Shown: positions 1 through 64,000 of the stretch, piece by piece | Layout of the letters: every line of letters begins with the position of its first letter | Numbering within the stretch: the stretch's first letter is position 1 | Source of the DNA: Camelus ferus | Taxonomy: Eukaryota | DNA length: 64,000 bases | Reading direction: 5' to 3' | Assembly: GCF_009834535.1 (NCBI RefSeq) | Contig: NC_045696.1 | Location: 32,738,001 to 32,802,000 of the forward strand | Position numbers and translations under genes: made by a program | The notes under the pieces: model-generated | The model's database searches: none | Told to the model about the DNA's origin: nothing | The model's input: the letters and a program-made list of their open reading frames with translations, nothing else

Positions 1-74
1 TGCGATTTTGCTTTGGCTTGTAGACCTGATATTTGCATTTCGGTTAGTTGTTGACTCAGTGCATTAAATCCCAG

Positions 75-315
75 CAGTATAAGGTAGTATCTTAGAGCGC
101 AGATTTCAGAGTCAGATACACCTGGGATCAAATCCCAAATTTGCTTCTTTCCAGCTGTGCCATAGTCAGCAAGTAATTTGACTTTTCGAAGTTTCAGTTT
201 TCACATCTGCAAGGCAATGATAGCAAAACTTACTTCTTGAGATCATTGCGTGGAAATGTATGTAAAGTACTCAACCCTCATCTCTGACATTTAGTAAGCA
301 CTCAATAAATGCAAG
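75..315 (+). mobile_element. MIR SINE
   Basis: gagtcaga..cctgggatcaaatccca, cagttttcacatctgcaag and tail tagtaagcactcaataaatg. Confidence 0.8.
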
Positions 316-715
316 TGACCTGCCCTTGTGATTTATCCAAAAGTTATGGATTACGTTTTAATTGTTAAATAATACGAAATGTATTTAAACTGTATGTTAG
401 TATTCTTAATTGAGTTATTAACTAAAGCTTAAAGTTAAAAACAACGTACTGAAAGAAAGATACATAGTTCTTAAAAAAATCTGATGCCTTCTGGTATTTG
501 GAATTTGTGCTCTGTGGCTCCTATCTTTTATTCTTTCTTATTCAAGGACTTTAATCATATACTAACAAAATATAACCAATTGTCATTTTCTTTGTTGTAA
601 GTCATATTCATCTAAAGTGTATTGATCATGTAATCATAAATTTATCATTTAGACTTTAACTAATAATAATAACATGACTTTTTTTCTTTTGAGAGGCTCT
701 GTCTAATAATCTAAT

Positions 716-785
716 ATGTTTGTTCTCTTCTCCTTGTGCAATCTTTCCTTGGTACCAGCGGCTGCTTCAAAGAATAAAGTTAAAG
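716..785 (+). CDS. CADM2: Possible alternative first coding exon of CADM2: MFVLFSLCNLSLVPAAASKNKVK
   Basis: ATG 716-718 with A at -3 and an in-frame TAA at 707-709 upstream. Open and in frame with the microexon, using the same donor at 786. Resembles a human CADM2 isoform N-terminus I recall as MFVLFLCNLSLVPAAASKNKVK. Confidence 0.6.
759..785 (+). CDS. CADM2: CADM2 27-nt microexon (phase 1-1), encodes (A)AASKNKVK(G)
   Basis: Polypyrimidine tract, then CCAG (AG 757-758) | CGGCTGCTTCAAAGAATAAAGTTAAAG | GTGAG (786-790). The translation matches my recollection of the CADM2 N-terminus ...LLLQAAASKNKVKGSQGQFPL; 27 nt and frame-preserving. Confidence 0.9.
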
Positions 786-803
786 GTGAGCTCTTGTCCA
801 TTC

Positions 804-974
804 TGCATGATTCACTGTGATTGTCTTCTGCTCAGTCTTCTAAGTCATCTTAAACAATAGAGCCAGTTCTGTTGGTGATGATACCAGCCCAGTGTATAGA
901 CACTAGTTGTACATTGCTCCAGATACAAACATATATTAATTGTTCAGTTTCTGATATATGTCTCTGTTTGCATG
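804..974 (+). promoter_or_regulatory. Downstream RBFOX motifs (TGCATG x2)
   Basis: TGCATG at 804-809 and 969-974, downstream of the microexon donor, the position where RBFOX typically enhances inclusion. Confidence 0.5.
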
Positions 975-2289
975 ATTGCTTATGAGTTTGCTTATTTTCT
1001 TGTTTTATTTCCCACTTTATTCCAAGTGGAATAAGGTGTTTTTATGCCTAAAATTTTGCCTGTTGACTTTAGTTTTCTTGATCAAATTGAGAATTGAAAA
1101 AAATCCAGCATAAAATAAAGCTGATGTAAAGCCTCAAAATTGAACATACCTTCATAGAATTATATGAAAAGAAAATGTTAGTGTTTAGAAATTGAATATT
1201 ATAAACTCCAGTTTTCTATTTATGATGTTTCTTCCATTTCCTAGTTGTGTTAAGTTTGCATTTACTAGAATCCTGAAAATATATTTTCATGAGAGAAGAT
1301 AGGCTCTTCTCATGCCAGAAGAATGTCTCCCTGAAAGAAAAAGACTTTTGACTTGATGTGTCAAAGTCTTTATGGTTTTAGTAGAATTCAAACATATGTG
1401 TATATATATACATGATACTGCATAGGTTTATAGGTTATGTGTTTTTACTTCATGTTCTCTAGAACAATCTATATATTTAAAAAATGTTTTCTCCTTCTTG
1501 TATAGCAAATATATGTATTTCCTTTTTCATTTATTTTTATACAGCAAACTGAAATAACCTTACCAGTCATGTAACTGTTAGCTTAAGTTTTCTTATCCAC
1601 AGAGTGTGATAACAATAAATACTTCAAAAGGTTGTGAGGATTAAGTAAAATATTTAAAACAACAGTAAACTTCTGGCTGCTACTAGTGTTTTAAACAATG
1701 CTAGTTTCCTTTTGCTTCTAACAGACCTGCTTCTTCTTTGAGGAGAATTTTCTGATTCTTTATCATTCAGTATTGTCCTGCCTAATACCTTCCTTTGTCC
1801 TTAGGAGGAATAGCCAGGTGGTTTTGTCTCTTTCTTCCCTTCTCATATGCACATCTACCATAAGGCCACCCTCCAGCCCTGCTCTCCCCCAGGTACTAGT
1901 TTTCACACTACACACAGACTCATCTTGGGAGTGTTAACTGCTCCCTGTTTATAAGACTAAGCATTTAGTGTATAGCTATTATTTTCCTAGCTGTGTATTT
2001 GTTTTATAGAATACTAAAAATGTAAAGAGCAAGATGGCAAATATCTTGTTACCCTTTGTTGAATCCTCCACATCTAGCCTAGTCTCTTTTTCAATAAATG
2101 TGCTAGAAGATTTACGTAGTCCTTGCCGCAGTAATCTTCTGATTGTGGACAAAAATAAATACATTCACAAAACAGTTAAGAAATTACTTGATAATGAATA
2201 CATGTTTAATGAAATATATTTACATAATAAAAATTAAGATGTACAGCTTTAGGAATGAAGAATTAAGAACAATGTATAATATAGTGTGT

Positions 2290-2560
2290 TACTGGTGGGA
2301 TGCAGAACTTGAGTGTCAAAAGATTTAACGAGAGGTATATATTGAGGTATCCTTACTCTTAGAGAATGCTTTATGTGGGAGGTGGGGCTCGAACTGACTC
2401 TTGAAGGATAGGTAGGATAGATATAGAAAGAAAGTAGTTCATGGCAAAAAGAATTTTAAAGTGTAGGTAAAGGTATAGAAGCAGGGATAAGTATAGTTCA
2501 TTTCATATTGTGAGGACACCTTTTGAAAGAAGACCTGTGGTTTTATAAGAGTGGAGAAAA
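2290..2560 (-). mobile_element. L2 fragment (degraded)
   Basis: gaactgactcttgaaggataggtaggat-type antisense L2 motifs. Confidence 0.45.
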
Positions 2561-3189
2561 TAAATTTGATGATGCAGTAGGCAGTGGAGTAATCATGAGT
2601 CATCACTGCATTTTATCATATAAAACCTCTCATAATAATCACATCTATGTTCACTTGACAGTTCTTAAAATCAGTGAACAGTAATTTAAATTATAATACA
2701 CAGGTTACAAAGTATTAAATACAGGAAACCAATTCACCACTGAAGGATTACAGCTATAAATTATATTACAGGTGTCTGTCAAGTCACATCAGGACTCAAA
2801 CTGGCTAGGATTTTGCAATGCAAACATATTTATGTGCCCAATTTAGAGTGTCCCACATCACCATCCCTGTTGTTCCACACCTATCCGTTTTATTTGAATC
2901 TCTTTTTTCTACTTGTATACAAGCCTACAAGGGGCTTTAGGACATAGTTTACCCTATGCGTATATTTTTTCATCTGTAGGGTGTTGTAGAGACAAGAAAT
3001 AACACTTTATAAGATGAACTATGCCTCGAGTAGAAATTGAAAATTTTTCTAACAATTGAGACAGATATATATTATGTAGATAATAGAAAGAACTACTCAA
3101 TGCTTTTATTGTCCAATTTCTATGTCAAGGCAAATGGTTTTCAAACAGGAAAAAAAACATTGGGTACGAGGAAAATAAAACCCAAGATA

Positions 3190-3620
3190 ACACAAGAACA
3201 GATTGCTTAAAACTACTACATTCTCCTGGCCTGAGCAAGGTACATCCCAGGGACTCCAGGGAAGTTTGTAGAGAATCACAGTTCATTCATTTATCCTTAT
3301 GGAATCATGCTAATGTTGGGAAGTTCAGAAACATTAGAGAGAGAAATGGGTTCAGATATTTTTTAAGGAGAAAGAATTACATTCGAGAAACCATAGACTG
3401 GTAAATTTGACATCACCTTCCCAATAAAATTATTAAACTCTAAAGCCAACAATTTGTGGGTACTTAAAGTCAGCAGCTATTAGTAATAGCATAGAAAATT
3501 AACTTAATTTTCTCCCTTTCATTTTTGAAAAAAAATATTGGTTATTATACCAGTATCTGAGGGCAGTAGCATAAACAGAATATATCTGAATGTCATCAAA
3601 TTATGTGTCATCTTTTTTAT
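3190..3620 (+). mobile_element. CR1/L3 LINE reverse-transcriptase remnant
   Basis: tctcctggcctgagcaaggtacatcccaggga...gaaaccatagactggtaaatttgacatc resembles the CR1 ORF2 SPGPD-LHPR and NYRPVSLTS coding regions; heavily decayed. Confidence 0.55.
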
Positions 3621-4429
3621 GCAGAAACTGTCATCCTGAATATCACTAATTATTCTTTAGTGGTTAAAACCAATGTTGATTTCACAATTCTGATATTACT
3701 AATTTTTTTTAAATCTAAATGTACTGTTTCTTTTGATTTTCCATTTCCTTTGGTTTCAGTATCTTTGTACAGACTTAATTTTATTTATAACTGCTCTTTG
3801 CCTCTTTCTTTCTCTCCTTTTCTATCTTCTTCTGAAATACAGGTTTCATTCAGATTATATATTTGATCCTTGAAATCACTTCTCACAGTAATGGTTCAGG
3901 TCTCCACATCCTTTTTGAGAGATGAACTTCGATTCCTACAAAAGTTTTTAAAAGCAGCCATTTTCTACATGATTGTAAATGCACAACCCATGTTCCTCAC
4001 CATTGTTGACTGTTAAGAGAAGGATAAATGATACAATCAAATTCTTCCCTTAAAAAACTTAAAACTGAGAAGGGAGAAAGGAGACAGAGGAAACTGAAAG
4101 GGAACAAGAGAAAGGAGGAGAAATGGGGAATCAATTTTGTTACACTTTGTGGCCATTGTTTTTTGTGTGTAGACTGAATAAGAAGAATTAAGCCTGAGGG
4201 GGGAAAAAAAGAATGAAGCAGGAATATACAAAGAGTGAAAGGTCAAGAGAGTGCCCTCATGGTGCTTAAATCCCTTGTTCTAACATAAGGTTCTATTTTG
4301 TTTTTGTCCTTTGGGTCTTTGACACAACTTTCTTTTAATTAAGCTTTCTATACAAATCTTTCTTGCTTGCAATCAAAATAATAGTTTTATTTTAAATTTT
4401 TTAAGTTGATTTCAGTTATCACCTTTCTA

Positions 4430-4820
4430 GACTTGACCTTACTACTAAGCTCCTATCTGACATTCCCATTACCCTGCTGAACACTTCCACTTGAATATTA
4501 AAGGCTAAAACTCTAATTTTTCTTTGCAAATCTGAACCCTCGAGGTTTGCTGTGTCATCTCATTTGCCTAATTTCCTAGTTTAAGGGACTTGAAACATCT
4601 TGGAGGAGTTAACCCCATAACCAATCGATGATCAAACTGTCCTAATTTTATAGGAATAAAATTACTGTCCTAATTATGTCCTAATTTTACTATGAGAATA
4701 GAAGCATTTGCAAGGATTCCTCTTCTTCAGATCATTCATTCCTCAGAGCTTGCCTGGAGTAGTTTGTAACTTGTCTCCTGCTTCAATTCTCAACACTCTG
4801 CAATCTGTCTTACCTTCATA
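4430..4820 (+). mobile_element. L2 fragment
   Basis: cctgctgaacacttccacttgaatatt...caacactctgcaatctgtct L2-like motifs. Confidence 0.45.
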
Positions 4821-5589
4821 TATCGCAGTGCATTCGTATGTTAACACTACAGTCTATCCTACATTCATATACCCTACATTCATACATCTTATTGATCAAG
4901 GCTTTGCCACATAGAGAAAAAGGTACCTTAGAGTATTACTAAAATTTCTTTAAATAAAATGATTTCATTTCACTCTGTTACAAACTTATAGACTAAATGT
5001 ATCTTAATGATTTATTTTCCAGAATAATATACAATTCATAAATAGTTTTAGTTCAGTAAATATATTTTTATTGTTCAATCTGATTTTTAGACTTTATTTT
5101 TAATTCAAAATTTGACAACTATAGTGGGGATAACATTTTATGCCATTTCTAGAATACCAGATTTTAGATACTACTTGTAATCATTTAATCATAATTTGTG
5201 CTCATATAAAAATTAGTACAATTATTCTGACTTTGTATAAGAATTAAAAGATAATGCAGGACACTCAGCAGTTGAAACTGAGATATATGTAGTTTAGAGA
5301 AGACTCAATTTCAATTTATTCTATTTATGTAATAGTCATACATAATATTATTAAATAAATTATTCAGGTGTGAATAAAAAAGTCTCATATTTGACAAATA
5401 TGACATTTAGTGTGCCTCATTTCCCATCATATTTATACCTTTTGAGGGTGAATTGAAAGGCACATAAGAAATTGAAATTGAGGCATAGCTTCTAACTATT
5501 CTGAGATTTTTTTTCTTACGTGGGGCATCTATATTTCAGTCTGTCCTATGCAATATTCACTATATATTTTGAAGTTCTGTTTTGTAGTC

Positions 5590-6060
5590 ACCTAGGCATA
5601 GGTCAAATCCTGGTTTTTCAGCTTACCTGATTTGAGAAACTGGACAATTGATTAAGTTCATTCAACCTTCAGTTGTGACATTTGTAAGAGATAATATATA
5701 AAAAGATATTAACTGGGAGGAGGTGGGTGGGAGAGGATAAACTGGGAGTTCGAGATTTGCAGATACTGACAGATACATATAAAATAGATAAACAAATTTA
5801 TACTGTATAGCACAGGGAAATATATTCAATATCTTGTAGTAGCTCCCGGTGAAAAACAATATGAAAATGAATATGTTTATTCATGTATGACTGAAAAATT
5901 GTGCTGTATACCAGAAATTGACACAACATTGTAAACTGACTATATAACTCAATAAAAAATATTAAAAAAAAAACAGAAAAAGATATTAACCTAGGAAATG
6001 GTACATAGTAAACACTCAGTAAAATTTACCTATCATTATGGTTGCTATCATTACTACTAT
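5590..6060 (+). mobile_element. MIR interrupted by an L1 3' end
   Basis: ggtcaaatcctgg...gagataatatataaa before the L1 and tggtacatagtaaacactcagtaaa after it join into one MIR. Confidence 0.65.
5714..5976 (+). mobile_element. 5'-truncated camelid-type L1 3' end with 14-nt TSD
   Basis: gataaactgggagttcgagatttgcagatac...ccagaaattgacacaacattgtaaactgac, AATAAA 5951-5956, A-rich tail; TSD AAAAAGATATTAAC at 5700-5713 and 5977-5990. Confidence 0.9.
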
Positions 6061-6869
6061 TATTTAAATAATATTCGTAGAAAATAAAGTGAAACAAAAC
6101 AAAAAGCTATGTAGTTGAAGACAAGTCCCAAACTCCAATTTTTGTATGAGTACCAGCTTATTTCATCTTGATGGTGGCAGTCGTGTGTTTCTATTTATTA
6201 TAACATTAAAATAAACATGTATAATTTAATGTAAATGATCCACCAAATAGATGTATTTTTTTCTTTCTTCACATTTAAATATTAAAATCCAAAGTATATA
6301 AATATCATTAAAGAATTTCAACTTAATGTCAAAAGAGAAAAGTTATAAAAAATATGTCACAGAAAGGTTTATATAATACTTAAAACAAAAATTACTTGCT
6401 TTTATTATCAGTAAAGAAACTGAGGAATAAGGCTATATAACTTTTTTTTGGAAAATATCACTTAACTCCTTTTTTTGAACTATGTGTAGATTTTAATTTT
6501 AAAAATATAAGGACTTATTTAAACTTTTGTGTAACAGCTACAAAATCTTCATCAAAAATAACTCAAGAAACAATTACTGAAGCTTATGTTTGTTTATCCC
6601 ACACAAAGCTCATCTAAGGAAATATGTTGGGAGTGTTAGACATATGTAAGGGAATGTAAAAGCATGTTATGTTTCTGTAACATATTTACTAAGGGAAGGC
6701 ACTGAGATGGTACCTTGTAGAAGGTTGTTTTCTTAATCCAGCTTCTAGTTCATTTCACTTCTCCAGGAAAATTGCTGAAGATGTTGCTCTGTGTGATAGT
6801 GCCATAATGTTTTAAAGATATAATTTATCACTACAACCTTTCCCTAACTTTTAAAAAAGTACATGACAA

Positions 6870-7110
6870 TAATTATAACAGCTAATATTTCTTGAACGTT
6901 TACTATATGCCAGGCATTACAGTAAACATTTCACATGTGCGTTTTCTAATTTAGTCTTCATAAAACTCTTTGAGATGGGTACCAGTATTGTCCTCATTTT
7001 TAAAAGTGAGAAAAATGAAGCAGAGTTAGAAGTTTGTTTAAGTTCACGAAATGAGTCAGAGGCAGGGCAGCAATTCCAAATCTGTCTCCTGAGTTCAAGC
7101 TTTTAATCTA
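6870..7110 (-). mobile_element. MIR SINE
   Basis: acagctaatatttcttgaacgtttactatatgccaggca...gtcctcatttt..gagaaaaatgaagcagag (antisense MIR core). Confidence 0.8.
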
Positions 7111-8869
7111 TTAAAGTTTCTAAAGAGAACAGGTTAATCAACATTGCAGTTGACCTAATCTTTTTCATTTCTTGAAGTGCATTTACCTAGGTCCCATCCA
7201 CCCAGGTAGGAATAGGCCTGGGAATGTGAGTAAAGTAGAATGGTGATGTTATCAGGAACAAATAAATTGGACCTACCTTGCTAGATATATTGGTAAAGAA
7301 AATATTATCCCAATAGACTTGTTTCTCATTGTTTTTTATTCTTTTCCTTCTGGGTTTCTCATTCATTCACCTTATGTTAACCTCACTTACTTTTTTTTGA
7401 GAAAGTGAGGAGATAATTAATTTTCAATAAGATGACTAATGTTCTAGAAAAGCTTTAGGCGTAACTAATATAACATGTTGAACTCAGAAGAGTGTAACAG
7501 GGTTAAAAAGTGTGTTCATGAAAATTTTATTGTGAGATGATTCAGTGGGTCAAAATGTATGTAATTTTACTTGTTTTTAAACTGCAGCTTCATTTGACCT
7601 GGTTTCTGTTTTTTACTTCTCACTGTATTGGGGTTTTGACTGTATTTGCTCTGTGGAGCATCTCAGTACTTACTGTTGTGTAACTGTCCCTCTTCGTGTT
7701 GCAAAGTACAGACTAGTGTGTGTTGGGTTGAAAAGACCATTCTGGATGCTCTATTTGTAAACCTAAAAGAATATTGTTTTTATTTGATTTCATGAAGCTT
7801 CGTTTTCCCCTCTGTTCTTTCTTCTCGAAATGCAAATACAGACTTGCACTTTCCTGTGGACATGTGGATAAACTTAATTCATTTACCACCAAAACAGGGT
7901 ACAGCTTTGTAGAGCAATTAGAAATTAGCTTAAGCATTGCTACTTTAAGTTTATATCCTCATTTCCTTCATAAATAAATCATTGTAATACTTTTTATTCT
8001 ATCTAAACACATCTCATCTGAAAGACAAGATCTTCTGGGACTCAGTTCATTCAGTTGGTTTATGTCATTCCATTATGTTAATAAAATTGATATTTGCTTA
8101 TTCTACAGCTGCTGTGTGGGGCTTTAGAGAGTCTGTAATTAAAATCCCAAGGTTTGTGGCTTCTTACAGGTTTCTAAACAGAAAAAAGTCTATAATAAGG
8201 AGAAATAAAGTGATCAATGTATAATAGGCATTTAAGAGCATTTCACAACAAGTGCTATAAGGCCAACAGTTAAATTACACTAAAAATAAATTTGACTTCT
8301 TTATTTCAAATCAGATAGAGTGATGGTTCCATGTTTTTAGTAGGAAAAAAATCCTTTAACTTGACAGCATAATGTAGCATATTTATCACTAGCAGAGTGT
8401 AATGTTAAAGGCTTTGGAGGTTATCAGAGTACCTGGGTTTAGTATCTCCTCTACGATTTATTTGCTCTTTGTATCAGTAAATTAGGGATAAAAATATCAG
8501 CACTACCTAGACATAGAGTTACAACAATCACAGGAATATATGAAGGCACTTTTAAAACAGCCAACTGGTATCCAGATGTAAATTTAGTAAATAATGCACT
8601 ATCACAGAGCCAGGAACGTGATACTCAGTAATAAATAAATGTGGCCTTTACTCTGATTACCTGTGTCAGTGATCCATGTGCATAGAAAGACCTTGTGATA
8701 AGGATACTCCTTTTATGCTTTTTCTTATTGAACATCTTTGGAAAGGGAGTAAAGCAAATATGTTTCTTAATTTGATAAAGTTTTACTGGATATCTGTACC
8801 TTGCTAAGATATAATAGGGAGGAAATATATATTATATATATTCTTTATTTTTTTTTTTACTTATGGGCC

Positions 8870-10090
8870 ATTCATTCATTCATCCCTTTATCCAACATTG
8901 CCAGAGACTATCACAAATATATCAGTTAAGTTATACACTGTAGTGTGTTTTAATGTGGTAAGTGTTATGAAGAAAAAATAAAGCAGAAAACAGACAGGAA
9001 TGCTTAGGTAGAGTATAGAAGGCAGGCAATTTTAATTTTGAACAGAGATCTGATAAAGGAGACATTTGAGGAGAGAATAATGTTGAGGGACCAAGCCATG
9101 TGGACATCTGGGAGAAACATTCCAAGAAGAGGAATCAGTAAGAGCAAAGGCCTTAAGCTAGTAAGGCACCTAACTTGTTGAAGGAACATTCAACAGCCCT
9201 GGGTGGTGAGAAAAGTCTGAGCTTAGGAGAGTAAATAAGAGAGGAAGTCAAAGAGGGAATGAGGACCCAAGTCATGTAAGGATTTCTGTTTTGCTCCAAG
9301 TGAGATGAAAAGCCACTGGAAGTTTAAGCAGAAGAGAGACATGTGCTGGTGTAATTTTAACAGAATCTGTCTGGATACTCTGGTGAAAACAGATTGCAAT
9401 TATTACCCTTGGAAAGCTTTTTCAAGATAATCAGGGGACAGGTGATGGTAGCAGAACTAACTCATAGCAATGAAGGTGATGAGAAATGGTCTTTTGAAGT
9501 TACACTTAGTAGAATTTGCTGACTGGAAATAGGGCATGATATAAAGGATGAAGTGTAGGATGATTTCCATGCTTTATTTATTTTGCTTTTGCCTGAAGAA
9601 CTGGAAGGACATAGGTACATTTACACTGTGGTGGAGACTTTGGGAGGAACATGATAGAACAGTGGAACTCAGTGAAGTTGGAAATACCTATTAAGCATCA
9701 AAGTGAAGATGACAAGAAGAAATTGGCTATATAAATATGAAATTCAGGAGAAAGTTCTACACTGTAGATAAAAGATGTGAACATTTTTATGTATGAATAA
9801 TAAGTAAAGCTATAAAGTTCGATGAACTCATCTAAGACATCAGTATAGAGTAGAAAACAAAAATCTTAGGACTGAGTTTTCCAGCATGCAACCCTTAAAG
9901 AAATCACACAGATGATGAGATACACGCAAAGGAATCAGAGAAGAAGGAAAAAAGATAAGTGAAAAAAATGTTTTCAAAAAGCAAATGGTGTTCAACTGAG
10001 TTAAGTGTTCTTGGTCAAGAGAACTAGAAACTTACCATTGGATTTAGCAGTGGCAGTCATTGGGAACCTTGGTAATTGTCATTTAGTATA
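8870..10090 (-). mobile_element. L2 (L2a-like) 3' region
   Basis: Begins cattcattcattcatc (reverse complement of the L2 TGAA tail); continues through gagacatttgag, aagccactggaagtttaagcaga and ccattggatttagca. Confidence 0.8.
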
Positions 10091-10384
10091 AAATGCAGAG
10101 ATTAATCAACTATGCACCTAAAGGAATGTAAATCTGCCACTGTGAAACAAAGGTACAATGGTGTAATAATATCTGATTGCAGAGACATATACTGTAGTAA
10201 AATAAGGCTCTGGGGAAGACTTCCTGAAGGAAGTGATGATCAGAGGAGAGCTGAAGAACTAGGCAGAACTAAGTATACAAAGAAGTGAGGAAAGAACTTC
10301 CTAAGTCAAGGTAATGGTAACAGAAAGAAAGCCTATTATAGTCCTTGTGGAGGAATCAGTGGGAGCCAAGGTCAATTGAGAATG

Positions 10385-11252
10385 GATATCAAATCCAAAG
10401 TATCTTTCAAGACCAATGTCAAGAAGCTTACTCCCTATATTTTGTTCTAGGAGTTTTATAGTTTCAGGGTCTTATATTCAAGTATTTAATCTGTTTTGAG
10501 TTGATTTTTGTGTATGTTGTAAGATAGGGGTCCAGTTTCATTCTTTTGCATGTGGCTGTCCAAGTTTCCCAACACCATCTATTGAAGAGACTTTCTTTTT
10601 CCCATTGTATATTCTTGGCTCCTTTGTCAAAAATTAACTGATTACATATGCATGAGTTTATTTATGAGGACTCCATTCTGTTCCATTCTCTTATGCATCT
10701 ACCTTTATGCCAACACCATACTATTTTTATTATGATAGCATTGTAATATAGTTTGAACTCAGAAAGCATGATGCTTCCAGCTTTGTTCTCCTTTCTCAAA
10801 ATAGATTTGGCTATTCAAGGTCTTTTGTGGTTCTATACAAATTTTAGGATTGTTTGTTCTATTTGTGTGAAAAATGACACTGGAATTTTGAGAGGGATTG
10901 TATTGAAACCATAGGTTGCTTTAGGTAATATGGACATTTTAACAATATCAGTTCTTTCAATCCACGAACACAGAATATCTTTCCACTTGTTTCTTCTTCA
11001 CCTTTCTCCATCAATGTCTTAATAGTTTTCAGTATACAGATCTTTCACCTCCTTGATCAATTTATCCCTAGGTATTTTATTATTTTTGATGCAGTTATAA
11101 ATTAAATTGTTTTCTTACTTTCTCTTTCTGATAGTTTGTTGGTATGTAGAAACTCAACTGATTTTTGTGTATTGATTTTGTGTATTGCGACTTTACTTAA
11201 ATTGTTAATTAGTTCTAACAGTTTTTTGATGGAGTCTTCTATATGTAATGTC
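10385..11252 (-). mobile_element. L1 ORF2 internal fragment (L1M-type) within L2 remnants
   Basis: agaccaatgtcaagaagc...ttctaggagttttatagtttcagg...ccaacaccatctattgaagagac...agttctaacagttttttgatggagtct, typical antisense L1 ORF2. Confidence 0.9.
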
Positions 11253-14200
11253 CTACACAGTGGCTTGAAGTTTCTCTTATAGAGGAGTTTTGTTTTTGTT
11301 TTTCCTATTCTAAAAACAATGGAAAACCATTTAAAGATTTTAAAATGGAATAGGGGTGGGGATGGTAAAATATTCTCATGTTTATACTTTGAGATTACTG
11401 GATATTCATAAGAACAAATTAGAAGAGATTACTGTAGATGACAAAGAGACAAGTTGAATTGTCTGGAAAATTGCAGCAGTCCCTGGAGAAATGTTGGCCT
11501 AGAGTGTTTAGTAGTAACATCAAGGAGAAACAGACAGATTTGAGAGCATAGAAATCTGTTCAAAAATACAGTTGAAACATTTAGCAGGAAAAAAAACAAA
11601 ACTGAACCATGAATTAAATAAGCACCTCTAAATATTTATGAAACGTTTTAAATACTTTATTATTCTTCATTCCTATTCATTGTCATCAACACTGCAGACC
11701 TAAAGGCAGAAACCTAGAATGATAGTCCTGATCTTGTCAATATGTCAACCCACAGAAAAGTACATTTATGTTGTACTGTGGAACAGAAGTGAAAGTGAAG
11801 GAAAGAATTATAAATTGTATTATCAGAAAAATATTAGATTCCATCTTCTTTCCCCAAAATACTTCTTACCTATATTATTGATTCTTCTAATTGAAATAAT
11901 TGAAAAGTTCCATGTCTAAATAAATCAGGGGGAAGAAAACTACATTTAAAAAAACTTGTCAGGAATAATATGCTAAAAGTAATAAAAATTGCAAATCTTA
12001 ATTGTATATTCTAGTTTTATTTTGAACACAGCAGATTAAAAGTTACTTATGCATTAGATTCCTGGCTATAATTCAATATAGCATTATTTGAGTGACACCA
12101 AAGCAGTAATAATGTGTGTGGCATAAGCTTCAAAAAGGTCATTAATTTAACTCACTACTTAGGTGTTTTCCCATCCTGGCCAAATAAAAACCGCCTCCTG
12201 GCAGAGTAAGATTCCAAATTCATAACATGTAATCTGTTTTATCCAAGATGGGATAATCATCCAACAGGCATTGGGTTCACTCAGTAAGCATGCTGTCTAG
12301 ACACAAGGCAGGAATACTGTTTGGCTTGAAAAGCCACCGAATAGCTCATAAAGTAATTGTCTTCCAACTCATCCAGAAGTCATCTTGGGAAAGACGGTCA
12401 AATCTCTCAGCTGCCTAACCAGAGTTTAGAAATCCCAGTAATATGTATTCACAATAGCAGGCAAACTAGTTTGTGATAGCATATTCAAATGGAAACTGGG
12501 AAACAGGAAGCTAAATCCGTGTATATCAGGATACAGCTTCCCCTAAAAATTGAGATAGATATTTTTATGTAATCTGATGTTTGACTCATTGAAAACTGGG
12601 TATTTGCTTATTTGCAAATAAAAGTTACTCTTCATGCGTGAAATAGTTTCTTTCTTATAAAACTGGGGGATAAATTTAGACCTAGGTGAGATACAGCTAT
12701 ATAGCTAAAGATAGATTTTAAAACTACTTATAAGCCTTTTGGGAGGTGTTAACAAAATCTTTGGTATTTTTTACACATAAATGTTATTTAATATATCTGG
12801 CATGGTCAAGAGGTCATTTCAGCATGATCGTTTGACTCCATATTTATTAGAGCTAAATATGTGTTTAATGAGTATTTCTTTTATAGCTATTTCAGTCATC
12901 ATAATTCACCCCATGTCTTTTTTTTTCCTTTTGTTTTTTATTTTTTTTTTAGCAGACAATTTGAGAGAAGCCAAGTTTTAAAAAGTCCTAGTCATTTTTA
13001 GGAGATTTCTTAGAATAAAACAAAAGAAAACCCATTTACTCACAGTCTAGTAACAGATAGGCTGAAATAAAGCATTTCTTATCAACTCCAATTATTCTGT
13101 TTTAAAATGTAGCAACTAGAAATGCATTTAGTGGCATAGTAATTCATTCGCATAGAATTATCCATCTATTCATTTCCAGAATATTTGTCAAATTTATGTG
13201 TAAGTCACTAGTCAAAAATAGTGATAGTATATTTTATATTTTGAAATCAAATCTAAATCTTAGCAACCATGTCAATATCAGTGATTCAAAATAAACTCTG
13301 TGTAGCTGTAGAAATGAATATGTCTTCAGGACTTTAAAAAAAAAAAAAAGACTGCATAATGCTTTTTGCAAAAACTTTCCCCAAGAAAATTAACATCACA
13401 ATTTTGTCCTAGATTATCTCATTTATCATTGACTTCCACATAGCATAATGGAATGGAAGATTGCATTATCAGTCTATATATTCTACTATTAAACTTTGAC
13501 TAGTACTGATTTACATACAAAACAAATTTGGGGGGAATAAAATCAGGCTGCTTTTGTATTTGGAAAGTTCTCAGTAACCTTAAAAGAGACTGTCATCTTA
13601 AAATAGATTGAAATATGGGCAGTAAGTTTTAAGATGTCAGTCATACACTATCACTTCTGAAACTGGTAGAGAAATGACTACACTAAGATATATTTTATGT
13701 TATCACTCATGCTTAAACAAATTGGACAGGATTTGCTTTCCTTGAAAATTATCTAATTGCCTCAGCTTTATCAGTAGTTCGTACGAATATAAATGACAGA
13801 TCCAAAATTAACGATATATAATTGATAAAGAGAAAAGATGTAATTTATGGGGAAGTAAAGTGGCTGGAAAATGAATAAGATGACAATAAATCAATGAAAA
13901 AAACATATAAAATGTAAGTTGCATTTACTGTGAGGAATGCAGTGTAAGAGAGTGAGTGCTCTTACTCTGAAAGATAATGAAACTACTTTAATTTTAAATA
14001 TCAAAGCATTTATAGTTACAGGTGAGGAAACACTGTAAATAGATAAAATGTAATAATTGCCTAAATATAAATTAAAACATAAGTATCTCATGAGACAACT
14101 GAAAATTTTAAAAAAGAGGTATGTGAGAAAATAAAATTTTAAAAATGTGAATTCTTCTTATTAAACCTCATGACGTGACATCCAGATCTTCATTCAAAAC

Positions 14201-16275
14201 TATTATTTGTTTATTTCAGTTATTGAGAGTCATATGCAAAGGGCAAATGTGATCTCTGATATGAGATGAAAACATTCAATTCTTACTCTTGCAAATAGAC
14301 TTACTTAATCAGGTGGTTTTACCTTGGAAAAATCTGTTGTCTGTGTATAGAGTGTGCTGTTCCTACTCACTTTAACTTAGAGAATGTTTTACTCTTCCAG
14401 TAGGTAAACAGTATTCCCTGTTTGCATGCCTTTTCCCAATGGGAGCTGTAATAGTATTTGATCCAGTAGCTTCAGTAAGAGATCAGGTATATTGACCTCT
14501 TCCAGACATCATGGAGACCAAGTAACTCACACTTTTCCACACTAATTCTAAAAGTTTGCTTAAGTAACCATTTTTTCAGTCTTCAGTGACTATTCTTCAG
14601 GTTTCTTATTTGAGAGACCAAAAGTTTCGCTCCACCTTGGTACTTTCATTATCATTACCGGTTCCACTGTCTTTTTATTCTCTGTCTTCATTTTTGCTTT
14701 CTCCCTCCTCTTTTTCCTTCTTGCGATTATGTGGAATATGAGGCCCTAATTTCTTCTTGTATCAGTATAGCCATTTACCACCATATTTCCTACTTTTTTT
14801 CAAATTACCAAAACAATTCACATCCATATTTAAGAAATTCAAATCCCTCAGTCAGCTGGCTCTCTTCCATTAATTGTTCTTTTCCTGTACAAGAAATTTG
14901 CCCCACAATCCTACCATGAAACACTTGGAGCCAACTTCCTTCTTTTCTTAAGCAACTCTGCAGTTCACCAGCTTGAATGAATTCCTCATATCTGATATTA
15001 ATATGTATGTTCACTTTCAAATCATTCTCCCCATTCAGAGCTCAATTCTGTTCCCACCTGTTCTAGCAGCTTTTTCCAGAATAGTTCAAATAGGCATCAA
15101 TAATTCTTGTCCGGGGCAAGAGTTCTTCCCTTTTCTGCAAATGGACAGACCCTTTTTGTTTCTATGTGCCTCTCACATAGCTACTGACTGAGATACCTAG
15201 TATCACTTAGTTAAATTTGATAGAATCATGCCATGAGCTTTGTTCATTTCTGTTATAGGAATTAATAGAGCCATAGGCAAAGACAAGTTGAAATTCTTCA
15301 AACACTTGAGCTGAACATCTAAGATGTTTAGATACAATCTTCTATTTCTGTATAAGGACATTAATTTCAGCCATAGCTGCCCTGTTTGTATTTTTGAAAT
15401 TTCTCCTTTTAATTGGTAAGTGCATTAGTGTAAACTTACTCCTTCCTGTTTTATATAATTTATTTTTGCCAAAGGAAAAAAAATAGAGTAACTCTTATAA
15501 TTTGGTTGCCACATAACAGATTATCTCACATATGGAAAATTTCCTACCTATGCCACAACCACCTTTTATTATTCAAGCTGAGATTTAAAAATCTAATGTA
15601 CTTGTTACTCTATCCATTTGAGTTGTATATTTTACTCTTTCACTTACTTAGAAGTAAAATTGGAACTAAAGCATATATAATTTACTTTCTTGCCAAAGTT
15701 ATCCTGGGGCTCACAGAGACAATTGGAAATTACTATTTCACAAGTCGTTTGAATTATAAGGAATCATGTAGTGAATTTCTAAATTCAAAACACTTCTTTT
15801 TACAAATTACTACTTCCTTAAAAGTTGTTGAGGGATATAAGATATATGTTTTTCCGGATATAAGATACATGTTTTTCCAGTAAGTTGACTACCTATTATG
15901 TGTTTAGCACAGGTGTAGCAGCTAGGAATACAAAGGGCTTTGTCTAGGAGTATCTAACGCTCCCTCATTTCCTATTACCAGATTATAGAATGCAGGAGCA
16001 CACACTGACATTTCAAGAATCTTAAAATAAGTGTATTGTTATTTTACTTTCCCTGTTAGAGGTTTAGGATTATTGATCAGAACTAGCATTATGATAGTGT
16101 CACCTAGTGGTTCCTATGCCAAGTTGTGGGCATTTGACTGTAAAGGTTGCTTTTACTTTCAGCAGGTGAATTTCACTTGATAAAGCAAACTGTAAATGCT
16201 ATGCATATATATCTTTCTCCATGCGTTAACCTTTCCTGAGACCTTGTATTAAGAGCCACTATAAAGAAATATGCT

Positions 16276-16640
16276 CATCATGCTAAGTGAAATAAATCAG
16301 ATGGACAAAGCTAAATATCACATATCACCAATACATGGAATCAAAATATGACACAAATGAACAAAACAGAAACAGACTCACAGATACAGAAAACAAACTA
16401 TGGTTAACGAAGCAGAAGGGGGAGTATAAATTAGGAGTTTGGGATTAGCAGATACAAACTACTATATATAAAATAGATTAGTAACAATGTCCTACAGTAC
16501 AGCACAGGGAACCATATTCAATATCTTGTAATACGTATAATGAGAAATAATATGTATATATAAATGTATGACTGAATTACTGTGCTGTACACCAGAAACC
16601 AACACAACATTGTAAATCAACTCTACTTTAAAAAAATAGG
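16276..16640 (+). mobile_element. 5'-truncated L1 3' end (cetartiodactyl-type)
   Basis: atgctaagtgaaataaatcag...aaaacagaaacagactcacagatacagaaaacaaact...gctgtacaccagaaaccaacacaacattgtaaatcaac, then an A-rich tail. Confidence 0.9.
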
Positions 16641-18089
16641 CAAAAATAAATAATCTCAATAGGTCACTGAATATAATGATCCGAGTATATCTGCCTCTCC
16701 ATTATAAACCTTTAAGAAATAGATGCTAAAATAAGTTGAATTGGTATTTTTAAATTAACTATCAGTAATATAAATTATACTTCATTGCATTTATTGATAA
16801 TATCTGAGAATACTTGGGAGCAGAAATAAAAATACATAACCTGGGATATCATGAAGAATGTGTTTGCAAAACAGATCTGAAATTTATCTTTCCCATATTT
16901 AAAAATACTCAGCTACGAATATAAGTCCAGTGTTTCAATTGGCAATGCTGTGGCATTCTCCCAACGAAAGATAAAGGCCCCCTACAGAAAACAGATACAA
17001 CTTTGTGGCAGGGGCTTATTGGATCAGTTCTCAAGTTCATATGCAGCACCATCATTCCACCATCTGTTTTCTTTAAAAGATAATGTATTTTTGTGTGAGA
17101 TTTTTCTCCTCCGACAGCTTGTTATATATGTACTTCATTGATTTAGTTCTTTCTACGATGCAATTGCATTTTTCTTTTCTGAGCCTACCAATTTCTGCAA
17201 AGTTATGGCCAGGGCAGCTCACATTACTCTCTGGGTGGTTTATGTAAATAATAATAAAAACCCCTGAAGCTTTATCCCTGTTCCCAGTAGTATCCCACTG
17301 ACCTCTTTTCAGCTTGAAAAGGTTCTATCTGTGGCTGATTTTTTTTTTCTTCCCACTGGCAATTTTCAGCCTACTGTGCTTCTTCATCTGATTTCTTGAC
17401 TCTTTCTTGACTTAAGAATTAATTATTGAAATGTATCAGATGCACTCTGAAAATGTCAGTGTATTTGGTTGGATTTACTAAGAAGCACAGCTTTTCAGCC
17501 AACATGATATTGGAATTGAATTTCAAGTAGTGCCTTTCTCCACACATCGCTTTCACAGGCAACACAAAAACATAATGCAGATGATCTATACCATCTCTGA
17601 AAAGGTTTGTGCAGTAGAAGGCCATTTGTCTCTATCACTTTACAGCAGAATGTTTACCTTTGCATTTTAGTGCCTTTTTTCTCATTGAAACTTTAACAAA
17701 CACTTTGTGTAGAACTACAAGAGACTCTCAGAAGCTGTCCATCTCTCCTCCTGCTTCCAAACCAGCCTGTGGCTAATTTAATCTGTCCAATTCAGATGGT
17801 TATTGATCCTGCTATAAAAGGAATTCACACCTTCTCTTGTATTTGGTGGCATATTCTGCAAGCCTTATTCTCACAAACTCAGGCACAGGAATTCATACAC
17901 TGAATAGCACAGAACAGCAGCTTGACAGTGAAAGTGATTTAAACACAAAGATTAAAATCACCTGAAAAGAGATTTGAAAGCATTTATTAAAACATGCCAA
18001 GGGTGGATTTAAGAAGGGAAGAGAGGCTTAAATTCACAAGATGTAATTTTAAAACAATATTAATAAAATAATATTTTAAATAGATTGCA

Positions 18090-18965
18090 CTTCATCCTTA
18101 TTTATCAACTTATAAAATAATTATTAGGCACCTACTGTAGGACAAGCTCTGTTTCAGGTGCTTCTGTGAAGTGGAAAATGAAGCCAAAGAGAAAATCCTT
18201 ATCCTTATAGAATATATGTTCTAGTGGGAGAAGTCAAACAACAGCATGGCAAAATGAGAGAACAATATAGTTATATTTGAAGGTGATTTGTAAGTTGAAG
18301 AAAGCAGAGGAAATGAGGTTGGGACATGTCTGGAGGTGGGGCAATTGCTATTTTTAGATGAATTAGACATGGCAGGGCCTTACTGAGATGATGACATTTG
18401 GACAGACTGAAGGCAGCAAGGGAGCAGACCATGAGAATATTGAGGGAAGAGGGTCATGTGTAAAGAATAAGACCAGTGCAAAGCACGTCTGGCAGGCATA
18501 TACTTGTATCCCTAAGAACAAGCAAGGTGTCTGGTGTGCGTGGAGCAGACTGAGGCAGGGAAAGAAAGGAAGGAAGACACGGAGAGGAGTAGATGAAATC
18601 AGATGGGTAGCTGGACCTGGTTGCACAGGGCCTGGTAAGTTAGCTCATGGATTTGGCTTTTACAGTGAGTCAGTGGGACAGCATTGGAGGATGTCCAGCA
18701 AAGGGGTGACATGATCTGCTTTATGCATTTAAAGTCTGGTTGCTGTGTTGGGGGTAGAGACACAAATGTAATTTATCATGTGCTAGCATGAAGTTGGTGA
18801 AGAAGAAATTGCAGTTGATGTGAAAGGATAGCCAGCTGAAATTTCTCACAGTTTGTGGGCAGAATGCAAGAGAAAATAATGAGTCAAGGATGTCTACAAG
18901 ACTTTGGTCCATGCCACTGGAAGGATGTCTTTCCTGTTAGCAGAGATGGGAAGACTACAAGAAAT
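18090..18965 (-). mobile_element. L2 (L2a-like)
   Basis: ttattaggcacctactgt...ttctagtgggaga...gatgacatttggacagactgaagg...gagatgggaagact. Confidence 0.85.
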
Positions 18966-19529
18966 AACAAGATATATAGAGAGATATATCTATATTTATA
19001 TATATGGAAAAACGTATAGTTTACATTCTATCTTCACAACTGAGGTAAATAGCTGATGTATATTCCCAGCTCTGGGAACTACTTGGAGTTGCTCAAGGAT
19101 CCCCACAACCATCTGTGGCTTCTCTTTCTTCCCGTGACTCAGGGACTGACTGGCCCTACTTCCAAATCACTCTCCTACTCATGGGTTTTTCTTCTTGTGG
19201 ATGTGTCTTAACTCCCCAACTCACCCTCATCATGTTTCTTACCAAATCTTTTGTTTAGGTCCAAATTTTTACTTCCTAAGATCTGGGCTTTTAAAATCTG
19301 AAAACCAGGAAAACTTCATTTCCTATAATGTTTGAACATACATATTTTCCCTGTATCATGATGCTGAACAGCCTAACTACTACCGAGTTTAGGACAGTGG
19401 GGTAGAGTGAGGAGGAGACGTAGGTGGATTAGGAGATACAGGAAAGAAATGCAATAATCGTATTTCAAAACTCCGCCACCATATTACAGTAACTACCAGA
19501 AGTATTCCAAACAACATCATCTACTTATC

Positions 19530-19720
19530 TGACCTTTAAATGTTTACCAAGCACTTTTACATATATTTTTTAAATTACCCTTTATTCAACCTTGTGAGAC
19601 AGTAGCTTTATAGATGAGGAATATATGGCTAAAAGCGTTAAGTAATTTCTTTTAGGGTTATCTATGAATAGTTAGTTCACACATTACAGAACCTTTATCT
19701 TCATATTGCATGACAAATAC
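19530..19720 (-). mobile_element. MIR fragment
   Basis: aagcacttttacatatatt...caaccttgtgag...tttatagatgagga..aagtaattt. Confidence 0.6.
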
Positions 19721-21029
19721 TCTTTTTTACTCTACACTTCCTCAAATGTTTGTAGGTTAATAGGAATAAATTGTCCTCTCTCTATTTAAAAGGAAAGGGT
19801 GAATAAGACACTTACAGTCAATAGTGAGAGATTGACAGAGCACTGGAGAAAGTGAAGGCACCATCAGTGGGAACGAGAGGATGAGGGGCATAGAATCAAC
19901 CCAGAAATCTGAGTCCTCTGTGATGTTCTAATGCCTTAAAACTGAGCAAAGGATATTTGACATTTATGATAGCAGGGTGCAATACAAAAATAGAAATCAG
20001 TGGTCAAAGATATAATATGAAGACTGTTTCATTGTTTGAAGTAGAATGAAAAAGTTTGCAAGTTTATGAAAAATTTGGACCATATTAGTGTCATTGATCT
20101 CATCATTGTCTTTATGAGATCATCAAAATTGATCTAGTGTGATCAATTTCATGTGTTTGTATATATTATGTGGCATTTGGGAAAGTTTTCTAATAGGTTA
20201 TGTGCTATAAGACAGCATTCAGAACAACTAATGTGGGCCCAATACAAGGAAGCATAACAATTGATATATTAAAAAAAAAAAACTTTGATGTAAAAAAGTT
20301 TTCTTCCATAAGCTATAATGGCATCTGAATCAAAGAAATAGGGTTAATTTTCAACATTTTACTATAATATCAAATATCATTTCAATGTGCCTTTAAAAAT
20401 TCATGAGTATGGAATTGTTTTATAAATTGGGAACTTTTTTTTTTCCTGTTGAAGCATAACTCCATTAGTGGGTAAAGAAGACTCTTTATGGGACTTTTTC
20501 AGGATTTTTTTTTCTCTATGAAACCTTCAAGAACATTCCTTTTCTACACATCAAAGCCTTACTCTTGTCATCTACTCTTAATAGGTCCCAATATTGTTAG
20601 CTTTTAAAATAAAAGCACTGAAAAGTTCATTGAATTCTTTTAATCAACTTTATCACATTTATGTCTAGACAGCCATTAAAAAAAATTAGCACACAGCATT
20701 GCCAAAAGAAACTGAAGCGGGCAAAACAGCTTAAATTGTCCTTGTCTCTCCTTTCTAGTCAATTTATTTCTCTACCCAGGTGTCTGATGGGTATCTGTGT
20801 TTGCGCAGGAACTCTGACTTTATCTACTCCAGCTGAATGCTCACTTATCTGAGTCTAATGATATCAGGGCTCTAGACGCAAATGGGATGGCGAAGACTTT
20901 GAGGGGGACTGTGTTAGTCACATTGCGTATGGCTGAGTTTTACTTGCTCTGCAAAGCCTTCTCTGCCTGGTTTACTCCCTTTCCACAGCTGTGTTCATCC
21001 CCATCCCATTTGGATGGCTTTCTTTTATG

Positions 21030-21222
21030 AGCTGCCATGGTCCCCTGGCCTTCCTCGACTACAACGCTTACTACACTTGATTGTCTTTATTTGTATGTTT
21101 CTTTATCTTCTGTACATAAACTGTTATTATCTTCTTATATAAACTGTAAGAAACTCTACTAGTCCCCAGTACAGTGCCTAGTAATCCACAGGTATTCACT
21201 GTATGTCTGAATATATGAATTA
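21030..21222 (+). mobile_element. L2 3' end
   Basis: tccccagtacagtgcctagtaatccacaggtattcactgtatgtctgaat. Confidence 0.55.
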
Positions 21223-21304
21223 TGAAAACATTCAAGCACTACACATAGATAAAGCTAGCCTAAGATGTGCTGTAAGTGCAGGACTATAAATATCATTAAT
21301 GAAA

Positions 21305-21435
21305 ACAGTAATAGCTAACTCTTATTGAGCACTTACTAAGTGCAGGTGCTTTTCTAAGCGCTTTCAGCCATTATCTCATTTCATCCTTACTACAACCTTA
21401 GAAGAAAGGGAACTGTTATGGGCTTCATTGTTATG
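21305..21435 (-). mobile_element. MIR fragment
   Basis: aatagctaactcttattgagcacttactaagtgcagg...ttatctcatttcatccttactacaacct. Confidence 0.8.
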
Positions 21436-23264
21436 AAAATAATTAGCATGATAATTATTGTAATATCTCTACTTTTCTAGTATAACCTATTTTTTCCTAC
21501 TTATCTTCTCATTATTAAATGCTTTAATGAAGTGCAGATCAATTTTGTTATAAATTGCCAATCTAAAAAGAGAGTATTACCTCCACTAAAATGATACAAT
21601 TTAAGATATATCTGTATCTTAGAACATTTTGTGGAAATGACTTAGAAAAAAAATACTGGCAGGGAAGTCCATGCAGTAATAAACACGTTTTGTGTATTTA
21701 TGTTGTGTGACTACGTGCAGGGAAGGCATGCAACAGCAAAGTCACTGTCGCTAAATCCGGAATATTTTTATACGCAGATGTTCAGGAATCCACTTGAAAC
21801 TGAAAAAAAGTAAATGTGTCATGATTCTACCATTCCACTTTTTTTCAGTTTCAAGTGCTAATATTTACTTTTACTATAATTATTTTTGTTTGTATAGTTG
21901 GAAGGATTTGAAGATACATTTGGTATCAATTTTGTCATTATTTGTTTACTCTCTTTACCGTTTTTGTTTTGTTTTAGTAGTATCTGACTGTTCTGTTTTC
22001 AGTTTACTGATCATCAGGAGCAAAGTGCAAAGCTGTCCTGTAAGGTCATGCCGTTGCTTTTCCCAGGCACTACTCTTGTCATTCTCCATTAGATATGAAT
22101 TAGAAGCACTTTAAAAGCCACACTCTGAGAAATTTGTTGAACTGTCTTTAGACACTTTTTTGTATTCCTCTTCTTTTTAATATCAAAAGTTCAACATTGA
22201 TTATACATTTTCATTTTGCTGAAAATGTCTGGTGACTTTCTAGCTAACTCTACATTTTTTGTAATATGTTTTCATCTTGAATGAGTTTATTTTGATGCTG
22301 AGGTTAGCATTTTCTGAAATGTGAGTGTTGTCTTCTCAGCTAGTTAATTTTCTAATGTCACCCCCCCCCCCTTTCTAAAATTCCCTACATGCCTTTCCGT
22401 CTTAAATCCTGCATTTGGAAATCTGGGAATAAGGCTGAAATGTTAGACTAAACACACCAACACTCTTCCTCTTGATTTCCTGCCATATTTGAAACATTCT
22501 GTGATTCACTGAAGATTACTTTGAGTTACAACCTCAGGCGTTATGGCAAATATATTCAACATTCAATTTTTATGTTCTTTAAATACATTTGTAATACATA
22601 TGAAAAATAGGAGGGGAAGCATTTTTAGTATTTCTTTTCCCAGTGGTAAGAAGAATTAGATTTCTTAGTTGGACAGTTTTATGTTTCAATAAATTATTTT
22701 TTAAGCCTATTTTAAGGTTTTATTAACCTATTTTAAGGTTGGAAAAATGTCAAATGCTGTGGCACAAGATAGTTAAGAATTTTGGACATTGCTCTGATAT
22801 TGCTGTGACACTGAGAGAAAAAAATTGGGGCTGTTATTTTATCAGCTAATTTACTAAGCTAGTCCCCTCCCTGCTATCAATCTGCTTACCCACAGGGGCA
22901 CAAACATAACTTCAGATGTGACACTATTTACCACATCTTACAATTTAATAAGCCTAGTGAAAACTCGATTCATGAAAAGTAAACACTTACAGCTCTCTTT
23001 CTCAGAAGACTCATTACAAAATTAAATATAAGTATTGGATTTGGATTTCAGAGAAAAGAAGAGCTCAGAATTAACTAAAGTAAGTGCAATAGATCTTTTA
23101 AAGAAGTAATTAGCCAGGAGTCTTGAGAACATGAATAAAGGATGCAGATTAACATTGGAGATAGTAAAACATGGAGAGTCAGTCATCAGGGGAGAAACTC
23201 CAGAGCTGAGGCAGGAAGGGGGCAGTGACAGTGGTCTTGAAAAGGCATCTAATTTTTTACCTTC

Positions 23265-23352
23265 ACCTTAACCCTATCCCCTAACCCCTAAATCTAACTC
23301 CTAACCCAAACGCTAACCGTAACCCTAACCTCTAACCCTAATCCTGTCCCTA
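23265..23352 (-). repeat. Degenerate interstitial telomeric (TTAGGG)n array
   Basis: + strand ccttaaccctatcccctaacccctaaatctaactcctaacccaaacgctaaccgtaaccctaacctctaaccctaatcctgtcccta: roughly 13-14 degenerate CCCTAA units. Confidence 0.8.
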
Positions 23353-24086
23353 GTCAGTGAATCTAAAATCCATTAAGGGAGTATGTTTGGGGATGAGAAG
23401 GACTGCATATTATACCTCACTAGAAAGTGAGCCAGTTGTAAATTAAGCTTCATTTTTCCAAAAGAAAATATTTTTTTAACTGTCTTCAAGATTTTAACAG
23501 TTAAACTTTTAAAGATATTCTTGGCATGGTTAGATATTATCTTGCAGTATTTATCACTTTAATGAGACATTTAAATTAGCATATTTTATAAAATCCATTC
23601 ATTAAGAAATGGTACTTTATTTCTACTCTCATGTTTCAAGGGTGTTTTATTCAAAGTTCTCACGTAAATGTTTGACATCAGAATTTTGCCATCACCAAAG
23701 AGACTTGAGTCATTGAACATGATTTTCCTAGAGCACAGCTTTACATCTGTTTAAGTTAAGATATTGCAGCAGTTTTGATTTGATGCTGGCACTGGATATT
23801 TTAGTGCACGTCTGAAGTATCCATTTGCTATTCATAATTTACACAATATAATAAATTAATACATTTCTTAAAAAAAATTTCTTAAAGTATTTTTTAAAGA
23901 CTTGACCAACCCTTGCAATTATCAAGGCATGTGCTTATAACTAAGTCCATGTTAAATTCTGTCTACTGTTATTTTTATGTTTGTAAGGATTATGTTAGGT
24001 GATTTTCTTAAGTATTCAGAGCTAGAGCTAAATGAAATCATTTGGTAGATACGTAGAGTCTTTATAAGGACTGATATCTACAGTAA

Positions 24087-24386
24087 CTTTTCTTTTTTCT
24101 TTTCAACTTTGTAAATTGAGGTATAGTTGATGTACAATGTTACATGAATGTCAGGTGTACAACATAGTGCTTCACAATTTTTAAAGTTTATACTCCATTT
24201 ATAGTTATTATAAAATGTTGGCTATATTCCTTGTGCTGTTTAATATACCCTTATAACTTATTTATTTCATGTATAATAGTTTGTACCTCTTAATCCTCTA
24301 CCTCTAACTTTCCCCTCCCCCTTTCCCCTCTCTTCTTCTTCCTCCTTGATGGTAATCACTAGTTTATTCTCTGTATTTGTGAGACT
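24087..24386 (-). mobile_element. L1 3' end (older L1MA-like)
   Basis: T-rich tail, then aattgaggtatagttgatgtacaat...caggtgtacaacatagtg...ggtaatcactagtttattctctgtatttgtgag. Confidence 0.85.
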
Positions 24387-24559
24387 ATTAACAAAGAAGT
24401 GGGCAGCATGTTGGAAAATCATTATGGACATCGTGCTATCCCATGGTGGTAACAAAGAAGTGTTACCATCCTGCAACCTCAAAATGAAAGACAGTGAATA
24501 TGGAGATAATGATTTCCAGGATTAGAAAAGAACAGTCTAGAGAGATCCCCTTCAAAGGT

Positions 24560-24779
24560 GAGACCTAGCCAGCTTGATGTGTCCCAAAAGGAAGAGAGAT
24601 TCTGATTTCTCTCTCCTCTCCTCCTCTCATCTCCTGAAAGGGCCCTGCAGTTATCTTAACTAAAGTAAAAGTCAGAACAAGAGAGGCCATTGTGTAAGTC
24701 AGTGTCTCAGGACAGAAAAAGAGGAAGGGTAGAGTGTGGAGTGTGGATCTAGGCAGGCAAATGGAAGACATATGTCACA
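24560..24779. mobile_element. ERVL LTR remnant (LTR33-like)
   Basis: Ends gagtgtggatctaggcaggcaaatggaagacatatgtcaca, similar to my recollection of the LTR33 terminus. Confidence 0.4.
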
Positions 24780-24808
24780 GGGAAAATTTTAATCCCTCTC
24801 CTTTCCTC

Positions 24809-24856
<48 letters not shown>

Positions 24857-24865
24857 AGAGAGAGA
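24809..24865 (+). repeat. Compound microsatellite (TG)7(AG)n
   Basis: Directly visible. Confidence 0.95.
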
Positions 24866-25614
24866 CTACAAATTTAAGCTGTTCTCAAATCCGCTGACAT
24901 ACAGGATTTGAATTCTGACTGTACTAATGGGTTAAATTCTTGAATAGTTATCCAGAAAGAGAGAAGGCAAAGGACTGTCTGGGGAGCGAGCATCCATTCT
25001 TATGCCTCCTGCCTCTCCTTAGGAACTCTAAAGTATTCCTGCCGAAACTCAAACATGAATAAGCAGATTGCCCCGCCTGTGGAAAGGAAAAAAGCTCTAG
25101 ATGTTTTAATTCTTCAGTTAAATAAAGAAGTTTTATCATGTAGATATAGAGTTGAAGTAACAAAAAAATTTTCAGAAAGAATTTAATCATTCAGTCATCA
25201 GATGTGAAAAATAATCTGGAAAACACCAGTCAACTAAGGTGGATAAAGGAAAAGGCTATCAAAGCAGAGGCTAAGTAACAAATCACCTTGAAAAAATGAG
25301 AAGTAGACTGAACAGGATTGCCTGTGATAAATTCTTTCCTTACTGGGTAGGTACACATAAAATACATGGACAGAGATATTTTTGTCCTGCAGCTGCAAAG
25401 GTAGGCAGGTCTGCTTCTTATGATTGATCATACTGTTTTTCCTTTTTAATATGGAAGAATCTGTTAAAACAAAAACAAAAACAAAACAAAATAATAGTGC
25501 TCCCAGGGATATTGGGAGTTGTGTTCTGTACAGAAGACATATGGTTGGTATACAATATTCAAACACATCAAATACTTTTCAAATGATGTGCTTTATAGCG
25601 GAAGTAGTAAGGCA

Positions 25615-26074
25615 GTCCTGGCTTGGATGAGGCAAGAAAGAGAGCACACTATAAGGGGATGTTGGAGGGAGAGAGGAAGAGCCTCCATGCCCTCTCCTGA
25701 CATTCCACCCACCAGACACTGATGTAATCACCAATCTCAAAGCTTCCTGAATCTTGTTGTTCAAGAGTTTTTGTTGAGACTCCAATACTTAGGCAAGATT
25801 GAGTGAATTGATGCTTCCCTGACCTCTGGAGGTTGTGGCGTGGGACTGAAAGTTCCAACCCTTTACTCATTTGGCCAGCCCCTCCCTTGAAACTTTTTAA
25901 GGGCCCACCATTAGTCATCTTGTTAGTATAAACTCAAATTTGGTTGAAAGAGGCTAATTATGAATAACAAAAGAAATGCAGATCACTCGGGGTTTTGAAA
26001 TTCCAAGAGTTTTTGAAGTTCTTGTGCCAGGTTCCAGGGACCAAGACCAAATATATTTATTTTTATTATACCAC
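25615..26074. mobile_element. MER21-like LTR
   Basis: cctccatgccctctcc...gggactgaaagttccaaccct...gaaattccaagagtttt..tgtgccagg..gaccaaatatatttattttattataccac. Confidence 0.75.
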
Positions 26075-26077
26075 TGC

Positions 26078-26347
26078 ATAAGAAGGGATTTATTGGTTTA
26101 GATATATGAAAAGTCCATGGTGAATCTAGCTTTAGACATAATTGGATATAAGGGTTCAAATAATACCATTATCTTTATGTCTCTTTCTTGTCAACTTTTG
26201 GCTCCTCTTTTTCCTAACTTGGCTTTATTCTTAGATGATCTTTGACCATGGTAGGCAATGATGGATTCTGATAGTTTCAGATTTTCTATATCTACATGAT
26301 TGCCCCTTCCAAAATGAAAATGAGGAAAAGTCCCTCCCTCCCTCCCT

Positions 26348-26392
<45 letters not shown>

Positions 26393-26700
26393 CCTCTCCC
26401 TGCCTCTTTCCCTCCCTCCTTCCCTCCCCACCGCTTCCTCCCTCTCTCTCTTTGCAAGTTTATATTAGTCTCTGAAAGCCGACTTTGGCCAGTTTGGGTC
26501 ATGTGTCTGTTGTAAACTAATCACCATTTCAGAAGAATTGGGATTGAGTACTCTAAGTACCCTGCATGAGCCTTGTGTTCACCTTTATAAAGATGGAATC
26601 AGAACTAAATGATAGGCTGTTGCCATCCCCCCTCCCAGTCCTTTGGAAGTCAGTTTCTGAAAGTAAAAGATGCTAGGCAGAACAGGAATTAGGAAATGTC
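26078..26700. mobile_element. MLT1 (MaLR) LTR remnant containing a pyrimidine microsatellite
   Basis: aagggatttattgg...tggatataagggttcaaat...ttggctttattct...ttgggtcatgtgtct. Confidence 0.55.
26331..26453 (+). repeat. (CCCT)n(CT)n polypyrimidine microsatellite
   Basis: Directly visible. Confidence 0.95.
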
Positions 26701-28239
26701 CACTTCAAGTCTTTGGGTGATATTTCCCTGAAGGATCAGTTTTAATGAAGAAAAGAAGGTAATAATAAGACACTGAGCACAGTGTAAACCTTGAGGCAAT
26801 TGAAGAAACAGAGAGTAAGGCCTGAAGTGTTAGTCATTAAATATTAGTGAGAATAAATATTTCAGCAAATCTCTCTCATAGTTACATTTATTAAAAACCA
26901 CAAACATACGTTTTATTGCTTCTAACAGCCTTTCTCTGTCCAGAAATTTTTAAATGTGTTTGCAGAAATAAACTTATGATACTAAGTATCTACTTCAACT
27001 TCAAGATGAAGTTAATGTTGTGATTTTAAACTTTGCTTTAAAATTAGAAAATTAATTTCCCTCAGCCTTTAAAAGGAACTCTTAATTTATCATGATAATT
27101 GAACAAACTGTGAATTCTGTTTCAACTCAGCATGTGGTGTTTCTTGTTTATAAATTTATTTTTAAGGATTTTTGAAGAAACTGATTAATTTTGATAAAAT
27201 CATATAAATCTCTTAAGGTAGAAAGATGAATCTTTCTTTCCATGGGTCATTCAGTTTCTTATTTGGAAATAACACACATTTAATGGCTTGTAATGATTGA
27301 GGTGTTTTTCTTTTTAAGAAAAAAAAATAGATTTCAATGAAATTTGTTTGAGTGAAAAACAGAAGGATATGCAATGATATTCATTATGTTTTGCCAATGA
27401 GAAAACACAAGTAATTTCTAAATGACAAGATTGTTATAATAGATGATACTTAATGTTTGAAAGCATTACATATGGAAAAGACAAATAAGTAATTTATTCA
27501 ATTAAACTGGTCACAGTAGTTTCACTTCATACTGTGTTTATCCAAGAAGGATATTTATAAAAGGAGATCACATGATATTTTGATTGTGACATTATATGTT
27601 TTGTGTTTATTTTACAGATAGATAGACACCACATTAAATATGAAAACTCAGACTGATGTCAAATAATTGATTTTCTTTTAAATTATCTTAACATAGCTAG
27701 TAGGATTATATTAGTGTTTTTTTCAGTCTTCCCTTATTTTGATCCCATTGAACAACACTGAATAGTTCTCTGTAATGGAAAATGGATTGCTGTTTTATTT
27801 CTTTATGAACTTTTCACAAGGTTATTCCCAAAAGTTGAAAATATAACTTACTGTATTTCTGTAAGATTCAGAAAAATTTTATATAATGAATCTCCTGCAC
27901 AGTAGATAGAGTAGAATAGCATGGTTTTAATAAAAAAACATCATTTGAGTTTTTGGCACAGAGAAGTGGATATTTTAGATAATTCATTGATTTCTATTTG
28001 GGTTGTCTGAGCTCAGTAGAGGAAGATTATCTTAAGTGGAAATTGCTGAATATTAGCTGTTTATGGCCTCAAAAATATTAAATAAAAGAAAGTCTCCACT
28101 AATAAAATTTGCTTTATACTTGGGCTTAAATACCACAACAGCAATTAGGAGAAGAAATTAATGTTTATAATACTTGGAAGATAATAAGAAAGGAACTAAA
28201 TAAAAAGTTTGGCTTGTATACACATATTTGCTCATCCTT

Positions 28240-28840
28240 TTATGTATTGATACATTTGAATATTTTTATTGAACATCTACTACATGAAAGGCAAATTGTG
28301 CTAGGTTCTTGGGCTCTGAAAGTAAAGAATCATGGCTCATGTTATTTCAGGAGCTTACAGTTGAAGGGACACAAAGACCTTGATCCTGGCTTTATGAAGC
28401 AGATAATCTGGTCAGAGAGATAGATATGTAAATGGATAATTCAAAAAAGGTATGATAAATTTTATGGATTTATAGTCACTAGATATTATAGGAACATAAG
28501 TAGAGGTGTGTTTCATTAACTGGCATAAGAGTTTGAATAAGGGGAGTGACAAATACTTGGTTTTGAGAGCTTAATAGAAGTTGAGCCAAGTGCAGAAGAA
28601 GGGTCTAAAGCCCATAAGTGCATTGAGAAGGGTCATAGTGTTGTAGATTCTGGGGACTTCAGATTTTTTATGGTGTACGTGTATGATACAGAGAACAGAA
28701 TGATGGGAAATGAGGCTGGAGAATGAGAGATGATTCAGATACTAAAGGAGGATTTCTAATTTAATCTTTATGATCCATTGAAGACTCTTTAATTAGTAAG
28801 TGACCTATTCAAATTTAAGTTTTAAAAGAGTTTCTAGGTA
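28240..28840 (-). mobile_element. L2 fragment
   Basis: tttattgaacatctacta...tgtgctaggttct...caggagcttacagtt...gaaatgaggctggaga. Confidence 0.65.
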
Positions 28841-30519
28841 AAAGAGTATTGCTTTGTCCTAGGCCAGCTGAATTTAGAAACTCAGGGGAAGTTTTATGGA
28901 TTTCACCAGGATGTGGAGAGGATGTAAACTACTACAGACCAACAGATGGAAAAGTGTAAAGTTGAGTTGCTTTATTTGCTTTTTAATTACTCTGGATATA
29001 TTATTGACTTGGCAGTGCTCACTGAGAGACAAAGGGAGGTAGAAAAACAATAATGGGCAGGGCTATATATAAACTGAAAAGTGTTTTCTTGGTAGCCCAG
29101 AGTTCAGTAAATTAGCACCAGGTTGGTACTGTCACATAATTTGCTGGTAGGAGCACAGCAGAGCAGCTTGTAAGAACAGATGAGCCAGGGCACAAATAAA
29201 GTAATGAACATAAATCAAAGGAGCCTAATTTAGCATTGGACATCTAGATGGCGGTCAGTGAGCTGATCATTAGTACCATAATGCCATGCCCAGAGGAGAC
29301 TCAAAAAATATTTGTTGATAGTAATTATAAACTCAAAAAGAAACATGACTAGCATTCCGCCCCCAACCCCCTTTGGCCATCTTTGTCCAGAAAGCATTTA
29401 GGTGTTTATTGTGATTAGTCAAAGATGCTTTGCAGAGAACTGTTTTGAGTGTTATCTGGACCTGAAGATACTGTAAAATATCTTGTGTTCTTTCTAAAAC
29501 AGAGGCAAATTTATTTACACCCTGTATTCTCTTTCCAGTAAAATGTCTCATCTGTGCATGTTTCTGATGATTCAATATTTGGTTTGGTTTTATTTGAAAA
29601 AGAGGTTTAGTGTATAATCCATTAAATTTAAAGACAAATATTACTAAATATGAGTGGGACTTTCAGTGTAGCAGTAATCTCACTCAGGATTAATTGCTTT
29701 GACTTTTATATTGCCAGTTTAGCTTGAACTTGTCAATCTCACATTAATTCCTCATTTTTTGTGTGTGCACTTCAAGTCTCAGTGCTCTTGCTTGACTGTT
29801 GAAAAGCCTGTCTATATATTCCTTTATTTTGCCAAGAAGAGAGAAAAATATAAATATTATTTTTAATGCATGGTCCTGAGTATGAGAAGAGGTGGAGTTG
29901 GAGTGGGACACAAAACCTAAAATAAATTATTTACATTTGGTATACTCAGACTCAATAAAGTCCACTTTTATAATAGGAAATAAGAAACACTATTGAATAT
30001 GTAACTCAGGATATTATTTGGGACCGATTCTCATTTGTGGTTTGAGTTGGGACTCCAACAGAATTTGATTTCATTTTTGTTTTTAATTTAGGGGAAAAAT
30101 AACAGTTACATCAGTATACAATAAATAGTCTGACTTTAATTGTCTTTTTCATTATTGTTAGAATTGTTATCTGAATATAAAGGGCACTATTTGAATTCCT
30201 ATATTGTAATTGATTATTCCAGCTTAGCTAGCTCTCTTCCTGATAGTTACAGTTTCTTCAAATATACCCATTTAAATCATTTAAAATTCAAGCAAGAAAA
30301 GAAAGCAATGCAAAATTAAAGTATTTTCACTTATGATGAAATACAGTACCACACAACACAATAAAAGAACTTAGGTTGTTTTACAAGCAATTGAGATGAC
30401 TCCTACATGGACATTTTAGATATACTGTTCTCTAGAATTTTTGCTTTCAATTTCATCATTGTAGATGGCAACATCTTTTATTTTAAATGTGGTGTAGAGG
30501 AAAGGATAAGTAGGGAAGA

Positions 30520-30720
30520 AGAGGCATTTATATACTTTTTATTCATGAGCTGCCACATAACACGTCTGCTTATGTTCCATTAGTCATAATGTATTTACAT
30601 GGCTACACGTAGCTGCAAGAGAATCTGGAAATACAGTGTTTATGCTGGCAGTCACAGGCCCAGATAAAATTGAGGAAAGGAGGTCAGATATTGAGAAATG
30701 ATTAACAGTCTCTACTACAT
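30520..30720. mobile_element. MLT1 LTR fragment
   Basis: tctgcttatgttccattag...catggctacacgtagctgcaagagaatctggaaatacagt...aacagtctctactaca. Confidence 0.6.
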
Positions 30721-32627
30721 TTAGTACCTTGGGAATTTTGTGTCCTCTCTCTACTTTGATTTTTGTTTACTAGCTTATAAACAGCAGAATTATAAACTCT
30801 TTTTCCCATGAACTTTCTTCAAACTTTTATATTTCCTATGAGAATAAAATATTTATTGTGGTAAATAAATGCACATGGTAAATACATAAACTTAAAAAAT
30901 AATACATACATTTATGAGAAAAAGGCCCCAGTACTTCTTTTCTTAGTGTTTTACCATCTCATAAAATATTAGACCTTTTGTGATTTCTCTTTGAGAGTTT
31001 TTTATAATTTCATTTTTATGAAAGAAACATTCATATATAATGTCAGACATACTAGAAATATAAAGTTTTCTGTGCTCTCACTGCTCTAAAAAAAATGCTT
31101 TTCTAAAAATAAAATGTACACATTGGGAAAATGTTCAAATCAATGTGCTAGTTGTTACGTTGAAAATTCCATTACTGTTAATGAGGTTTGCAGGCATAAC
31201 TTGCACAGCAAGTTTCTCTGAAATTTTTCCCAGCTGTGCCCTTGAAAGATGCCTACTTCTTCTTCTTTTTCTTCTTTTTTAAATCATTTTATTGGAGCAG
31301 TTGCTTTTCAACTTGTCACTTTGTGTGTTGATGGCATTTATTCTACATAAAATGTTGGACTCAAATGTAAAGGAAAGGTGTCTGTCCACTACCTTTAGTT
31401 ACAAACAACTCATTGACATGAACTTTAGCACCTTAGCATAGTCCTGATATGGAACTTCTGCATAATTTATTATAAAAGAACATGAAACATTCAGAGGTTA
31501 GTGTTCGTTCAGGGATGTGCTGAAGTATTAGCAACACAAGGAACTGTGCCTTCTCTGTACATAACTTACACAAAGCAGCTGATACATTTTATGGTTCATA
31601 ATAGAATTATTTTGATCCCTTTATAGTTGTTTGGAAATATTTTAAAATAATACATTAAGAGAAATTTTATTAAAACGAATTTTCTCAGCATATTTTATTT
31701 TCTGTTTTGTATACATTTCCTTAGAAGACACTTAATAGTGATTAAATCCATATTTCTTAAAAAGTACTTTAAAAATAAGTAACATATTCACATGATCTAT
31801 AAAACAAAACTGTGAAAGGTTATATACCCTTTAAAATTTGTTAACATGATTTTTACACACAAACTTGCTATTTCCTAAGAAATAGAAAATTGATTTATAT
31901 CACACACAAGTCCTACTGGAAGTATTGTATATTATTAGAATGAATGCCTTTAGCCATTTCCTTCAACTTCATCCTCCAAAAGGCAGGAGAGAAAGTACGT
32001 ATCAGGATCACCTACAGAAACATTTGCAAACCACCCCCCTCCCCACCACCTTCCCACACTGTGCCTTACTGAGTCATCAAGTATTATCATGATTGAACTT
32101 TTTGTGTTCCTTTGTTTGGTTTATAAGTAGAGATGGGAACCTCTTTTCTTAAAATTCTGAAACACATTTATTTTCCATTTAAAAGATAATTACCAGGTCT
32201 TTTAAAGGAAAAAAATATATATACATAAAATTATTCTCCATGTATTAGTAGGGACACAACCTAAGTAAAAGCAATTAATCCTATGAATAAAATCTATCAA
32301 TCCGATAAAATAAAAACCTACAGGAGGGACATTATATTGGTAACAGCATAATGAATTCAACAACAGCATTGTGCTGTCTTTCATAGAGATCAGGCTTATA
32401 GTACTTAATGAACTCTGCCCTCAAGGAGCTTATAATTTTTAATGGCTTTATGATGGATGCCTAAATATAAGTCAGACAAGGAACATGCATGATAATCTAT
32501 TTTATTCGGCCAGAGGAGAATCTGGGTATGGTTGTTTGTTAAATAACTTGCATATTAGATAAAAGCAGTGAAATGAGAATGATAAAGTTACATATCGAGG
32601 TAGACAGGAACAATAAAATTTGCCCAT

Positions 32628-32950
32628 TGTCTTAGGTGAGCTTCTGGAGGAAAAGACTCTGAGACAGAGATCTGCATGCAAAGAAAGCAGAAGTGGTTGG
32701 AAGTCAGAGCTGCAGTGCAGTCACAGCAAAAGGCTCAGCTGATCCCCTCAGGAGTGTGAACTAGGATGACTTCTCAAAGTTGTCCCTCTTGAAGTGCTGT
32801 GTGCTGGGGAGGGCGGATGGTGTGCACGGGTCAGTTGGCTTGTTTTGACTGAAGACAATTCCAAGAGAATGGCTCAGCTGGGAGTCCCCAGCTGCTGGGG
32901 AATGAGCACCTCAGGCCTGATGTGGAGTCTGAGAGGTGACCTTCATCATC
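32628..32950. mobile_element. LTR16-like ERVL LTR
   Basis: tgtcttaggt..gactctgagacagagat..tgcagtgcagtcacagcaaaaggctcagctgatccc..cagctgctggggaatgag. Confidence 0.7.
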
Positions 32951-33749
32951 CTCTCTCTCATTGACTTGAAGACAGTAAGTCATGAGTGGAAAACCTGGAT
33001 TTTGAAGAATTGCTAAATGAAAGGAGGAGACTTCTTGATTTGGGTGGGAAAGATTGTTCAAATAACTAAGGCGTATTTTAAAAATTTAACACTGGAAGTC
33101 CTTTACCCAGGTAGGTGAACCCGGGAACAAGCAACTGGTGGTGGAAGAAGGTAAGTTGGAGAACAGTAGGAAACCCCACTTCATAAAGCAGACAAGAAAG
33201 TCTGTGACTAGTGAATTGAAGAAACCTAAAAATAGTGAGGTTTCAGTCCCCCTGGGGGCCCTTCACCAATTTACCACCATTGGGTACCAGTTTACTTTCT
33301 CCAATGTTACTTCTTTGGGCTCAACTCCCGGTTTGTTTCTGAAGTACTCACTAGTGACTGGAATGAGCACTAATTTTACGAACTGGAGATGTTTCTCATG
33401 CTGCTCTCTCACCTGCTCTTTCTTCATTTCAAGTCCTCCCATCCTTCAAGTCCGTCTCAGTCCCCATTTCCCCCAGGCCTTCCCTAGTGTCCTCCCTCCT
33501 GCCTTTTCCTAGTAAGTCATTGCATGTCCTCTTTCTTCTCCTCCCCTCTTCCTCATTCCCTCCCCTTTTTCTCCCCCCCGCCTTAGTTTTAACTTTCCCA
33601 TTCATGTTTCTACTCTTTTTACTTTTATAATAATAGCATAAATTGTATACTATATACATTTATATGTACATATGTGTATATATACACTATGTATAGTGCA
33701 TAGAGGTGTATAGGATATTATATAGTAGATTATTTCTATACTTTAGGAT

Positions 33750-33960
33750 TTACTTTTTTCCCCACTTATCATGGCATCATATGAGATTTATTCACACATT
33801 TAGATATGTTCATTTACCTGAATTCATATATTATTATATGAATAAGGCAAGTTTCATTTACTGTTGTATCTGATGATGGTTCTTTAGATACTTTTTAAGT
33901 TTTCATTATTACAACAAAGCTATAATACATACCCTTGGACTTGGCATGTATTTGCTAGAG
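33750..33960 (-). mobile_element. Old L1M(E) 3' fragment
   Basis: tgagatttattcac...ctgatgatggttctttagat...ttttcattattacaacaaagctata. Confidence 0.5.
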
Positions 33961-35654
33961 CATCCTAACAGGAATATGAGATCCTTGTAGGGAGGGATAC
34001 TTTTAATTCCCTATGATTTCTAGCATGGGGCTGACTGCATAATTATTAATATCCTGCTGACTAGTTGGAGAGAGGTGGCTTTGAATCCAAAAGCAAGAGC
34101 CTCTGGCTTAATTGTTAAAAGGGACTAGTAGGCAGACAGTGTTTATTTGATATCATATACTAACTACGCATAATATAGGTTCTATCAACTAAAGTTACGT
34201 TACTTTCTTCTGTAGTTATGTAACGCTTACCGAATCATTTCATTTAGTTGCTGTATGTCCACTTGCTGATATATCCACAATACTGAAGTTCTTTGGAAAT
34301 AATGTTATCTCCACCTGTACAAAGGTAGCTTTATATTAATTTCCCTTCCAGTAGCTCTCCTAGAAGCATATGATTTATTGCCATCTCACCAATTTATTCT
34401 GAGCGAATCAACTGTCCCGTTTTGGAAGCATTTCTTCCAGCTGTTTACAGAGGTCAGAGATTGACCATCTCTCATTTTGACCACAGCACAGCTCCTCCCT
34501 GCTCAGCCCACTTTAAACACTGTCCTCCAACCAATTGCCAGTTTGTAGCTGCCAGAATGATCTTTTCCTCTCATTCTTTTGACTGTGACTCTTTTCTCAT
34601 TTCTTTCTTCCTAGTTTCATAATCTAGACATCAGGCCAGAGAACAGCAGTTTCTACCCAAAGTTTTTTATCAAAGGGCTTTGCATTGGTTTTCTCTGTCT
34701 GCACCTGTATCCTCTTCACTGCTATTACCTGGCGATCTTACTGCATTTTTTTTTTACAGTCGTTCTACTTTGCCTCCCTTTCTCTTCCATACATTTTCTG
34801 ACTTGGCTTGCAAGACCTCTGTCCTCTGCCCCTAAAATATATATATATATATATTTTTAGTAGGCATGTTCAATGATTATGTAATTTGTGAGATAAATAG
34901 AGGGAAATAAGGAAAAGAAGAAAATAATCTTACCATCTAGGAATGTTGGTTGTCATCATGCTAGCGTGTTTCTTTTCTTCTTTCTGCATTATGTTAAAAA
35001 AAAATTCAGTCCCAACTATATGCTTAATCTGTATCATTTTTTTGGCTAAATACTATAAGTATTTTCCATATACCAAAATTTTTTTTGTGAACAGCATTTT
35101 TCCAGAAGAAAATAAAACTACATGGAGATACACTAGAGAGTACTTGACTGTACTCTAAAATATAATTAAAAATGAAAGAATAAGTAATATGACTGAAAAA
35201 TTCAGGTAACCAGTTTAAAAGAATTACTGATAATTAGTAAAAGATTGAGTCATTTGAGAAATAGGAAGTTTAAAACTGCAAGTAGAAAAACATCATGAAT
35301 AGAGAAACATCATGAGAATTAACATTCTGTATAAGGAAAAAGTGGATAAAGACTTCAGTAAGGAGCTAGACTGTAGCTTCATAGGAACTAAAAGGAATAA
35401 TCTTATATACATCGAATTGAGAAAGACTCCACTTTCAAAGTAAAATCTTTAGTAGCAAAGTGTACTTGTTATACACCCAAACCTAAAATTAGCATTTGAA
35501 AGACTTAACAAGCGTTTTCCTGTGACAGGTTTATGCAGTTCCAAATTCCTTATTCACTGAGAGAAGTATCAGTGCACCACAAGTAGGGTCATGTCCAGAA
35601 AGGAATGTGAAAATGACTGTTGTTCCTCCTAAACAATTTGCAAGCCCCTAAATG

Positions 35655-35870
35655 ATTAATAATAATTCCTTACATTTGTATAACAAAAGTGTTATAAGAT
35701 CAATTTTATATTAATTATCTCCTTTTATGCTTACAACAAAGCCATGATTATATTATAATTATTATATTTTTAAATGGATAGACCAAGGTCAGAGAAGTTA
35801 AGTGATTTACTGAAGATGGGTGATACTGAGATATGGGGATAGCAAAGGGAGTCCAAACCTAACCCAATTC
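35655..35870 (-). mobile_element. MIR fragment
   Basis: attatctccttttatgcttacaacaa...aaggtcagagaagttaagtgattt. Confidence 0.6.
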
Positions 35871-36079
35871 ATTCTGTTTTTTGATTATCTTTTTTCTAAT
35901 AATGTTAGGGAGGTGGCTTTGGTAAGGATGACAGAAAATGTCATCCTTTTATAACAGAAACTTTTTAATCTTAAACTCTTAATTTTCATGTCCTTCTTGG
36001 TTGTTTGGTGTATGTCGGGTATGTAGGAAATAATATGTTTTCTAAGCTTTCATAATGAACTACGTTAGTGGATATGAAA

Positions 36080-36700
36080 GTCTTCTCTGACTTTTAGCTG
36101 TTACACTTTTGTCTTCTGGCAATTACTACTGAAAATAAGCCCTAATGATCCTGCTTTTTTTTTTTTGAGAATTACCTAGTTGGATGCTGCTAGAATTTTA
36201 AAATATATTCTTAAAATGTTAAATGTTTCCAGCATCTGCCTGACTGAGGGTTCATTAGCCTTGTCTATGAGGTGGTAAGGACATTCAGTCTTCATATATG
36301 TGCATTTCTATTTCAAGATTTATTTTTAATCTTTACAGTCCAAGTTATGTTTTATTCTCTCTCATATGTATCTGAAGTTGAGCCCCAAACCTTATCCACC
36401 ATATTTGTCATCTTCTTTCCTACTGTTTTAGTTCAGTTGTCATATTATCTTTACATTCTTGGAAGCTTTCAATTTTTCCTTTAATTCCTTTATTTTGGTT
36501 TCTAGTATCAAGATGCTCTTGAGTACTTCCAAGTCAGACTGTAGTTCTTCAGTTGCTTTGTAAAGTTACCTTGCATTTCTTTCTTATTTTATACATTTTT
36601 TTCATCCTGTGTTTTTGATTTTTCATATAACTCTATGATAAATAGAGTTCTCTTCTTGTTTCATTCTTCTCTTGTTTCATTGAGACTATTTTCCGTGTCT
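36080..36700 (-). mobile_element. Old L1ME-like fragment
   Basis: T-rich antisense L1M-like text (tggatgctgctagaattt...ttcagtcttcata...tatttcaag); heavily diverged. Confidence 0.45.
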
Positions 36701-38799
36701 GATTGAGTATGTTGCTAGGAAATTGTCATCTTAGAAGAATTACTATTCATAGTCAGACCGTACCTATGCTTTTGTTTTGTTCACTCATCCATGAATTAGG
36801 AAAATTTATCCAATATTTGTGCTTTCCAACAGAGTATTCAGACTGCCTTCGATTCCACTCTCTTTTAGCATGAATATTCAGTGAATATCCCTTATATCCA
36901 AACAAGAGGGGAAAAGATGTGCATAGTTCCTGAACCAATTAATGGTATCTAGTTGGCAGACAAGTTACCATAGACCTGTTGGGTTGAGATGCAATCTTCC
37001 TCAGTTCTTACTGCCTTTTGGTTTGGTACTCTGAACAGAAGAAGTACATAAACAATGATAATATTAAATAATCACGAGGGTGATTTCTGAATTAATTTTG
37101 TCTATTTTACTTTAAAATGTTGACATTTCCTCCCTGATTCTGTAAGCAACAGCCAATTCCCCAGCTAACCAGCTGTATAAATAATGTACCTGGAGCTTAT
37201 GTGCTGTCAGACATGTCTGACCAAAAAGGAAGATCTGAGACTGACAGGAGACTCTGTTAACATCCATGCCAGGGCACCGGCGTGTACTAGGATTATCCCA
37301 GGCAAACTGGGAAGTATGTTCACCCTAATTCTAGGATGTTCAGATGGATATGGAATACTAATCCAAGAATAAGGTAGCTGGGTTTTGTTAGTGTTCTGCT
37401 CCTTGAAATGGGAGCTTCCATGTACTAGAAGAATAGACACTAAGTTTTTACTCAGTCTGGTAATGTATCTCTAATCATGTGTTAAAATCTAGTCCATGTT
37501 CTCTCTTTATGTATTACATTCAATAAATATGTGTTCAATTTTGCCCATCCTCTTTGGCATAGATTAGCAGCTCCTAGTGAAGGTAGAGCAACAAATGGAT
37601 TCAATAAATATTTATATGGAACATCTACTAGGGTATCATATTTTTTAACTTACTTGAAGTATATCCAAAGCATTACCCCAGTGAGTAGGTGTCAGATGTT
37701 TTAGCGCTAGTAACTAAGTATGTACCATAAAGTGAACATTTTCAAATTATATTTAGTTCTGTTAGTGGCCACCTCAAAGCTTAATCTAATGATTTAAATA
37801 TATTACCTGATTTACCTTGACGTGCTCGTAACTTCTTAATGGCTGATTGTGTTAATACTGAGCGCTAGTCCATAGAGCACTGCTCCCAACATGTAACTGA
37901 CCTGGATGGCTGCTTCAAAGGCACTTAGTGAAAAGAGAAAGTCTGCTTAAGCAAGAGGGGGTTTAAAAATGTAAAACTGCGTCTTCATGTTTATGATCTA
38001 GCTCCAAGCAATATGCTTAATTGTGTACCATATGCAACTGTGCCTATGTTTATTGATCAGAAGGAATGAAAGTTGCAGGGTAGCCGCAGTGCTCGTTTTC
38101 TGTCATTAAATTTCGTGCAGCCGGCTGGACTGTTGGGATCTCTTCTTTTATCACCTGATGTCTAGTCTTCTTGCCGTAGCTGTCAGTTTCACCCAGGAGA
38201 GTGGTGCTACTTCCACCCCATGATGTTATAGCACTTCCCACTTCCCCAAAACTGCATGCGACAGTACAGACGCAGTTTGAGCGTTTCAGAATTTTACAGG
38301 CCCAAAAAAGCCTCTGCTGCTGCTAGAATTTTAAAATATATTCTTAAAATGTTATAAACTTTTTCCTGTCCAGATAACCATAGGTCATACAATCGATTAT
38401 CTTATAAAAGTTATGTAAACATATTTTATGAGGAAAATGCTGTGCCTTCCATGCTTAGTTTGTTCTTCTAGATATTTTATATACTAATCTAATACTTCAC
38501 ATGTTAACAGGTATTGCCTCTTCATTTCCTTTGTAATAGACAGCAATGCTTGGTTTTGTCTGATTTTCTCCTGTAAGTAAAAAATGCAGTAGTGTGTGGC
38601 ATCTACATGACAGTGCTCAGAATACAATGAGAAGAAAAGAGGAAAAAAAAAAGTAGCAATTAACTTTCTTTGGTATTTTGCTCCTAGGACATAAAATATT
38701 GATAGCTCAATTAAAAATACGAGTTCAAATGAAATGTACTTGCTCACTGTGAATTTATATGTGATTCATTAAAAAAACAGCTTTTCTGCAGCCTCTTTC

Positions 38800-38960
38800 A
38801 ATGGAATGTTGTAGAGCGAGGATACTGGACTGAGAAGCTGGAAACTCGTTTAACTCGTTCCTCTGCCGAGTCTGCCAGTGACTCCCTGTGCCCTGGTGGC
38901 AATCAGTTCACCTCTGGAGGCCTCAGTGTTCTCATCTGGAACATGACAGAGTAAAATTGC
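38800..38960 (+). mobile_element. MIR/MIR3 fragment
   Basis: actggactgagaag...tcagttcacctctggaggcctcagtgttctcatctgga. Confidence 0.65.
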
Positions 38961-40431
38961 ACACTCTAATGTCATTTCTAGATGAAAATCCAATGCTATG
39001 TGTTTATTTGGGAAGGAGACTGAAGTTTCAAGTTATCTTCACACTGTTGTACAAACCACTAAAATCGAAGCCCCAAATAAAATAATTTTATGTGATAGGA
39101 AGATGAAATGTGAAGCTTGCTTTGTGATTGTTGTTCTAGAAATATGTGAAAGTCTTATCCAGATAAAAGTGGCAGGAGGATGACAGATAATGGGAAACAT
39201 AAAGCCATTGAACTGTAATATCTGGCATATCTTTTCTAATTCCTTATTTTCCACTAAATGGGATCATTTCCTTGTTGATTCCCTCATTTAAGGCCAGCAA
39301 ATGGTTTTCCACAGCCCTGAATCTAGACTTGTTTGGCTGTACACTTTGGTAATCTGCTGCATGATAAGGGCAGGGATACAGTGTTCTTAACTTCTGTACT
39401 TAGCAGTGCAGGGACGCAGTGCTTGGGCTTCAGGGTCTGTGATAGATGTGGTCCGTGATCGCTGTCATTTCCAATATGTTCCTCTATGGCTCTGCTAACT
39501 CCTTTCTCATACACAACAAGCCAATCCTCTTATTTTCTATGAATTAGAAAACAATAATTCCTCTAGCAAAGGTGTGTGAGCCCTGGAAGTGAACACTTTA
39601 TCAATCTAAATTAGACCATAAGCATTTTGTTCAGTGAAGCATAGGCTACAGTTCATTGGTTCAGTAATATTAAATAATTATCATGTTGGGATAATAGCAC
39701 TTCCTGAACTTCTTAAACTTGTTGGTCAATCCATGAATCAATCCTTATCTCTTTTTAGAGAAGGAGGATAAAAATTAATCTTTCTCTGAATGCATTAACA
39801 GAATATGTTTTTAGTACTTTAAGTTTAAAAGAACTGAAAAGCATCTCAAGGAATATTCTAGAAATTAGTATTCTTGTAGAGTCTGGGTAGGAGAAACATA
39901 GCTTGCTTATAAAGTGCCATAAGTTACTTGAGTAAAATATATGTCTGTCTGGTATTATTCATACTTAATACTTTTAATCTGGCCTCAGCTTTTGAGTCTA
40001 TGCTTTAATGTCACATGCTTTTAAATATTGTAAATATATTTAAAGAAAATGGTTAGGAAAAAATGAAGAAGAGAGCTAGGTGAGAATGAACAAAGGAATC
40101 CAAAAAGGGCTCCTCCTTTGCAGGTAAATATTCAAAAAGAAATGGAGAATGGGACAGAAATTTATGGCATGCTGATAGAATTACTTCTGAAAAGCATTTT
40201 TTTCCAAAATGAAATACCTGTCTGTCTTTATGTTCTGTCTATCTCGATAGCTGATCTATAATGAGCTGAAGAAAAGATTTTGATCTTTTCTAAGAGTGTT
40301 TTGTCAGTGATCAGAAAGAACTGGTTCAGTTTCTTTCCAAGTTGAACCAGAATGTCACAAATCAAGAAAGGTGAGGTTTTTCAGCAAAAGGGGTAGTAAA
40401 TGCACTGAACCTTTACAAGCTGGTATAGTAT

Positions 40432-40462
<31 letters not shown>

Positions 40463-41046
40463 GGTGTGTGAGTAAAATGTATGGATAAAAGGATCTGTAC
40501 ACCTCTGACACTATTGGAGGCAAGTGGAAATATCATGGGGAGAGAGTGAAGTTGAGGTTAGCAGGATGGTTCCTAACCAAATCATTTATGAAACATAAAA
40601 CAAGTTGGACTAGTTTTAAACCTGTGCAAATAAGACACACATTCATTTGGAAAGAGAGCTTTCGTAGTGTTAACTAATCTTTTTCTTTTTTCATTAAAGC
40701 TCTTTCCAATCACTTTTAGCTTTGATATTTTTGCATTTGAATATTGAAATTTTCTTTAATTTACTTAAGCCTATATTTAAGTGATGTGTGTGGAAAGTAT
40801 GTGTATGTTGCCTTTGTCTCATATGTGTATGTGTTTAAGGAGAATTTATAGAATACATAAGTTCTTAAATATAAATCATGAAAGAACACACAGACTGCTT
40901 CTCAGAAAAGAATTTGTGTATTTCTAGCTCAGTTGTACTTCCTTTGACACTGGTGACCAATATAAATATATAGTTCATTACAGAATTTCAAAGGGCTAAT
41001 GAATAATGAGTCATCATTAGGGAATATTATTAACCTACTTTTTCTT

Positions 41047-41048
<2 letters not shown>

Positions 41049-41076
<28 letters not shown>
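41049..41076 (+). repeat. (TC)14 microsatellite
   Basis: Directly visible. Confidence 0.95.
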
Positions 41077-41081
<5 letters not shown>

Positions 41082-41599
41082 AAAGTATGGAGTTGGGAGA
41101 GGGGACTGACATCCAGGGATAAACTAAGAAGCTCAGTTTAAGACAGGAGGATGCTTATGCAGACCTCAAAATACAAAATCCTCTTGAGGGTCTACAAGTA
41201 TCTACCTACATTTCACTTGTATCTTGGTTTAGAAACCAAATTTTCATTTTTATCTCATCTCTTATGAGTGCAGTCTTTAGTGTTTAGCAATGAGGTTTCC
41301 TTTTGGTCTGTTTTCATTTCCAGTTTTCTTCACTCTTCACTCCAAATCCTCATCTTCATTGTTCTTTCTAGCTGAAAAATGTGGTCTTTTTGTCAGATGA
41401 GTCCCTTGATGGAAGTTAGGCAATACTAGATGCTCTAACAAATAGACCCCAGATGATGATTTGAACATAGTTAATGTACTTTTTTTTTTTCACTGTTACA
41501 CATCCATTGCCTTTATTACCTCATCTGCTTTTGTCCAATTTCTCTATCTGAGGCTTTATGGTGGGTGTCCATGACCAGAAGAAGAAATCATCATTCTCA

Positions 41600-41745
41600 C
41601 AATATAGTACATAGAAGATCATCCCTGGGACTTGTTTGAAGTTTATTTTCTCAGGTCCTAACCACAGGTATTTTTGTTCAGTGATTGTGGAGCAGGGGTC
41701 TTAATGTTAAGAGTGTCTGACATGATTTTGCTTCAGCGTTCTTCA
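41600..41745. mobile_element. MER5-like hAT remnant inside the transduced segment
   Basis: catccctgggacttgtttgaa...caggtcctaaccacagg..ttcagtgattgtggagcagggg resembles the MER5A core. Confidence 0.45.
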
Positions 41746-41891
41746 CACCATGTTGCTGCAAGCACCTCTGTCTTAGAGGAGCCTTGTTCCCCGGCTCCTT
41801 TCAGCTGCTGCATCTGATAGCCCTCTGCTTGGGTGACCCCTCCCCACACAGTGGCCTGGGAAGCTGCTTCCCATTACTTTTAACTCAGTTC

Positions 41892-42670
41892 TTTTTTTTT
41901 TTTCTTTTTGAGGGTTAGGCAAATCTTTTTTTTATTGAGTTATAATCATTTTACAATGTTGTGTCAAATTCCAGTGTACAGCACAATTTTTCAATTATAC
42001 ATGAACATACATACATTCATTGTCACATTCTCTTTCGCTGTGAGCCACAACAAGATCCTGTATATGTTTCCCTGTGCTACACAGTACAGTCTTGTTTATC
42101 TATTCTACATTTTGAAATCCCATTCTTCCCCTTCCTACTCCCCATCCCCCTGGCAACCACAAGTTTGTATTCTATGTCTATGAGTCTGTTTCTGTTTTGT
42201 ATTTATGTTTTGTTTTTTTTTTTTAGATTCTGCATATGAGCGATCTTGTATGGTGTTTTTCTTTCTCTTTCTGACTTACTTCACTTAGAATGACATTCTC
42301 CAGGAACACCCATGTTGCTGCAAATGGCGTTATGTTGTCAGTTTTTATGACTGAATAGTATTCCATTGTATAAGTATACCACCGCTTCTTTATCCAGTCA
42401 TCTGTTGATGGACATTTAGGCTGTTTCCATGTCTTGACTATTGTAAATAGTGCTACTATGAACATGGGGGCGCAGGTGTCATTTTGAAGTAGGGTTCCTT
42501 CTCGATATATGCCCAGGAGCGGGATTCCTGGGTCATATGGTAAGTCTATTCCTAGTCTTTGAGGAATCTCCATACTGTTTTCCACAGTGGCTGCACCAAA
42601 CTGCGTTCCCACCAGCAGTGTAGGAGGATTCCCTTTTCTACACAGCCTTTCCAGCATTTGTTATTTGTGG
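41892..42670 (-). mobile_element. Young 5'-truncated camelid-type L1 (ORF2 C-terminus, 3'UTR and tail)
   Basis: ORF 42223-42657 reads LGIDLPYDPGIPLLGIY...MFIVALFTIVKTWKQPKCPSTDDWIKK...EYYS...ILSEVSQKEK, the L1 ORF2 C-terminus. The upstream CW..C...[18 protein letters not shown] segment lies in another frame (1-nt frameshift near 42558-42560). AATAAA at 41936-41931. Confidence 0.95.
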
Positions 42671-45600
42671 CATAGTCAATGTACTTTTATTTTCTTGTTT
42701 ACCTATTGATCTGAGGTGAGTGTTCCTGATCTGAGGTGTGGCCCTTCTCAAGAAAGTTCATAGAAACAAGCTACCAAGGGCTTTGTCATCCTCTAAAGAA
42801 AAAAAGAGGCCTTAAGAGGCTATCTCAGTCAACTAGAAAGAGAGGAGGACATAGCAGAGTGCTGTGGGAATTTTTGGTGGGTCAAGCCTACAAAATAATC
42901 CCCTCTGCTCACAATCCTTTGTCATTCAACCATATGATCACACTAAAATTGAAAAGTAGAGAATGGGCAATGCGATCTACCATAAGGACAGGAAGAGGAA
43001 GAGGAACATTTTCATAAATAGCTAGCTGTCTCTGGACAAGAAATAACACTAAATGCTAGTTTTAGTCCACTTAACCCTACAACAGAAGCACTGATATCAT
43101 CAAACATGTATTTTCAGATTAGAGAAATGATCACTTAAAAAGTCTTTTGTTTGTTTCTATATTCAACATATCAATTTTTTTTTAATTTAAGTGGTCAAAT
43201 ATGCCTATGAATTAATCACTTACAGAGGATTTACTTAGTAATTAACTTTCTAGCCAATGGAAATGTTGTCAGGCACGCTGATATGTGAGTTGATCAGTCA
43301 AATAGGGTATAGTTCAGAGAAAGACTGGAGATTGCTGTATATTGGTTTAATGTCCTTGATTTTCCCAAACTTGAAGTTGAATGAGGACTAATGTCTGTTT
43401 CAACCTTGATCATTTCTGATACCTAACATAAAGAATGACACATTGTTCATAGTAAGTGCTAAAATAATATGTATAAACATGTATCAAATGAACAAAAAAG
43501 ACTAAAAGTTGATGAGACGTATAATTTCTTGTAAGTAATAACTAAATTATTAACTGTAACAGACTAAATATTTCCCTTTTAAAGGGAAAAAGTTCTACCT
43601 AGCCAGAAAAGCATTACATTAGTTTTTGAGGCTGATACTTCTTGTTTTGAAATTTATCTTGTGTTTGTGGAACTTGTTTACCTTTGATTACGCTTGGTAT
43701 GAAGCTCTTGCAATCTCATTAAATTCTTTGCTGTTTTTCAGCCTTACACCACTGTTTCCTCTACATCCTTTTGCTTTCTCAAGAAAAAAAAAAAAAAAAA
43801 GGAATTTTATGTCTGTATCTGAAAATGTACCAGAGTCTAAGAACACTGGCCAAGCATTGTCTATCAATAAACACATGTATAGTCTCCTCGTTTAAATGGA
43901 CAAGGGAAAATATTCAGTTGATTTCATATGCATATGGATGTTTTAAATTTAATGTGAATGTCCTAAAGACATTTTATACAGTATTATTCATGGTGGAGTT
44001 TCTTGTCATAAGACAGAAGCAATTAATAACAGAAAAACAACTATTTTCAGTGGTTTAAAGAGGAAGATTCTATGAAACATTTTTATATGTTAGTACAGCT
44101 ACCATACGCAAAACAGCATACACAAACATGCATTTTAATGTAAAGATATTCAGGAACTAGTTTTCATTTTACAACAATCCCAAGGGACATTTTATTTAAT
44201 GCTCATTCTTTATTATACCTTCAGTTGTAAAAATATATTCTCATGAAACCTTTTTATCAGTCTTTTGCAACCAGACAGATTACTCCCTCTTTTACACTAA
44301 GAAAAGCTCTGGAATTAGAAAATGTTTTCTTTAAAGTTTTGTATTTAATCTTTATTTTCCTGAAAGATAATGAAGACTGCCATTTCAATAGATCATCTTT
44401 AAGTCAGACATAAAATCATGTGGCACAGTAACTTTGGATAATGTTAGTAACTATTGTTAGGATAAGGAAGGCTGTAAAAAAAAAAAAAAAAAACTGGGAA
44501 AATAGCACAGCTGTATAGTTTATATTAAATAGCCAAGAGCCCCACAGCCTTAGTATTATAAATCTTCATGATACTAAAATATGATTTAAGTTTTCATTCA
44601 ATTTTTCCACATGTATAGCTAAATTATTACCAATCAGTTGAATCTAGAAAATACACTTAAATACATACATATAAATTATACACAGATGCACATACACATG
44701 CACATACATCATAATGATGAGGATGAGTCCTTCACTATCAAAATTTTGTCAAGTGATTTTAATAAACCTACATTAAAACTAAGGTGTAAACAAACTCAAA
44801 TTTAGAAATAAATAGAATGTTTAGCAGATGATTACTTAAGGAGACATCTAAGCAATAAGGAACTTCAGTGTCACGTATTGCTAAGACCCAAACCTTTGAA
44901 TGCTTCATTTGCCAAAATTGTTTTGTCAACTTTTCTGTCAGTTATTTCAAATCTTAAAAATTAGTACATTGACTTTTCTGCAAAACAGTTAAAACTATCC
45001 CATCTAAAAATTTTTACCCTTTTCTTGTATAATGAATTAGTACAATTATCATTGTTTCTGTTAATGAAGGAATTAGTAATATGGTAGTTCCTGGCCCAGG
45101 TCTTAAAGGTATAATTCAAAAAATTTGCATAGCATTTAACAGATTATGATGTATATTATATTGATGGTATTATATTGTAGCTTCATAAACCTGAAAAATA
45201 AAATCCATTCACTGTGCCTTATTAAGAGAATCATTTTTATTCAGAATTTTATAAACTGCTCTTTCCATTTGTCTATGATGACTTTTCTTCTTTAGCTGTT
45301 AGATATTTTTGCTTCCTCTAAATTCTACTCTGTGATATAGACTCTGTGCAACACTAGGTGAATTTGTGTGTTACAAGACTAGAGGTTGATCTTCCATTAT
45401 TTCAGTTACATGCAATCTGATACAATAAACTTACTTACTGACATGCAAAATGAATTATACTCTCACTTATGAGAAAACCATGCTCCAACACACAGTTGCT
45501 ATTCAGATAAATCCATTCACATCTACATGTTATTAGGTACTAAATTACCTTTAAAATAATTCAGTAATTTAAAAAATAGAAGATTTTTATTAAAGGATTC

Positions 45601-48167
45601 TTAGAGCAAAAGAAGAAATGTAATTTTAGTACAGGCAACCATTTCTAACATGAATTCGCTGATCTAGAAAATTACTTTAATGCGCATATCAATATATAAG
45701 CCAGTTGCTTATATTTCAGCAATTTTTAAAATATCTAGAATTCCATTTTGTTATGTAATTAAAGTACAAAAGAGTTTTTCAAAGTAAAATAATAATTATG
45801 AATTCATTATTTTATCCCAGTAAAAGAATGACATGTTTATTTAATTAATTGCAATTTATTTTAAAAAATTTAAATGGGAAAAAAACTATGTTGATTCTAT
45901 CTCTCTGTCTTCTTATATTGAAAAAAATTAAAATGTATTAATAGAAAAATACATCTTTAATTTTTTATGATAAAAAGACATGGTAGCTACAATTTAAGAA
46001 TTGAAAATGAGGATGTTGCAAACACTAGAGTACAAGAGAGAGAAAGCAAGAACAAATGCTCTTTATGAAATACCTCTACTTGGATGTCTCAAATTCATGT
46101 ACACTACTAAACTCAAATCATCATTTTCATTTTTAATATTTAACAACTTCATGCCTGTCATAATGTTTGGCATACAGTAGACGCTGAACAAATTGTTTTT
46201 GAGTGGAGAGGTGAACAGAAAATTATTTAATAAAAGACTGAATTTGAAATTCTCATCTTGCCATCCCCTAGCTATGTACTTTTAGACATATTACTTATCT
46301 TTATTTATATTGCCGATGACAATAATATTACACGTTGAGATTATCTCTGCATTTTTATTATAAGGAACTATATTTTTGTGCATTAGAGAAATGCTCTTTC
46401 AACAAAAATGGGAAGTTATTTTTAACAAAATGTTTGATATATCTTACATAAATAAACACTCATTGGTAACTGTTTTTACTTTGCAGTCATACTTATTTTA
46501 TCTATTTAACTAAAGATTTCTACATTAAAAGGGAAAGAGAAATCACACATGAGTTTAGTAATATGGTAAGTATTTGAAAAACAGGATATATCTCTGATAT
46601 GCCTAAAAGTTTTGTTAAATGATATGACTTGATTTGATACGGTCTTTGAATCACAGTTTAATTCATTCCTGTTTATTTGTTCCTCTAGTATAAATCAGGT
46701 TATACATTATTTATTCATGTTTCCTTTTAAACCATCTCAAATCCGTTGCTTATTATATTTCCGAGATGTATATAAATATGCATATATTTCTTTCTCTTAC
46801 TTTCTTCTGCTTATGCAAATTTTTCATTTTGTATTTCAGCATTATCATTTTCATAAATACATTTTAGATGACATTCTTCTCATGACATTCCAGTGTATCT
46901 AGTTGAATGGAGCATATTTGCTATATTTTAAACTCATTTTCATGGTTGACTCTTCTCGCACCTTTACCCATATTCTTTTGCTATTCTTTATACCTTCTTA
47001 CCCTTTCTCATTTCAATATGATTGACTTAAAGTGAAATCCAATTTTTGAAGCATCTTCCCACAATTTATGTTATTTCCTATAAGTGTGTAAACTCAGTGT
47101 TAGTAAGAACTTTATCTCAAATTATCTAACTTATGGGCAGACCAGTTTAGAGAACTTCTTAAATGTACCAGTTCAGAGTAGCAATAGTAGGCAGTCTGGA
47201 CCACATAGAAATGATGAACAATCTTTGTGAAGCAAACTTTAAAATCAAAGTGGATAAATTCACCAATGTTACATCCCATCTCATTTTAATATGCACACCT
47301 TGTAATTGCATACATAAGGTTGCATATTCCATCATCTGTGTAAAGAAAATCAGATAGAAGTTGTACATTTGTTGGGATTACTAGTCAGTGAGAAACTGCA
47401 TTTATTTCCTTATGTTTCTTGTTTGATTTCTTTACTTATTTATTTCAAGAAGGAAAGGAAATAGTACAATGGCCAGTTAACAATGATTGGATTGGGAAAG
47501 ATGTAAAAGACTAAGTAATATGTAATGAGCCAATAGCCTTTTACCAACATATGACAAAGAAAAAAAATGAATATTTCATGGGCTTTTATAGCACTTGAAA
47601 ATGAATAATAATTCTCAAAATAAAGACCAAGATTATTTAAGACAGATTTGCAATGTTAGATGAGGTGTAAGTGTACTCTTATATACTCTCATAGTATTTT
47701 GTATTTTTATTTCAATTTAAGTTCTATTAATGCTCTCATGAAGAAAAATAAGAATGTGATGGGTGATGTTTATATAACATTAATGCTACTAAGTTATGTG
47801 AAGTCTTAAACAGTAAAACAACAGAAATCTCTCTCAAGCTCTGTACTCTCTTTTAGCTTTTGTGAAATCTTTATTGTCAAGTTTCTTGAAAAGTGTTGGT
47901 TACACCTAATATCTTCACTTCATCACCTCTTGTTCACTTCCTAAAACACTGCATTCTGCTCTCTTTTTATGTTTTAAATTAATCTCTCCATAACAAAGCC
48001 CCTAAGACCTATTGATGGTCAGTCCCCATGGACATGTTTCTGATCTTTTATAAACTTGATTTTCCTCCAACATCTGAGGTGCAAAAATCTTTAATTCTTA
48101 AAATATTCTCTTGCCTTGGAATGTATCATTCTCTCTTCAGTAATCAACTACTTTAGTTTCCTCATCC

Positions 48168-48574
48168 AGTGGCTGCTATTTTGTTCATGTTCACTTGGGT
48201 TGTCTCTATCTACACTGCCCTTGGGCTTGACCCTGTGACTTGGGCAATGGAACAATAGCAAGCTTAAAGCAAAAAGAGACTTGAAATGTGCTTGCTGATT
48301 GGGTTGTACTCTTGGAACCTAAGAGCCATGAAATAAAGCCCAGTCACCACCTGTCACCCCTGCTGACAGCCAGCCTTCCCCCAGAATCAGAGCCCCCAAA
48401 AGCAGCAGACTGGCAACCATAGATAGCTTAGGGAGCACAATTCAAAATTAGAAGTGCCCTTTGGAGCTCTGTACAAATTGCCACTTCACAGAACTATGAA
48501 CTATAAAAATGGTTGTTGATATAAGCCACTATGTTTTGGGGTGATTTGCTCAACAGAAAAATTTAACAGATATA
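48168..48574 (+). mobile_element. MLT1 (G/H-like) LTR nested in an L2 remnant
   Basis: gagacttgaaatgtgcttgc...cacagaactatgaactataaaaatggttgttgatataagccactatgttttggggtgatttg...cagatata. Confidence 0.75.
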
Positions 48575-51500
48575 CTACTTTCCCTTTTGTATCTAAATCT
48601 TAATTAGTGACACCACCATCTATTCTATTATCTATCTGGAGACCCAAGGTCATTCTCAATTTTTTTTTTCCCATTTTGTCCTTCATCTAATAGGTCTTTA
48701 AGTTGTGCTGCTATTTTTAAACTTCAAATTATTTTAATATTGAAATGTTTGAAAATTTTATGAACTTTCATAATTGTGATTATGAATATATGCTAGAATT
48801 ATTAAACCCCAATAATTAGAAGTGGAATGATTTGTTCATTTTGGAATATGAATTTAAATACCTCTCTCTCCCCTTAGATTCTATAGGCCACTGTCTCTTT
48901 CATAACACACACAATTTCTGATTGTCTTATATGATGCAGATATGAGCCTATTGCTAATCCTTTTATTTTATTTGTTACCTAATTAATTCTGAGCCTCTGA
49001 AAGGTTTTTGTAGTCTTCCTTCTAAAAGATAATATAGCGAATGAAAAGATGGTCTATTTGTTGAGGATTTTTTTTTTATTATTATAAAAACCAGAAATTG
49101 TGTCTGTGGTTGTTTCACTGAGATGTAAAATCTCCATCATCTTGATTCCTTGTTTAACCAAAGACTGTTTGCACAGCTTGCAAAGAATACTTTTCTAGGA
49201 AATTAATTCTCTATAGTGCCTCTGTCTCATGGCCGTGTTTGCCAGCTTTCAGGACCAGAATTTCTATTCTCATTCACAAAGCTAAGTAATACCCACAAAA
49301 TCCTTGAAGGAATTTAAAATTAAGTTTCTGATAATTAGAATACAAGAGGGGAAAATTGTTAAATATTTGACACTGGAAATTCATGTGAGTGTGAGTGTCT
49401 TTTCTAATCACACCTATCATAAATGGTATGCACAGGAAGCATTTTAAAATACGGCCAACGTTATTTTTAGCAACTTAAATGCTTTGCCACTTAGCTCAAA
49501 ATGACATGCCCTTTCTAAAGTAATCATGGAAACAAATGAAAATAAGGCTTCTGCCGAGCAGCCACTCAGTATAGCTTTGGAGTTGACTGAATGTATCATA
49601 GGACATTGGTAATGCTGAGCTTATTGAAACAATGCCCATCAATTGTTATACTATGTTGTCTGCTTATGCTTATAGCTGTTTCTTTTTGTTTGCATTTAAT
49701 ATGCCTTACTTGTAGCAGCTGTTCAGTAAATAATGTTAGAATAGATGAAAATCAACCAATATTAAGTTATTTATGTCTTAAATTTTCTTTCCTAACTTTT
49801 TAAAATCGCTTTGTCAGCAGAAAATATATCCTGCTGTGTTATAATACATGGAGGAAATACATAGTTTTAGAATCTAAGAAATCTGCTCTACCTCTTTTAA
49901 AAACTGTTCTCTTCCTTTAAATCTGTGTGTCGATTACGGAGAAAACTTGTGTAGAGACAGTGCAGAATTCTAAAATACAAAATTTGAACATGGGTGATAA
50001 AAATCTAAATCACACCAAATTGATGGGCACTCAACTGGGTCACTGTAGTTGAGTGTGGGGAGATGGAGATGAGGAACAGCAACATGAATTTAATCAAATT
50101 GCATTCTTCAGAAAGTACATTTAAAATTCAACTGAATATGAATGATATTCAATAGAGTGCTAAGCTTAACACTGTAGTTTTTCTTGGAAATTTTTTATCA
50201 AAACTGGGCCTGTTATTGCTACTTTTTAACATGACGTCAACAAAATTAAGTCTAGAAAGCTGCAAGTTACAATTAGATGATTTTTCCATTTCTATAAGAA
50301 AAAATTATTAGAAATCAATAATTTTCCTACTTTGTACATTTCAGATTTTTTGTTTGTATCTTGAAACAGCTAGCATATTCAAGAATTAGATTTACATGTT
50401 TAGGATAAACACTGTTATGTATGTATAGAAGGATTGGTAGGGGTTTGGTTAAATGAAGTAGCAAAGGTACAAAAATAAGCCATTAGAAATGGCTTAATAG
50501 TCAATGCAAACCACTGATGACCACTATTTATGCATAAGAGTGTACCCTACTTTCTACCAACCCTTCTGCTTCCTATTTGGCGTGTGTCCAAATTTCTGCT
50601 GTGTTAACATTTGCTTCTGGGAGGAGATGAAGGAAAAAAGGTCCATAAGGTTTCCATTGGCCCAGATAGTAGAAACATCTGCTGAATTCACAAGCAGCTT
50701 GCTGGCCCACTCAGCAGGGAGAATTGATGCTTATCAACCCTGCCATATGAGTTGATGTTTCCTGTGCCCTGGGGCTACACAAGCTTAATCAAGAAAGAAT
50801 AAGGAAGTGCGTTACATGTCAAAATACCCTCATTAAGCAAGCATTATATTTTTTAAAGTAACTATCATGGCACTGTAAGTTATGAATTTGTAGTAATGAA
50901 ATTTAAATTCTAACAAATAGTAGGGTTTATTGGATCATTTTATCATTAATTAGATATTCTGGGTAATGATGGATTCCACGCATTTAAAACTTTCCTTAAA
51001 AAGATTTAACCTTTAAACTGGAAGAGTTGGTTATCATTGTCCTTAATAAGAAAAAGTTTGTTGTCTTTATAGGTAACTTTAAAATTAGTTGGTCAATGAT
51101 TCCAATAGTAAGAGTTGGGATTATAGTCCCCAAAGTGAATTTAATGAATTGTTACTAAGTATAATTATTGATTTGAATATACATACACATATATTTTCCA
51201 TTTTGAAAGTAGTTGTATTTAAAAGTGTACACTCATTTCCATGTTGCTGCCAATACCCCAACCCGTTGGAACTTCTTGCATTTGCACTTTGAGTCCGTAG
51301 CTCATTCTATTCAGTGCCTGACATTTGAAAAATCTATACCTTCCAGTTATTTATTACAAATTTTGAAAAACACAATACTCGGTAGATATCTAAATTTGAG
51401 CCATGAGATGAATCAGCTACTATGAATAATATATAATCAGTATAATATATATATTTTTATTTACAAATACAATTTATAATACATAAAGAGAAAGATATCT

Positions 51501-53955
51501 ACACCTCTAAATCTATGTGTCTGTCTCTATAGCACATATCTTTGGTTTCATTTCTATCAAAACATATGACTGGGAATTTGAAGTGAAAATCAGTTGTTGC
51601 ATAAATTATAGAATTCATGAAATATGTCATAATGTATTTAGTTCCAATTTGATATGGACAGGAAACAATACAAATCAGAACAGTTTTGAGCATGAATAAT
51701 GTGATTATTCTTGTAGGAAGAGCCTTTACTTCAGCAGACAGGCTATGCAGAAATGTTTTTTTGTTAATCTGATATTACCGTTGCAGTGCCCACTTTGCTA
51801 GAGCAGCAGTACAGTTTTGGTTTCATATATACACGATAATGTCCATGAGACTCAAGTAGATTTATCCAACATCAGATTTACCCAAAGGTCACAAGACAAG
51901 TGATTCAGGGATGTCAACGTCTAGCCAGAGGCTTTGTAACTTCCTGAAATGCTTCTGAATGTGCTCAGTCACTCCTTACCCGAGAGTAGACCTACTTGGT
52001 ATGAGCTGCCTCACCTCAGAGAAGCCTCCACTCTGGTGTCCATTCAGCTTTATGCCTTGCTAGTCACACAGCCTTCTCAGGACTGTGTCATCAGTTCCCA
52101 GTCTCTAGTACAAATACATCTAGTCAATACTGATCATTTATTATTCAATAGATAACCTTGACAGTGAAATGTAGGTGCTTAGTCCAGTACATAGATCCAG
52201 TATACATCCATGGATTCCTTGAATAGCAAAGGTGATTCAACCAAAGTCAGATTTTTAGGATTTCCTGAGACTAGAGAAAAGACCCAGAACCAGCTGCTAA
52301 TCTTTTCTTTCCAACATTATAGTGAAGAGACTATCAGCTTTGCTATAGATACATATATTTTTTCCAGATACCATTTTGCAACCATCTCTTCAGAAAAAAC
52401 ACCCTTCAAATTTAAGAAACTAGATGAGATAGTTTAAAATTCCACCTCAGTTTATTTTATTGAAGTTTAATTTTGATAATTTCCACTAAAAACACTTCAA
52501 TTTATTCTAATATTCTAATTAACAGATTAAAGATGTAGTAACCCACCAAAAAGGATATGAGAAGATGGTATTAATTTCCTTCTCTGCCTAATCAAAAATA
52601 TAATTCATATAATTATTTGAGCTGAGTTATCTGTACAAATCTATACAAAGTATCAAGTTTCATTTTAATGTTTTCCCACAGCAGTTTCCCCTTGCTCTCA
52701 CAGGGCAATGTTCCCCTAGATCTAATGTGGCACTACAAAGGACTTGAACATCAAAGCATGTAAACATGGACAAGATGGGTGAAATCAACATTAATGAAAT
52801 CTTTGTGCATTCAGAAATGATCAAACAGTGAAAAACACACCCTATTAACCACTGTGTTATTACATTTTTTTTCAAAAGGGAGCTTGTTCTTTGGGGAATA
52901 TTTCAAGTAGATTCATAAGTTACTGCATATTGATCAACACTTAAATAATTAAAGGGATATCATTTTGAACACAGTGTTCACGTGTTCATAAAAATGTGCC
53001 CACTAGGTCCAAGGCAGAATGAAAAGTGATTTGTTTCTGCCTGTGCTATCAAGGACTTTTGACACGTCTCAGATTTATATAACAGTGGTTGCCTTGGGCA
53101 TAACAATTCAGTTATTGGAAAAGAAAACACTTATTTTTATGATATTAGTCAGAGGAATTATTTTATAAAGTTTATAAAATGTACTCTTATACAGGAAAAA
53201 ACTCAAATGTCTTTTTACCTCACTTTTGTTCTCTTTTGGGAACTCATTATTTATTTGATAGCATAGTATTACTATCCACCAAGGGAACTCTATCTTTGAA
53301 AAAGAAAACTGTTTTAAACATAATATTTATATCACAGATAGTTTACCAGCAAGACTTTCCTTTCTCCCAAATAACTATTGCAACTTTAAAAATAAACACT
53401 AAAATGGAAGTCCTCCATTATTAATAACAAGGATCTTCTCAAGGCAATGACACTTGAGAGTGGAAGGAAGGGATAAATCCTCTATCAAAGAGTAGGAGTT
53501 ATGTGGAAATATGAGTAACAATTTTGTTTTAGTATAAGTTCAAGTCAGTAAATTTGGGTTTTCATTTACTGGAAGGTTATTTACAGTATAAAATAAAAAA
53601 TACCAAGAGGTTGGTTACCTTTACAATAAATCCCCCTGATTTCATGGATTCTTTGATATTTTCTCAGTAGGGTTCTTGACTGTAAACAGACTTTTTACAG
53701 TGATTCATCTCTGAGATTAAAAAATTCTTGATTTAGGGATAATGATTAATGAGCAGAAAAAATACTATCTTCTGAGAATGTGTACTGGGTCACAGCATTT
53801 CCTTGAATGGCTTACAGTTGCATGTAGAATAAATATAAGCTCCTTATTATGATATAAAAAAATTCCTGCCATGCTTTGCCTTAACCTTCTTTCCTACCTC
53901 ACCTTGGGTCATCTCATATCTCATCTGTTGCTTCTCTAGGTCCAGATGCATTGGG

Positions 53956-54097
53956 TTTTTTTCTTTTTCTTCCTTCCTTCCTTTCTTTCTCTCATCCTTC
54001 CTTCCTTTCTTTTCTTTTCCTTTCTTTTTTCTTTTCCTTTCTTTTCTTTTCTTTTCTCTTTTCTCTTTTCTTTTCTTCTTTTCTTTCTTTCTTTTCC
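53956..54097 (+). repeat. (TTTC/TTCC)n polypyrimidine tract
   Basis: About 140 nt of almost pure C/T. Confidence 0.95.
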
Positions 54098-54541
54098 AGT
54101 TTTTTCAATAGCCAGCCTCTTTGCTGCCTCTGGCTCAGGACCTTTAACAACAGTTAATTACTTTTTGACTTACTGGCTCCCTCTCAAACGTTCTTGTCCT
54201 CTGGCAATTTTTAAATGGGTAATTCTTTCTCCTCATTTGGGTTTCAGCAGAAATAGCAACACCTTTTTAGCCAGACCTTCCCATTGGGTCTCTGTGTTTT
54301 CTTGTTTTACAGTCTATCTTTAGGCAGTAATTCTAAAGATAGAACTTTCTGTCATTTCTACCTTGCTCCCAGTTGTAGCCCCAGCACCTACCATGTGAAG
54401 CATATTCTAGGCAGTATTTGTGGAATTAATTAATGTCTTGGAAGTATATTTCATAGGCAAAAGCCATTCCAAATGGAAAGAGAAGTTTCAGAAAGCATTA
54501 ACATTATATATGTGTATTGTTAAAAATATATGTTTAACATA

Positions 54542-55002
54542 TGTTAAAAAAAACAATGTTTAACCAAGTAAATTTAACGATCTAATTGGTTTTAGTAGGC
54601 AGTTCATGAATTGGGCAGCATCACATCTAGCAACAAGGAGGGTGCTCTGAGGGGTGGTACAAAATGGAAAGTTTTTATAGGAAGAAGGGTGGAGCAAGGA
54701 AGACTGTTAGTAAAATTATAGGAAGGATTATTTCTAGGCTAGGCTATCTTTGGGGGCAAGGGGAACTTCACCAGTTTCATCATGCAAGTCACCTCTTCTT
54801 CCTCTAGGGGGTGTTGGGATGTGGAGGGCCCACGTGACAGAAGACCTCATTGGTGTTGACCAGAAAATTTCAAACTGGTTGATTAAGATTATGTTTCTGG
54901 GGAAGGTCGAAACTACAGTTAGTTTGGGTATTAAATCTAGGTTTGGTATCCTGGGCTTTAGCCCAAATGATGACATTTTGGGCCTGTGTTTTTTCTGTTA
55001 TA
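54542..55002. mobile_element. Solo ERV1-class LTR (MER4-group-like)
   Basis: Starts TGTTAAAA..., contains ttcatgaattgggcagca, ends ttttgggcctgtgttttttctgttata; possible 4-nt TSD CATA/TATA. Confidence 0.65.
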
Positions 55003-58000
55003 TATAGTTCATATGCCTAATGTGAACTGATTATACATGATTAAATGACAGAAGTTTGACATCAGTCACATTTTTTCTTACGTGTATCTTGTGTGAAATT
55101 CACCTCAAAATTCTTTATCGCATCACAGAATCCAAAGAGTTATAATCCAGGCATCTATGTCACTCTTTTGTATGTGTATTTCTATTCAGTACACCATTGC
55201 AATTATTTAAATTTTCTACAGAGAATAATAGATGAAAAGAATATTAATGTATAGGCAACTACAGATGGTCAATATCATTTTATGCTTGCAGAGCATGCAT
55301 AGATGTGGTACAATCCAAAAGAAAGATGTTACCAAGGTATATTTACTACATCTAAGTTAAATCATTAACTAGCAACAATATATTAAGCAACAATTAGAAT
55401 TGGTATAATTTTTTTTTCATTTAGGATTAGGAAGAATTTGTGTGAAAACTAGATTGAAGTCCTAACATTTTCTGAATTTATAATTTTTCTCCCTGTCTTT
55501 ACCTTATTTTGTTAGTTGTATTTTATATATTTGAAACAATTATGCAGTTGAAATTAGGATTTAATGATACTTGCTTTCTTTTCTTTTTTTTTCTTTTCAT
55601 TTAACTTACTCCTAGAAATGTTACTAGACATTTTAATTTTCCTTGAGGTTATTAAATACTTTAAAGTGTACTGTAATTCATATTTTTGCTTTTTTAAAAG
55701 ATATCATTCTTATGAGTCCTACCAACTGAAACAAAACTATTTGTATTTTTTTTTTCCCTTTTCAGTAGTATCAGGTTGAAGTTTTTCCCAGGGACTTCAA
55801 TTTTAAATAGTTATGTCCCACCTAGTCCACTTTTTTTTGCCTCCAGAAGATTGATGATTGTACACTCAGCTCTGTATGACTCACCCTGTCTTCAGGAGAG
55901 TCTTACCATCTGTGTGTTTCTTTCCGGAGTATTTCCTCCAGGTTGACATCTCAATTTAGAATTTAGTTACGTGATTGAGCTTCACTGTGAACCAGACTGT
56001 GATTGTGGTCATAAATTTTTTTTCTATGGAAGGCTGCCTCTCAACTGTTCATCAGTTAGCAAGTAAAGCTAGTCAGTTCTAGGTCTTGCTCATTCACCCT
56101 GAAAACAGTATTCTAGAAAGATAAAATGACTTTATGCAAACATGTTAGTTACAACATAAGTGTGTTTTGACGTTACAGAAATAATTTGAAAATTCTCTTA
56201 TTCTTTCATTTTGCCTTACAAGACATATAGTTTCCTTTTATTTAAAAATTGTTTCCTTTGCTTTTTCTTCTTCTACCTCACAAACTTGGAAGATTTATTT
56301 GTATAGGAAGAAAAGAATCGTTGTGAATATAAATGTGAACAATTCATCAAGTTCACTTTTTCCTTAAACATTTATATGGCTTCATTCAAGAAACTCTTGT
56401 TTGAATTTTTTGAGAGAAAGCCATGTTAGGGAATGAATTAAATATAGATAAATTAATGAAAACCAAAAAAATGGTTTATTTTTTAAAATAAAATTCTATT
56501 TTGGTAGTAAAGCTAGGTATATTTAATCTAGTCCACCAAGTCTGTGGTATGTAAACAGTTCTGTTTATTATGCATCTTGGCAGGGTAATAAGCAGAAAAG
56601 AAAAAGCTAAGAATATAAAGAACTGATTTTGTGCAGATACAGTTAAAAAACAATTGGAATTTTAAAAATCAGATGTTTTAAAACATGCTAAAGCAATACA
56701 ACCACTAAGCAAGAACATAAAGCAGCCATAAAACAGTGTTTCCTAGGATTTTATAGGTATTATCTGAAGCTTAGAATTTTGTAATTTAGGGAAAACATAC
56801 ATTTTGTGATGTAGCTTAGCAATATAAAATCAACGGAAGAAACTGGAGAAATCTACTTTATGTAGAAAGAATATCTGTGGTGGGAATATTTATAATACAA
56901 AAGGCTGAGGTATACAGTCCCACAAAAACGCTTTTGAAATGCAAAAGAAGTCATTAATGTTATATTTCACCCATATTGCAAATTTCTCCAGGGCTAGCCC
57001 TGATCCTGATAATCAAAAATCAGCTCTAACTATAAATCCTATCAGAGACACAGCAATTGGCAACTAGTCTTGATGGAATGTTTTGGAGTTAAATGGGTCA
57101 CCTACCTACTCAACAGTCACAGTGTAGGTCAATTGGAAACAACCCAACAGTTATCCCATAGGTCCCCTGGTCTACTGTGAGTATACAGGAAAACCTATTA
57201 CCACGTTCTGGAAAAGAGAAAAAAGTGAAATTTCTATAGGAGAGTTCTGATTCTCTGGGTCAGAAGCTGTGGGAGCCACTGTAAATCTGAAAGAGCCTTT
57301 TGTCATGGATCAGAAGCCAGCAAAAGACTAGGGCCAACCTTTGGGTACAGAAGAGTTTCTGCTCCAGGAGTTGGGAGCAGAATGGGTCACCCACAATGGC
57401 CGTAGTGAACACCAGGATCTAGTCTACAGGATTGTAACTGCTGAAGCTGCCAGTTTGGCATTGTTACACTGATATCAGGATAAGAGAGCCCTTCCAACCT
57501 TTCCTGGCCTTGTAAGACCCACTGCCTGCCAGCTTTATTTCTTCCCTGCCTTGGTCTGGCAGTTGCAATGGAACACAGGTCTCCACAGTACTTCCTGTCT
57601 CTATGGAAACTGGCAGGCAGCACCAGATGGATGGCCGTGCTCCACAGTGGCTGGGCAGGGGAGGGCACGGGAGGTGGGTACTAGGTGTTACACTCTAAAA
57701 GCCACGCTGAATCTGAAAGGATGAAGTAGAATCAAAGAAAAATAAATTAATGTGGAAAAAATAAGTTTTCCTGGAAACTCATAGCAGACCCAGGGACCTC
57801 TGGGAAAACTACTAGATTGTTTGCAAGTGAACTACACAGTGACTGTGAAAACAGAATACTTCGTTTTTCAGACAAGCCTAAAAGCTAGAGTGAAATGGGC
57901 AAAAAAAAATAAATAAATAAATAAATGAGTAGGAGACTTAAGTATTTGAAAGAACAAAGGGGCATTCCAAAAGTGGAAACCTTCTACACTTGTTTATCAG

Positions 58001-60031
58001 CCTTAATTTTCCCTCTAATTTCCCTTCTCACATGACGGAACATTCATCGGACTTCTCTTGAGAATTATCAGCCTGCATTAATGACATTGGTGCTTTTCAA
58101 ACCAGTAGGCTTTAGTATGCAATATGTGTTTCAGTCCACACAACTACTGAGCCACAACTTTCACATTAGAAGGTTATTTGTTTAGAATGCCTTCAGTAAT
58201 TTAGTGGAAGTAATAGCATGCTGTGTGTGCATTTAGATATATTTTTAGACTCTAAGCAACAAGAATGATCTTGAACTTTCTAAAATGCAGGGGTTTTTTG
58301 TGTAAATACCCCAGACCAGTTGAGAGAAGAGATGAGAGAGAGAAACACAAAGCGGAGAAGAGTTAAAGGGAAGACCATAAATAATAATAGGCTATCTTTG
58401 TATTTCCTTCAAAAATGAATTACCTGTTTCTGTCCTTTCTTGTTGAGGTTTGTATTTAAGAACCTTCAACCTATTCTGCATCTACTGATCTATTTGGCTT
58501 TTGGGCTCTTCATACCCAAAACAGGAGAACCTTAACATGAGGTCACTATTTTACATGTAAAACAGCCTTCTTGCGAGGACACAAAATTATTTTAAAACAA
58601 AGCAAAACATTATGTATGCCATTTGATTCGGGTGCCAACACCTCTGCTGAATTAATTTTGTAGGTTGAGTTGACAGTTTTTACTTCTCATAAATATATTT
58701 CAACAGGAAGGGTTAAAATCCGCAGCATTTTCTAACTCATGAAAGGTTTACACTTTTTTACTGTATCTTAAATTCTCTGCAAATCTTGTCTTTAATTTGT
58801 TCCCATTCACTGTTTTTAAATCTGGTTCTTCCTTTGAGAAAATTTTGCTCATTTTCAGGAAGAAAAAAAATAATGAGGTCCTCAGTTCCTGTTGAATAAC
58901 CCACAAAATTTGATCATTAACCCTGGAAAGTCGCTGACTGTCACTCCCTCTCAGATGTTCAGTGCCTCAACCTCTGCCTGTCTGTCTAGATATATCTCAG
59001 GTGATTATTGCTTTTACTAAGTAAGCACTCATGCACTCATGCCACTGTTGTGGCCCACACTTAATCTTTAGCACAGGAAAAGAGATGGAGAAAACCATTG
59101 CTTCCACTTATCATCCTTTCAGGAGATAGCAAGGCTTGAATAACGCCATTTATGAAAACAGCCTTGCTTTGGGATCGGTGTTCAAGCATGATCTTCACCT
59201 GTATGCTCTCTTTCAACAATACTGCTGGCTTCAGAGACCTCTCTTCACTGTTTTGCCTATTGCTTCTCTGTGACAACGGGCACATCACAGCCTGTCACCA
59301 AGGTTGAGGTGGCCATAATCTTAAAATTTGTTTCTTTGCATGACATGTGCTAGGCTCTTGGTGGTCAGACAGGAGGGTGTGCATGAAACGTGTGAGGGGA
59401 AGACAACTCTTAACTAACTGAGGTGAACAGAAGCCAAGATTCAGTTCATTTGATTTTGAACTTGGTAATTGCTAATCTAGACAAGGAAAGGTTTGAACCA
59501 ATCTTTCCCTAAGTGTACAACAGATGGAAAACATTGAAGGAATAATGACAGCTATTTAAAAACAGGGTCAGGAGAGCTATTTTTTTTCAAAATATTGACA
59601 AATCATTCTTCATTAATTAACCTGTCTTTCACAGCAGTAAATTAGCAACTTATTTACATGTAATTACTAACAGTGACTTAAATGTTTTTCAGCCACTGAT
59701 GCTAGTTAGAGAGAAACTCAGCAGCCTAAGAAAGACTTGAAGTTCAAGATCACGGTCCACAGAGTAGAGAAAAGAGGAGCTTATTTGAAAGGTTTTTATT
59801 GGAAAAACGTTATGTGGGAGGGGAAAATGGCTGTTTGGAAAGTGATTGGAGGAAAAAAGGAAAAAAATGATTAAAGAAGAGACTCAAAATATGATGAAAA
59901 AGAACTTCAAAAACAGAACTAAACTGCAGTGGAGAGAGCTTGTTGGCTTTCAGACACAACAACAGCAAAACCTTATTTATGCTGAAAATGTATGTAACAG
60001 CCCTCAGAAAAAGCATTAAGGATGGCTTTTT

Positions 60032-60235
60032 CAGTGCTGTGCTGTAAATGTTTAACCACTGGCTCCATGGGAGAAAACACTGACTTGAGTTGTAAGCCAA
60101 TTACCACGGTGAGAATACTCCCACTGTGGTCAGTTTCACGCTCCTGACTTCTGTCACTGAGTGTGAAGAGAGAGGCCCTGCAGTCGGCTGAACCTCACAA
60201 GCTGGAGTCAGCCAGCTAGCTTGAGCACATCACTG
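60032..60235. mobile_element. MER63A-like hAT MITE
   Basis: Imperfect TIRs CAGTGCTGTGCT ... AGCACATCACTG; 204 nt; gtaaatgtttaaccactggctc follows the left TIR. Confidence 0.65.
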
Positions 60236-60379
60236 CTTTTCCTTTAATCTCAGATGTTCCTTCACTTTATTAAAAATAGATGTAAAAGGTCTAACTGCAT
60301 CTTAGACATTTTTGACTGCAAGCTATATGTTTCTTTTAGAACAGCCATTGAATCAGAATTAAGGTCATTTTATTTTCAA

Positions 60380-60635
60380 AGCAGTTCTCTGGTTAAGCAC
60401 TTGAGGTCTCAAGACCGAAGGCAAAAGTTCAAATCCTGCCTGCTGCACTGTCTAGCTGTGTGACTGTGGGCACATTGTTTAAGGTCTCTTTGCATCAGTT
60501 TTCTCATCTTCGAGATAGAGATGATGGCTGGATTGGCATGAAGATTAAATCAATCATTGATAAAGAAAATGTACTTAGAATACTGCCTAGTATATGTGAA
60601 TGTTCAGTTAAGGTTAATTGCATTTTTCATTTATT
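60380..60635 (+). mobile_element. MIR SINE
   Basis: tggttaagcac..gttcaaatcctgcc..ctagctgtgtgactgtgggca..cagttttctcatct..aagattaaat. Confidence 0.8.
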
Positions 60636-62509
60636 TACTGCTGACTTAGTGATGGATGAGGGATGAGATAACACAGGAAGGGTATTATTAAAATGGATGC
60701 TAATGCAAGGGAAATTGGACCAGGAAAGGAAGATAAAATATTTTCCATTTCAGAGGTCTGTCTACCTAAGAGGGCTTAGGTAGGGTTCATTATGCTTAAT
60801 AAAAGAAGTTTTTGTTTTCTATGTTTTTTTCCCCCTTCAGAGCATACATTTGTCACAATCTGTCTTTTCATGTCTGTTTTGGGAGCTGAAAATGGTATTA
60901 GATATGTCTGTTCTAGATCACCATCTGTTTTATCTTCTCACATACACCTCTCAAGATTTTCAAGTAGAACTTAAAAACAAAATGTTTTAAGACTTTATAC
61001 TTACAAGGCTTTTCTGATTTAGTTTTCCCATATTTTTTCAGTGAAGAATCATTCTCTCCTGTCTCTCCATTTTTGACCATGAACAAATGCAGCAGACTTG
61101 AGTTACTTCAGTCATTCTACTGTCACAATTCCCGTACAAGTGCAGTGACTGCTCTAAGAAGATGCTTTCATTTTGTATGGTGGGCACCTACACAGATACA
61201 GATTAACATATACAGTTAAGCCCTGTAGCCAATTCCTAGAGAAGTAAAATGCCCTAGGTCACCTGACTCTTATTAATTAGCTTAGAAACAAGTAAGGGAG
61301 ATCCCTATTTATGAAAACAATGAAAGGACATAAATTCAAGGAAAGGAGGAAAAAATTTGGGGGCATAGGTTGCCTGGAAAAATAACCAGCTTCCACAATT
61401 CCAAATTTGAAATTGTGTTTCCTTTAAGTCTCATCACAAACTTGTTTGAAAAAAAAGTCTCCTTTGAAATCTAGGATGGTGATGAGCTTAGCCAGAAGAA
61501 GGATCTTTCTAAAATAAGGCCTCAAAGGTATGACCAATGCAATGCTTGGTAAACAAGATGAATCCTGCACCACACCTAGACTGCCTTCTCTGTGGTCTTC
61601 ACACTCTCTCCTAGTTTCTGATTACTTTGCAGACTCCTTAGCAAGTTTCTCTTTCTCTATGCATCTTTTGGTGTTGATTCATACAAGGCAAGACATGATG
61701 TAACCTCCCCCAAATATTTTTCTGATGAATACATTGAGGATAAATCCTTAACTTCGTAACATACTGATATTTCTAATTGGAAAATTTAGTGATGTCTTTA
61801 GAAAGTCTCTCTGAGATCTAATTAAATGACAACCTACTGACCTTGGGCCAGGAGGAATTAAAAGAAAAAAGCAGCAGCTGACTTGATGCTGTCTCCAAGT
61901 TATAAGCAGAAGTAAGAAGCAATTCAAAGCTTTGAGAAGTAGTTTGACTGCCTACAACACTGGCTTTTGAGTTGATTTTGTAGACTACATACCCTAAGGG
62001 TATTTAGGATTAGTAAATTCTCCACATGAGTTTGCTCTCTATTGGGAAAAGCTAAATTATTTGACTGCAGGGATTTTAGGCTGCAGGTCCCAGAGAACTA
62101 AAATCATAATACTTTAAAGTCAGAATCCATGTGGGGAGAAGATGGAGGGAAGCTGTCCTCATCACCTACTGGAAGGACAAGCGTAGGTGTGCTAGTGTCT
62201 GTGGAGCCCCTAACAAATGTTAGTTTTTTCTTCTATAGATTGTTAAAGAAAGACTGAAATAATTATTAAAAGTAAATTCTAAATAGGATAGGACGTTTAA
62301 GGGCAGTTCACATTGACATCCTCTCGGATTTTAATATTAAAACTGAAATTTATGAGGACATAGTTCAGCTAGGTATGCAATTTAAAGTTTCATTGTTAAA
62401 AGAGTATTCTTTTTTTTTCATTGTTGTATTATTCACATTTAAACAAATATGAGATGACCCAGCAGCCTTTGTGGGAAAATAAGAATAAAATGTTAAACTT
62501 TCTGAACAA

Positions 62510-62630
62510 ACTTCAGATGGTTCGTTGACTGTTTCACCATGGAGAAATCACTTAACCTCCCAGTGTCAGTTTACCCATCTGTGAAATGAGAAGGATAATA
62601 TTTTCTTACGGGGATGTTTTGAAAATTATT
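62510..62630 (+). mobile_element. MIR fragment
   Basis: aaatcacttaacctc..tcagtttacccatctgtgaaatgagaaggataata. Confidence 0.7.
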
Positions 62631-63794
62631 TTGCAAATGTAGTGGATGAAATTGTTGCAAGCATCACTGCGCTTTTTCCACTTCTTTAAAGAAGAAGACA
62701 CTATTATTTATGTACCCATTGATAGTCAAATTGTCATCTGGGATGAATCATGTATATTTATTAGTAGTTGTGTGCTTTTCATTACCTAAAGAATCCCCTC
62801 TTCCCCTAGATTGCTCAGTTTATGCATGATGTCAATAACTGGGGACCTGAGCAAAGTTATCTTAAAAACATTCTGAGCTCCATATTTATGAGCTGCTAAT
62901 CTGGTATCGCTGGTAATTATTCCTTCTTTCTGTTTTAGCACACCTTTTCTCTGCTATTGTTTTTTGCCTCACCTCACTTCACAAGATTGATAGTTCTCCA
63001 TGTTTCCCTGCTAGAGGTCACCTCTGAGCTGAAGGCAAAACATATCTCGCTCTGGCATCTGTTGACTTTCAAGTCAACTATCAAAGAATTTATTCCAGAC
63101 ATTGCCTAACCTCAATTTAAAAACTCCACCCTTAAGTTTACAGGAAGCTATCCTGGGAGTTGCCATAGTGACTCTTAAGAGGTTGGCATTGAGGAGGCAA
63201 AACTACTGATATCAGATTTTTCTACTTGATAGGCTTAATTATATAAGGTGGTCATGAACCTTGTGTCATTTAGGGCTGGAAAGAAATTTTCCCCTTCAGG
63301 CTCTTCTCTCTCTTATGGTGCCTTCTTGGTAGTAAGGCTTCCTGGTAGTAAGATTCTTTATGCCAGTAGCTCCAGTATAACCTCAAGTGGTGCTTGTAGT
63401 AATGATAGAATCATTACAAAACTAAAGAAGAAAAGGAAAATATATTTCATGGGTGTGATTAAGTCATCATAATGTTCTTGCACATGTAAATTATCCTTGA
63501 CTTAATGAACCACCTTGCTCACATAATAGTGTTTTAACCTGGCTCTGGAAAGTCATTTTTTCTCCATGTTGATAATTGTTACCAGACTTGGCAGAGCTCA
63601 TCTCCAGATCATCTTGCTGTAGTGAAATTTATGTATTATGTTCCGTGTGCATGAATTTTGTTTTAACTATTAGAAATGCTTTTACTAAGCCAAGTTATTC
63701 CATGAATTACTTTCATGAATTAGTGGGACACATAGGAAGCTAGAAATTTGATTACATTCTAATGATATCCAAAGTGACAAGGGTCATTTATAAA

Positions 63795-63960
63795 TATATT
63801 TTTTCTTGATTATAAAAGAAATGTATATTCATTGGAAAAAATCAGGAAACTACAGAGATGAAACAAAGAAAAGTATTATCTCTATTTCTTGGTTTAGAAT
63901 AATTACTTTAAGATTTTGATGAATATTCTGTAAGATGAACACTTTTTGAAGAATACTTAC
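63795..63960 (-). mobile_element. Old L1M 3' fragment
   Basis: ttgattataaaagaaatgtatattcattggaaaaaatcaggaaactacaga. Confidence 0.45.
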
Positions 63961-64000
63961 CTTGTTTTCTCCAACACATTCTGTATTTCTAAAAACAGCT

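Follow-up and report, generated by a model that had tools for sequence, protein, structure and literature searches.

An old L1 insertion with a 401 nt carried segment in Camelus ferus, most likely an L1 3' transduction whose parent element has probably been lost

The stretch of DNA analysed here, referred to below as the window, comprises 64,000 nt of the Camelus ferus genome (contig NC_045696.1 of assembly GCF_009834535.1, positions 32,738,001 to 32,802,000, forward strand). Near its start lies a 27 nt microexon bounded by AG and GT (759-785, plus strand), which from a peptide motif we take to be the likely exon 2 of CADM2, and 40.7 kb downstream of it is a 1.2 kb insert, antisense to the host gene, in which a 5'-truncated L1 element is joined to a segment of non-L1 DNA. 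A splice-site exon scan gave 32 candidates with no convincing host exon among them, the insert adds neither AATAAA nor ATTAAA on the plus strand, and nothing points to a function for it. It holds seven acceptor-like sites, and the antisense L1 tail at 41919-42039 could be read as a candidate cryptic exon, with a pyrimidine tract, a TAG, a GTGAG donor and an open frame. The features of the insert are as follows.

41466 to 41483, no strand: copy of the target-site duplication (TSD) at the tail end of the insert, matching 42671-42688 at 17 of 18 positions (chance control 0/600)
41480 to 41490, minus strand: distal poly(A) tail, A11, of which four As are common to the TSD; one extra T in contig set X10
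41512 to 41517, minus strand: distal AATAAA, 21 nt before the tail; putative cleavage/polyadenylation site
41491 to 41891, minus strand: carried non-L1 segment of 401 nt (putative transduced flank), with no L1 match and with a second genomic copy
41630 to 41880, no strand: part of the carried segment with one paralogous copy (24 substitutions and one gap in 243 nt)
41642 to 41647, minus strand: internal AATAAA, apparently bypassed
41892 to 41909, minus strand: A5-G-A12 tract, the putative poly(A) tail of the parent L1
41910 to 41925, minus strand: 16 nt spacer between the A-tracts, possibly an earlier short transduction
41926 to 41936, minus strand: the L1's own AATAAA and A8 run (41933-41926)
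41937 to 42670, minus strand: 5'-truncated L1 of 734 nt, with the end of ORF2 and the 3' UTR, antisense to the host gene
42223 to 42558, minus strand: C-terminal frame of ORF2; a frameshift near 42558 splits off the upstream ORF2 codons
42671 to 42688, no strand: TSD copy where the L1 5' end meets the target, with AT directly after it (plus-strand nick TTTT/AT)

The two copies of the 18 nt repeat differ at a single position (T at 41472, C at 42677) and their identity stops sharply at both ends; in the chance control, none of 600 random 18-mers from the window had a partner matching at 17 or more positions 100-2000 nt upstream. As the preliminary description had proposed, this one TSD encloses more than the L1, bracketing the element and the non-L1 segment jointly, and a direct repeat around the L1 alone was looked for and none was found. 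Read along the minus strand, the insert comprises in turn TSD, L1 (42670-41937), AATAAA with A8, 16 nt spacer, A5-G-A12, the segment (41891-41491), A11 and TSD, with the L1 3' end, carrying its own poly(A) signal and tail, lying 5' of the extra segment in the same orientation. The L1's own AATAAA (41936-41931) and the A-runs at 41933-41926 and 41909-41892 lie exactly where they had been placed, and this signal ends 21 nt before the second A-tract. The distal AATAAA (41517-41512) also ends 21 nt before its tail, inside the 10-30 nt range given in PMC13009371; this spacing holds as described earlier, but of the eleven As at 41490-41480 four belong to the TSD, and the two AATAAA motifs listed at that time, although both correct, left out a third on the minus strand at 41647-41642. 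The nicked strand reads TTTT/AT, one base off TTTT/AA, in agreement with the earlier view that the empty site is close to the L1 endonuclease consensus, and polyadenylation signal, tail and nick motif are all in register at the 18 nt repeat. The target may be an MLT1 LTR and the segment may include a MER5-like piece, both names being given from resemblance. Outside the insert, the left flank at 41418-41451 matches another locus at 30 of 34 positions in all three contig sets considered below, and is therefore regarded as a dispersed repeat.

Identification of an antisense L1 as the core of the insert is borne out by protein comparison, in which the L1 frame matches the C-terminus of human ORF2p with an E value of 2.4e-36 (PDB/protein search) and finds its best matches among camel L1 ORF2 sequences at 80-86% identity; a Pfam search with the 145 aa frame returned no families. 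Two other L1 3' ends in the window cease aligning at the same end point as this one, and the sequence beyond it can thus be taken as non-L1. Other L1 3' ends in the window are more diverged and lie at 5777-5959 (82%), 16278-16616 (66%) and 24108-24205 (65%) when compared with this L1, and the A-tail of the one at 5777-5959 is also interrupted.

The non-L1 DNA beyond the L1 end, put at about 400 nt in the preliminary description, measures 401 nt (41891-41491), and comparison within the window gives no L1 match for it. A self-search of the window found no second copy of 41491-41891, an nhmmer comparison with the window yielded no hit below E 0.39, Rfam gave no RNA-family match to the segment, and a protein search with one of its 13 short frames gave no candidate relative. 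Two short patterns were used in metagenome scans, the first finding no loci and the other 19, all of which were rejected as chance matches of 19-27 nt in CpG-rich, microbial-looking contigs. Within the 16 nt spacer, positions 41910-41920 look like some one and a half repeats of a telomere-like unit, a resemblance probably due to chance, and elsewhere in the window 23265-23345 is occupied by a degenerate array of telomere-like hexamers (period 6, 12.8 copies).

A search of sequencing runs with 41100-41930 gave 23 runs, 20 of which are contig sets containing 0.94-1.00 of the query words, and four of the 23 were aligned: the contig sets X15, X7 and X10, which represent three camel-like organisms, and the raw-read run X22, which contributed one read only and is uninformative. 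The filled junction, running from the flank through TSD and tail into the segment (41100-41659), lies on one contig without a substitution in each of the three contig sets, and the insert is therefore common to all three organisms; no empty allele was seen in these sets, all of them from close camel-like relatives. Each set also has a second contig over 41640-41860, with 24-25 substitutions and one gap, representing a paralog of the carried segment that is at least 250 nt long and about 89% identical (about 10% diverged) to it. A second locus had been predicted for 41491-41891, and one paralogous contig in each of three sets answers that prediction over 41630-41880; the paralog of 41491-41629 and beyond was among the matches listed in none of the sets, although from the break between nodes at 41630 a second branch is to be expected. 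The paralog and the window copy are joined via shared nodes at 41630-41669 and 41831-41872, the former having depths of 22.6, 27.2 and 20.5 against 7-14.5 for single pieces, which is roughly doubled. Among the matches listed for the three sets there was no sibling insertion and no further copy at 85% identity or more, the copy count being a lower bound. The paralogous locus is the likely source of the carried segment.

Over 243 nt the two copies differ at 24 sites, including 21 transitions, with a K2P distance of 0.109 and about 0.067 at non-CpG positions; a difference at 41792, present in the X15 paralog only, was left out of the divergence counts. That site is one of two CpGs kept in the window copy, and its change in the X15 paralog marks a polymorphism at the paralogous locus. 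The paralog has seven CpGs and the window copy two, all five discordant CpGs having decayed in the window copy, and this polarity, which alone is not significant (p 0.057-0.063), suggests that the derived copy is that in the window. There is also a strand skew over 41640-41860, with T in the window copy and C in the paralog at 12 sites and A in the window copy and G in the paralog at three (p 0.07, base composition considered), the plus strand here being that of the first-strand cDNA. APOBEC editing of the cDNA was considered and is not claimed, the sequence contexts not being TC-rich by eye.

At 10 of 94 residues the L1 ORF2 departs from the majority of eight camel L1 proteins (the others differ at 5-12 of 94), which by our own conversion is taken as about 5% at the DNA level. 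The segment has likewise diverged by about 5% per lineage (half of the K2P distance between the copies), matching the age of the L1 part itself, and the similarity of these values fits a single event. Mammalian DNA accumulates substitutions at a rate near 2e-9 per site per year. The insertion can thus be roughly dated to 15-25 million years ago, near or before the split of Old World and New World camels, for which one study gives about 16.3 Ma (PMC12337305).

The source of the segment had been expected to lie directly 3' of a surviving L1, an expectation that probably fails. From the equivalent of 41843, with two differences, the paralog contig extends upstream without a break, by 2337 nt in X7 and by 808 nt in X10, the sets in which it was among the records listed (it was not in X15). 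We considered whether these contigs, of 2375 and 846 nt, could be the X7 and X10 organisms' own allele, and rejected this, there being two differences in the last eight aligned bases against no substitutions in about 770 elsewhere. In X15 the contig of the window copy stops some 73 nt beyond 41881, a short way into the L1, and the continuation of the window copy here was listed in one of the three sets. Contigs in these sets break at shared 31-mers, and in simulations of a 700 nt L1 at 4-5.5% divergence none of 4000 runs lacked an exact family 31-mer, while at 10% divergence 5% did. Since an L1 3' end is expected to break contigs and the paralog's contig is unbroken, an L1 of this age is probably absent upstream of the paralog. 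The parent L1 has thus probably been lost, as judged from the extent of the unbroken contig in two of the three sets, and the event would be a 'parentless' transduction.

We consider it highly probable that the insert represents one L1-made insertion, in which an L1 and 401 nt from one other locus are enclosed by a single TSD, that it arose most likely by 3' transduction, and that the parent L1 has probably been lost since. The hallmarks at the insert and the one second locus in all three contig sets support the earlier reading of the structure as an L1 read-through 3' transduction. A full-length parent L1 with an A5-G-A12 tail would have stood just upstream of the paralogous locus, and the 16 nt spacer would likely have come from that parent's own parent; with 21 nt from the AATAAA to the next A-tract, it is plausible that the spacer at 41910-41925 records an earlier mini-transduction. 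Transcription would have bypassed the L1's AATAAA and that at 41647-41642, with cleavage occurring 21 nt after the AATAAA at 41517-41512. To judge from the hallmarks, ORF2p would have nicked the presumed CADM2 intron at TTTT/AT and primed on the new tail, and target-primed reverse transcription would have copied the tail, the flank and 734 nt of L1 before stopping inside ORF2, leaving the 18 nt duplication. The copy would then have been fixed and, like other methylated DNA, would have lost CpGs; the parent allele may never have been fixed, or may have been deleted.

The apparent lack of an L1 upstream of the paralog (0/4000 simulated elements without a family 31-mer) would also be expected of a template-switch chimera in reverse order, in which ORF2p would have started on the poly(A) tail of a cellular RNA made at the paralogous locus and, after 401 nt of copying, would have switched to the tail of an L1 RNA from elsewhere, the source never having had an L1. 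This reading, which would also agree with the paralog having kept more CpGs, as less methylated DNA would, is nonetheless improbable. Parentless transductions, themselves common, would look no different, the segment shows neither an ORF relative (one of 13 short frames searched) nor an RNA family, and the chimeras set out in the available part of one report carry the foreign RNA 5' of the L1, not 3' (bioRxiv 10.1101/2025.02.02.635956). Were it true, some of the mammalian 'parentless' transductions would be template switches and not cases of lost parents. Less probable again is a transduction whose true source is a third locus absent from the matches listed, the paralog then being a sibling or proxy copy with cleavage past the internal AATAAA at 41647-41642. 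In all three sets the paralog can indeed be followed no further than 41630, which lies 12 nt beyond that signal, but one substitution would be enough for a break at this point and the matches listed are a lower bound; the shared node has the depth expected of two copies, and an L1 3' end would be expected upstream of a sibling.

Two further readings seem to us barely tenable. The presence of two tails would suit a pair of events, with an orphan transduction or retrocopy arriving first and an L1 landing later at its 5' end, and A-rich sites attract L1 insertion; yet the L1 alone has no bracketing direct repeat, and both parts give the same age. It is just as doubtful that the 401 nt are ancestral here and the other locus derived, with the 18 nt repeat due to chance or to a DNA-level duplication. 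In its favour, no empty allele was seen in the three contig sets, but the chance control for the TSD, the alignment of signal, tail and nick motif with the repeat, and the CpG decay that points to the window copy as derived all stand against it.

On the preferred reading, the insert is an old, fixed, partnered L1 3' transduction, the product of an ordinary and well-known process, and constitutes a clean fossil of such an event in camels with a traceable source, although of little significance alone. Its one tail probably records three L1 generations. Scored by presence or absence, the insert could be used as a marker near the Old World/New World camel split, and it could also offer a small test of how CpGs decay once DNA has been duplicated.

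Partnered L1 3' transduction has reportedly been studied by Moran (1999), Goodier (2000), Pickeral (2000) and Szak (2003). Its anatomy is defined in three papers (PMC4862182, PMC13009371, PMC9311842), and the camel insert agrees with it in having TSD, L1, unique segment, new AATAAA and new poly(A) in order, two tails, an intronic target and a carried segment whose 401 nt fall within the range of 8-997 nt given for human germline events in PMC9311842. About 25% of L1 insertions have transductions according to PMC13009371, which places poly(A) signals 10-30 nt from the end in 274 of 349, counts two tails in 215 of 297 and describes bypassed canonical signals. Unlike known partnered transductions, the camel insert is old and fixed, at about 10% divergence from its paralog, and not polymorphic, and it belongs to the camel lineage. 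A literature search that covered mainly openly available papers found no survey of camelid L1 transductions, and the available part of a camel repeat survey mentions transduction once (PMC8605555).

Other L1 products offer further points of comparison. RNA/L1 template-switch or ligation chimeras, as presented in the available part of bioRxiv 10.1101/2025.02.02.635956, share with the camel insert one TSD around L1 and non-L1 sequence, but are of the U6 type with the foreign part 5' of the L1, whereas in the camel it is 3'. Short transductions of less than 50 bp, which according to PMC4862182 and PMC13009371 arise by cleavage just past the source A-tract, resemble the camel 16 nt spacer, which lies between A-tracts with 21 nt from AATAAA to the next tract; its 16 nt are, however, too short to map, and tail decay may also explain it, another L1 end in the window likewise having an interrupted tail. 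The closest parallels for the source are the 'parentless' transductions of dogs, where two studies report sources without an adjacent L1 in 17 of 18 (PMC7980453) and 24 of 27 cases (PMC13141329), and the non-human primate sources with hardly any full-length donors, as given in PMC4862182. Whereas the parents in the dog and primate cases are there thought to be still segregating, the camel parent would be long lost, its absence being deduced from contigs; like these cases, the camel transduction has a source locus apparently without an adjacent L1.
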